A stretch of DNA of 32,000 bases from Thermodesulfobacterium commune DSM 2178. GTDB taxonomy: Bacteria; Desulfobacterota; Thermodesulfobacteria; Thermodesulfobacteriales; Thermodesulfobacteriaceae. This document shows, piece after piece, positions 1 through 32,000 of this stretch; position 1 is the stretch's first letter, and every line of letters starts with the position of its first letter. The notes under the pieces are model-generated. The model saw only the letters and a program-made list of their open reading frames with translations. It did not search any database and had not been told where the DNA came from. The translations under genes were made by a program, and so were the position numbers. The stretch lies in assembly GCF_000734015.1 (NCBI RefSeq), contig NZ_CP008796.1, positions 690,001 to 722,000 on the forward strand, given 5' to 3'.

Positions 1-1598
1 CTGACGAAAACGCTCATCCTCATTTTGACTGTCATAAATCTTTAGCCTTGGTGCACAACGGCATCATAGAAAATTATTATGAGTTAAAGACTAAACTTAT
101 AGCTAAAGGTCATAAGTTTTACTCAGCAACTGATACTGAAGTGATCGTGCACTTAATAGAAGATTTCTTAAACCAAGGAATACCACTTAAAGAGGCGTTT
201 TTTAAGGCTCTAAAAGAACTAAAAGGTGCCTATGCTGTGGCCTTGATTCATAAAGAAAATCCTGATTTTATTTTGATTGGAAGAAACCAAAGTCCTGTAG
301 TAATAGGTTTAGGAAAACAGGAAAATTTTGTAGCCTCTGACATCCCTGCTCTTTTACCTTTTACTAAAGAAGTTTTGTTTTTAAACGATGGGGAAGTAGC
401 TATACTTAGGAAAGATCAAGTAGAAATCTATGATTTATCAGGCAATCCTGTTGCAAGAGCCCCATATCATGTGACCTGGGATATAGCCTCAGCTGAAAAG
501 GGTGGTTTTGACCACTTTATGCTAAAAGAAATCTATGAGCAACCTGAAGCCATAAAAAACACGATGTTAGGAAGGATTGATTTGGATAAAAACCAGATTG
601 ATTTTTCTCAGGAAGGATTAGACCAAAAATTTTTAGAAGGAATACAAAGGTTTTATATCGTTGCTTGTGGTACCTCTTATCATGCTGGATTGGTAGCAAA
701 ATATCTCATAGAAAGGGAGTTAGGCCTTCCTGTAGAGGTAGATATTGCCTCTGAATTTAGATATAGAAACCCTATTTTAGACGAAAAAACCCTTTTTATA
801 GGAATTTCCCAATCAGGAGAAACAGCTGATACCCTTGCCAGCTTACGTTTAGCTAAAGAGAAAGGTGCTAAAACCCTTTCTATCTGTAATGTGGTAGGAA
901 GTACCATAGCCAGAGAAACTGAGGTTGTATTATATACTAAAGCTGGGCCTGAAATAAGTGTGGCTTCTACTAAGGCTTTTTCTACTCAGGTTTTAACCTT
1001 TGTCCTCTTTACCTTTTATCTAAAACAGCTATTATTTGGAGAAAATGAAAAAAAACAAAAAATCGAGGCTTTAATAAAACTACCCTCCCAATTAAAAATT
1101 TTTATCGAAAAGGTCCATTCTAAAGTTAAAACTTTGGCTCAAAAGTGGTATCAAGCACAAAATGCACTTTATTTAGGAAGAAACATCCTTTATCCTATAG
1201 CCTTAGAAGGTGCCTTAAAACTTAAAGAAATTTCTTACATCCATGCAGAGGGTTATGCAGCAGGGGAGATGAAACATGGACCTATAGCCCTGATAGAAGA
1301 AAAGGTACCTACTGTAATCCTTGCAGCCAAAGAAACAGGCATTGTTTACGAAAAAACTTTGTCTAACGCTGAAGAGGTAAGGTCACGTAGAGGGCCTATT
1401 ATCTCATTGGTAACCGAAGGGGCCAAAGAATTCCAAAAAATTTCTGACGAATACATAGAAGTTCCCTTGACTTTTTATGAATTTTTACCTATTTTTTATG
1501 TAGTTCCTCTTCAACTTTTAGCCTATGAAATAGCTACTTTAAGAGGTTGTGACGTAGATAAACCAAGAAATTTAGCCAAAAGCGTAACAGTTGAGTAA
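1..1598 (+). CDS. glmS: Glutamine--fructose-6-phosphate aminotransferase (isomerising), 5'-truncated by the window edge
   Basis: The frame is open from base 3 (DENAHPHFDCHKSLALVHNGIIENY...), so the TTG at 48 in the ORF track is internal. SIS-domain signatures GTSYHAG and GISQSGETADT are present, with the canonical C-terminus DKPRNLAKSVTVE. Confidence 0.95.
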   Translation, partial: DENAHPHFDCHKSLALVHNGIIENYYELKTKLIAKGHKFYSATDTEVIVHLIEDFLNQGIPLKEAFFKALKELKGAYAVALIHKENPDFILIGRNQSPVVIGLGKQENFVASDIPALLPFTKEVLFLNDGEVAILRKDQVEIYDLSGNPVARAPYHVTWDIASAEKGGFDHFMLKEIYEQPEAIKNTMLGRIDLDKNQIDFSQEGLDQKFLEGIQRFYIVACGTSYHAGLVAKYLIERELGLPVEVDIASEFRYRNPILDEKTLFIGISQSGETADTLASLRLAKEKGAKTLSICNVVGSTIARETEVVLYTKAGPEISVASTKAFSTQVLTFVLFTFYLKQLLFGENEKKQKIEALIKLPSQLKIFIEKVHSKVKTLAQKWYQAQNALYLGRNILYPIALEGALKLKEISYIHAEGYAAGEMKHGPIALIEEKVPTVILAAKETGIVYEKTLSNAEEVRSRRGPIISLVTEGAKEFQKISDEYIEVPLTFYEFLPIFYVVPLQLLAYEIATLRGCDVDKPRNLAKSVTVE

Positions 1599-1616
1599 AA
1601 AGATAGGAGTAGGCTT

Positions 1617-1820
1617 ATGGAATGTAAAAGGGATAAAAACCTTAAAAATTGTAATTGCTCTTATGATCCCTGTCCTAAAAAAGGGATTTGTTGTGAATGT
1701 TTGCATTACCATAGAAAGATGAGACAATTACCAGCTTGTTTTTTTCCCCCTGAGTATGAAAAAACCTATGATAGAAGTTTTGAACTTTTTGCTAAATTAG
1801 TTTCTGAAGGGAAGGTATAG
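1617..1820 (+). CDS. Small Cys-rich protein (9 Cys in 67 aa). It resembles the DUF6485-type family; this is recalled from memory, not searched.
   Basis: The ATG is preceded by taGGAGtaGG. Pattern [21 protein letters not shown]...PAC. It lies 18 nt after glmS and 3 nt before rsfS, so it is probably co-transcribed. Confidence 0.6.
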
Positions 1821-1823
1821 GAC

Positions 1824-2204
1824 ATGGAAAGCAAAGTGTTGGCAGAAATAATCTTAAAGTTACTTGAAGATAAAAAAGCAGAAAACATAGTGCTTATTGA
1901 TGTAAAGGATAAAGTAGACTATGCTGACTATTTTATCATATGTAGTACCCATTCAACCAAACATACCCAGGGGCTTTCAGACTATATTTTGTTTGAATTA
2001 GAAAAAATAGGTATCAAACCTTTAGGTATAGAAGGAGCTGAACTGGGACAATGGATAATTCTTGACTTTGATTCTGTTATAGTCCATCTTTTCTATGAAC
2101 CTATACGTCAAGTTTATGCGTTAGAGGATCTTTGGATGGATTTTCCTCTTCCAAGGAAACAGGCTCAAGAACCTTATCTGTTAGATACTCAAGAGGAGTT
2201 TTAA
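1824..2204 (+). CDS. rsfS: Ribosomal silencing factor RsfS (iojap family)
   Basis: Typical RsfS core: ENIVLIDVKDKVDYADYFIICSTHSTKHTQGL...WIILDFDSVIVHLF...YALEDLW. The 3' end overlaps the hflX 3' end. Confidence 0.9.
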   Translation: MESKVLAEIILKLLEDKKAENIVLIDVKDKVDYADYFIICSTHSTKHTQGLSDYILFELEKIGIKPLGIEGAELGQWIILDFDSVIVHLFYEPIRQVYALEDLWMDFPLPRKQAQEPYLLDTQEEF

Positions 2205-3876
2205 ACAGTATTTCTTCTATTTTGGTTAGAAGTAGGTCTAGGTTATCTCCTCTTTTGGCTGAGACAGGGATAGCTTTATATCTATGAGAAAGTGCTTTTA
2301 TTAGTTGAAACTCTGAAGGAGGTAAAAGGTCAATTTTGTTAAAAACCATCAACAAAGGATAATGTAAAAGTTCCATCTCTTCTAAAATTTGATTTACGGT
2401 TTCTATTTGGCTTTCAAAATCCGGATTACTTATGTCTACGATGTGAAGTAATAAATCTGCTGAGTATAATTCTTCAAGGGTGGCTCTAAAGGCTTTTTTT
2501 AGGTCTTCTGGTAGGTTTCTTATAAAACCTACGGTGTCTGTGATAAGAAATACTTGATTGTTTGGAGTTCTTATAGCTTTGGTTACAGGATCAAGGGTAG
2601 CAAAAAGTTTATCTTCTGCCAGATATTGACTCTTAGCCAAAGTATTAAACAAGGTAGTTTTACCTGCATTGGTATAACCTATCAACGCAACGGTCTTAAA
2701 AGCTAATTTTTTCCTGCGTTTTCTTTTTATATCTCTTTCTTGAGAAATCTTTTCTAACTCCCTTTCTAACTTAGCAATACGGTCCTTTATCCTTCTTTTA
2801 TCTATTTCTAACTTAGTCTCTCCCGGACCTCTACCTCCTATACCTCCAGTAAGTCTGGAAAAAGCATCGTCCTTAGCCCTAAGTCTTGGAAGAGTATATT
2901 TTAGCTGAGCTATCTCTACCTGAATTTTTCCTTCTTTAGACTTTGCTCGTTGAGCAAAGATATCTAAAATAAGTTGGGTTCGGTCTATAACCCTTAAATC
3001 AGTACTTTCAGTAATGGCTCTTACTTGAGAGGGAGTAAGCTCTCGGTCGAAAATCAAAAGATTGGCACGGTTTCTCAAGGCAAGAACCATCACCTCAAGA
3101 AGTTTTCCTTTACCTATTACATACCTTGGGTCTGGACTTGGCTTTTTCTGAACTATTTCTCCTACTACCGTTACTCCTGCAGTACGGGCTAACTCTCTTA
3201 ATTCAAATATCCTTTCTTCTAAATAAGGATCGTTAGGTTCTCTTAAAAAAATAAGAATAGCCCTATCCTTTTGTTCCTCTACCTCTTTAAGTGGTTTTAC
3301 CCGTTCGAGCTCATCTTCTAAATTTTTTATAAGCTCTAAAAAATTTTCTTTTAACTCCCAAACATAACAAGGTCTTAAAAAATAAAAAAATTGGTTTTCT
3401 TTGTCTGAAAGAGAACCTCCTGCAAAAAACTCTGGATCAGGGATAATATGAGCTATATGAATTTTACCTGGTTCTCCGTTCGGATGAACTTCTAAAGCAC
3501 CTACTAAATCGAGTCTTAAAAGAGCTAGGTCTATCAAATCATCTTGATCAAGCTCAGAATGGGTAATTTTAGAGGTTAAAAGATGGGTATGAATAAAGCG
3601 CAAACCCTTTAACCTTGCGATGTGATCACGATATCCTCTTAATTCTGGGAGTTCAATACGATTAAATGTACCCACTACCACATAATCTATCTCACCCTTT
3701 CGATTAATAAGAAGTCCTACCTGACGGTTTAGGTCTGCTGAAACCTTAGCCAGTTCTCTTGCTAATTCATGAGAAATAATAGACGCAGGAGGGACTCTCC
3801 TTCTATAGAACCTTTCCAAATTTTTTAATTCACTTGGCTTTAAACCTACGGTATGTCCGAATACGTTATATCCCAT
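2101..3876 (-). CDS. hflX: GTPase HflX, long form (591 aa, with about 200 extra N-terminal residues)
   Basis: The HflX N-domain starts near DRAILIFL. G motifs are GYTNAGKTTLFN, DTVGF and NKID. GGAGG lies upstream of the ATG at 3876. Confidence 0.9.
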   Translation of the reverse strand: MGYNVFGHTVGLKPSELKNLERFYRRRVPPASIISHELARELAKVSADLNRQVGLLINRKGEIDYVVVGTFNRIELPELRGYRDHIARLKGLRFIHTHLLTSKITHSELDQDDLIDLALLRLDLVGALEVHPNGEPGKIHIAHIIPDPEFFAGGSLSDKENQFFYFLRPCYVWELKENFLELIKNLEDELERVKPLKEVEEQKDRAILIFLREPNDPYLEERIFELRELARTAGVTVVGEIVQKKPSPDPRYVIGKGKLLEVMVLALRNRANLLIFDRELTPSQVRAITESTDLRVIDRTQLILDIFAQRAKSKEGKIQVEIAQLKYTLPRLRAKDDAFSRLTGGIGGRGPGETKLEIDKRRIKDRIAKLERELEKISQERDIKRKRRKKLAFKTVALIGYTNAGKTTLFNTLAKSQYLAEDKLFATLDPVTKAIRTPNNQVFLITDTVGFIRNLPEDLKKAFRATLEELYSADLLLHIVDISNPDFESQIETVNQILEEMELLHYPLLMVFNKIDLLPPSEFQLIKALSHRYKAIPVSAKRGDNLDLLLTKIEEILFKTPLEYLTDKVLEPVSLEEENPSKDPLTHKLDV

Positions 3877-4095
3877 ACCTCCTCTTTATATTTCTCCATT
3901 TTGTTTAAAATTTTAATACACATTTAGCGTGTTTAAAGTCTATAGCATTAAAATAAAAAAAATTATCTATCTCAATTGACCAAAAATCATTATAGCCTTT
4001 ATTAAATTTTTTTTACATTTTGGAAATCAAGAAGGTTTTTAGTATAGATTTTAAGTATATAAATTTCTATAATTAATAAAATCTCTGTTCTTATC

Positions 4096-4124
4096 TTGAT
4101 ACTATCATAAAGTTGGTTTAAAAT
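4096..4124 (+). promoter_or_regulatory. Sigma-70-like promoter TTGATA-17 nt-TAAAAT
   Basis: The -35 TTGATA is at 4096-4101, the spacer is exactly 17 nt, and the -10 TAAAAT is at 4119-4124. It lies about 40 nt upstream of the ATG at 4165, inside a 288-bp AT-rich divergent intergenic region. Confidence 0.4.
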
Positions 4125-4164
4125 ATTTTTAAAGTAACGTATAAAAAGTTTGAGTAAAAATTAG

Positions 4165-4368
4165 ATGATAGTAGTTACAGTAAAATGTTTTAAATGTAGA
4201 CGTACCTTTGACAAGGTTTTCCCTGATAGTGAGCTTTCTTTTATGTCAAAAACCATAACCTGTCCTTTTTGTCGGTCTATCAACACGCAAAAAGTAATGG
4301 TTAGGCAAGTACCTGACGAAAAAGAGGCTAAATGCGATTTTATCATCGAATGTCTTAAAAAAGGCTGA
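4165..4368 (+). CDS. Stand-alone small zinc-ribbon protein (CxxC...CxxC), function unknown
   Basis: KCFKCRRTF...TCPFCRS gives two CxxC pairs 29 residues apart. It has its own promoter-like hexamers upstream and a hairpin/T-tract downstream. There is no clear SD, which lowers confidence. Confidence 0.5.
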   Translation: MIVVTVKCFKCRRTFDKVFPDSELSFMSKTITCPFCRSINTQKVMVRQVPDEKEAKCDFIIECLKKG

Positions 4369-4381
4369 TAGCTTCATTTAA

Positions 4382-4410
4382 CCCTGCTTGAAAGCAGGGC
4401 AAAATTTTTT
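4382..4410 (+). terminator. Rho-independent terminator between the convergent zinc-ribbon ORF and tyrS
   Basis: Stem CCCTGC (4382-4387) pairs with GCAGGG (4394-4399) around loop TTGAAA, followed by CAAAATTTTTT. The T tract is only on the plus strand, so the minus-strand (tyrS) use would be weaker. Confidence 0.6.
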
Positions 4411-4450
4411 CTACTACTTAAATCCACAAAATTAATAAAAACTTACTTGT

Positions 4451-5659
4451 CTAATTTACAATTACTTTCAGAAACTTCTTTTTCCCTATCCTAAAAACAT
4501 ACTCTCCTGTTGAAAGATTTAGCTCCTCTTGAGTTAAAACTTCTTTATTCAAATCTATAGCCCTCTGAGCTATAAGACGCCTGGCCTCAGAGTTGCTCTT
4601 TACTAACCCTTGATCTTTTAAAAGTCCTGGTACCCATACCTTGCCTGCTGGTATTACCACCGTAGGCACCTCGGTAGGTAGCTCTTTTTTACTAAACACT
4701 CTTTCAAACTCTTCTTCTGCCTTAAGGGCTGCCTCCTCTGAATGAAACTGGGTAACTATATACTTGGCCAACCTCTTTTTTACTTCCTTGGGATGTAACT
4801 CTCCTTTCTCTACAGAAGCCTTCATGTTATCAATCTCTTCTTCTGAAAATTCGGTAAGGAGCAGATAGTATTTCCACATAAGTTCATCTGGTATAGACAT
4901 AAGTTTTCCAAACATTTCATAAGGTGACTCCATAATTCCTACGTAGTTACCAAGGCTTTTACTCATCTTTTGGACACCGTCAAGCCCCTCTAATATAGGT
5001 AATGTAAGGATAACTTGAGGTTCTTGGCCATATTCTCTTTGGATGTCTCTTCCTATCAATAGGTTAAAAAGTTGGTCGGTACCCCCTAACTCTACATCTG
5101 CCTCAAGGGCTACTGAATCATAGGCCTGAAAAAGAGGATAAATAAGCTCATGGATACTTATAGGAAGTCCACTTTCGAACCTTTTTTTAAAATCCTCTCT
5201 TTCTAATATCCTTGCAACGGTATATTTAGCACATAACCTAACCATGTCTTCAGCAGTCATCTTAGACAACCATTGACTGTTAAACACGATCTTCGTTTTT
5301 TTTGGGTCTAAAATCTTAAAAACCTGTTCTTTGTAAGTTTTAGCGTTCTCTAAAACCTGTTCTTTAGTAAGAGGAGGACGAGTTTCAGACCTACCTGTTG
5401 GGTCCCCTATCATAGCTGTAAAATCACCTATTAAAAAATAGACTTCATGCCCAAGGTCCTGGAATTGTTTCATCTTTCTTAAAAGCACCGTATGCCCAAG
5501 GTGAAGGTCAGGAGCTGTAGGGTCAAATCCTGCTTTTATCCTAAGAGGACGTCCCTCTTTATAAGACTTCTCAAGTTTTTTTATTAACTCCTCTTCTTCT
5601 ATCAAATCAACCGTTCCCCTCTTAATAAGCTCTAATGCCCTTTTTATTTCTTCATTCAT
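4451..5659 (-). CDS. tyrS: Tyrosyl-tRNA synthetase
   Basis: Class I motifs HLGH and [18 protein letters not shown] is typical of TyrRS. A C-terminal S4-like domain is present, and AGGAGGG is the SD. Confidence 0.95.
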
Positions 5660-5703
5660 AATTCCCTCCTACATTTAACTCTTTTTTAAATTTTTTAACA
5701 GTT

Positions 5704-7209
5704 TTAATCTGAAAAATAAGTTAAAATTGCCTCTACCAGACCTGGTATGGTATATTCTTTAGCCTCTATCTGTGGAGTAACACCATGCTTTATAAGTTCT
5801 TGAGAGGTAATCGGACCAATGGAAGCAAAAAGCGTATTTTTTAACTCTACTTCTTCTTCTAACTCGGACAGAAGCCTAAAAAAATTCTTAACCGTAGAAG
5901 AACTGGTAAAAGTTATGATATCTATACCTTGTTTTAACTCTTCTTTAAACGCAATTTTTGTCTCTTCTGGAAGGACGGTTTGATAGATCGGAACTACCTC
6001 TACAATGGCTCCAAGTTCTTCTAAACCCCTAGGTAACACATCTCTAGCTTCTTTAGCTCGAGCAATAAGCACCTTCTTTCCTTCGATAGGTATCTTCGAA
6101 AAAGCCTCTAAAAGCCCTTCTTGGGTAAAGTTTTTTTCAGGAATAAGGTCAGCCTTAATCCCCCAACCTTCTAAAGCTTCAGCCGTTGCCTTTCCTATTA
6201 CAGCTATCTTTAAATCCTTTAAAACCCTCAAATCCCTTTCGGTTTCTAACAGAGTTTTTATAAAAAATCTAACCCCATTTTCTGAGGTGAAAACCAGCCA
6301 ATCATAAAGGTTTAATCTTTCCAAAAACGCTGTATTACAAATTGGCACAACTTTTATCAAAGGTAACTCTACTACGTCTGCGCCAAGTTCTTCAAGCAAA
6401 AAAGAAAGTCTGCTTGCTTGTTCTCTGGTACGTGTAATAGCTATCCTTTTACCAAACAGAGGTTTCCTTTCAAACCAGTTAAAATCAGGTCTTAGTTTTA
6501 CCACCTCTCCTACCACGATGATAGCCGGAGGCTTTATCCCTGCTTTTTCTACCTCGGCTACGATGTTTTCTAGACATCCAGTAACTACTTTTTGCTTTGG
6601 AAGAGTTCCCCATTGTATTAAAGCTACCGGAGTTTTAGGGTCTTTGCCTTCTTTTATCAAATTTTCGACGATATATTTAAGATTTTTAACCCCCATCAAA
6701 AAAACTAAAGTTCCAAGTTTAGCTAAAGCTTTAAAATCGATTTTACTTTCAGGTTTTCCTTCTGCCTCATGTCCGGTGATGATGGCTAAGGTAGAGGTAT
6801 AGTCACGATGGGTAACAGGAATCCCAGCATAAGCCGGAACTGCAATCGCAGAGGTAACGCCAGGAACTACCTCAAAAGGAATCCCCTCCTTAACAAGCTC
6901 CTCTAGCTCTTCACCACCTCTACCAAAAAGAAAAGGATCTCCACCTTTAAGCCTTACGACCTTTTTCCCTTCCTTAGCTTTTTTTACCAAAAGTTTATTG
7001 ATTTCTTCCTGTGGTAATGTGTGTTCTCCACCTTTTTTACCTACATAGATCTTTTCAGCTCCTTCTTTACAAAAAGAAAGAAGTTTGGGGTTAGCTAAAT
7101 AGTCATATATTACTACCTCTGCTTGTTCTAAAATTCTTTTTCCTTTAAGAGTAAGAAGTTGGGGATCTCCTGGACCAGCACCTACCAAATATACCTTTCC
7201 TTGAGCCAT
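5704..7209 (-). CDS. cobA: Bifunctional uroporphyrinogen-III C-methyltransferase / uroporphyrinogen-III synthase (SUMT-HemD fusion)
   Basis: The N-terminal half has the SUMT signature VYLVGAGPGDPQLLTLKG...VVRLKGGDPFLFGRGGEE. The C-terminal roughly 250 aa is HemD-like. At 501 aa, the length fits the fusion. Confidence 0.9.
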   Translation of the reverse strand: MAQGKVYLVGAGPGDPQLLTLKGKRILEQAEVVIYDYLANPKLLSFCKEGAEKIYVGKKGGEHTLPQEEINKLLVKKAKEGKKVVRLKGGDPFLFGRGGEELEELVKEGIPFEVVPGVTSAIAVPAYAGIPVTHRDYTSTLAIITGHEAEGKPESKIDFKALAKLGTLVFLMGVKNLKYIVENLIKEGKDPKTPVALIQWGTLPKQKVVTGCLENIVAEVEKAGIKPPAIIVVGEVVKLRPDFNWFERKPLFGKRIAITRTREQASRLSFLLEELGADVVELPLIKVVPICNTAFLERLNLYDWLVFTSENGVRFFIKTLLETERDLRVLKDLKIAVIGKATAEALEGWGIKADLIPEKNFTQEGLLEAFSKIPIEGKKVLIARAKEARDVLPRGLEELGAIVEVVPIYQTVLPEETKIAFKEELKQGIDIITFTSSSTVKNFFRLLSELEEEVELKNTLFASIGPITSQELIKHGVTPQIEAKEYTIPGLVEAILTYFSD

Positions 7210-7224
7210 GTTTTATCTCCTCGA

Positions 7225-8139
7225 TTAGCTACTTTGATATATTTCAGATAAAATCTTTTCTCCTCCCAAGGAAAGAAGACGTTTTGCAAGCCTTTCCCCT
7301 AAAATTTCTGGATTTTCGACCTCACCCTTTTCAACCTGTTTATAGAATCTTTCTCCTTCTAAATCACTTATAAAACCCACCATAAAAATTTCGTTTCCTT
7401 TTAACCACGCATAGGCTCCAAGAGGAACTTGACAGCCACCTTCCAAAGTCCTTAAAAAGGCCCGCTCAGCCCTTATACATATCTCTGTAGGCTCATGGTG
7501 GAGACAGGAAAGTAAATTTTTTATCTTTAAGTCATCCTTTCTAATCTCTACAGCTAAAGCTCCTTGACCTACAGCTGGAACCATTTCTTCTATAGAAAAT
7601 CTTCTATATTCTATGCAAAGGTTTAACCTTTTTAAACCAGCCTCAGCAAGTACAATCCCTGCAAACTGGCCTTCTTTCCATTTTCTTAAACGGGTATCCA
7701 CATTTCCTCTTAGAGGTAAAATTTCTAAATCTTTTCTAATTTTTTTCAGTTGCGACATCCTTCTTAGACTACTTGTTCCTACCCTTGATTTAGAAGGTAG
7801 GTCTAAAAAATCCCGATCTGAAATCCAAACATCAAAAGGAGACTCCCTTTCAGGAATACAACCTATTTCTAAACCATCAGCCAGCACCGAAGGAACATCT
7901 TTAAGGCTATGAACTGCTAAATCTATCTCCTTTCTTAAAAGAGCCTCTTCTATCTCCTTAACAAAAAGGCCCTTTCCTCCTATTTTACTCAAAGGGGAGT
8001 CTACAATTTTATCTCCTGTGGTTTTGATGATTACCTTTTCAAAGTGTATATGTGGAAAAAACAATTTAAGACGACCTATTACCCAATCGGTTTGAGCTAA
8101 AGCTAACTTGCTTCCTCTGGTGCCAACCCTTATTTCCAC
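7225..8139 (-). CDS. hemC: Porphobilinogen deaminase (hydroxymethylbilane synthase)
   Basis: IRVGTRGSKLALAQT at the N-terminus, GNVDTRLRK, and the cofactor cysteine context LEGGCQVPLG. Confidence 0.95.
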   Translation of the reverse strand: MEIRVGTRGSKLALAQTDWVIGRLKLFFPHIHFEKVIIKTTGDKIVDSPLSKIGGKGLFVKEIEEALLRKEIDLAVHSLKDVPSVLADGLEIGCIPERESPFDVWISDRDFLDLPSKSRVGTSSLRRMSQLKKIRKDLEILPLRGNVDTRLRKWKEGQFAGIVLAEAGLKRLNLCIEYRRFSIEEMVPAVGQGALAVEIRKDDLKIKNLLSCLHHEPTEICIRAERAFLRTLEGGCQVPLGAYAWLKGNEIFMVGFISDLEGERFYKQVEKGEVENPEILGERLAKRLLSLGGEKILSEIYQSS

Positions 8140-8159
8140 AAACCCTCCGATAGACGAAT

Positions 8160-8375
8160 TTATCCACAGCTACTACAAGTTCCACCTTTACAGGTGGCGC
8201 AAGCAGAACCCGATGAACTTACAAACTTGGAACCTGATTTAAAAGCTACTTGAGACATAAGTTTAGTAACTTTTGGGCTTTTACATTTTTTACACCTTAC
8301 TTCTTCTGTAGGTTTTAAAACGAGCTCTTCAAAAACCTCTCCACATTCTTCGCATTTAAACTCATAGATAGGCAT
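8160..8375 (-). CDS. FmdB/CxxC_CxxC_SSSS-family zinc-ribbon protein
   Basis: MPIYEFKCEECGEVFE...CKKCKS plus a Ser/Gly/Cys-rich tail SSSGSACATCKGGTCSSCG. GGAGGG is the SD. It is the first gene of the hemC/cobA-hemD/tyrS string. Confidence 0.8.
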   Translation of the reverse strand: MPIYEFKCEECGEVFEELVLKPTEEVRCKKCKSPKVTKLMSQVAFKSGSKFVSSSGSACATCKGGTCSSCG

Positions 8376-8558
8376 GGAGCTTAACTCCCTCCTTTTAAAA
8401 AATTTTAACTAAAACGATTTTAAAATAAACCCTTCTACCGTTAAGTCAAGACTTAAAAAACGTTGGAAAAACTTTAAGGATATATAATCAAAATATTCCC
8501 TAAACCTCTTACTTGCAGGGATTGAAAAAAATAGCAAAAAATGATATATTCAAAATCT

Positions 8559-11500
8559 ATGAAAGCCATAAGAATAGAAGTAGCGGTTAAACCTGAAATT
8601 AAAGACGTTTTTGGTCTAAAAGTCCAAAAAAAGATAACTACAGATCTTAATCTTGAGGTTGAAGCTGTTAAATTTATCAAAGTATATTTAGTAGAAGGGA
8701 ATTTTTCCCTTGATGTTTTAGAAAAATTTGCCCAGTCTGCCCTTTGCGATCCGGTAATTCAAATTTACACTCTTAACCATCCAATAGGGTTAAAGCTCCA
8801 GTATGATTTTGATTGGGCTTTAGAAATCGGTTACAGACCAGGAGTTACAGATAACGAAGGGAAAACAGCAGAAGAAGCCCTGTCTTACCTTCTTGAAAGA
8901 CCTTTAGATTCGCAAAAAGAAGGGGTTTATTTCGCTAAACAATTCTTAATTAAAGGGAAACTTTCGAAGGAAGCCATAGAAAAAATTGCTAAAGAACTTT
9001 TGGCTAATGAACTTATAGAAAGATGGTTTATTCTTTCTAAAGAAGAATTTTTAGAAAAAAATGGATTTACTTATCCTGTTCCAAGAGTCACAGAGTATTT
9101 TCCTCCTTTAGTTGACACTTTTGACTTAAAATCTTTTTCAGATGAAGAATTATTAAATCTTTCCAAGCAAAGACTTTTAGCCTTAAATTTAGAAGAAATG
9201 AAAAAGATCCAAAGTTTTTTTTCTGATCCGGAGTTCATCCAAAAAAGAAAGGAAGTTGGGCTGAACGAAGAGATTACTGACGTTGAGTTGGAAAGTCTTG
9301 CTCAAACCTGGTCTGAACATTGCAAACATAAAATTTTTAACGCCAAAATTTTTTATAAAGATTGGGATACCGGAGAAGAAAAAGAGATTGATAGCCTATT
9401 TAAAACCTATATCAAAGCTTCAACCGAAGAAATTCGGAAAGAAAAAGGAGAAAAAGACTTTTGTTTATCTGTTTTTGTAGATAACGCTGGCGTTATAAAA
9501 CTTGATGAAAACTGGGCTTTGGCTTTTAAAGTAGAGACCCATAACAGCCCTTCAGCCCTTGACCCTTACGGTGGAGCTTTAACAGGAATAGTAGGAGTAA
9601 ACAGAGATCCTTTGGGTACAGGAATGGGAGCTAAACTCATCTTTAACACCGATGTCTTTTGTTTTGCTCCACCTAATTGGGACAAGCCTTTACCTCCACG
9701 GGTACTCCATCCCAAAAGAATTTTTGAAGGAGTAAGAGAAGGTGTCGAACATGGTGGAAATCAAAGTGGTATCCCTACGATAAACGGTTCTATTGTTTTT
9801 GATCCAAGATATATAGGTAAACCTCTGGTTTATTGCGGAACCGGTGGACTTTTACCTTTATATCTAAACGACAAACCTTCTTGGAAAAAAAAGGCTAACC
9901 CAAATGATTTAGTAGTGATGATAGGTGGGAAGATAGGTAAAGATGGGATTCACGGTGCTACTTTTTCTTCAGAAGCTTTACATGAAGGTTCTCCAGCCAC
10001 CGCTGTACAAATAGGTGATCCTATTACCCAAAAAAAATTGGTTGATTTTATCTTAAAGGCACGGGATGAAGGTCTTTACAATTCTATAACTGACAATGGT
10101 GCTGGAGGTTTATCCTCATCAGTGGGAGAGATGGCTAAAGAAGCTGGTGGGGCTGAAATAGATTTAGCGAAAGCTCCTTTAAAATATCCTGGTTTAAGAC
10201 CTTGGGAGATTTTAGTTTCAGAAAGTCAGGAAAGAATGACCTTAGCTGTTCCCCCAGAGAAAATCGAAAGATTTTTAGAATTAGCTGAAAAGATGGGAGT
10301 TTTAGCCACAGTTTTAGGAAGGTTTAACGATTCTGGTTACTTTCATGTAAAGTATCAAGAAAAAACAGTAGCCTTGTTACCTTTAGAGTTTTTACATGAG
10401 GGGGTGCCGCAACTTAAACTTTTTGCGGAATGGAAGGCTCCTCAATATCCGGAAAAGTTAAATTTTGAACCTCCTAAAGATTATGGAGAAGTTCTTAAAA
10501 ATCTTTTAAGTTCTTACAACATCTGTTCTAAAGAATACGTAGTCAGGCAGTATGACCATGAGGTACAAGGAGGTAGTGTTATCAAGCCTTTAGTAGGAGT
10601 TGAAAATGACGGTCCAAGTGATGCTGCTGTACTTCGTTATGATTTAAACTCTGAACGGGGAATAGTAGTCTCTCATGGAATATGTCCCAAGTTTTCAGAT
10701 TATGATACTTACTGGATGGTAGCTAATGCCATAGATGAAGCTATAAGAAATGCGGTATGTGTGGGAGCTGACTTAGAACATATGGCAGGTCTTGACAACT
10801 TCTGCTGGTGTGACCCTATAGAAGGAGAAAAAAATCCTGACGGAAGGTATAAATTGGCTCAGTTAGTAAGGGCGAATATGGCTCTCTATGATTTTACTAA
10901 AGCTTATGGAGTCCCTTGTATTTCAGGTAAAGACTCTATGAAAAACGATTACCTAATGAATGTGGGGTTAAAACCAAATGAACCTAATCCTTATGGTGTA
11001 GGAGTAGTTCTTCCAGATGGAACCCTTAAGATTTCCATACCCCCTACTCTGCTCTTTTCTGTAGTAGCTACTATTCCTAACGTTAGATTAGCCCAAACGA
11101 TGGAAGTGAAAGCTCCGGGAGATTTGGTCTACCTTTTAGGAATAACCAAAGAAGAAGTTGCTGGGTCAGAGTACTTGAGTCTACTCGGACTAAAAGGAGG
11201 GGTCGTCCCCAAGCCTAATGCCTACCTTAACAAAAAACTCTACCTAAGACTAAGAGATGCTATTTATTCAGGGTTTGTTTCTTCTGCCCATGATGTTTCA
11301 GACGGAGGTTTAGCGGTATGTCTTGCGGAAAAGGCCTTTTCTGGTGGTTTCGGCCTCTTTATAGACTTAACAGCTGTGCCTTATGAAGGAGAAAAAAGAG
11401 AGGATTTTATTTTATTTTCTGAAAGTGCGGGGAGGATAGTGGTAACAGTAAAGAAGGAAAAAGCTAAAGATTTTGAAGCTTTGATGAGAGATGTCCCTTG

Positions 11501-11627
11501 TTCTTTGATAGGCGAAACCATCGAAGAACCTTACTTAGTGATAAAAGGTTTTGAAGAAAAGGTGTTAATAAAAGAGCCCTTAAAAGGACTTAAAGAAGCC
11601 TGGCAGAAACCTTTTAAAGATTGGTAA
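8559..11627 (+). CDS. purL: Phosphoribosylformylglycinamidine synthase, PurS-like N-terminal domain fused to PurL (no glutaminase domain)
   Basis: The PurL core has HCKHKIF, ETHNSPSALDPYGGA, ITDNGAGGLSS and ESQERM. The N-terminus MKAIRIEVAVKPEIKD looks like a PurS start. The ORF track starts at 8541. I prefer the ATG at 8559 because TTGAAA-17-TGaTATATT (8522-8550) overlaps 8541. Confidence 0.88.
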   Translation: MKAIRIEVAVKPEIKDVFGLKVQKKITTDLNLEVEAVKFIKVYLVEGNFSLDVLEKFAQSALCDPVIQIYTLNHPIGLKLQYDFDWALEIGYRPGVTDNEGKTAEEALSYLLERPLDSQKEGVYFAKQFLIKGKLSKEAIEKIAKELLANELIERWFILSKEEFLEKNGFTYPVPRVTEYFPPLVDTFDLKSFSDEELLNLSKQRLLALNLEEMKKIQSFFSDPEFIQKRKEVGLNEEITDVELESLAQTWSEHCKHKIFNAKIFYKDWDTGEEKEIDSLFKTYIKASTEEIRKEKGEKDFCLSVFVDNAGVIKLDENWALAFKVETHNSPSALDPYGGALTGIVGVNRDPLGTGMGAKLIFNTDVFCFAPPNWDKPLPPRVLHPKRIFEGVREGVEHGGNQSGIPTINGSIVFDPRYIGKPLVYCGTGGLLPLYLNDKPSWKKKANPNDLVVMIGGKIGKDGIHGATFSSEALHEGSPATAVQIGDPITQKKLVDFILKARDEGLYNSITDNGAGGLSSSVGEMAKEAGGAEIDLAKAPLKYPGLRPWEILVSESQERMTLAVPPEKIERFLELAEKMGVLATVLGRFNDSGYFHVKYQEKTVALLPLEFLHEGVPQLKLFAEWKAPQYPEKLNFEPPKDYGEVLKNLLSSYNICSKEYVVRQYDHEVQGGSVIKPLVGVENDGPSDAAVLRYDLNSERGIVVSHGICPKFSDYDTYWMVANAIDEAIRNAVCVGADLEHMAGLDNFCWCDPIEGEKNPDGRYKLAQLVRANMALYDFTKAYGVPCISGKDSMKNDYLMNVGLKPNEPNPYGVGVVLPDGTLKISIPPTLLFSVVATIPNVRLAQTMEVKAPGDLVYLLGITKEEVAGSEYLSLLGLKGGVVPKPNAYLNKKLYLRLRDAIYSGFVSSAHDVSDGGLAVCLAEKAFSGGFGLFIDLTAVPYEGEKREDFILFSESAGRIVVTVKKEKAKDFEALMRDVPCSLIGETIEEPYLVIKGFEEKVLIKEPLKGLKEAWQKPFKDW

Positions 11628-11642
11628 GAAGAGGTAAATAAC

Positions 11643-12968
11643 ATGCCTCTAAAAGTTTTTTCTTATCCTTCTAAAAGAGCTGAAACATATCTCAATAAGC
11701 TTTTAAACCGGGTAGAAACCTTTCCTGCTAAAAAAGAAAAATATGTAAAGTCTATAGGAGATAAGGTAAAAAAGTTTGGAGATAAAGCCCTTTTAGAATA
11801 TACTCTACTCTTTGATAAAGTATCTCTAACTACTTCAGACCTTAGGGTAAAAGAAACAGAGATAGAAAAGGCTTACCGGGAAGTATCTGAAGAACTTGTC
11901 AGTGCCATCAGGCTTGCGGTAGAAAAGGTTAAACGTTTCCATGGTCAGCATTTACCTACTTCTTGGTTTATTAAGCAGGAAAAAGAGGTACTTCTTGGCC
12001 AGTTGGTTACTCCGGTAGAGGCAGCAGGAATTTATATACCTGGAGGTACTTCAGGAGAAACCCCACTAATTTCTACCGTGGTGATGACAGCAGTTCCTGC
12101 AAAGCTTGCCGGGGTAAAAAAAGTGGTTATGGTATCTCCTCCTCGAAAGGATGGAAGCTTACATCCAGGGCTTCTTGTTGCAGCTAAAGAAGCGGGAGTA
12201 GACGAAATTTATAAAGTAGGTGGCCCTTGGTCTATTTTTGGATTGGCCTATGGAACAGAAACTTTACCCAAGGTTGACGTCATCTGTGGTCCAGGTAATA
12301 TCTATGTTACTATCGCTAAAAAACTAGTCTCTTCTCAAGTAGGTATCGATATATTAGCAGGCCCAAGTGAAGTTTTAATAATAGCAGACGAAACCGCTAA
12401 TCCTGAGTTTGTGGTTTGGGATTTACTTGCCCAGGCTGAGCACGACCCTATGAGTCTTGCTGTGCTGGTTACCACCTCTTCTTCTCTGATAAAAGAACTT
12501 AAAAAACTTCTTCCTTTGGCTCTAAAGAAAGGATTAAGAAGTGAGATAGCAGAAAAAGCCCTAAAACAAAGAGGTGCAGTTTTTAAAGTAAGAACACTAG
12601 AAGAAGCTTTTTATCTTGCTAATATTATCGCTCCTGAACATTTAGAGTTGATGATAGAAAACCCTATGGATCATCTTTTTAAGGTAAAAAATGCCGGGGC
12701 GGTGTTTTTAGGTGCCTTTACCCCAGAAGCTATAGGAGATTATATAGCGGGACCTAATCATGTTTTACCGACTATGGGGCTTGCCAGGTTTTCTTCTTCT
12801 CTTTCTCCAGAAAAGTTTCTTAAAAAAATAAACTTTATCCAGTATTCAAAAGAGGCATTGGTTGATGAGGCATCTAAGGTCATTCTTCTTGCTGAGACAG
12901 AAAACCTTCCCTCTCATGCTGAAGCTATTAGGGTTAGAATAAAAACTCTAAAAGGGGAAGACCTATGA
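11643..12968 (+). CDS. hisD: Histidinol dehydrogenase
   Basis: QAEHDP, PEHLEL and GDYIAGPNHVLPT motifs; 441 aa. It starts 15 nt after purL. Confidence 0.95.
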   Translation: MPLKVFSYPSKRAETYLNKLLNRVETFPAKKEKYVKSIGDKVKKFGDKALLEYTLLFDKVSLTTSDLRVKETEIEKAYREVSEELVSAIRLAVEKVKRFHGQHLPTSWFIKQEKEVLLGQLVTPVEAAGIYIPGGTSGETPLISTVVMTAVPAKLAGVKKVVMVSPPRKDGSLHPGLLVAAKEAGVDEIYKVGGPWSIFGLAYGTETLPKVDVICGPGNIYVTIAKKLVSSQVGIDILAGPSEVLIIADETANPEFVVWDLLAQAEHDPMSLAVLVTTSSSLIKELKKLLPLALKKGLRSEIAEKALKQRGAVFKVRTLEEAFYLANIIAPEHLELMIENPMDHLFKVKNAGAVFLGAFTPEAIGDYIAGPNHVLPTMGLARFSSSLSPEKFLKKINFIQYSKEALVDEASKVILLAETENLPSHAEAIRVRIKTLKGEDL

Positions 12969-14311
12969 AAAACCCTTTCTGTTATTATGAATTCTTAGAA
13001 GAAATCACTGAAGAAGTTTCTACCGAGATAGAAACCTTAGGTCCTTGCAAAATACCCAACCCAATGCCACTTTCTCCCTCTTGTTTTGTAGAGGATAACA
13101 CTAGAATAATCCTAAGGCTTAACGTAGACTATTTAAAAGCTCAACTAACGCAAGAAAAACCTGTCATTTCTTTAGAGGTAGCTGGACCAAGACCTTATAT
13201 CTATTTTGATCCGTCTAAATTAAAGGTAGGCATAGTAACCTGTGGAGGGTTATGTCCTGGGATTAACGATGTAATCAGGTCTTTAGTTATGACTTTGTAT
13301 TATTCTTATGGAGTGGATAGAATCTTAGGCTTTAAGTATGGACTTCAAGGTTTTATCCCAAGGTATGGACATGAAGTAATAGAGCTTTCTCCAGAAAAGG
13401 TAAAAGATATCCATTCGATGGGAGGGACCTTTCTTGGCACCTCAAGAGGGCATCAACCTATCGAAGAGATAGTTGACACCCTTGAAAGGTTAAACATCAA
13501 CCTTTTATTTATGATAGGAGGAGATGGGACTTTTAGAGCAGCTAACAAAATTAAAGAAGAGATAGATAGGAGAGGAGTAAAAATAGGAATTGTTTGTGTT
13601 CCTAAAACGATAGACAACGATATCTGGTTAGTTTCAAAAACTTTTGGTTTTAATACCGCGGTAGAAATGGCCTGTTATGCTATTAGATGTGCTCATACAG
13701 AAGCTATAGGAGTACCTTATGGGATCGGCTTGGTAAAACTTATGGGTAGGCATTCAGGGTTTATCGCTGCTGCAGCAACTTTAGCTACCAGAGAAGTCAA
13801 CTTTTGTCTTATTCCAGAGATGGATTTTGATTTGGAAGGGCCTCAGGGACTTCTTTGTAAGTTAGAAAAAAGATTGTTAGCAAGAAAACATGCGGTTATA
13901 GTGGTAGCTGAAGGTGCTGGGCAAAAATATGTACAAAAGGATCCCCCTGAATATGATGCCTCAGGTAATCTAAAATTAGGAGATATAGGCAAGTTTTTAA
14001 AAGAAAAAATTGAGGAATATTTTAAGCAAAAAGGTCTTCCTGTGGTTATACGTTACATAGACCCAAGTTATATCATAAGAAGTGTTCCTGCCAACGCAGA
14101 AGACAGAATTTTTTGTGGATTTTTAGCTCAGTATGCAGTTCATGCCGGAATGGCAGGAAAAACCGGTCTTATGATAAGCTATCTCAACGACCAGTTTGTC
14201 CATATACCTATAAAAGAGGCGATTAAAAAACGAAAACAGGTAAATCTTTATGGCCGATTCTGGCTTTCGGTTTTAGAATCTACAGGACAGGGTACACTAA
14301 AAAATAGCTGA
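12965..14311 (+). CDS. pfk: 6-phosphofructokinase, long (group III-like) form; the phosphoryl donor is not assignable from sequence
   Basis: TCGGLCPGINDVIR, MIGGDGT and PKTIDNDI motifs. ATGA overlap with hisD. Confidence 0.88.
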   Translation: MKNPFCYYEFLEEITEEVSTEIETLGPCKIPNPMPLSPSCFVEDNTRIILRLNVDYLKAQLTQEKPVISLEVAGPRPYIYFDPSKLKVGIVTCGGLCPGINDVIRSLVMTLYYSYGVDRILGFKYGLQGFIPRYGHEVIELSPEKVKDIHSMGGTFLGTSRGHQPIEEIVDTLERLNINLLFMIGGDGTFRAANKIKEEIDRRGVKIGIVCVPKTIDNDIWLVSKTFGFNTAVEMACYAIRCAHTEAIGVPYGIGLVKLMGRHSGFIAAAATLATREVNFCLIPEMDFDLEGPQGLLCKLEKRLLARKHAVIVVAEGAGQKYVQKDPPEYDASGNLKLGDIGKFLKEKIEEYFKQKGLPVVIRYIDPSYIIRSVPANAEDRIFCGFLAQYAVHAGMAGKTGLMISYLNDQFVHIPIKEAIKKRKQVNLYGRFWLSVLESTGQGTLKNS

Positions 14312-16158
14312 TGAAAAGGGCTCAAAAATTAGTTTTAGTTATCTTTTCTTTTTTAATTCTTTTAACTTCTGTGGTAGCGATTGAAAAACTTTATCCAAAA
14401 TACGAGCTTCTTACTTACAGCGAGTTTAAAACCTTAGTAAGGTTGGGATTGGTTGACAATCTTACCTTAAAAAAACATGAAATTACAGGAATTTTTCGTG
14501 AACAAGCTGCAGAGAAACTTTATGAACTAAGAAACAAACCGGTAAAAATTTCTAACTCATTTAAAGTTTATCGAGCAGAAGACCCTGACCTTTTAAAACT
14601 TCTTGAAGAAAAGGGAATCAGATATCAGGTTAAACCTGAGAGCAACCATTGGATTGGGTTATTTTCCTGGTTAATACCGTTGATAATACTTATTGGCTTT
14701 TGGCTTTTCCTTTTTAAAAAGTTTACGTCGTCAGATGGAGGTATCATAAGTTTTGGTAAAAGTAAAGCTAAAATCTATGTAGAAGACGAAATACAAGTAA
14801 CCTTTAAGGACGTGGCTGGGGTTGATGAAGCTGTAGAAGAACTAAAAGAAATCATAGAGTTTTTGAAACATCCTGAAAGGTTTACCAAGCTTGGAGCCAA
14901 AATTCCGAAAGGAGTATTACTGGTAGGTCCTCCTGGTACAGGTAAAACCCTTCTTGCAAGAGCTGTAGCAGGTGAAGCAGGAGTTCCCTTTATTTCTATT
15001 TCAGGGTCTTCTTTTGTAGAAATGTTTGTGGGAGTAGGAGCTGCCAGGGTGAGAGACCTTTTTTCTCAAGCAGAAAAAATGGCTCCTTGTATCATTTTTA
15101 TAGACGAAATAGATGCAGTTGGAAGGGTTAGAGGGGTCTCTGCTACAGGAGGTACTGAAGAAAGAGAGCACACCCTGACCCAGCTTCTTACCGAAATGGA
15201 TGGGTTTGACCCAAAAAAAGGAGTCATCATCATCGCAGCTACCAACCGTCCTGAAATCTTAGACCCTGCCCTTCTTCGTCCAGGAAGGTTTGACAGGGTG
15301 GTTGTGGTTGATAGACCTGATTTAAAGGGGAGAGAAGAAATCCTTAGGTTGCATTGCCAAAACATACCTCTTGGTCAAGATGTAGACTTAAAGGTTATTG
15401 CTGCAAGAACACCTGGTATGGTGGGAGCAGATCTTGCTAATGTTGTAAACGAAGCAGCTTTGCTTGCTGCAAGAAAGGGTAAAAATTATGTTGAGATGGA
15501 AGACTTTGAGGAAGCTATCGATAGAGTAATAGCAGGCCTTGCTAAGAAAAACCGTTATATCTCCCACGAAGAAAAAACCAGAATAGCCTATCATGAAGCA
15601 GGACATGCGGTGGTAGCCTCGGTGTTAACACCCCAGGAAAAGGTGCACAGGATTTCTATCATCCCAAGAGGTATTTCTGCCTTAGGCTACACCTTGCAAC
15701 TTCCTACCGAAGAAAGATATTTGATGACCAAAACTGAACTTTTAGCCAAAATCTCTGTACTTTTAGGTGGTAGGGCTGCCGAAGAATTAGTTTTTAAAGA
15801 GGTATCTACAGGAGCTCAAAACGATTTAGAAAGAGCTACCGAAATAGCAAGAGCTATGGTCATGGATTACGGAATGAGTGACATCTTAGGACCGCAAACC
15901 TTTAGAAAAAGAGAACATCTGTTTTTGGATGTTCCTTTTAAAGAGAGAGAAATGGTTTCTGAACAAATAGCCTCTCTTATAGACCAAGAAATAAGTCAAA
16001 CCCTAAAAACTTGTTATGAAACCTCTACCAGAATCCTTTCCGAAAGAATAGAAATTTTAGAAACTATTGTTAAGATTTTAATGGAAAAAGAAGTTTTAGA
16101 AGGGGAAGAACTGGAAAAATTGCTTTATCAAAATCCAAAAGGAGGAAACAGTCGATGA
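14311..16158 (+). CDS. ftsH: ATP-dependent zinc metalloprotease FtsH
   Basis: Two N-terminal TM segments, Walker A GPPGTGKT, Walker B IIFIDEID, an SRH region and zinc site HEAGHA. TGATG overlap with pfk. Confidence 0.95.
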
Positions 16159-17816
16159 AGGTCATATTTAAAGTCTTAATATTAGTCTTTTTTATTTTTT
16201 CAACCCATCAACTCAGTTTTAGCAGTCTACCCCCTGAGGTTTATGAACAGGTCAAAAAAGACTTCTCTCCTCTTTCTGGATTACTTATCGGTATAGAAGA
16301 TAGAGAACTTATAATCGATAAAGGTTTGGTGCAAGGAGTTAAAAATAAAGATATTTTTACGGTTTATAAAAGAGGAAAAAAGATCGTTCACCCTGAAACT
16401 CAAAAAACCCTTGGATATCTAAAAGAACCGGTAGCTAAAATAGAAGTTGTCAGAACAGACGAAAACTTTGCCATGGCAAAAGTTATCTATCAAAAAGAGC
16501 CTTTAACCGTTCCTATGCCGATTACCAGGTATGCAGACCTAAAAATCCTTGTTATCGTTGAACATACCAACCCAAACGAAAACCTCTTTTTAACCTTAAA
16601 AAACAACCTTCCAGACTGTACTATTATTTTCGACCCTAACCTTAGATTTAGCCAAATAACCCCTGAGTATTTATTAGCTGAAAAGTTTGACCTTCTCTTT
16701 GTAGAAGAAGAAAACACCATAAAGGTATATAACTCAAAGTTAGACCTTATAAGATACTATGGAGGACTTTCTTATTCAAAGGTATCTACCTCAACTTACC
16801 TTAGACCTTCTCAAACCAAAGTAGAACCTAAACCCTTAGGTGAAACACAACCCTCCCTTATAGGTAAGACTAAGGGGGAGGTAGTACAAGCTGAGTTTAC
16901 AGATATAGACAACGACGGAATTCAAGAAATGATTTATTTTAATTCCCAAGGGCTTTTTATCGTCAAACTAAAAGGAGGGCTTTTAGCCTATTACAAACCT
17001 TCTTCAGGAAAGATAGTAAATTTTTCAGTAGGACCAAATGGTTGGATCGCTTTAAACGTGTATGACGATAGAGTTGGGATGAAAAGTGAAATTTTACATT
17101 ACACCAATCAAGGACTTAACCCAGTGATAACCAACATCAACCTGATTTTAAACTTTGTAGATTATACTGCAAGAGGAATTAAAGATACCCTTTTAGGACA
17201 AACCTTTGACCCAGAAACCTTTTTCGGAAAAGAAGTATTTATTCTAAAAAGAGAAAACAACCAGCTTATCTATGCCCACAAACTTAACCTTTTTGAAGGA
17301 TATCAAAACATAGGAACTAGCTTTGTAGATTTTGATCAGGACGGACAACCTGAGATTTTAACCTACTTAGATGACGGAAGATTAGGGGTGTATAAAAACA
17401 ATCAACTTCAATGGACTTCTCCTTATGCTATAGCCCAACACTTTTATGAAGTAAGACTTATAAAGGGGAAAAAGGGACAAGAAGTAGTTAAAAAAGTGAT
17501 ATTACCCTTTGTTTCACCTCTGGTTCAGTATGCTAACGGCAAAACCTTTGTATTTTTTGCTTCAACAGAGTTTCCTTTAAACACCGTTAAAAAAGAATTA
17601 AAATATCTTCCTTTAGATAGCGCTACTTCTCAGATTTTTGTCTTAGGGTTTGAAGGAAACTATTATTATAGAAACCTTACTTCTGCTCAGAGAGGATTTA
17701 TTACCGGAATTGGTTACGATAATAGCCTTCTTTATTTTACAGTAGTAAGAGGAAAATATCCTGTGGATACAGAGACAGAGCTTTATAGCCTTATTTTAGG
17801 AAGGTCTTCTTTTTAG
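16155..17816 (+). CDS. Secreted protein of unknown function with FG-GAP/VCBS-like Asp-rich loops
   Basis: Signal peptide [23 protein letters not shown]. Loops FTDIDNDGIQEM and FVDFDQDGQPEI. ATGA overlap with the ftsH stop. Confidence 0.7.
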   Translation: MKVIFKVLILVFFIFSTHQLSFSSLPPEVYEQVKKDFSPLSGLLIGIEDRELIIDKGLVQGVKNKDIFTVYKRGKKIVHPETQKTLGYLKEPVAKIEVVRTDENFAMAKVIYQKEPLTVPMPITRYADLKILVIVEHTNPNENLFLTLKNNLPDCTIIFDPNLRFSQITPEYLLAEKFDLLFVEEENTIKVYNSKLDLIRYYGGLSYSKVSTSTYLRPSQTKVEPKPLGETQPSLIGKTKGEVVQAEFTDIDNDGIQEMIYFNSQGLFIVKLKGGLLAYYKPSSGKIVNFSVGPNGWIALNVYDDRVGMKSEILHYTNQGLNPVITNINLILNFVDYTARGIKDTLLGQTFDPETFFGKEVFILKRENNQLIYAHKLNLFEGYQNIGTSFVDFDQDGQPEILTYLDDGRLGVYKNNQLQWTSPYAIAQHFYEVRLIKGKKGQEVVKKVILPFVSPLVQYANGKTFVFFASTEFPLNTVKKELKYLPLDSATSQIFVLGFEGNYYYRNLTSAQRGFITGIGYDNSLLYFTVVRGKYPVDTETELYSLILGRSSF

Positions 17817-17820
17817 GATT

Positions 17821-18192
17821 TTAAGGCTTTTCTACCGTTATGACGGTATGAACGTTCCCTCTGGGGTGAAAATCTCCTATTACTTTCAATTTTTTAGGTT
17901 CTAAAACCTTCCAGAGGGCATCAAAAATCTCGTTAGTAGCGGCTTCATGAGAGATGTAACGATTTCTGAACTTGTTAAGCCATAGTTTTAACGACCTAAG
18001 CTCAACAATTTTTTCATTAGGTACATATTCGATCTTGATTACCGCAAAATCTGGATATCCAGACCTGGGACAAAGGCAAGTAAACTCAGGGAAAGTGATG
18101 GTTATTGTATAATCCCTATCAGGATAGGGATTAGGCCAAGCTTCAAGTTCTGCTTGTTCTATGGCTAATTCACCATACTTTTTCTCACTCAT
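17821..18192 (-). CDS. queF: NADPH-dependent 7-cyano-7-deazaguanine (preQ0) reductase, type I
   Basis: [13 protein letters not shown] (catalytic Cys context), QueF motif ELRSLKLWL, and HPRG near the C-terminus; 123 aa. Confidence 0.9.
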
Positions 18193-18199
18193 GGGATTA

Positions 18200-18227
18200 A
18201 TTATAACATCTTAATAATTAATGCCAA
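18200..18227 (-). promoter_or_regulatory. Promoter TTGGCA-16 nt-TATAAT placed for a leaderless queF mRNA
   Basis: Minus-strand -35 at 18227-18222 and -10 at 18205-18200. Only 7 nt (TAATCCC, no SD) separate the -10 from the queF ATG at 18192. Confidence 0.45.
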
Positions 18228-18268
18228 GAGTGAAAACCTTTATTTTAGAAGAAACCTAAAAACTAAAC

Positions 18269-18498
18269 CTTTTGGAAGTAGTGTTTTATTAATTGTGTCT
18301 AAATCTTAGGGGTTAGGGGCTCCCCCTCCTGGTAAAAATGGTAAAGTTAAACTCAAAATTAAGAAAGAGGGAAAGTGGTTAGATTTACAAGGTGATATAT
18401 TTGGTATTGTTGGATGTTGGAGGATATTTAATTTTAGGAGGGAGGTTTCTTACCACCACATTGGTAGACACAATTAAATAAACACTATGCTTTTGGAA
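18269..18498. mobile_element. MITE-like non-coding insertion: 23-bp imperfect terminal inverted repeats flanked by a 9-bp direct repeat
   Basis: The left IR TAGTGTTTTATTAATTGTGTCTA (18279-18301) matches the reverse complement of 18465-18487 at 21/23 positions. CTTTTGGAA occurs at 18269-18277 and again at 18490-18498, immediately outside the IRs. The roughly 160-bp interior has no credible ORF. Confidence 0.55.
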
Positions 18499-18517
18499 CA
18501 ACTGTGTCATTTGATAA

Positions 18518-21628
<3,111 letters not shown>

Positions 21629-21768
21629 CCTTCCTTCTCATTTTTGATAACTCTTAAAATTACCATAAATTCTAAAAATTTGTAGTAAACCATCTTTTAA
21701 AATGTTTAATTTTGGATAAAATATTTTTCATACTCTTTAAGGGAAATAAATAAGGAGGTACAATTAAA

Positions 21769-22053
21769 ATGAATTGCAGTAGATTAAAAACCCTTATCAG
21801 AGATTGGTATCAAGAAGTAAGGTCTTTTACCCTTTCTCCTGTCAAAATGATGGATTTAGTAGAAAAACATGTGCAAAACTGTGAAGTTTGTCAACAAGAT
21901 GAAACTTTACCTTTGGAGTTAGAACAATTAAGAGAAATAATTAGAGTCCCTTATAAACCTCCTAAAGAAACTGACTTTAAATTCTCTGAAGACATAGAAT
22001 ACATCTATGATGAAGATTTAGAAGACTTAGAAGAGGAAGAGATTGAATCTTAG
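21769..22053 (+). CDS. Small soluble ZAS-like (H-x3-C-x2-C) protein with a strongly acidic tail
   Basis: AAGGAGG is the SD. C3...H34-x3-C38-x2-C41 (KHVQNCEVCQ) matches the zf-HC2 anti-sigma zinc motif. There is no TM segment, and the C-terminus is DEDLEDLEEEEIES. Confidence 0.6.
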   Translation: MNCSRLKTLIRDWYQEVRSFTLSPVKMMDLVEKHVQNCEVCQQDETLPLELEQLREIIRVPYKPPKETDFKFSEDIEYIYDEDLEDLEEEEIES

Positions 22054-22080
22054 GGGTGACTTATATTTAGCCACCCCTAA
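22050..22080. terminator. Shared hairpin between the convergent ZAS-like gene and the cytochrome operon (no T tract on either strand)
   Basis: TTAGGGGTG (22050-22058) pairs perfectly with CACCCCTAA (22072-22080) around a 13-nt loop. The stem includes the TAG stop of the plus-strand gene and ends 6 nt from the c3 stop. Confidence 0.45.
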
Positions 22081-22085
22081 TCTAT

Positions 22086-22454
22086 TTAAGACCTTTTATG
22101 GCAGTCATTACACTTAACTGGCGCTTGTTTACCTTCTTCACCGTTAACCTTCTTATGGCATTCAATACAGGTCTTATGGTAGGCATCCATAGCTTTTAAA
22201 GCTTTATCTTTAGCCTGAGCTATATCATGACATTCTACACATTTTTTTACTTCTTTAGTAGGATCGGCTTCTGCATGATGACATACTTTACAATCGATTT
22301 TATATACATCTACATGGTTTGCATGATTAAACTTCACAGCTGGAAATTTAGCTCCTTCCAGTTTTAATTGTAATTCCGTTGGAAGTGCAAAAACTAAAGT
22401 AACACAGAACAAAATTCCTCCTATGATTAACCCTCCCCAAACTTTCTTTTTCAT
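22086..22454 (-). CDS. Tetrahaem cytochrome c3 family protein (class III), with an N-terminal signal or anchor
   Basis: Four CxxCH motifs (CKVCH, CVECH, CIECH, CNDCH) and the FNHANH...CKVCHH pattern in 122 aa. The SD is GGGGGGG, 7 nt upstream of the ATG. Confidence 0.85.
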   Translation of the reverse strand: MKKKVWGGLIIGGILFCVTLVFALPTELQLKLEGAKFPAVKFNHANHVDVYKIDCKVCHHAEADPTKEVKKCVECHDIAQAKDKALKAMDAYHKTCIECHKKVNGEEGKQAPVKCNDCHKRS

Positions 22455-22478
22455 AGTTTTACCCCCCCTTGTTTTTAA

Positions 22479-23120
22479 TTAGTGCCCGGTATGTTCTTCA
22501 TGTTCTTCTTCATATCCGGTAAACATAGCTATGATGTGAGCTAAAGGTGTATGTCCTAAAGTACTTAAATAAATATGAACAAAAAGGAAAAATCCGTAAA
22601 ACACCCAAAGGCCATTGTGAATTAAAGAAACAATCTGAATACCTCCCATCAAACTTTCTAACCAAGCAAACTGAACAGGATCCCAAAGCACAAGACCTGT
22701 CAAAATTTGTAAAGGTATACAAAAGATCATGATGATAAAATAAAAAACCTGTTGTAGAGGATTAAATTTGTTATCAGGGGTTGGATGATGAGGGTTTTTC
22801 TCTCCTACCATGATACCATAGGCATAATACTTTGCTTGAGCAAAAGCTTTTTTAATAAAATCTACAGGTCTCCAAAAAGGAGGGATATAAATCTTAAAAA
22901 TTTTTCCGGTAAACAGATAGTAACATAACCAGATAAAATAATTAGCAAGCAAAATAAACCCTAACCAGCTATGTATCTTAACCGCACTTTCAAAAGACAT
23001 AAGATTTATCTTATCTACCAATCTGATCTGTAATCCGGTAATTATCAATACTATAAAACTGATAGCATTGATCCAGTGCCATATTCTTACAGGTAAAGGA
23101 TGTAAATATACCTTCTTCAT
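22479..23120 (-). CDS. Membrane cytochrome b subunit (PhsC/FdnI/HydC-type, four conserved His, presumably di-haem)
   Basis: LPVRIWHWINAISFIVLIITGLQIR start. Four hydrophobic helices carry His in WHW, KIHSW, LIHNG and FVHIY. The ATG overlaps the upstream stop (TAATG). Confidence 0.85.
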   Translation of the reverse strand: MKKVYLHPLPVRIWHWINAISFIVLIITGLQIRLVDKINLMSFESAVKIHSWLGFILLANYFIWLCYYLFTGKIFKIYIPPFWRPVDFIKKAFAQAKYYAYGIMVGEKNPHHPTPDNKFNPLQQVFYFIIMIFCIPLQILTGLVLWDPVQFAWLESLMGGIQIVSLIHNGLWVFYGFFLFVHIYLSTLGHTPLAHIIAMFTGYEEEHEEHTGH

Positions 23121-24793
23121 TATTTCCCCTCCCTTCTTTTTCTTCTAATAGGTGTGGTTATAATTCTTAAAGATAGATGCCCTAAACCAAAACCTATACC
23201 GCAAACCACAGCCAAAACAAACAATATATCTAAAACACTAATCCTTGACAGACCTAAAACATAAAAATCTCTAACATTTGGTATGGCATATACCGAATTT
23301 AAAATCTTTCTATCTACTAAGGTTTTTAAGGTTTTATCTCCTTCTTTACTGATTTCTAAAACTCCGGCAAACTTAGCCTCAGAACTATGACAAACAGTAC
23401 AATCTTTTATGGCTTCTTTCTTAGAAAGAATTTTATGAGCATCATTAGAATTTACTAAGTCTAATCTTCCTTTTAATTCAACTTTCACCTTCTGTTTAAC
23501 CGTATTCAAAAACTGCCAGAACTCTTTTTCCTGGACCAAACCATCTTTATTAAGATCTATCTTATTTTTTACCTCTTCAACCGGCCAGTTTAAAGCTTTA
23601 CTTAGATCTTCTACCGTTATGCCTGTTTTTTTAGCTTTATCTACCAAAGACAGCATCACTGCCTTTTCACCTTTTGCATGACACACACTACAAGAAGCAC
23701 TCTTAAAATGGACATCTACAAAGGATTCTAAGGTAAAAGGTGGATTATAGAGCCATTTACTATGAGCCTTCTTGGAGTCCTTATGGCAGGACAAACAAGA
23801 GTCGTTTAACTTTGCCATACTAACAGGTAAAACGTCATGGGCTTTATGACAGTTAGAACAATTAGGAGCATTAGGCTTGGATTCAGAAAGGGCTTTAAAA
23901 TGAATACTATCTTTGTAAGCCTTGGCCTCTTCTCCATGACAACTTGCACAGAGATTGAACTTTAACTCATTATTAGGTAAAATACGCGCCACTTTATGAT
24001 AATCATGACATCTTATACAGTCAGGAGCCTTCTCTTTCCCTTGATAAAAAGCCTTGGCATGGATACTTTTGTTAAATTGATCTACCTCTTTAGTATGACA
24101 TTGCTTACATATTTCTATAGCTTGTTTTCTATACTCTTTTAGTGATGCTATCTTTTTAATAGGATGCTCTGTTTTAGAATAACCTTTATGACAATCAGTA
24201 CACTTAAGGTCTTTATGTACAGAACTTAAAAGATGAGACCCATCTACCTTTACTGAAAGAACTTCACCATTTTCAAGCTTTTTAGTTATAGATTTACTAT
24301 GGCAAGTCAAACAATATTGATTTTCAGGTAAATTTTTACCTATTTTGGCTGGTTTAACCCCATGATATCCATGACATTCTATACAAGAAGCAGTCTTAGA
24401 AATGGTGTAGTGTACCTGATTTCTTCTTAATGTAGCATCGGTATGACATTTCTGACATATCTGTTTAGAAAGATTAGCCGCATACTCTCTTTTATTCTTA
24501 AATGTATATGAAGGATGTTTAGTTTTTGAAAAATCACTGTGACATACGATACACTGAAAGTTGCTATGAACAGATTGTTTGATTTCATTTAAGTTTACCT
24601 TAAGATTTAACTTTTCACCACTTTTTAACGTTTTGCTTAACTCAATTTTATGACAAGACATGCAGTATTCATTAAAACTTGCTTTTTGCTTCCATTCCTT
24701 AAAACTTAGGTCTTGAGAAGGTAAACTTCCGATAACCCTTTTAGAAGTAGCAGCAAGCAAACCGGTTGTCAACAAAAGCAGACTTAACAACAA
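23120..24793 (-). CDS. 13-haem c-type cytochrome with a C-terminal transmembrane anchor. The authentic start is probably the ATG at 24824, reached through an A9 tract.
   Basis: 13 CxxCH motifs counted by hand. A hydrophobic helix VLDILFVLAVVCGIGFGLG is followed by RRKRREGK. The track ORF starts at TTG 24793, with no SD and no charged n-region. An SD plus ATG lies at 24824 in the +1 frame (see findings). Confidence 0.85.
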   Translation of the reverse strand: MLLSLLLLTTGLLAATSKRVIGSLPSQDLSFKEWKQKASFNEYCMSCHKIELSKTLKSGEKLNLKVNLNEIKQSVHSNFQCIVCHSDFSKTKHPSYTFKNKREYAANLSKQICQKCHTDATLRRNQVHYTISKTASCIECHGYHGVKPAKIGKNLPENQYCLTCHSKSITKKLENGEVLSVKVDGSHLLSSVHKDLKCTDCHKGYSKTEHPIKKIASLKEYRKQAIEICKQCHTKEVDQFNKSIHAKAFYQGKEKAPDCIRCHDYHKVARILPNNELKFNLCASCHGEEAKAYKDSIHFKALSESKPNAPNCSNCHKAHDVLPVSMAKLNDSCLSCHKDSKKAHSKWLYNPPFTLESFVDVHFKSASCSVCHAKGEKAVMLSLVDKAKKTGITVEDLSKALNWPVEEVKNKIDLNKDGLVQEKEFWQFLNTVKQKVKVELKGRLDLVNSNDAHKILSKKEAIKDCTVCHSSEAKFAGVLEISKEGDKTLKTLVDRKILNSVYAIPNVRDFYVLGLSRISVLDILFVLAVVCGIGFGLGHLSLRIITTPIRRKRREGK

Positions 24794-24823
24794 GAAAGAA
24801 AAATATAGCGTCTTTTTTTTTCA

Positions 24824-25996
24824 TTATTTAACCCCCACAGGAATATTTGTATGATATCCGTGGCAATCAATACACATAAATCTTTTATCTCTAGCTACTA
24901 TAGCATGACCTGGATGTTTAGAAATGCTTTCATAAGTATGACATTTAGTACAACGAGAAGCCATTTCTTTAGTGTAATCTTTTATAGATCTAATGTTAAT
25001 AGGTTTAGGATGAAAATCTGTGTTATAAATATCATAATGGCAAGCAAAACAACCTATTTTACCGTGAGGAGTTTTGGCAAATTTTTCTGAATTAACATAA
25101 AGATACATCTTATCACCGTTACCTAAAACCTTAGGCAACCTTTCTACTTTATGGCACTTTATACACTCTTGGGTCTGTTTTCTTACTAATTTGATAGGTT
25201 TAACATAGTGAGAATTATGACATTCAGAACAAAGGGTCTTTCCCTCTTTTACTATGTTTTGATGAAAAGAAGAAAGTCCGGACGCAGGATGACAGGTTAA
25301 ACAGTTTTGGTTTACCCCTTTGGAATAGCTATAACGACTTTCTATTTTGATCGGTTTAGGATGGGTAGATTTATCAATATCCTGGTGACAGAATAAACAG
25401 TGAACCTTATTTCCGTGCGCAGAATCATAAAACTTCTTTGAATCTACATAAAGAGCCATCTTTTCTCCATTAGGTAAAACCTTATGAAGCCTCTCTAACT
25501 TATGACACTTTAAACAATCTTTAGCAATCCTATCAAATTCCTCTTTTATAGGTTTAATGTAATGTGAACCGTGACACTCTGCACAAGAGAGTTTATTTTC
25601 TTTTACTATGTTTTTATGGATAGGAGAAAGACTTTCGATAGCATGGCAATTTACACAATTAGCAGAAACTATCTTTTTATATTCCCTTACACTGGCAATT
25701 TTCATCGGTCTTGGATGTTCCTTTACGTTAAGGTCGGCATGACAAGAAAGACAATCCATACTTCCATGAACAGAGGCCTGAAACTTCTCAGGGTCTACAT
25801 AAAGAGCCATCTTTTCTCCATTAGGTAAAACCTTATGAAGCCTCTCTAATTTATGACACTTTAAACAGGCATCGTTTGAACCACTGCTACTTGCTATGGA
25901 CGATTTATTAAAGGTTAGAGGAAGAAAAAAACTGATCCCCAACAGAACTCCAGATAAACACAACCCAAGAAAAAAATATCTAAAAATTTTTCCCAT
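24824..25996 (-). CDS. 12-haem c-type cytochrome built from three tandem 117-aa tetrahaem modules
   Basis: 12 CxxCH motifs. The first Cys of each module is at residues 46, 163 and 280 in track numbering. The start is set at ATG 25996 (MGKIFRYFF...) because GGGGG (26007-26003) lies 6 nt upstream. The track's TTG at 26002 abuts the SD. Confidence 0.85.
   Translation of the reverse strand: MGKIFRYFFLGLCLSGVLLGISFFLPLTFNKSSIASSSGSNDACLKCHKLERLHKVLPNGEKMALYVDPEKFQASVHGSMDCLSCHADLNVKEHPRPMKIASVREYKKIVSANCVNCHAIESLSPIHKNIVKENKLSCAECHGSHYIKPIKEEFDRIAKDCLKCHKLERLHKVLPNGEKMALYVDSKKFYDSAHGNKVHCLFCHQDIDKSTHPKPIKIESRYSYSKGVNQNCLTCHPASGLSSFHQNIVKEGKTLCSECHNSHYVKPIKLVRKQTQECIKCHKVERLPKVLGNGDKMYLYVNSEKFAKTPHGKIGCFACHYDIYNTDFHPKPINIRSIKDYTKEMASRCTKCHTYESISKHPGHAIVARDKRFMCIDCHGYHTNIPVGVK
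25443..25516. repeat. Intragenic direct repeat, copy A (74 bp, 73/74 identical to copy B)
   Basis: Encodes CLKCHKLERLHKVLPNGEKMALYVD at the start of module 2. It is offset exactly 351 bp from copy B. Confidence 0.9.
25794..25867. repeat. Intragenic direct repeat, copy B
   Basis: The same 74 bp with one C/T difference (25499 vs 25850). It encodes the identical 25 aa at the start of module 1. Confidence 0.9.
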
Positions 25997-26053
25997 TATC
26001 AACCCCCATAAAGAAAGATTTTAAAATAACCCTATTTTGCCTATTAGATATAG

Positions 26054-26082
26054 ATATTATATAAGCTCAATCCTTAAGTCAA
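26054..26082 (-). promoter_or_regulatory. Strong sigma-70-like promoter of the cytochrome operon
   Basis: The minus strand reads TTGACT (26082-26077), then TATAAT at 15 nt or TAATAT at 17 nt spacing (26061-26054). It lies about 55 nt upstream of the ATG at 25996. Confidence 0.5.
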
Positions 26083-26156
26083 GCCTAACAAGTTCTAAAA
26101 AAGTAGGTTTTTAAGTTCTAATTTCTATTAAACAACAAATTTTTATAAATTTTTTT

Positions 26157-27431
26157 TTATTTTTTTCTTTTATCTATCACTCGTACAGCTTTTCCTGGAA
26201 CCCTTTGAATGGTGCCTTCAGGAACGATTTGAATCTTACTTCTAAAACCTAAAAAATCATAAAGTTCTAAGTTTAGCCTCTCCATTTCTTGATCGGTTAA
26301 CCCCCCATCGGTTTTTTCTACAATGATGGTCATCTCATCTTTGCCTTTTACATTTTCTATTACCAATTGATAATACGGAGCAAGTCCTTTGTACTTCAAA
26401 AGTATAGCCTCTATCTGAGAAGGATAAAAATTTACCCCCTTTACCTTCAACATATCGTCTGTTCTGCCTTTAATTCTATCTATTCTAACGTGAGTTCTTC
26501 CACACTCGCAGGGTTCGTAACTTATTATCTTAGATATGTCTCTTGTTCTATACCTGATAAGAGGCAAGCCTTCTCTGGTAAGAGTAGTAACCACTATTTC
26601 TCCTTCTTCTCCTAAAGGCAATACCTCACCTGTTTCAGGATGTACGATTTCTATGATATAATGATCTTCCCAAACATGAATGCCTTTTCTTGCTTCACAA
26701 TCTATCCCTAAACCTACTCCCCCGGTTTCTGTCATCCCTATGATATCAAAGGTTTTAACCCCCATCATCTCTTCTATCCTTTTTCTGTATTCATCTGACC
26801 AGGTTTCAGCACCTAAAATAGCTACCCGAAGATTAGTTTTTCTAAAATCAAACCCATTTTCTTGAGCTACTTCGATAAGTCTTGCTGGATAAGAAGCTAT
26901 AGCCCCTATGGCGGTAACCCCCAAATCTTTTATAAGTTTAAGTTGCATAAGAGTTCTTCCAGCACCTGCTGGAACGATAAAACATCCTAAGGTTTCTGCT
27001 CCATAATGAAAACCAAAACCTCCGTTAAATAACCCAAAGGAAGGCATAATCTGTAACCTGTCTTTTGAGGTAAGCCCAGCACAAGCCAAGCATCGAGCCA
27101 TTATCTCACCCCACTGAGCCACATCATTTTTAGTCATAAGGTTTAATACTGGGATTCCTGTAGTCCCTGAACTCATATGCATTCTTACACAATCTGAAGG
27201 ATCTACAGCTATGTGTCCAAAAGGATAACCATCCCTTAAGTCATCTTTTGTCGTAAAAGGCAGGTATTTTAAATCATCTAAACTTTTTATATCTTCAGGA
27301 TGGATGTCTTTAATCTTCTCTTTTAACATAGATTTAGAATTTTTAAGAAATGCGATGGTTTTTCTTAATCTACCAAGCTGAATTTTTTCAATCTCTTCTC
27401 TTGGTAAAGTTTCCATCTTAGGATTAAACAT
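26157..27431 (-). CDS. Phenylacetate-CoA ligase family (PaaK/F390-synthetase-like) adenylate-forming enzyme
   Basis: N-terminus FNPKMETLPREEIEKIQLGRLRKT and AMP-binding motif MSSGTTGIPV. The length and C-terminal lid domain are typical of PaaK-like proteins. The substrate cannot be inferred. Confidence 0.85.
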   Translation of the reverse strand: MFNPKMETLPREEIEKIQLGRLRKTIAFLKNSKSMLKEKIKDIHPEDIKSLDDLKYLPFTTKDDLRDGYPFGHIAVDPSDCVRMHMSSGTTGIPVLNLMTKNDVAQWGEIMARCLACAGLTSKDRLQIMPSFGLFNGGFGFHYGAETLGCFIVPAGAGRTLMQLKLIKDLGVTAIGAIASYPARLIEVAQENGFDFRKTNLRVAILGAETWSDEYRKRIEEMMGVKTFDIIGMTETGGVGLGIDCEARKGIHVWEDHYIIEIVHPETGEVLPLGEEGEIVVTTLTREGLPLIRYRTRDISKIISYEPCECGRTHVRIDRIKGRTDDMLKVKGVNFYPSQIEAILLKYKGLAPYYQLVIENVKGKDEMTIIVEKTDGGLTDQEMERLNLELYDFLGFRSKIQIVPEGTIQRVPGKAVRVIDKRKK

Positions 27432-27449
27432 CTCTTCCTCCTAAAAGTT

Positions 27450-28007
27450 TTATATTATAAAAATTTTCTCCATACACAAATAAGTTTTCAAAAAACTTTC
27501 ACATATAAAACAAAAAGATTTATTTTTTCTGTCTACATCCGCTATGGTATTAGAAAAACTCATCACACAGTTTGGGTGAAAACAATGAGGTAGAAAAAAA
27601 AGATGACCAAGCTCATGGGTAACCTCTTTAATAAGCCTTTCTGTAAAAATTTTTTCGTCAAAAGCTAACCCATAAAACTCAGGGTTAAGTCTGGCATGAG
27701 ATACTACAGCTATTCCTCTTTTAGGGTCAGCTTCTCCAAAAACAAAATTTAGCCCATGACTATAAAGGTCAACGTCTACTAAAACTACCCATTTTTCTTT
27801 TAAATTTTTTTTATATTTAGAGAAAAGATCTATGATTTTAGAGGAGATGTATTGATTTCTTTTGGGGTTGTAGGCTAAAGAAAAATCAAAAACCAAACCG
27901 TAAAAATTAACCGAATATCCAAAAATAGTCTCTAAATGAGACTTTAAAGCTAAAAGAATATCGTCTTTTAAATCTGTATAAACTAAAAATATAGAAATTT
28001 TTTTCAT
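27450..28007 (-). CDS. amzA: Archaemetzincin-like zinc metallopeptidase (peptidase M54)
   Basis: HELGHLFFLPHC...C(x)VM...CFIC matches the archaemetzincin HExxHxxGxxHC plus Cys4 layout. The usual Gly is replaced by Phe. There is no SD. Confidence 0.8.
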   Translation of the reverse strand: MKKISIFLVYTDLKDDILLALKSHLETIFGYSVNFYGLVFDFSLAYNPKRNQYISSKIIDLFSKYKKNLKEKWVVLVDVDLYSHGLNFVFGEADPKRGIAVVSHARLNPEFYGLAFDEKIFTERLIKEVTHELGHLFFLPHCFHPNCVMSFSNTIADVDRKNKSFCFICESFLKTYLCMEKIFII

Positions 28008-28008
28008 G

Positions 28009-28044
28009 TCATAGTTAAAATATCAATTTTAACTATGATGTCAA
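28009..28044 (-). promoter_or_regulatory. Promoter TTGACA-16-TGaTATTTT overlapped by a perfect 13-bp palindrome, directly abutting the amzA ATG
   Basis: Minus-strand -35 at 28044-28039 and -10 at 28022-28017, with TG at 28025-28024. The palindrome is TCATAGTTAAAAT (28009-28021), spacer atca, ATTTTAACTATGA (28026-28038). The ATG at 28007 is 9 nt after the -10. Confidence 0.45.
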
Positions 28045-28064
28045 GTTCTTTAGAAGATTTTTTT

Positions 28065-28112
28065 CTATAAGAGGTCCTGTGAGATTAACCAACCTTACAA
28101 GACCTCTTATAG
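28065..28112. other. Long intergenic hairpin after the helicase stop (12 perfect bp, extendable to about 19), with no U tract
   Basis: CTATAAGAGGTC (28065-28076) pairs perfectly with GACCTCTTATAG (28101-28112). The inner arms CTGTGAG/CTTACAAG extend the stem with one mismatch and one G-U pair. T7 lies on the plus strand to the left, which is A7 downstream on the helicase mRNA. Confidence 0.5.
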
Positions 28113-28119
28113 TTAGATG

Positions 28120-29232
28120 TTATATGGATTTGACCATAGGTTTGACTTTAGTTTTAAACATGATATTTCTTAAAAACTTCTCTTCAGACCTACTCATCAA
28201 AGAGATAGCCGTACCAGTTTGACCAGCCCTTCCGGTTCTGCCTATACGATGGATATAAGATTCGGCATCCTTAGGCAGTCCATAGTTGATTACCAATCCA
28301 ACATCTTTAATGTCTAAACCCCTCGAGGCTACGTCGGTTGCTACTAAAATTTTAAATTCTCCTGCCTTAAAACCCCTCATCACCATCTCTCTTTTTTTCT
28401 GCGGATAATCTCCATGTATAGCTTTTACTGAGTAGCCCTCTTCCCTTAAAGCTTTGGCTAACTCTTCTGCCTCTAACTTAGTTTGCACAAAAATAATGAT
28501 CTTAGGTTCTTGCCAGATAGATAAAATTGCCGTTAGTTTTTCAAACTTCATATGAGAAGGCACTTTGTAAACCTCTTGGGTTATCTGTTTTAACGTAATC
28601 TCTTCAGGTTTAATTTTTATGGTTTTATAACCATCTCTAAGGTATTTTTCTGCTAAAATCAAAATTTCCTTAGGTAAGGTGGCAGAAAAAAGAAGGGTTT
28701 GTCTTTCCTTAGGGGTTTGAGAAATTATGTAATCGATATCGTCTATAAAACCCATGTCAAGCATCCTATCTGCCTCATCTAAGACTAACATCTTTATACC
28801 ATCAAGCTTAAGATATCCTCTATTGATAAGGTCTTTAATCCTTCCGGGAGTACCTACTAAAACCTTCCCTACCCTTTTTTGTAAAAGTTCTATCTGTTTT
28901 TTTAAAGGTTTCCCTCCATAAAAGGTAAGCACAAAAATCCTCTTATTCTTTCCTATGTTTCTTATTTCTTCACTAACCTGAATGGCAAGCTCTCTGGTAG
29001 GGACAAGGATTAAGGCTTGAAGTTCCTTCTTTTTAAACTCTACCTTCTCTACGATAGGAATTCCAAAAGCGGCAGTTTTGCCTGTACCAGTTTGAGCCTG
29101 ACCTACTAAATCCTCTCCTGCTAAAATAAAAGGTATAGCCTTTTTTTGAATGTCTGTAGGGTCTTTATAACCCATAATGTCTAACGCCTCAAGCGTTTTC
29201 TTAGAAAGGTTAAAACTTTGAAAAGTTAACAT
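28120..29232 (-). CDS. DEAD-box ATP-dependent RNA helicase (minimal two-RecA core, 370 aa)
   Basis: Q motif (PTDIQ), AQTGTGKT, PTRELA, DEAD, SAT and HRIGRTGRAG. GGAGG is the SD. Confidence 0.9.
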   Translation of the reverse strand: MLTFQSFNLSKKTLEALDIMGYKDPTDIQKKAIPFILAGEDLVGQAQTGTGKTAAFGIPIVEKVEFKKKELQALILVPTRELAIQVSEEIRNIGKNKRIFVLTFYGGKPLKKQIELLQKRVGKVLVGTPGRIKDLINRGYLKLDGIKMLVLDEADRMLDMGFIDDIDYIISQTPKERQTLLFSATLPKEILILAEKYLRDGYKTIKIKPEEITLKQITQEVYKVPSHMKFEKLTAILSIWQEPKIIIFVQTKLEAEELAKALREEGYSVKAIHGDYPQKKREMVMRGFKAGEFKILVATDVASRGLDIKDVGLVINYGLPKDAESYIHRIGRTGRAGQTGTAISLMSRSEEKFLRNIMFKTKVKPMVKSI

Positions 29233-29507
29233 AAATCCTCCATGATTTGTTTAATTTGTTAGCAGAGAAAAGAAGTTATATGAAAATTAAACCGAGACCT
29301 TAAGGGAATTTTAAATAACCTCTTTTTACTGCTTTGTTAAACAATAACACTACAACAAAAAAAAACAAGAGACTAAACCATAATTTATTATTTTTATTAG
29401 TATCTAAATTAATTTAAAAATCTAACCCCTAAAATCAACCTTGACTATTTAAACAAATTTTTTTATTTAATATTTTTATAAGCAATTTAAACCAAGGGGG
29501 TTATAAT

Positions 29508-31487
29508 ATGGGGGTGCCTAAAGTATTAACCATCTTAGGACAAACCGACGCAGGTAAGGCAAAACTTTCTGAAGCACTATGTAAAGTTTGTGGAGAAACC
29601 ATTAAAGGACAAAAAAAAGAGTCCAACTTTTATCTTAAAATCTACGGGTTTAATTATAAAGATACACCTTTCTATCTGTTAACCACCCCAGGGGATGAAA
29701 ACTTTTTAGGTGAAGTAAAGTGGGCCTTAAAAGTCTCTGATGCAGCTATTTTGGTGGTAGACTCTTCCAATCCTATTAAATATCAAACTATAAGAGTGTT
29801 TGAAATGGCAAAAGAAATGGGTGTTCCGCTTTTTATCTTTATAAATAAAATAGACGAAGAAAAGAGTAATTTTGGTCAAACCATCTGTGACCTTCAGGAT
29901 AACTTAGAGATCTTACAAGTACCTGTCGTTTATATCTTTGAAGGTCAACCTAATAACCTTTTGGTAGATTTGGTAGAAGATAAAGCTATCCTAGAAAAAG
30001 GAAATAAGATTGAATACATAGATTATCCGGAAAATGTGAAACATAGAGTTTCTACTTTAAGGGAAAACCTTATAGAAACTGCAGCTGAAGGTAAAGACGA
30101 ATTAATAGAAAAATATCTGGATACAGGTAGTTTAACTAAGGAAGAAATATTAGAAGGACTAAAATTAGGGTTAGCTAACAATAAAATTGCCTTAATCTTT
30201 GCTGGTGCTGCCAAACCAGGCATAGGAGTATCTGTCTTTCTGGAATACTTATATCATTTTGTACCTTCCTATGAGTTAGTAAGAACACGTATAGAAGCAG
30301 ACGAAAAATCTTCTGGTTTTATCTTTAAAACCATCATAGATCCCTTCGCTGGCAAACTCTCTTATGGAAGGGTATTTGCTGGTTCTTTCTTCTCAGACAA
30401 CACAATCTTTACGTCTAATGGAAAGGAAGAAAAATACACACAAATTTTTGTCCCAAGAGGAGATGGATTACAGCAAGTAAAAGAAGTTAAAGAAGGAGAG
30501 GTTATCGTTTTTGCCAAGGTTGACGGTTTATATACAGGGATCACTTTTTCCAAAAATCCTAAGTTTAAACCTATTGCTTTACCAGAACTTCCTTCTCCTA
30601 TGATTACTATGGCTATCCATCCAGAAACCAGAGCTGACGAAGATAAAATAAGTGGGGCTTTGGTAAAAATAAAAGAAGAAGACCCCTCTATAATCTTTAC
30701 CAGAGATGAAGAAACTAAAGAACTTCTTATCTCCGGGTTAGGAGTATTACACATAGAAAAAACCATAGAAAAATTAAGAGAAAAGTTTGGAGTAAAGGTA
30801 AAACTCTCTACCCCTAAGATTCCTTATAGAGAAACCATCAAAAAAGCGGTACATGGAGTTATTTACCGACATAAAAAACAAAGCGGAGGTAGAGGACAGT
30901 TCGCTGAGGTACATTTTAATATTTTTCCATTAGAAAGGGGTAAAGGTTTTGAATTTTTAGAAACTCTTACCGGTATGAACGTTCCGAGAAACTATGTTCC
31001 GGCAGTAGAAAAAGGAGTAAGAGAAGCTATGGAAAGAGGTCCTTTAGCAGGATTCCCTGTGGTTGACGTGAAGGTACAATTTTACGACGGAAAGTCTCAT
31101 GAAGTAGACTCTTCTGACCTTGCTTTTAAGATAGCTGCTATACACTGTTTTAGGAAAGGTGTAGAGCAAGCTAACCCTGTACTTTTAGAGCCCTATGTAG
31201 AAATGGAGATATATGTTCCAGATGAAACTGTAGGAGATGTAGTAGGAGACCTAAACTCAAGAAGAGGTAGGGTTTTAGGGATTGAAAAAGATAAAAAGAT
31301 GACTAAAATATCTGCGGTGGTTCCTATGGCAGAGGTTCAAAATTATGTAGTATCTTTGCAAGGGTTTACAGGAGGAAGAGGGTATTTTATCTCCAGATTT
31401 TCTCATTACGAAGAAGCCCCACCTTTTGTGGCAGAAAAGGTGATTGCAGAAAGAAAATCTCAGATGGAGGCTGCTAAAGAAGAATGA
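29508..31487 (+). CDS. Elongation factor G paralogue with a degenerate GTPase domain
   Basis: Domains II-V are well conserved (YRHKKQSGGRGQFAEV, DGKSHEVDSSDLAFKIAA, GDLNSRRG). The G domain reads GQTDAGKA / TTPGD / NKID instead of AHIDAGKT / DTPGH / NKMD. GGGGGT is the SD. Confidence 0.85.
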   Translation: MGVPKVLTILGQTDAGKAKLSEALCKVCGETIKGQKKESNFYLKIYGFNYKDTPFYLLTTPGDENFLGEVKWALKVSDAAILVVDSSNPIKYQTIRVFEMAKEMGVPLFIFINKIDEEKSNFGQTICDLQDNLEILQVPVVYIFEGQPNNLLVDLVEDKAILEKGNKIEYIDYPENVKHRVSTLRENLIETAAEGKDELIEKYLDTGSLTKEEILEGLKLGLANNKIALIFAGAAKPGIGVSVFLEYLYHFVPSYELVRTRIEADEKSSGFIFKTIIDPFAGKLSYGRVFAGSFFSDNTIFTSNGKEEKYTQIFVPRGDGLQQVKEVKEGEVIVFAKVDGLYTGITFSKNPKFKPIALPELPSPMITMAIHPETRADEDKISGALVKIKEEDPSIIFTRDEETKELLISGLGVLHIEKTIEKLREKFGVKVKLSTPKIPYRETIKKAVHGVIYRHKKQSGGRGQFAEVHFNIFPLERGKGFEFLETLTGMNVPRNYVPAVEKGVREAMERGPLAGFPVVDVKVQFYDGKSHEVDSSDLAFKIAAIHCFRKGVEQANPVLLEPYVEMEIYVPDETVGDVVGDLNSRRGRVLGIEKDKKMTKISAVVPMAEVQNYVVSLQGFTGGRGYFISRFSHYEEAPPFVAEKVIAERKSQMEAAKEE

Positions 31488-31975
31488 TAAAAGTAGGTAT
31501 CCTTACCCTTAGTGATAAAGGATTTAAAGGGGAAAGAGAAGATAAAACCGGAGAACTTCTTAAAACCTTGGTAGAAAAAGAAGGCTGGCTGGTATCCAAA
31601 TATTTAATCCTACCTGATGAAAAAGAAAAGATAGTAGAAGTGTTAACCTCTTGGGCAGATAAAGAAAAGTTAGACCTTATTGTTACCAACGGAGGAACAG
31701 GGGTTTATCCAAGAGATGTCACCCCTGAAGCTACTAAAGAAATAATAGAAAAAGAAATCCCGGGGATCCCAGAATTTATAAGATATATAAGTTATCCCCT
31801 AACTCCGATGGCAGCCCTGACAAGGGGAATAGCTGGAGTTAGGGGAAAAACCCTTATCATCAACCTCCCTGGTAGCCCAAAAGCGATAAGCGAAATTTTT
31901 CCCAGTTTAATACCTATCATAAAACATGCTGTAGAGAAAATTAAAGGAGACCCAAGTGAGTGTGCCAGAAATTAA
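31484..31975 (+). CDS. mogA: Molybdopterin adenylyltransferase-type molybdenum cofactor protein (MogA/MoaB family)
   Basis: KVGILTLSDKG...TNGGTGVYPRDVTPEAT...INLPGSPKA. ATGA overlap with the EF-G-like stop. Confidence 0.85.
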   Translation: MIKVGILTLSDKGFKGEREDKTGELLKTLVEKEGWLVSKYLILPDEKEKIVEVLTSWADKEKLDLIVTNGGTGVYPRDVTPEATKEIIEKEIPGIPEFIRYISYPLTPMAALTRGIAGVRGKTLIINLPGSPKAISEIFPSLIPIIKHAVEKIKGDPSECARN

Positions 31976-32000
31976 ACTTTCTCAGATGGTCAAGGCTTCA
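31956..32000 (+). CDS. 5' end of an ORF running off the window (VSVPEIKLSQMVKAS...); weakly reminiscent of SelD/PurM-superfamily N-termini
   Basis: AAAGGAG at 31943-31949, followed by GTG at 31956 (or 31962), overlapping the mogA 3' end. An in-frame TAG at 31932-31934 bounds it upstream. Only 15 codons are visible. Confidence 0.3.
   Translation, partial: MSVPEIKLSQMVKAS

Follow-up and report, generated by a model that had tools for sequence, protein, structure and literature searches.

A predicted enlarged relative of the Geobacter CbcBA complex in Thermodesulfobacterium commune, with a shifted reading frame at one gene start in DSM 2178

We identify in Thermodesulfobacterium commune, a hot-spring sulfate reducer, a four-gene cytochrome cluster whose sequence places it as an enlarged relative of CbcBA, the genetically characterised Geobacter membrane complex that connects the quinone pool with cytochromes of the periplasm. 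We propose that it probably encodes a CbcBA-type inner-membrane menaquinone/menaquinol:cytochrome c oxidoreductase in enlarged form, with inward electron flow as the likeliest direction; the observations behind this proposal concern gene content, homology, modularity, and stand-alone synteny. In the window, the 32,000-nucleotide stretch of DSM 2178 DNA analysed here, four co-oriented minus-strand ORFs, A to D (Table 1), carry 12, 13, 0, and 4 CxxCH motifs, and non-motif histidines suffice by count to bis-His-ligate every haem of the cluster. Neither the window genes nor profile searches revealed an Fe-S or catalytic gene near the cluster. The ORF list and motif count thus agree with a first-pass annotation of this DNA, which had described four minus-strand genes with 29 c-haem motifs and no catalytic or Fe-S subunit, an absence that now extends to about 30 related loci.

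Table 1. Features of the cytochrome cluster and its flanks (window coordinates)
Feature	Position	Strand	Description
Promoter-like site	26054..26082	-	TTGACT-17-TAATAT, in the 160-nt gap between a paaK-like gene and gene A
Gene A	24824..25996	-	Dodecahaem cytochrome c, 390 aa from ATG, predicted periplasmic
Gene B	23120..24824	-	CbcA-like 13-haem cytochrome c; start 24793 (TTG) or 24824 (ATG)
A9 run	24813..24821	-	Directly 3' of the gene B ATG; A8 in relatives
CbcA-homologous part of B	23129..24115	-	Residues 237-565, aligned with the whole mature Geobacter CbcA
EF-hand-type loop DLNKDGLVQEKE	23522..23557	-	B residues 423-434, non-haem insert of the CbcA core; putative metal site
B membrane anchor	23168..23242	-	C-terminal; invariant His549 (codon 23177-23179), then RRKRREGK
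Gene C	22479..23120	-	CbcB-like dihaem cytochrome b, four-helix, 213 aa
Gene D	22086..22454	-	Tetrahaem cytochrome c3 with signal peptide, 122 aa
Hairpin	22051..22079	.	11 bp, GC-rich, between convergent gene D and a 94-aa ORF

The relationship to CbcBA is carried by genes B and C, whose order matches that of Geobacter CbcA-CbcB. In B, a signal peptide is followed by one and a half tetrahaem modules, then by a 7-haem CbcA core and a membrane helix near the C-terminus, the only one detected by hydropathy, so that the earlier description of a 13-haem protein with one such helix and a basic tail stands. Its CbcA-like part covers the whole mature Geobacter protein, including the anchor histidine (E 9e-28, 27% identity, 350 columns), although identity is low and B has almost double the haems. 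PDB entry 28pb_A (278 aa, 7 CxxCH) matches residues 237-484 (E 3e-14). Its relatives are 349-350-aa cytochromes of Geobacter and Desulfuromonadales, and the locus of one that is 98% identical (P0241) corresponds one to one with the published cbc5/bccR cluster: sigma54 regulator, small ORFs, response regulator, 7-haem CbcA, PF01292 CbcB, and 12-haem CbcC. The T. commune locus lacks the BccR/sigma54 setting of Geobacter, which counts against the CbcBA assignment. The anchor histidine of B shows no variation in sets of 12 and of 58 homologues, and the predicted structure of B has an AF2 pLDDT of 85.9. Within the core, DLNKDGLVQEKE fits canonical EF-hand positions 1, 3, 5, 6, 8, and 12 and aligns with DTNNDNYISLAE / DTNGDSYISLAE of CbcA; D423 of this putative metal-binding loop is nearly invariant among homologues, and residues 410-429 give a weak PF13202 match.

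Gene C is a PF01292 protein (E 6e-29) with four hydrophobic helices, and all homologues in sets of 24 and of 31 keep His15, His50, His168, and His182, as expected of the four-helix, four-histidine cytochrome b named previously. It shares 41-42% identity with Geobacter CbcB (E 2e-55), and its nearest folds are FdnI (1kqf_C) and HyaC (4gd3_A). The b domain of CbcL-type fusion proteins is unrelated (E 0.05). The CbcBA-like architecture noted in the first-pass annotation can thus be raised from resemblance to homology.

Gene A, whose product has the sequence of AIH03955.1 (T. commune DSM 2178), comprises three tandem 117-aa tetrahaem modules, visible in the DNA as 351-nt tandem repeats that include a 112-nt stretch 88%/71% identical. 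In sister species, 904-aa, 25-haem fused proteins align with A and then with B, and haem counts across the family (7, 9, 13, 17, 21, 25) step by four-haem modules. Judged from these alignments, A is a detached 12-haem N-terminal extension of a 25-haem CbcA-like protein and not the independent subunit type that had been supposed: in the T. commune group it would have split off and carries its own signal peptide, whereas sister species keep one polypeptide. In Geobacter a periplasmic dodecahaem cytochrome, CbcC, also adjoins cbcBA, but it is not homologous to A, with which it shares motif-level similarity only. The product of gene D belongs to the class III tetrahaem cytochromes (PF02085, E 8e-18, four CxxCH), in keeping with its earlier identification as a c3.

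The multihaem and cytochrome b pair recurs in Thermodesulfobacterium, Thermodesulfovibrio, other Nitrospirota, Thermosulfidibacter, and beta-proteobacteria, usually with a stop/start overlap between the two genes, and a c3 gene holds the position of D in the Thermodesulfobacterium and Thermodesulfovibrio loci. In Ca. T. torris the same trio, with 17 haems, is transcribed under methane oxidation (c3 CLR 1.5, 17-haem gene CLR -0.15); expression of the trio is only about average. In every related locus examined, the surrounding ~5 kb are free of CxxCxxCxxxC proteins and of known catalytic domains, and the module stands alone, without an Fe-S, NrfD, or molybdopterin partner. The first-pass annotation had allowed that orthologues might adjoin a catalytic module, which is the case at none of these loci, or might cluster within a characterised complex family, which holds in part, the B/C pair falling within the CbcBA family. 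Its separation of the cluster from Hmc and Tmc by the missing Fe-S subunit was sound; membership of Hmc, Tmc, and Qrc fails.

An alternative is that C serves as quinone site and membrane anchor of a catalytic enzyme encoded elsewhere, such as a thiosulfate/polysulfide reductase, hydrogenase, or formate dehydrogenase, which the cytochromes would feed. PhsC is the best NCBIfam match of C, and database names of homologues often read 'thiosulfate reductase cytochrome b subunit' or 'Ni/Fe-hydrogenase b-type cytochrome subunit', but C scores below every curated cutoff (130 against 204 bits for PhsC, 81 against 121, and 53 against 116), and CbcB is by far its closest characterised relative (HyaC, E 0.17). 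At all loci examined, moreover, the C gene overlaps or abuts a multihaem gene with the invariant histidine in its C-terminal helix and never adjoins a molybdopterin, Fe-S, or hydrogenase gene; we consider this alternative highly improbable. Outward flow as in Geobacter, which we regard as unlikely, would have C oxidise menaquinol and electrons exit via B, A, and c3 to low-potential extracellular or periplasmic acceptors (Fe(III), electrodes, sulfur compounds) as a low-yield means of electron disposal. This is the sole direction genetically shown in the family, where CbcBA is required at potentials below -0.21 V and reduces growth yield; a 25-haem chain could, by known haem spacing, in principle span much of the periplasm; and the beta-proteobacterial homologues adjoin sigma54 regulators and NapC/NirT-type cytochromes, like Geobacter. 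Against it, the hosts are sulfate reducers, neither the window nor the surroundings of the homologues examined contain an outer-membrane conduit or porin gene, and among the loci compared only those of the two sulfate-reducing genera are linked to a dedicated c3, which classically collects electrons in sulfate reducers. Literature on Fe(III) reduction by T. commune yielded nothing usable.

The start of gene B raises a further question for DSM 2178. The A/B TAATG described earlier is present at 24826-24822, yet its ATG is out of frame with B because nine adenines come after it; it opens only a 27-codon ORF. A and B share one reading frame, with TAA TGA between them, and the first in-frame B start is a TTG at 24793, from which the signal peptide lacks its charged head. 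Translated as written from that TTG, B has 557 aa, whereas reading the run as A8 gives 567 aa; a database protein (P0001) is identical to the frame-corrected form. Eight related sequences have A8: six MAG or metagenome contigs, retrieved through an identical intact B protein (five of the six at least 99.4% identical to the window, ~19 kb), T. hveragerdense, and T. thermophilum, the last inferred from gene coordinates and the others read directly. A9 occurs in three assemblies of the lineage (the window, JGI draft JQLF01000005.1, and a Logan assembly) and is the sole private indel over about 19 kb of alignment. With A8 the junction functions as first described; the proposed stoichiometric co-translation of A and B fails for the window sequence because of the A9 frameshift.

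These observations fit a locus that is decaying or switched off in DSM 2178, with A9 preventing export and haem loading of B and so leaving no working complex, a possibility we take seriously while leaning against it. In the original annotation the GenBank protein accessions of D, C, and A run consecutively and skip B, and RefSeq B (546 or 551 aa) lacks an intact signal peptide. An independent 1-nt indel splits B in T. hveragerdense, and A is split in one MAG; together with the DSM 2178 frameshift, these breaks mean that the system could be dispensable. Against decay, A, C, and D are intact throughout, as is B beyond its start, and they share 98-100% identity with functional-looking alleles, so any inactivation would be very recent. 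TTG 24793 still yields a hydrophobic N-terminus, and RNA polymerase slippage on runs of nine adenines can restore the frame in some transcripts.

The other junctions are as the first-pass annotation described: a true TAATG overlap joins B and C at 23122-23118, and a 24-nt gap with a G7 Shine-Dalgarno precedes D. Gene A has a GGGGG Shine-Dalgarno 8 nt 5' of its ATG. Its placement makes the upstream site a plausible promoter, with a 9/12 consensus match at the 17-nt spacer; matches this good occur at chance frequency (24 in the region against 19.3 +/- 5.0 expected from shuffled sequence). The TATAAT originally proposed as -10 would need a 15-nt spacer. The hairpin said to close the unit is a real fold (-20 kcal/mol, z = -4.4), but it has no U-tract and a scan for intrinsic terminators did not pick it up.

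We infer complex formation, the direction of electron flow, and energy coupling as follows. C would be a quinone-reactive dihaem cytochrome b on which the C-terminal helix of B, with its conserved histidine, packs as the FdnH/HyaA anchors do on FdnI/HyaC. Periplasmic B would add six haems to the 7-haem CbcA core and A a 12-haem stretch, with D as a dedicated c3 docking onto an all-bis-His wire. Because there is no catalytic site, the unit would do no more than transfer electrons between menaquinone and the pool of periplasmic cytochromes. In the inward direction, electrons from a periplasmic hydrogenase, formate dehydrogenase, or partner cell would pass through c3, A and B, and the b haems to menaquinone, and Qmo and DsrMK would then re-oxidise the pool; the half-loop would be electrogenic if the haem on the cytoplasmic side is where menaquinone becomes reduced, as in FdnI.

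That inward flow is likeliest is argued by analogy, from literature about genomes other than T. commune. Qrc is reportedly missing from Thermodesulfobacteriales, and a reverse mode of CbcBA has been proposed for Seep-SRB2, from periplasmic cytochromes to the quinone pool without Qrc (PMC10553843). Thermodesulfovibrio has a periplasmic hydrogenase and formate dehydrogenase without membrane subunits, plus a class III cytochrome; it also possesses Hmc, so a Qrc replacement is not strictly needed there (PMC5165239). The quinol-linked periplasmic haem wire of the first-pass annotation is upheld by the CbcA/CbcB homology and the stand-alone module; its 'undescribed composition' is weakened and in part refuted, because the CbcBA family, the neighbouring dodecahaem, and periplasmic cytochrome/quinone coupling without Qrc were already known, the last published for Seep-SRB2 (PMC10553843). 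Loss of the normal B start through the extra adenine would mean that in DSM 2178 the complex may be reduced or absent unless A9 slippage restores the frame. The role of the cluster is most likely that of a stand-alone cytochrome c3:menaquinone oxidoreductase.

Genes B (13-haem cytochrome c) and C (cytochrome b) encode homologues of CbcA and CbcB, the multihaem c and cytochrome b subunits of the quinone-linked inner-membrane complex CbcBA of Geobacter, which is reportedly part of the Cbc5 cluster cbcEDCBA. The assignment draws on an alignment for each subunit, a conserved anchor His and the predicted fold of C. Aligned with CbcB of the related locus L055, C is 42% identical over 207 residues (BLASTP, E 2e-55). 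The two proteins share four transmembrane His and the motifs NPHHxTPDxKFNP and GHTPLAH, and His15, His50, His168 and His182 of C, aligned with His of CbcB, are invariant in homologues. Residues 237–565 of B match CbcA residues 29–348 at 27% identity (E 9e-28), in an alignment that covers the last isolated CxxCH, an EF-hand-type loop, and the membrane helix together with its His; the seven CbcA haems correspond to haems 7–13 of B, and the anchor His of B, H549, is invariant in 58 homologues. An AF2 model of C (pLDDT 75) is nearest to FdnI and HyaC, with a Foldseek probability of 1.00 and a TM score of 0.61 against 1kqf_C. The AF2 model of B gave no significant Foldseek match in the PDB (to 2026-04-08, apparently without 28pb); multihaem folds align poorly when haems are absent.

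Geobacter was reached through B, as the homologue search with C gave only relatives of at least 64% identity. The sole significant PDB relative of B is chain 28pb_A, a 278-aa 'cytochrome c' with seven CxxCH motifs that aligns to B residues 237–484 (E 3e-14), and a search with this chain led to 349–350-aa proteins of Geobacter, Geotalea and Desulfuromonadales. P0241, which is 98% identical to 28pb_A, is encoded in L055, and the gene set of this locus fits the published cbc5/bccR cluster of G. sulfurreducens, in which CbcA has seven haems and a C-terminal helix, CbcB is a dihaem cytochrome b and CbcC is a dodecahaem cytochrome. Our identification of 28pb as CbcA rests on several indirect points, namely seven CxxCH in 278 aa and a 98%-identical, full-length relative in the cbc5 gene order. 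A structure of the CbcA soluble domain is said to have been described by Antunes et al. in 2026. One review gives the CbcA structure as '2BPB', which we take as a misprint of 28PB.

Gene organization also resembles that of CbcBA. Both clusters have c-then-b order and a tight junction (the B stop overlaps the C start in a predicted single transcription unit; in L055, cbcA ends at 8050 and cbcB begins at 8054), both pair a four-helix PF01292 cytochrome b with a His-bearing, C-terminally anchored c subunit homologous over the whole of mature CbcA, neither includes an Fe-S or catalytic subunit, and in both a periplasmic class-III-type multihaem gene follows b. There are also differences. B has 13 CxxCH (25 with A, the 12-haem cytochrome c), whereas CbcA has seven and Geobacter lacks the extra N-terminal tetrahaem modules; a tetrahaem c3, encoded by gene D, follows b where Geobacter has CbcC, CbcD and CbcE; and the T. 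commune cluster has no BccR-type sigma54 regulator or small upstream ORFs, its neighbours being a PaaK-family ligase, an archaemetzincin, a 94-aa ORF and TrpRS. The host is a thermophilic sulfate reducer, in which electron flow is probably opposite. A and the c7-repeat dodecahaem CbcC are not homologous; A was rejected as a CbcC orthologue at 22% identity, with many gaps and motif-level similarity to a protein of c7-type domains. D as a fragment of CbcC was likewise ruled out (E 1e-3).

Features of the cluster and of the Geobacter-type locus used for comparison
Feature	Position	Strand	Details
Cluster of four ORFs	22086–25996	minus	
Gene A	ATG at 25996	minus	390 aa; GGGGG Shine-Dalgarno; 12 CxxCH
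A9 homopolymer	24813–24821	minus	Directly 3′ of the gene B ATG; 8 A in eight related sequences
EF-hand-type loop of B	23522–23557		D-x-N-x-D-G-x-V-x-x-x-E; B residues 423–434; non-haem insert of the CbcA-like core
L055 gene content			Divergent sigma54 regulator; two small ORFs; response regulator; 7-haem protein; 218-aa PF01292 protein; 329-aa 12-haem protein of c7 domains; HAMP protein; Yip1 protein

The first-pass annotation of the cluster was largely borne out at the level of gene content. CxxCH counts of 12, 13, 0 and 4 for A to D (29 in all), four hydrophobic helices in C, and a 24-nt C/D gap containing a G7 Shine-Dalgarno sequence were all found, and the profile searches it proposed place C in PF01292 (E 6e-29) and D in PF02085 (E 8e-18). 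D is a class III tetrahaem cytochrome with four CxxCH and four further His; it matches Desulfovibrio and Desulfomicrobium c3 structures (E 1e-9) and falls under the TmcA equivalog cutoff. By count, A, B and D each have enough additional His for bis-His ligation of all their haems, which points to haems of a probable electron-transfer type with no open catalytic site. All three begin with a hydrophobic signal-like segment, and B ends in a single hydrophobic helix followed by RRKRREGK. Two TAATG overlaps had been described; the one between B and C stands, whereas at A/B the ATG is out of frame because of the A9 run. The hairpin said to close the unit is present 3′ of D (11 bp, −20 kcal/mol, z = −4.4) but lacks a U-tract, and the proposed promoter is at chance level: TTGACT-17-TAATAT matches at 9/12 positions, and matches of this quality are as frequent here as in shuffled sequence.

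B and C belong to a family that varies in length by tetrahaem modules. Scanning genomes with an alignment of B homologues yielded 43 loci, and in 23 of these (L007–L020 and L022–L030; the contig of L021 ends within its B-like gene) a B-like gene that includes the C-terminal domain directly precedes a C-like gene, stop and start usually overlapping or abutting. The 23 loci lie in Thermodesulfobacterium, Thermodesulfovibrio, other Nitrospirota, Thermosulfidibacter and beta-proteobacteria, with 9, 13, 17, 21 or 25 haems, in steps of four, against 7 in Geobacter. The c3 gene is found 3′ of the b gene in the two sulfate-reducing genera, Thermodesulfobacterium and Thermodesulfovibrio. When the C-terminal 228 residues of B were used in an exhaustive search, only 134 cluster representatives were recovered; most are 340–470 aa long, which leaves the long forms in the minority. 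Three tandem tetrahaem modules of 117 aa make up A, and B opens with one and a half more; since 904-aa, 25-haem proteins from T. geofontis-like genomes and Ca. T. syntrophicum align to A and then to B, A is the detached N-terminal part of a CbcA-like protein, B having acquired its own signal peptide.

In gene A (25054–25867), and likewise in the related proteins P0004 and P0020, the tetrahaem modules of one protein start with ~25 residues that are identical or almost identical, with CLKCHKLERLHKVLPNGEKMALYVD occurring twice in A of the window and CLRCHSVKRLPKVLSNGEKMDLYVD three times in P0004, and this module-start segment varies from species to species. At the DNA level, gene A contains a 112-nt repeat of 88% identity with 351-nt spacing. 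The pattern suggests that gene conversion may act among the module repeats. Two Thermodesulfobacteriota MAG contigs, L020 (16590–18307) and L022 (16749–18497), carry a 21-haem/cytochrome b pair without c3 and, a few kb downstream, two adjoining small 12-haem cytochromes of 261–305 aa. The EF-hand-type loop, which is canonical in B and conserved in Geobacter CbcA (DLNKDGLVQEKE in B and DTNGDSYISLAE in CbcA), suggests a putative periplasmic Ca2+ site in the CbcA family. Several CbcA homologues have precomputed PF13202 matches.

We weighed the CbcBA assignment against other systems with comparable subunits. C shares the fold of FdnI and HyaC, and FdnI/FdnH and HyaC/HyaA of E. coli formate dehydrogenase-N and hydrogenase-1 likewise join a periplasmic electron-transfer subunit with one C-terminal helix to a four-helix dihaem cytochrome b. 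Here, however, the partner is a multihaem c rather than an Fe-S subunit, no catalytic subunit is encoded, and the sequence similarity of HyaC to C is marginal (E 0.17). The best NCBIfam matches of C, PhsC, hydrogenase cytochrome b and FdnI, each score under the curated equivalog cutoff, and synteny reveals no catalytic genes, which argues against membership of PhsABC, FdnGHI or a [NiFe]-hydrogenase. CbcL also combines a multihaem c with a PF01292-type b, and distant matches to the haem region of B include ~940-aa CbcL-type fusions. Nevertheless, B and C are separate polypeptides, whereas CbcL is one, with a nine-haem domain and a b domain published as six-helix against the four helices of C; in the one fusion compared, P0114, the b domain is not significantly similar to C (E 0.05).

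The QrcABCD, Hmc, Tmc, Nhc and Ohc complexes of Desulfovibrio resemble the cluster in their likely job, connecting the c3 pool to the menaquinone pool or cytoplasm, and D resembles both TmcA and type I c3. Unlike them, the cluster encodes no NrfC-like Fe-S, NrfD-like or molybdopterin-like subunit and no CCG protein, and its quinone site would lie in the dihaem cytochrome b. Model scores fall well short of membership (HmcA 29.5 vs 400 bits; TmcA 62 vs 114; QrcA 29.9 and 22.8 bits vs a cutoff of 180), the window flanks carry no partner domains and the other Qrc subunits are not nearby. The initial view that no catalytic or Fe-S subunit accompanies the cytochromes holds for the flanking ORFs of the window and, through the synteny survey that had been suggested, for the related loci: in no locus examined does the pair adjoin an Fe-S, NrfD, molybdopterin or hydrogenase gene, and no CxxCxxCxxxC protein was found within ~5 kb in 12 related loci. 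The CbcBA of Seep-SRB2, the syntrophic sulfate-reducing partners of ANME, has the same proposed role, passing electrons from periplasmic cytochromes c to the quinone pool of a Qrc-less sulfate reducer (Murali et al. 2023, PMC10553843). That complex was presented as an acquisition from Desulfuromonadales; unlike the present cluster, it is described without a c3 gene or split subunit. For the 17-haem homologue of Ca. T. torris, the best listed match is a Seep-SRB2 protein.

The surroundings of the pair differ among lineages. Genes for cytochrome c maturation (ResB/CcsA) and a thioredoxin-like protein lie upstream in Thermodesulfovibrio; in the T. yellowstonii-like locus L050 (4939–7885), the small thioredoxin-like gene precedes the 17-haem/b/c3 cluster and the ResB and CcsA-type genes are divergent. 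As in Geobacter, genes for kinases and sigma54 response regulators adjoin the beta-proteobacterial 9-haem versions. Elsewhere the window consists of housekeeping genes. The 94-aa ORF (21769–22053, plus strand) has an acidic tail and an HxxxCxxC motif (HVQNCEVC) and matches nothing in Pfam or NCBIfam. Conserved in convergent orientation, it lies immediately 3′ of the cluster and 5′ of trpS in the Thermodesulfobacterium loci L001–L006, L009, L020, L022 and L051. The gene called paaK-like (26157–27431, minus strand) scores 400–413 bits on PaaK models with cutoffs of 646–700, and for this reason probably encodes a ligase of the PaaK/F390-synthetase family; it immediately precedes the cytochrome gene in L020 and L022 but not in L009 or L051. 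A fused uroporphyrinogen-III methyltransferase/synthase gene and a porphobilinogen deaminase gene, both for tetrapyrrole synthesis, are found ~15 kb from the cytochrome cluster (5704–8139, minus strand).

Gene B is frameshifted in the window. The ATG of the first TAATG (24824–24822), followed by nine A, opens merely a 27-codon ORF; A and B lie in the same frame with TAA TGA between them, and the earliest in-frame start of B, a TTG at 24793, lies beyond the charged head of the signal peptide. Deleting one A restores MKKKTLYFSF... and a 567-aa B identical to a public Thermodesulfobacterium 'MULTISPECIES' protein. A8 is present in all six contigs retrieved through this intact protein and in T. 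hveragerdense, and judging from its gene coordinates T. thermophilum probably has it too. Five of the six contigs were aligned to the window, at 99.4–99.8% identity across ~19 kb, and the A9 run is the sole indel private to the window in this alignment. The original GenBank annotation gives no protein for gene B, the consecutive numbers AIH03955, AIH03954 and AIH03953 being A, C and D. A9 recurs in the JGI draft of T. commune and in an independent assembly from Logan, which rules out a sequencing error in a single read and makes the run a genuine allele of the DSM 2178 lineage. Because B lacks its normal start under A9, the complex may be reduced or missing in DSM 2178. RNA polymerase slippage on the nine-A run could restore the frame in some transcripts. 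Splits also occur in T. hveragerdense (L008), where a 1-nt difference in a T run at the equivalent of window position 23570 divides B into 421 + 139 aa, and in the MAG contig L001 (8674–10001), where gene A is divided into 67 + 340 aa and the match to the window is interrupted within the repeats. Both splits could stem from misassembled repeats, or they may be real and signal that the system is dispensable in culture.

We show that a predicted quinone-type dihaem cytochrome b, a putative all-bis-His haem chain tethered to the membrane and a c3 are encoded together as a stand-alone unit. In the mechanism we envisage, the B helix would pack on C as the FdnH and HyaA helices do on FdnI and HyaC, and electrons would move between menaquinone and the periplasmic cytochrome pool. 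Reduction of quinone near the cytoplasmic-side haem, as in FdnI, would make this step electrogenic. Geobacter CbcBA, working at very low potential and with a low energy yield, carries electrons from quinol to the periplasm and is needed for respiring acceptors below about −0.21 V (Joshi, Chan & Bond 2021). Reverse flow, from cytochromes to quinone, is more plausible in sulfate reducers. Ca. T. torris has the same trio in a 17-haem form, with c3 two genes downstream of the 17-haem gene. Its transcription during methane oxidation at 70 °C, at about the genome average and above average for c3, favours reverse flow, as does the linkage of c3, the usual electron collector in such sulfate reducers. 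The same direction is supported by the reported absence of Qrc from Thermodesulfobacteriales and the proposal that CbcBA reduces quinone in Seep-SRB2 (PMC10553843), and by the periplasmic hydrogenase and formate dehydrogenase of Thermodesulfovibrio, which occur without membrane subunits and with a class III cytochrome (PMC5165239). The 26-haem cytochrome of Ca. T. torris (PMC9539880), considered as a homologue of the cluster, is a different, shorter protein of 633 aa. A literature search on Fe(III) reduction by T. commune gave nothing usable.

The cluster had been regarded as of undescribed composition. Its architecture and the CbcBA family are already known, and earlier papers have discussed both CbcBA homologues from other phyla and a reverse role for the complex in sulfate reducers; what is new is the modular expansion to 13–25 haems, the division into 12 + 13 haems, the c3 linkage, the natural frameshift allele of the type strain, and the presence of a CbcBA-type cluster in Thermodesulfobacterium and Thermodesulfovibrio. 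Genome papers of the two genera do not discuss such a cluster, and our literature search found no paper linking Thermodesulfovibrio with CbcBA. A bolder scenario, which we consider unlikely as a whole, is that the CbcA scaffold was lengthened stepwise by tetrahaem duplication (7, 9, 13, 17, 21, 25) into a membrane-anchored wire that could span most of the periplasm; that, with its own c3, it is the chief energy-conserving route by which periplasmic or interspecies electrons reduce quinone in Qrc-less thermophilic sulfate reducers from two phyla; and that the 12 + 13 split of the T. commune group creates a detachable segment, with the A-run at the start of the anchor gene as an on/off switch.

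The cluster is a concrete candidate for the cytochrome–menaquinone link in sulfate reducers outside the Desulfovibrio model, conserved in Thermodesulfovibrio and Thermodesulfobacterium, including syntrophic partners of methane- and alkane-oxidizing archaea, and homologous to a genetically defined Geobacter complex. With a natural frameshift allele in the type strain and intact close relatives, T. commune offers a ready comparison for tests of function. The CbcA family emerges as modular, spanning 7 to 25 haems, and the presence of cbcBA in ordinary sulfate reducers has a bearing on its value as a marker of extracellular electron transfer in metagenomes.

Follow-up and report, generated by a model that had tools for sequence, protein, structure and literature searches.

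The question raised by this locus is whether Thermodesulfobacterium commune can still make a 13-haem membrane cytochrome whose coding frame is parted from its own start codon by a single adenine. In the 32-kb stretch of genome analysed here (the window), the gene lies on the minus strand within a cytochrome cluster, and a run of nine adenines directly behind its ATG puts the frame opened there out of register with the ORF encoding 13 CXXCH motifs. Our analysis suggests, with a probability of roughly 0.6, that this run reflects a real gain of one base in a mutable tract within the lysine codons of the signal peptide (ATG AAA AAA AAG), and that the tract would serve, by slipped-strand changes in length, as an on/off or high/low switch of the membrane-anchored protein. 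On the best reading of the sequences compared, the strain studied here appears to be in an off or dim state, and its genome most likely makes little or no 13-haem cytochrome.

Results

Frame anatomy at the poly(A) junction

The minus strand around the junction reads CTGTGGGGGTTAAATAATGAAAAAAAAAGACGC in the window, and its elements follow one another as GGGGG, a 7-nt spacer, the ATG and A9 (Table 1). The TAA stop of the 12-haem gene (24826-24824) shares its final A with the ATG of the 13-haem gene (TAATG), and the junction of the 13-haem and cytochrome b genes shows a similar coupling, with a TAATGA overlap, just as the initial annotation had proposed for it. The Shine-Dalgarno (SD) sequence, the overlapping ATG, the nine adenines and the 27-codon dead end that had been described there are all present in the sequence. 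Translation from the ATG gives MKKKDAIFFFLVVKSAFVDNRFACCYF followed by a stop, one frame off the 13-CXXCH ORF. Removal of one A, or addition of two, yields MKKK(K)TLYFSFLLLSLLLLTTGLLAATSK..., which runs unbroken into that ORF. In the A8 form the tract encodes lysine codons 2-4 (AAA AAA AAG) of the signal peptide and the in-frame product begins MKKKTLYFSF. Tracts of five, eight or eleven adenines are thus in frame with the 13-haem ORF, and tracts of nine or ten are out of frame.

Table 1. Features of the cytochrome cluster and of the homopolymers discussed, in window coordinates.
Feature	Position	Strand	Basis
Poly(A) tract, A9 in the window	24813..24821	-	Direct sequence
True ATG start of the 13-haem cytochrome gene	24822..24824	-	Sequence and conspecific protein starts
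Shine-Dalgarno GGGGG, 7 nt 5' of the ATG	24832..24836	-	Duplex energy and conservation
27-codon dead-end ORF opened by the ATG when the tract is A9, MKKKDAIFFFLVVKSAFVDNRFACCYF and stop	24741..24824	-	Translation
13-CXXCH cytochrome frame, C-terminal membrane helix	23120..24820	-	Open from the first AAA past TAA TGA
12-CXXCH cytochrome gene, upstream, 390 aa from ATG 25996 (390/392-aa ORF)	24824..25996	-	ORF and motif count
Cytochrome b gene, PF01292, PhsC/HydC/FdnI-like	22479..23120	-	Domain match; own strong SD
Tetrahaem cytochrome c3 gene, final gene in the cluster	22086..22454	-	Motif/domain
A6 tract within the 13-haem gene	23565..23570	-	Homologue A5 in T. hveragerdense DSM 12571
Control A9 tract, stop codon/3' end of a PaaK-like ligase gene	26150..26158	-	Invariant length

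The SD duplex of the ATG with a generic anti-SD amounts to -9.1 kcal/mol, equal to that of the 12-haem gene, and the GGGGG is unchanged in 23/23 conspecific assemblies. For the two large cytochromes, searches of NCBIfam and of PDB sequences gave no named family above the cut-off. The 12-haem gene and the 13-haem ORF share one frame, with the tandem stops TAA TGA between them. Read-through from the former into the latter is ruled out by these stops, and a -1 shift of ribosomes on A AAA AAA could not be productive, since the -1 frame stops within a few codons. A compensating downstream indel is likewise absent from the window sequence.

An A9 run by itself is not improbable in DNA of 36% G+C, and the window holds three runs of at least nine. 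What gives this one its significance is the frame relationship, proven at the sequence level by conspecific A8 loci that encode exactly the 567-aa protein predicted from the window with one A removed.

Tract length among relatives

Exact copies of the predicted A8 protein (567 aa, hereafter P0001) are encoded by at least 24 contigs (46 index blocks) of NCBI, JGI, ENA and Logan, and start at the same ATG as that at 24822-24824. Each of the ten P0001 loci that we fetched carries A8, with 98.8-99.7% identity to the window, the tract being the sole indel in most of them. Altogether, A8 occurs in 16 assemblies at least 98.8% identical to the window, all in frame. A9 occurs in the window and in one further conspecific assembly (Logan SRR4063117, L101), and out-of-frame A10 in five Logan run assemblies with neighbouring SRR accessions, which probably represent one study and one population, so a single event. 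A 583-aa protein matching the A10 allele (P0133) was additionally found in 11 contigs, apparently from metagenomic assemblies. A11, again in frame, occurs in one metagenome (JGI 3300042276), where the protein begins MKKKKTLYF (P0126). These sequences bear out the earlier expectation that eight or eleven adenines would restore an MKKKTLYFSF-type signal peptide. Scans of metagenome contigs with the junction and a variable gap, and with the downstream flank alone, gave no match. A literature search for the A10 run SRR23823856 found no paper; a Caldatribacterium co-culture paper considered as the A10 source was discarded, as it deals with T. auxiliatoris TA1 instead.

The comparison of orthologues that the initial annotation had called for shows that sister species, too, possess the in-frame upstream ATG. 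T. thermophilum, T. hveragerdense and a T. auxiliatoris-like locus use the same ATG at the same SD-TAATG junction, with tracts of A5, A8 and A4GA5, respectively, all in frame. Across these sister sequences the frame is conserved and the length drifts by steps of three. A8 is the ancestral and commonest state. The copy of the 13-haem gene is intact in T. thermophilum DSM 1276 and in T. sp. TA1 (T. auxiliatoris; 568 aa). In T. hveragerdense DSM 12571 the internal A6 (23565-23570) is A5, which shifts the frame at about residue 419.

In a tree built from SNPs, A10 and A11 fall within a tight clade that also contains A8, and A9 lies on its own branch; at least three recent tract changes are therefore indicated. 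The A9, A10 and A11 alleles all retain an intact coding sequence 3' of the tract, with no difference from P0001, and the 13-haem ORF of the window matches P0001 except for its absent N-terminus. Since the off alleles show no decay, the off states should be either young or reversible.

Comparison with other homopolymers and the question of an artefact

Homopolymers are classic sites of indel errors, and A8 in sixteen conspecific assemblies could be taken to mean that A8 is also the true sequence here, the ninth adenine being a sequencing or assembly error of a draft genome. The initial annotation had listed this explanation first. We consider it very unlikely, because A9 recurs in an independent assembly and because the protein from the Sanger-finished genome of the species is also truncated at its N-terminus. 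The window is 100% identical to contig JQLF01000005.1 of the T. commune draft GCA_000746435.1, and the Logan contig of SRR4063117, made by an independent assembler, carries A9 and is 100% identical to the window as well. The type-strain genome CP008796 (1,764,045 bp) was finished by Sanger sequencing at about 9x coverage (PMC4319511). Its RefSeq protein WP_144241963.1 (P0132) has only 546 aa, and judged by this truncated protein the finished genome, too, appears to have no full-length ORF. The window agrees with the conspecific consensus at 50/50 other homopolymers (two 9-mers and several 8-mers among them), and no other split gene was seen in its 32 kb; the sequence thus combines independent reproduction of A9 with agreement at nearby homopolymers. 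The T. commune strain sequenced here we take, from its accession, to be the type strain.

The same homopolymers serve to gauge how unusual the variation is. Only one of the 50 others (about 11.5 kb) varies among conspecific assemblies, and it does so in a single assembly. A control A9 only 1.3 kb away (26150-26158) is A9 in 16/16 conspecific assemblies and in T. hveragerdense. The 13-haem tract differs from the other tracts of at least 8 nt at p ~0.03 (Fisher), and from the single control A9 not significantly (p = 0.23), in lineages that are not fully independent in either comparison.

Expression of the gene as written

With nine adenines, the earliest possible start of the 13-haem ORF is TTG 24793, which leaves 557 codons. 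The claim that this start has neither an SD nor a positively charged n-region withstood both the calculation of SD energies and translation. It might nonetheless be argued that the gene is functional as written, starting at TTG 24793 or at another TTG close by, maybe by re-initiation, with a shortened leader that still exports the protein: the TTG sits 31 nt past the upstream stop, the leader MLLSLLLLTTGLLAATSK retains a hydrophobic core, and gene callers pick TTG starts, giving proteins of 557, 551 and 546 aa. Against this, the in-frame TTG/CTG candidates (24793, 24790, 24781, 24775, 24772 and 24760) have SD duplexes of +0.7 to -2.3 kcal/mol, so that no TTG is preceded by an SD, compared with -9.1 to -12.1 kcal/mol at the real starts of the operon. 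The TTG leader lacks the entire positively charged n-region, and the RefSeq starts (551 and 546 aa) in addition cost the protein some or most of its hydrophobic core. Moreover, ribosomes from the strong ATG would traverse the TTG region in another frame, and every relative has the ATG start. Taken together, these features make a working product from the TTG highly improbable.

An alternative of a different kind is that A9 is the designed state and that the protein is obtained by programmed recoding, with RNA polymerase slipping or ribosomes shifting by +1, as at dnaX of Thermus thermophilus or at the A9 sites of IS elements. The coding-strand run at 24813-24821 does have the roughly nine A/T residues of such sites, nine A's being the classic slippage length, efficient slippage has been described in a thermophile (PMC1088944), and the change needed in the mRNA is small, one A less or two more. 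However, the out-of-frame layout is not conserved, the relatives carrying A8, A5, A11 or an interrupted tract, and programmed recoding is for this reason unsupported. Its zero-frame product is merely a 27-aa peptide, with no second functional product evident. The context for a +1 shift is absent too: the run is followed by GAC, without a rare or stop codon. Frameshifting of the prfB type, which would call for a conserved site, a slow or stop codon in the A-site and a stimulator, agrees neither with this codon nor with the lack of conservation. We regard such a programme as scarcely credible here.

Discussion

Our findings point toward a tract that changes length by slipped-strand mispairing during replication and would thereby act as a mutational on/off, or perhaps equally high/low, switch for the 13-haem protein. 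A phase-variable locus is expected to have its tract where length governs expression and to show on and off lengths among very close relatives. In this regard, length here toggles the link between the SD-ATG and the 13-haem ORF, and A8, A9, A10 and A11 coexist among very close relatives. The slipped-strand variation proposed in the initial annotation is supported between populations by near-identical genomes with A8, A9, A10 and A11, together with A5 and A8 in sister species. As for its proposal of an inactivating frameshift partly rescued by TTG initiation, the frameshift is the part that the data bear out most directly, but the rescue would be poor at a start with neither SD nor charged n-region.

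In the A9 state, ribosomes initiating at the ATG would terminate after 27 codons. About 1.6 kb would remain untranslated in that case, and the cytochrome b and c3 genes that follow may be expressed less as a result. Full-length protein would arise only from minority events: mRNAs with 8 or 11 A's produced by RNA-polymerase slippage, which is plausible at 70 C; slippage of ribosomes on the AAA codons; or weak SD-less initiation at a TTG. By analogy with known poly(A) sites, RNA-polymerase slippage could plausibly rescue the gene in part.

A competing view is that a gene dispensable in laboratory sulfate-reducing growth was knocked out once in the T. commune isolate, the remaining polymorphism being mutational noise devoid of regulatory or adaptive meaning. 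In line with this notion, two of the three isolate drafts compared in the species group (JQLF01 and T. hveragerdense DSM 12571) are frameshifted, at different poly(A) sites, whereas T. thermophilum DSM 1276 and a fourth isolate genome, that of T. sp. TA1, are not, and the environmental assemblies are mostly intact, with A8. The tract itself would be expected by chance, since AAA usage is 67% and MKKK encoded with such usage gives a poly(A) tract. On the other hand, out-of-frame A10 (11 contigs) and in-frame A11 in the same tight clade suggest stepwise exit from and re-entry into frame, none of the off alleles shows secondary decay, and equal or similar tracts nearby are invariant. A one-off loss is thus an account that deserves to be taken seriously, although we judge it unlikely. 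The frameshift in the T. hveragerdense type strain, at a second and unrelated poly(A) site of the same gene, is as readily explained by a dispensable gene simply having been lost in culture as by switching.

A switchable tract, as we favour it, need not be selected: it may be a contingency locus or a mere hotspot arising where MKKK is encoded with a bias towards AAA codons, and either reading is compatible with the variation seen. Only tentatively do we entertain the stronger version, in which a selected and reversible poly(A) switch would switch the 13-haem cytochrome on or off, or turn it down, in a wild, free-living thermophilic sulfate reducer, with dimming by RNA-polymerase slippage at 70 C and perhaps an effect on the cytochrome b/c3 module. 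Were that version true, phase-variable respiratory or extracellular electron-transfer capacity would extend beyond pathogens.

Whichever reading applies, the RefSeq entries (551 and 546 aa) are truncated at their N-terminus and lack a working signal peptide, and the truncated protein suggests that the finished type-strain genome, like the window, makes little or no 13-haem cytochrome. Work on the physiology and electron transfer of DSM 2178 may therefore misrepresent wild populations, which mostly carry the intact A8 allele. The locus also offers a natural substrate for gauging RNA-polymerase slippage at 70 C, and its multiple lengths in near-identical genomes provide a concrete case for asking whether costly respiratory hardware is switched by homopolymers in environmental non-pathogens.

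Relation to known systems

Several known systems share parts of this arrangement. In Listeria monocytogenes, inlA has a 5' poly(A) tract in which frameshifts arise about 1000-fold more rapidly than point mutations, and it has been argued that 5' poly(A)/poly(T) tracts offer a general route to the inactivation of prokaryotic genes (Orsi, Bowen & Wiedmann 2010; PMC2831843). As in inlA, the poly(A) of the 13-haem gene lies in the first codons of a gene for a secreted protein, a one-base change reduces the product to a few to few tens of residues, and frameshift alleles have arisen more than once. Unlike inlA, where a virulence factor is affected by deletion, the gene belongs to a free-living thermophile and encodes a respiratory multihaem cytochrome, and the changes are expansions to A9, A10 and A11.

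In dnaX of T. thermophilus, an A9 run causes about 50% RNA-polymerase slippage, and disrupted ORFs rescued by transcriptional slippage have also been described (Baranov et al. 2005; PMC1088944). Here, as in dnaX and the IS elements, nine A's run on the sense strand, and in those systems the polymerase produces mRNAs whose runs have 8, 10, 11 or more A's. There, however, run and frame layout are conserved and two useful products result, whereas in the 13-haem gene the out-of-frame form is a minority allele and slippage would be an incidental rescue only.

Our literature search found no paper joining phase variation, homopolymers and multihaem cytochromes. Contingency loci built on simple sequence repeats in Campylobacter, Neisseria, Haemophilus and Helicobacter, and homopolymer phase variants of Mycobacterium tuberculosis, resemble the 13-haem gene in that the length of an intragenic homopolymer sets the frame, with on and off states among close relatives (PMC8355987, PMC5084427, PMC10334774). 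Classical contingency loci nevertheless consist mostly of poly(G/C), belong to surface or host-interaction genes and have had their switching rates measured within clones, whereas the variation described here comes from the comparison of assembled sequences. The organisms that harbour such classical loci often lack mismatch repair.

In insect endosymbionts, frameshifts in poly(A) tracts are reportedly rescued by the infidelity of the polymerase, as Tamas et al. are said to have found in 2008. The 13-haem gene shares with those genes a frameshift in a long poly(A) tract of an A+T-rich genome, where slippage yields some full-length product in the endosymbionts. Endosymbiont genomes, though, are degenerating under drift, whereas T. 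commune is free-living and its population mostly carries the in-frame allele. Set beside these systems, the locus is a fresh example, of moderate interest, of the known class of homopolymer frameshifts.

Results

On the minus strand, the junction between the two large cytochrome genes reads CTGTGGGGGTTAAATAATG-A9-GACGCTATATTTTTC. Re-reading of the sequence and its frames confirms the layout described in the initial annotation, in which a Shine-Dalgarno (SD) sequence and an ATG are followed by the A9 run and the ORF of the 13-haem cytochrome. As written, the ATG frame encodes MKKKDAIFFFLVVKSAFVDNRFACCYF up to a stop codon; loss of one A or gain of two gives MKKK(K)TLYFSFLLLSLLLLTTGLLAATSK... 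from the ATG and continues through the 13-CXXCH protein, which carries a membrane helix at its C-terminus. The length of the tract decides whether the cytochrome ORF is in frame with a strong initiation site. Since the 12-haem gene and the 13-haem ORF lie in one common frame, separated by TAA TGA, the ATG is in the +1 register relative to both. The SD of this ATG (-9.1 kcal/mol) equals in strength those of the other cluster genes, the in-frame TTG and CTG candidates range from +0.7 to -2.3 kcal/mol with no SD at any of them, and the RefSeq start sites for the 13-haem cytochrome are not credible.

Features of the cytochrome junction and of the homopolymers compared with it
Feature	Position	Strand	Remark
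SD GGGGG	24836-24832	minus	7 bases before the ATG
TAA stop of 390-aa, 12-CXXCH cytochrome	24826-24824	minus	
ATG	24824-24822	minus	shares its A with the end of the TAA of the 12-haem gene
A run (A9)	24821-24813	minus	
A6 tract in 13-haem gene	23565-23570	minus	homologue of the T. hveragerdense A5
T9 (plus-strand A9)	29357-29365	minus-strand T9	between DEAD-box helicase and EF-G genes, divergent promoter region

The next genes of the cluster encode a PF01292 cytochrome b, whose TAATGA overlap with the 13-haem gene bears out the TAATG-type coupling noted earlier for that junction, and a tetrahaem c3. Housekeeping genes elsewhere in the window are intact. NCBIfam and PDB sequence searches returned no named family above cut-off for either large cytochrome. 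Downstream of ftsH, a 553-aa ORF (16155-17816, plus strand) matches no Pfam family at E <= 1e-5.

The protein predicted for an A8 tract exists exactly (P0001, 567 aa, 100% identity over 100% of the query), in 46 index blocks, from which at least 24 contigs were read (NCBI MAGs, JGI, ENA, Logan). Identity to the window is 98.8-99.7% across these loci, most of which differ from it by no indel other than the tract. Look-ups with neighbouring genes, which assume no tract length, yielded further alleles: A10 in SRR23823856 and four more runs of the same accession range, and A11 in JGI 3300042276 (protein P0126, MKKKKTLYF). After removal of duplicate records, conspecific sequences number 16 with A8, one (plus the window) with A9, five with A10 and one with A11, so that in-frame and out-of-frame lengths are both present in near-identical genomes and the window carries an out-of-frame one. 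Neighbour joining on 2.2 kb spanning the junction places A10 and A11 within a tight clade that also holds A8, and A9 on a separate branch, which requires at least three recent changes. The ORF 3' of the tract is undecayed in every out-of-frame allele.

The SD-TAATG junction is identical, and the tract in frame, in three sister species, namely T. thermophilum DSM 1276 (A5, MKKT), T. hveragerdense DSM 12571 (A8) and a T. auxiliatoris-like locus (A4GA5, MKRK). The upstream ATG is thus kept in frame in these orthologues, and the length changes that survive between species are multiples of three; within the species of the window, out-of-frame lengths are minority alleles. Other forms occur in relatives (P0004, P0022): further Thermodesulfobacterium species have the 12-haem and 13-haem proteins combined in one protein of ~904 aa with 25 CXXCH motifs, and the Thermodesulfovibrio form has 666 aa and 17 CXXCH. 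In T. commune (window 24813-26002), only TAA TGA and a signal-peptide segment of ~40 residues lie between the two same-frame ORFs, which looks like gene fission, or fusion elsewhere, exactly at the junction where the poly(A) tract lies.

The initial annotation had listed a sequencing or assembly error among its explanations. The 557-aa TTG-initiated ORF is recorded on a single NCBI contig (GCA_000746435.1, JQLF01000005.1; 108,638 nt), 100% identical to the window across the 7.7 kb fetched, where RefSeq annotates the product as a 551-aa multihaem cytochrome of T. commune. The Logan assembly of SRR4063117 also has A9, with 100% identity across 5.35 kb, and the same tract length was therefore reached by a different assembler. 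The type-strain genome CP008796 was Sanger-finished at TIGR at ~9x coverage (PMC4319511). A 546-aa N-truncated T. commune protein of the same cluster (WP_144241963.1) lies on a 1,764,045-bp contig taken as CP008796; an A8 genome would have received the 567-aa protein, and this call is thus indirect evidence that the Sanger genome likewise lacks an in-frame ATG. In addition, the window has the conspecific consensus length at 50/50 other homopolymers (~11.5 kb). Against this evidence, a homopolymer artefact is very improbable, and we regard the frameshift as a real allele of the sequenced strain.

The fetched loci cover 51 homopolymers (>= 6 A/T or >= 5 G/C), of which only two vary, the 13-haem tract and the intergenic T9, the latter having length 10 in GCA_030445475.1 (L116) alone and 9 in the other nine assemblies. 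A control A9 1.3 kb away (26150-26158), also on the minus strand, is constant in 16/16 assemblies and in T. hveragerdense; it belongs to the A7-T-A9 end (26150-26166) of the PaaK-like ligase gene, whose TAA stop lies within the runs. Taken as three independent events in ~19 lineages, the changes compare with 1/73 tract-lineage observations for the remaining tracts of >= 8 nt (Fisher p ~0.03), and the single A9 control alone gives p = 0.23. Because the lineages are not independent, the greater variability of the 13-haem tract over comparable tracts is only suggestive. Nothing special is needed to account for the tract itself, since at an AAA usage of 67% MKKK gives A8 nearly half the time.

Other differences were seen in the same loci. 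The SD run of the 12-haem gene (26003-26007, minus strand) is polymorphic, G5 or G6 (G6 in loci L001, L002, L011, L016 and L018), and appears to track the two SNP clades. Some MAG assemblies have insertions of ~150-220 nt, or deletions, that split the 12-haem, cytochrome b and trpS genes, at ~25793 in GCA_036736905.1 (L005/L015/L112) and at ~22763 and 21270-21293 in GCA_003509565.1 (L001); the internal repeats of the 12-haem gene (~75-100 nt) may cause mis-assembly.

Discussion

Taken together, these findings are best explained by a mutable poly(A) tract that switches the 13-haem gene on and off, or dims it, and that is set to off in the T. commune type strain. As for the slipped-strand phase variation proposed in the initial annotation, the coexistence of on and off lengths among near-identical genomes is borne out, and the length changes would come from slipped-strand mispairing in replication. 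With nine A's, most ribosomes loading at the ATG would terminate after 27 codons, and the untranslated stretch may reduce the expression of cytochrome b and c3, although both have strong SDs of their own. DSM 2178 is thus probably a natural knock-down of the cytochrome module.

Ribosomes can slip on iterated AAA codons, and residual synthesis could plausibly arise in this way or by weak TTG initiation. RNA-polymerase slippage on A9 is another plausible route: the A9 of T. thermophilus dnaX gives mRNAs with 8, 10, 11 or more A's and ~50% altered product (PMC1088944, review).

The main alternative is that a loss-of-function mutation has simply hit a gene dispensable in laboratory growth. In line with this notion, the same gene carries a different poly(A) frameshift in the T. 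hveragerdense type strain, with A5 near residue 419 (L021, ~4940-4950) in place of the A6 of the window and T. thermophilum, and is annotated there as two fragments (P0129, 139 aa; P0131, 421 aa). Of the three type-strain drafts in the species group, two therefore have this gene broken at poly(A) tracts. However, out-of-frame A10, called as a 583-aa protein (P0133), occurs on 11 contigs of seemingly metagenomic assemblies, an in-frame A11 shares the clade of A10, and no decay is seen in the off alleles. A switch and a plain loss differ mainly in whether switching is frequent and useful.

Our literature search found no report of phase variation linked to multihaem cytochromes. Conservation of the out-of-frame arrangement is lacking, and programmed recoding therefore finds no support as the usual route of expression; the same lack of conservation sets the tract apart from programmed transcriptional slippage and programmed +1 frameshifting. 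In contrast, it has the structure of a homopolymer contingency locus, as judged from genome sequences. Among documented systems, the 5' poly(A) tract of L. monocytogenes inlA (PMC2831843) comes closest, with the same 5' poly(A) anatomy and recurrent frameshift alleles; a high switching frequency was measured for inlA, and the likeness drawn here is one of sequence. In this regard, 5' poly(A)/poly(T) tracts have been claimed to be gene-inactivation switches across prokaryotes (PMC2831843).

Follow-up and report, generated by a model that had tools for sequence, protein, structure and literature searches.

It is still debated whether EF-G hydrolyses GTP to power translocation or merely to be released afterwards, and translocation has been described as driven by the binding energy of EF-G (PMC12775393). 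Within the EFG II subfamily, Margus, Remm & Tenson (2011) found that G1 (GhxxxGKT), G3 (DxPG) and the Thr/Ser of G2 are kept throughout (PMC3150367). GTPase-less EF-G2 proteins are known from Bacteroides and Mycobacterium. The Bacteroides EF-G2 (Han 2023, as cited in PMC12775393) is presented there as a paralogue able to carry out translocation with no hydrolysis of GTP, and the EF-G2 of M. smegmatis, in which the catalytic His is replaced by Tyr, shows no ribosome-dependent GTPase activity (bioRxiv 10.64898/2026.05.25.727771). The structural founder of EFG II, T. thermophilus EF-G-2 (PDB 1WDT/2DY1), reportedly has GTPase activity and can carry out translocation.

The window, a stretch of 32,000 nucleotides from Thermodesulfobacterium commune DSM 2178, encodes on its forward strand (29508..31487) an EFG II-type EF-G paralogue of 659 amino acids, hereafter P0001, identified from its ORF, Pfam and NCBIfam matches and an AF2 model. 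A Shine-Dalgarno sequence, AAGGGGG, can be read directly 7 nt 5' of the ATG on the same strand (29494..29500). All five EF-G domains are matched in Pfam (GTP_EFTU, EF-G_D2, EFG_III, EFG_IV, and EFG_C), and the whole EF-G body is present, including the acidic, L7/L12-binding helix of G' and domains II-V. The AF2 model has a pLDDT of 90.2 and a TM of 0.86-0.89 with ribosome-bound EF-G. The gene is flanked by a DEAD-box helicase gene and mogA, outside the str operon. P0001 is the second EF-G of this genome, as the canonical fusA, which the initial annotation had proposed to look for elsewhere, lies in the str operon (rpsL-rpsG-fusA-tuf) at 1.04 Mb and scores 1138 bits. Positions 29538-29855, under which the gene had been entered at that stage, are the G1 to G4 part of the ORF 29508-31487.

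Sequence comparisons place P0001 in the EFG II/EF-G2 subfamily by descent. In a FastTree phylogeny of 169 rows (160 non-canonical and 9 with AHIDAGKTT/DTPGH; a single method, with few canonical rows and with spdEFG and Tet left out), of the kind envisaged in the initial annotation, P0001 falls on the EFG II side, where its family groups with T. thermophilus EF-G-2-like (P0250) and Bacteroides EF-G2-like (P0255) sequences; the branch between these 160 rows and the 9 others has 100% local support. Among the NCBIfam models, P0001 passes NF009381 (655 bits, cut-off 583) and stays under the cut-offs of the canonical EF-G equivalog TIGR00484 (484 bits, cut-off 659), with AHIDAGKTT, RGITI and DTPGH all changed, and of the EF-G2 model NF009377 (403 bits, cut-off 890). 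A ribosome-protection protein of the Tet(M)/Tet(O) type, a class mentioned in the initial annotation, is rejected at 253 bits for NF012153 (cut-off 775). Like the delta-proteobacterial sub-subgroup of EFG II (PMC3150367), P0001 is a five-domain protein encoded at a non-str locus alongside an EFG I copy, and it has NKxD and G5. The two also share a highly conserved domain IV with relaxed domains I-III, a Gly at the first position of the P-loop and a Leu after GKxx, i.e., Gly11 instead of Ala and Leu20 instead of Thr in P0001; in Thermodesulfobacterium, position 11 is Gly in 21/21 sequences and position 20 is occupied by Leu or Phe. The G2 variant RxxT/SI of EFG II is present in the long-form relatives of P0001. 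P0001 differs from the EFG II proteins of PMC3150367 in having lost all three of the features kept there, G1 (GhxxxGKT), G3 (DxPG), and the G2 Thr/Ser, together with 16 residues of switch I.

These differences were read from two alignments, one made with MAFFT from P0001, the canonical fusA of the same genome, and 33 homologues, the other a separate alignment of 84 sequences of the family, which gave the same motif reading (all coordinates on the + strand). The P-loop (G1, 29538..29564) is GQTDAGKAK instead of AHIDAGKTT, with Gly16-Lys17 retained and the Mg-ligand Thr replaced by Ala18. Between Lys33 and Gly34, switch I is short of exactly 16 alignment columns, leaving a remnant (residues 33-47, 29604..29648) that is the stretch of lowest confidence in the AF2 model and in which Asn40 aligns with the threonine of RGITI/RKITI (G2). 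The spacing between G1 and G3 is 48 in the short relatives with the same deletion (L048/L049) versus 64 in full-length EFG II. G3 (29682..29696) is TTPGD instead of DTPGH, replacing the Walker-B Asp with Thr59 and the catalytic His with Asp63; phmmer also placed TTPGD opposite DTPGH in the EF-G chains of the PDB. The NKID of G4 (29844..29855) is intact, and invariant in 21/21 Thermodesulfobacterium sequences, and G5 (30204..30215) is GAAK (canonical GSAF/GSAK), the Ser to Ala change being a feature of the subclade of P0001. The combination of TTPGD and GK[AV] was found again in six proteins of independent assemblies, so these motif changes are not sequencing errors. The initial annotation had read the same changes by hand (Ala in the P-loop, a segment about 16 residues shorter, no switch-I Thr, TTPGD, and NKID), and both alignments reproduce this reading; neither the profile nor the multiple alignment restores canonical G1, G2, or G3 residues. 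P0001 thus lacks the catalytic His and one half of switch I, and none of the three Mg2+/γ-phosphate residues remains (the Thr of the P-loop, that of G2, and the Walker-B Asp).

These losses are not equally distributed. In a MAFFT alignment (faster mode) of 154 sequences, counted over 149 diverse EFG II representatives, the catalytic His is replaced in 145/149, whereas GK[ST] is retained in 148/149, as is the Walker-B Asp. Loss of the His is the norm across EFG II/EF-G2 and ordinary in P0001. The switch-I deletion has a single origin, in part of the Thermodesulfobacteriales, and the sister lineages sharing it retain GKT, the G2 Thr, and DTPG. Variation at the threonines of the P-loop and G2 and at the Walker-B Asp is confined to the genus Thermodesulfobacterium, the sister and outgroup clades being invariant there. 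Five different residues are seen at position 18, four at position 40 and five at position 59 among 21 sequences of this genus; 18 Caldimicrobium-type sequences show no variation at any of the three, and 37 long forms show none at positions 18 and 59, with either Thr or Ser at position 40. G16, K17, N113, K114, and D116 are invariant in 21/21 Thermodesulfobacterium sequences, versus a background invariance of 21% in the G domain. The initial statement that every catalytic element is altered therefore holds for part of Thermodesulfobacterium and fails for the sister lineages; likewise, the substitutions are conserved or patterned in orthologues and absent in those lineages. The parent family is widespread in MAGs of mesophilic Desulfobacterota, and we therefore reject the thermophile-specific role proposed earlier, for which there is no support.

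One order thus offers a graded natural series, from full-length proteins with DTPGD, through proteins with switch I deleted and an intact Mg site (Caldimicrobium, Thermosulfurimonas), to Thermodesulfobacterium, where the Mg site is dismantled in several ways, with domain IV essentially unchanged throughout. A biochemical comparison of the three stages would show which G-domain elements are dispensable for a translocase-like ribosomal factor.

Compared with the characterized EF-G2 proteins, P0001 shares the absence of the catalytic His with that of B. thetaiotaomicron (PDB 8DMF/7UVP; Han et al. 2023, EMBO J; fold TM 0.86), which belongs to another branch of EFG II (P0001 scores 417 bits against the cut-off of 1000 of the Bacteroides-type model NF058620). 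P0255, which closely represents the Bacteroides protein, has GKT, DAPG, and a full-length switch I, unlike P0001. The loss of GTPase activity in B. thetaiotaomicron EF-G2 has reportedly been attributed to a 26-residue insertion. The GTPase-less M. smegmatis EF-G2 (PDB 9K0Z/9K10), for which a stress role has been proposed, also has its His replaced and its G2 residues unconserved. In place of the His it carries Tyr, where P0001 has Asp; it reportedly binds guanine nucleotides, has no reported switch-I deletion, and matches P0001 in two separate stretches with only 270 bits. T. thermophilus EF-G-2 shares its side of the tree with P0001 (fold TM 0.81), but has GKTT, the G2 Thr, and DAPGY. P0001 goes beyond known EFG II members in the deletion of half of switch I and the loss of every Mg-site residue, with the ribosome-contacting tip unchanged.

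Loop I of domain IV (QSGGRGQ, 30879..30899, + strand; QSGGRGQF with the next residue) and the tip (DGKSHEVDSS, 31086..31115, + strand) are canonical-like. Five of the seven loop residues (Q458, G460, G461, G463, Q464) are invariant in the 84-sequence alignment, as are nine of the ten tip residues, Glu532 being conserved in at least 90%, which bears out the conservation of the tip noted initially. Domain IV is 77% invariant, and the L7/L12-binding helix is invariant. Purifying selection acts on the gene: in unsaturated pairs, dN/dS is 0.06-0.09 over the full length, 0.09-0.13 for the G domain, and 0.02-0.03 for domain IV. A decaying, functionless gene might be suspected from the degenerate G motifs and the long branch (0.62) leading to the Thermodesulfobacteriaceae clade, but we reject this reading on the dN/dS values (0.04-0.09) and regard it as practically excluded, given that the frame is uninterrupted in all relatives, domain IV is strongly conserved, and the Shine-Dalgarno sequence and operon structure are maintained.

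We consider it probable that P0001 is a derived EFG II (EF-G2) member, predicted to be unable to hydrolyse GTP normally and to act on the ribosome via domain IV. The pseudo-GTPase status is inferred from the loss of the His, P-loop Thr, G2 Thr, and Walker-B Asp. The earlier proposal of a pseudo-GTPase ribosome factor survives as the best reading because this is a second EF-G, its motif changes hold and are patterned in orthologues, and it is under purifying selection; the weight given to the His and the Tet-type and thermophile-specific roles do not survive. L7/L12 would recruit P0001 to the factor site of the ribosome, where it would dock, and domain IV would enter the decoding centre, where binding energy alone may promote or stabilise tRNA-mRNA movement. 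Without switch I, and with an Asp toward the sarcin-ricin loop, it would not be locked on the ribosome by a GTP state and could therefore exit without hydrolysis; guanine nucleotide may still bind, without Mg2+. The protein might be a slow translocase that dispenses with GTP hydrolysis, or a translation factor for times of stress, like Bacteroides EF-G2. That binding energy suffices is best supported by natural EF-G2 proteins that work without hydrolysis.

Conserved domain IV is also compatible with recycling or with plain ribosome occupancy. A factor that binds 70S or 50S under stress and regulates or protects ribosomes without moving tRNAs, as has been proposed for mycobacterial EF-G2, seems rather unlikely here, although M. 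smegmatis EF-G2, devoid of GTPase, was found on non-ratcheted 70S and on 50S and described as stress-specific, Atkinson 2015 questions whether EF-GII serves chiefly in translocation, and constraint is 3-5 times looser on the G domain than on domain IV. The near-invariance of the canonical-like domain IV loops at the codon-anticodon helix represents more constraint than occupancy seems to need, and the conservation of the L7/L12-binding helix points the same way. The motif reading also does not always predict activity, since T. thermophilus EF-G-2 has Tyr for His and a reported ribosome-dependent GTPase, and the strict retention of GK and NKxD could mean that a nucleotide-dependent step, possibly unconventional, persists in P0001. 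A GTPase kept active by unconventional catalysis, e.g., with Lys/Arg19 or another residue replacing Mg2+, might be imagined from the retained GK, NKxD, and G5, from the activity of T. thermophilus EF-G-2 without the His, and from the Lys or Arg that directly follows the substituted Thr in the subclade (GKAK, GKAR, GKVK). We judge it very unlikely, given that three independent Mg/γ-phosphate ligands are gone, each position holding several residues in close relatives, which indicates relaxed constraint rather than a new catalytic site, and that the deleted half of switch I is the part that orders on the ribosome.

The model of a hydrolysis-incompetent ribosome factor leaves one conserved feature without explanation, namely the pairing with mogA. 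The mogA gene (MoCF_biosynth in Pfam, 163 aa, 31484..31975, + strand) is the only stand-alone MogA/MoaB-type gene of the genome, and its start indeed overlaps the EF-G2 stop (ATGA, 31484-31487), as first annotated. The two genes are neighbours in 27/27 informative Thermodesulfobacteriales loci. Beyond this order, mogA is adjacent in 6/6 informative loci with DTPGDDNF-type EF-G2 from Desulfobacterales, Desulfatiglandales, and 'Ca. Desulfacyla'; in 3 more loci a single gene lies between; one DTPGDDNF-type gene (G037) has no mogA nearby. Conservation of the pairing therefore extends over several orders of Desulfobacterota, and it is no quirk of this genome. Our literature search for a link between EF-G and mogA found none, and the conserved operon appears to be a separate, so far undescribed association.

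In Thermodesulfobacteriaceae, and only there, the pair is joined by selD in a translationally coupled trio, and EF-G2 would be co-expressed with mogA and selD. This arrangement, together with the adjacency counts and the sole stand-alone mogA, would fit a factor that aids the translation of Mo/W-selenoenzymes, e.g., at Sec-UGA codons or in conditions where these enzymes are required. We regard such a role as improbable: the adjacency in related genomes may be inherited synteny, G037 lacks it, selD is found in one family only, and there is neither a literature link nor a known mechanism. Still more of a long shot is the combined reading of a naturally occurring EF-G whose action on the ribosome involves no Mg2+-GTP chemistry, with nucleotide bound without Mg2+ or none bound, in a phylum-wide mogA operon (with Sec-selD here) serving Mo/W-selenoenzyme synthesis, e.g., by helping Sec-UGA decoding or energy-limited formate dehydrogenase synthesis. 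To our knowledge, Sec use is nearly universal across Desulfobacterota. The selD gene starts with GTG and overlaps the 3' end of mogA by 20 nt (31956..32000, + strand), and its in-frame TGA (Sec) lies just past the window edge.

The EF-G2 gene (29508-31487, + strand) is preceded by a strong Shine-Dalgarno sequence, AAGGGGG, 7 nt 5' of its start, and encodes a protein of 659 residues (P0001) in which Pfam matches all of the EF-G domains (GTP_EFTU, EF-G_D2, EFG_III, EFG_IV, and EFG_C). Among its closest database relatives is a protein of Thermodesulfobacterium sp. TA1, with 92% identity. The initial annotation had read the G motifs by hand, and every point of that reading is upheld when P0001 is aligned with the canonical EF-G of its own genome and with homologues. 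The canonical G1, AHIDAGKTT, is GQTDAGKAK, with the P-loop Thr replaced by Ala18; switch I lacks exactly 16 columns; the G2 Thr (RGITI) is Asn40; and G3 is TTPGD rather than DTPGH. G4 reads NKID (canonical NKMD) and G5 GAAK (canonical GSAF), and the domain IV loops, with QSGGRGQF and DGKSHEVDSS, resemble the canonical ones. TTPGD is independently matched to DTPGH in a phmmer comparison with PDB EF-G chains. The alignments to NCBIfam and PDB start only at about residue 35-57, due to the divergent N-terminus. An antisense ORF of 134 residues within the gene (30362-30766, - strand) is without support and most likely spurious.

P0001 passes the NCBIfam 'elongation factor G' subfamily model NF009381 (655 bits, cut-off 583) and lies far below the cut-offs of the canonical EF-G equivalog (484, cut-off 659), the Bacteroides EF-G2 model (417, cut-off 1000), and the EF-G2 model NF009377 (403, cut-off 890). 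A Tet protection protein was ruled out (253, cut-off 775). We searched 1.84 billion representatives exhaustively and read the motifs in the best 150 matches, where the P-loop usually opens with Gly or Ser and G2 has the relaxed form xxx[ST]x. In 145 of 149 representatives another residue stands in for the catalytic His, usually Tyr or Phe, with Asp or Glu there in the subgroup closest to P0001. GK[ST] and the Walker-B Asp are each retained in 148 of 149, and a full-length switch I in about 140. In a FastTree phylogeny of 169 sequences, a branch with 100% local support separates the 9 AHIDAGKTT/DTPGH proteins from 160 non-canonical ones, which include P0250 (a near-identical relative of Thermus thermophilus EF-G-2), P0255 (a Bacteroides EF-G2-like sequence), and the family of P0001. 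This family thus falls with EFG II-type proteins, apart from canonical EF-G, and the neighbourhood of P0001 is EFG II/EF-G2. The His replacement is ordinary for EFG II, since the group was defined by the same P-loop, G2, and His traits (Margus et al. 2011, PMC3150367) and 145 of 149 representatives share it; the remaining changes are not. EF-G2 proteins devoid of the catalytic His and of GTPase activity are a known kind.

In a tree of 84 family members built with the G1-G3 columns left out, the switch-I-deleted proteins form a single clade (47 rows, SH-aLRT 99), whose sister is the full-length Thermodesulfatator forms; the deletion therefore arose once, a single origin that is new. Within the deleted clade, proteins of the Thermosulfurimonas and Caldimicrobium types have retained GKT, the G2 Thr (…PT…), and DTPG[DE]. 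A long branch (0.62) precedes the genus Thermodesulfobacterium (21 rows, support 97), where motif loss is patchy. Position 18, the P-loop Thr, is A, V, T, S, or N in these 21 sequences and invariant in the 18 Caldimicrobium-type proteins and 37 full-length relatives. Position 40, the G2 Thr, is N, T, F, or L, invariant, and Thr or Ser in the same three sets, and position 59, the Walker-B Asp, is T, N, S, D, or Y, invariant, and invariant. The original residues are kept in the Caldimicrobium-type proteins and, at all three positions, in one Thermodesulfobacterium subclade. Such a pattern marks relaxed constraint on the Mg2+/gamma-phosphate site rather than a new catalytic solution. G16, K17, N113, K114, and D116 are invariant in 21/21 sequences of the genus, where 21% of G-domain positions are invariant overall, so the role of the P-loop lysine and of the guanine-recognition motif, whatever it may be, is still selected. 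Also new is the breakdown of the whole Mg site in a single genus that keeps its nucleotide-base and phosphate-lysine motifs. It contradicts the published generalization that G1 and G3 persist throughout EFG II, a statement that the same paper extends to G4, G5, and the Thr/Ser of G2 (PMC3150367).

In the subclade of P0001 (P0001-P0006; 29538-29564 in the window), Lys or Arg always directly follows the P-loop Ala or Val (GKAK, GKAR, GKVK), a place occupied by Thr or Ser in the other subclades; this residue could replace the charge of Mg2+. In an unrelated EFG II branch, switch I is also shorter (G1-G3 spacing of 56), in loci of a Ca. Acetothermia MAG (L124) and a Ca. Bipolaricaulota MAG (L114). 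The former also has its Walker-B Asp replaced (VTPGL), so that the same element was lost there independently and in parallel.

The EF-G2 gene is functional. Gene decay is excluded by reading frames open in every orthologue and by dN/dS values (Nei-Gojobori, limited to pairs with unsaturated dS, 0.29-0.40) of 0.06-0.09 overall, 0.09-0.13 in the G domain, and 0.02-0.03 in domain IV, 77% of which is invariant within the genus. All 84 sequences share most of the domain IV loop residues by which canonical EF-G touches the codon-anticodon helix, and also E190, A193, E194, E201, and K202 of the acidic G' helix, the known L7/L12 contact. An AlphaFold2 model of P0001 with the family alignment as input is confident (pLDDT 90.2), the switch-I remnant being its sole weak stretch, and its best Foldseek matches are ribosome-bound EF-G structures (TM 0.86-0.89), together with the EF-G2 structures 1WDT (T. 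thermophilus) and 8DMF (Bacteroides thetaiotaomicron).

P0001 has an intact EF-G body with its ribosome-facing surfaces and has lost the catalytic His, all three Mg/gamma-phosphate ligands, and half of switch I. Hydrolysis depends on this His, which the sarcin-ricin loop activates, and tight Mg-GTP binding in P-loop GTPases depends on the Mg ligands. In Mycobacterium smegmatis EF-G1, H88Y nearly abolishes hydrolysis (bioRxiv 10.64898/2026.05.25.727771). Of the pseudo-GTPase ribosome factor proposed initially, the motif losses and the intact body are confirmed, and P0001 is very probably no canonical GTPase, as judged from its motifs; that it hydrolyses GTP in an unconventional way is unlikely. 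According to the account in a citing paper, translocation by Bacteroides EF-G2 proceeds without hydrolysis, and EF-G binding energy is enough for the forward translocation steps (PMC12775393). P0001 probably likewise docks on the ribosome and acts via domain IV without GTP hydrolysis, most likely as a slow, energy-free translocation factor or a stress-translation factor. The loss of switch I and the acidic residue facing the sarcin-ricin loop in place of the His would weaken the GTP-state lock, which would allow release without hydrolysis. The main rival is pure ribosome occupancy, as proposed for Mycobacterium EF-G2; we moderately favour the domain IV-driven, non-hydrolysing factor as a whole.

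At ATGA (31484-31487), the EF-G2 stop and the ATG start of a MogA/MoaB-type gene (163 aa) overlap, as first annotated. The last 20 nt of mogA are shared with selD, which starts at a GTG (31956-32000, + strand) and continues past the window edge (L039, 7957-9018); its codon 17 is an in-frame TGA, placed where SelD proteins usually have Cys or Sec (SGU-AAK). These overlaps, with the selD reading, indicate a translationally coupled trio. No terminator-like site was found on the + strand in 29200-32000. The trio is kept only in Thermodesulfobacteriaceae, selD joining the pair nowhere else, and the divergent DEAD-box helicase gene upstream is shared with the closest genome alone. The EFG2-mogA association itself is real: mogA lies directly 3' of the EF-G2 gene in 27/27 Thermodesulfobacteriales loci with enough flank, spanning the three families represented there at 47-92% protein identity, and also in larger regions of complete genomes. 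It directly adjoins EFG II genes with a DTPGDDNF-type G3 in 6/6 informative loci (Desulfobacterales, Desulfatiglandales, and 'Ca. Desulfacyla' MAGs) and is one gene off in three more MAG loci of Desulfobacterota, with the label Syntrophobacterales or Deltaproteobacteria. The DTPGY-type genes in Chloroflexota and other phyla have no mogA beside them, and none was found near the DTPGDDNF-type gene of G037, a more distant genome of the same phylum. This phylum-level operon is new, and we found no literature linking EF-G paralogues with mogA, which at this locus is the genome's sole stand-alone MogA/MoaB gene. A link to Mo/W-selenoenzyme production is speculative. In two Desulfobacterota MAGs, the divergent gene upstream of EFG2(-mogA) encodes a XerC/XerD-like tyrosine recombinase (L056, 1718-2701, - strand, Deltaproteobacteria label; L058, 1811-2767, - strand, Desulfobacterales label).

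P0001 is not the genome's only EF-G, since a canonical fusA (1138 bits to TIGR00484) lies within rpsL-rpsG-fusA-tuf; these two are its only EF-G-like genes. Two Thermodesulfatator-type genomes, G025 (L136) and G023 (L138), and G037 (L137) encode a third paralogue of 680-685 residues, fully canonical in AHIDAGKT and DTPGH, and these form a clade apart from the str-operon fusA.
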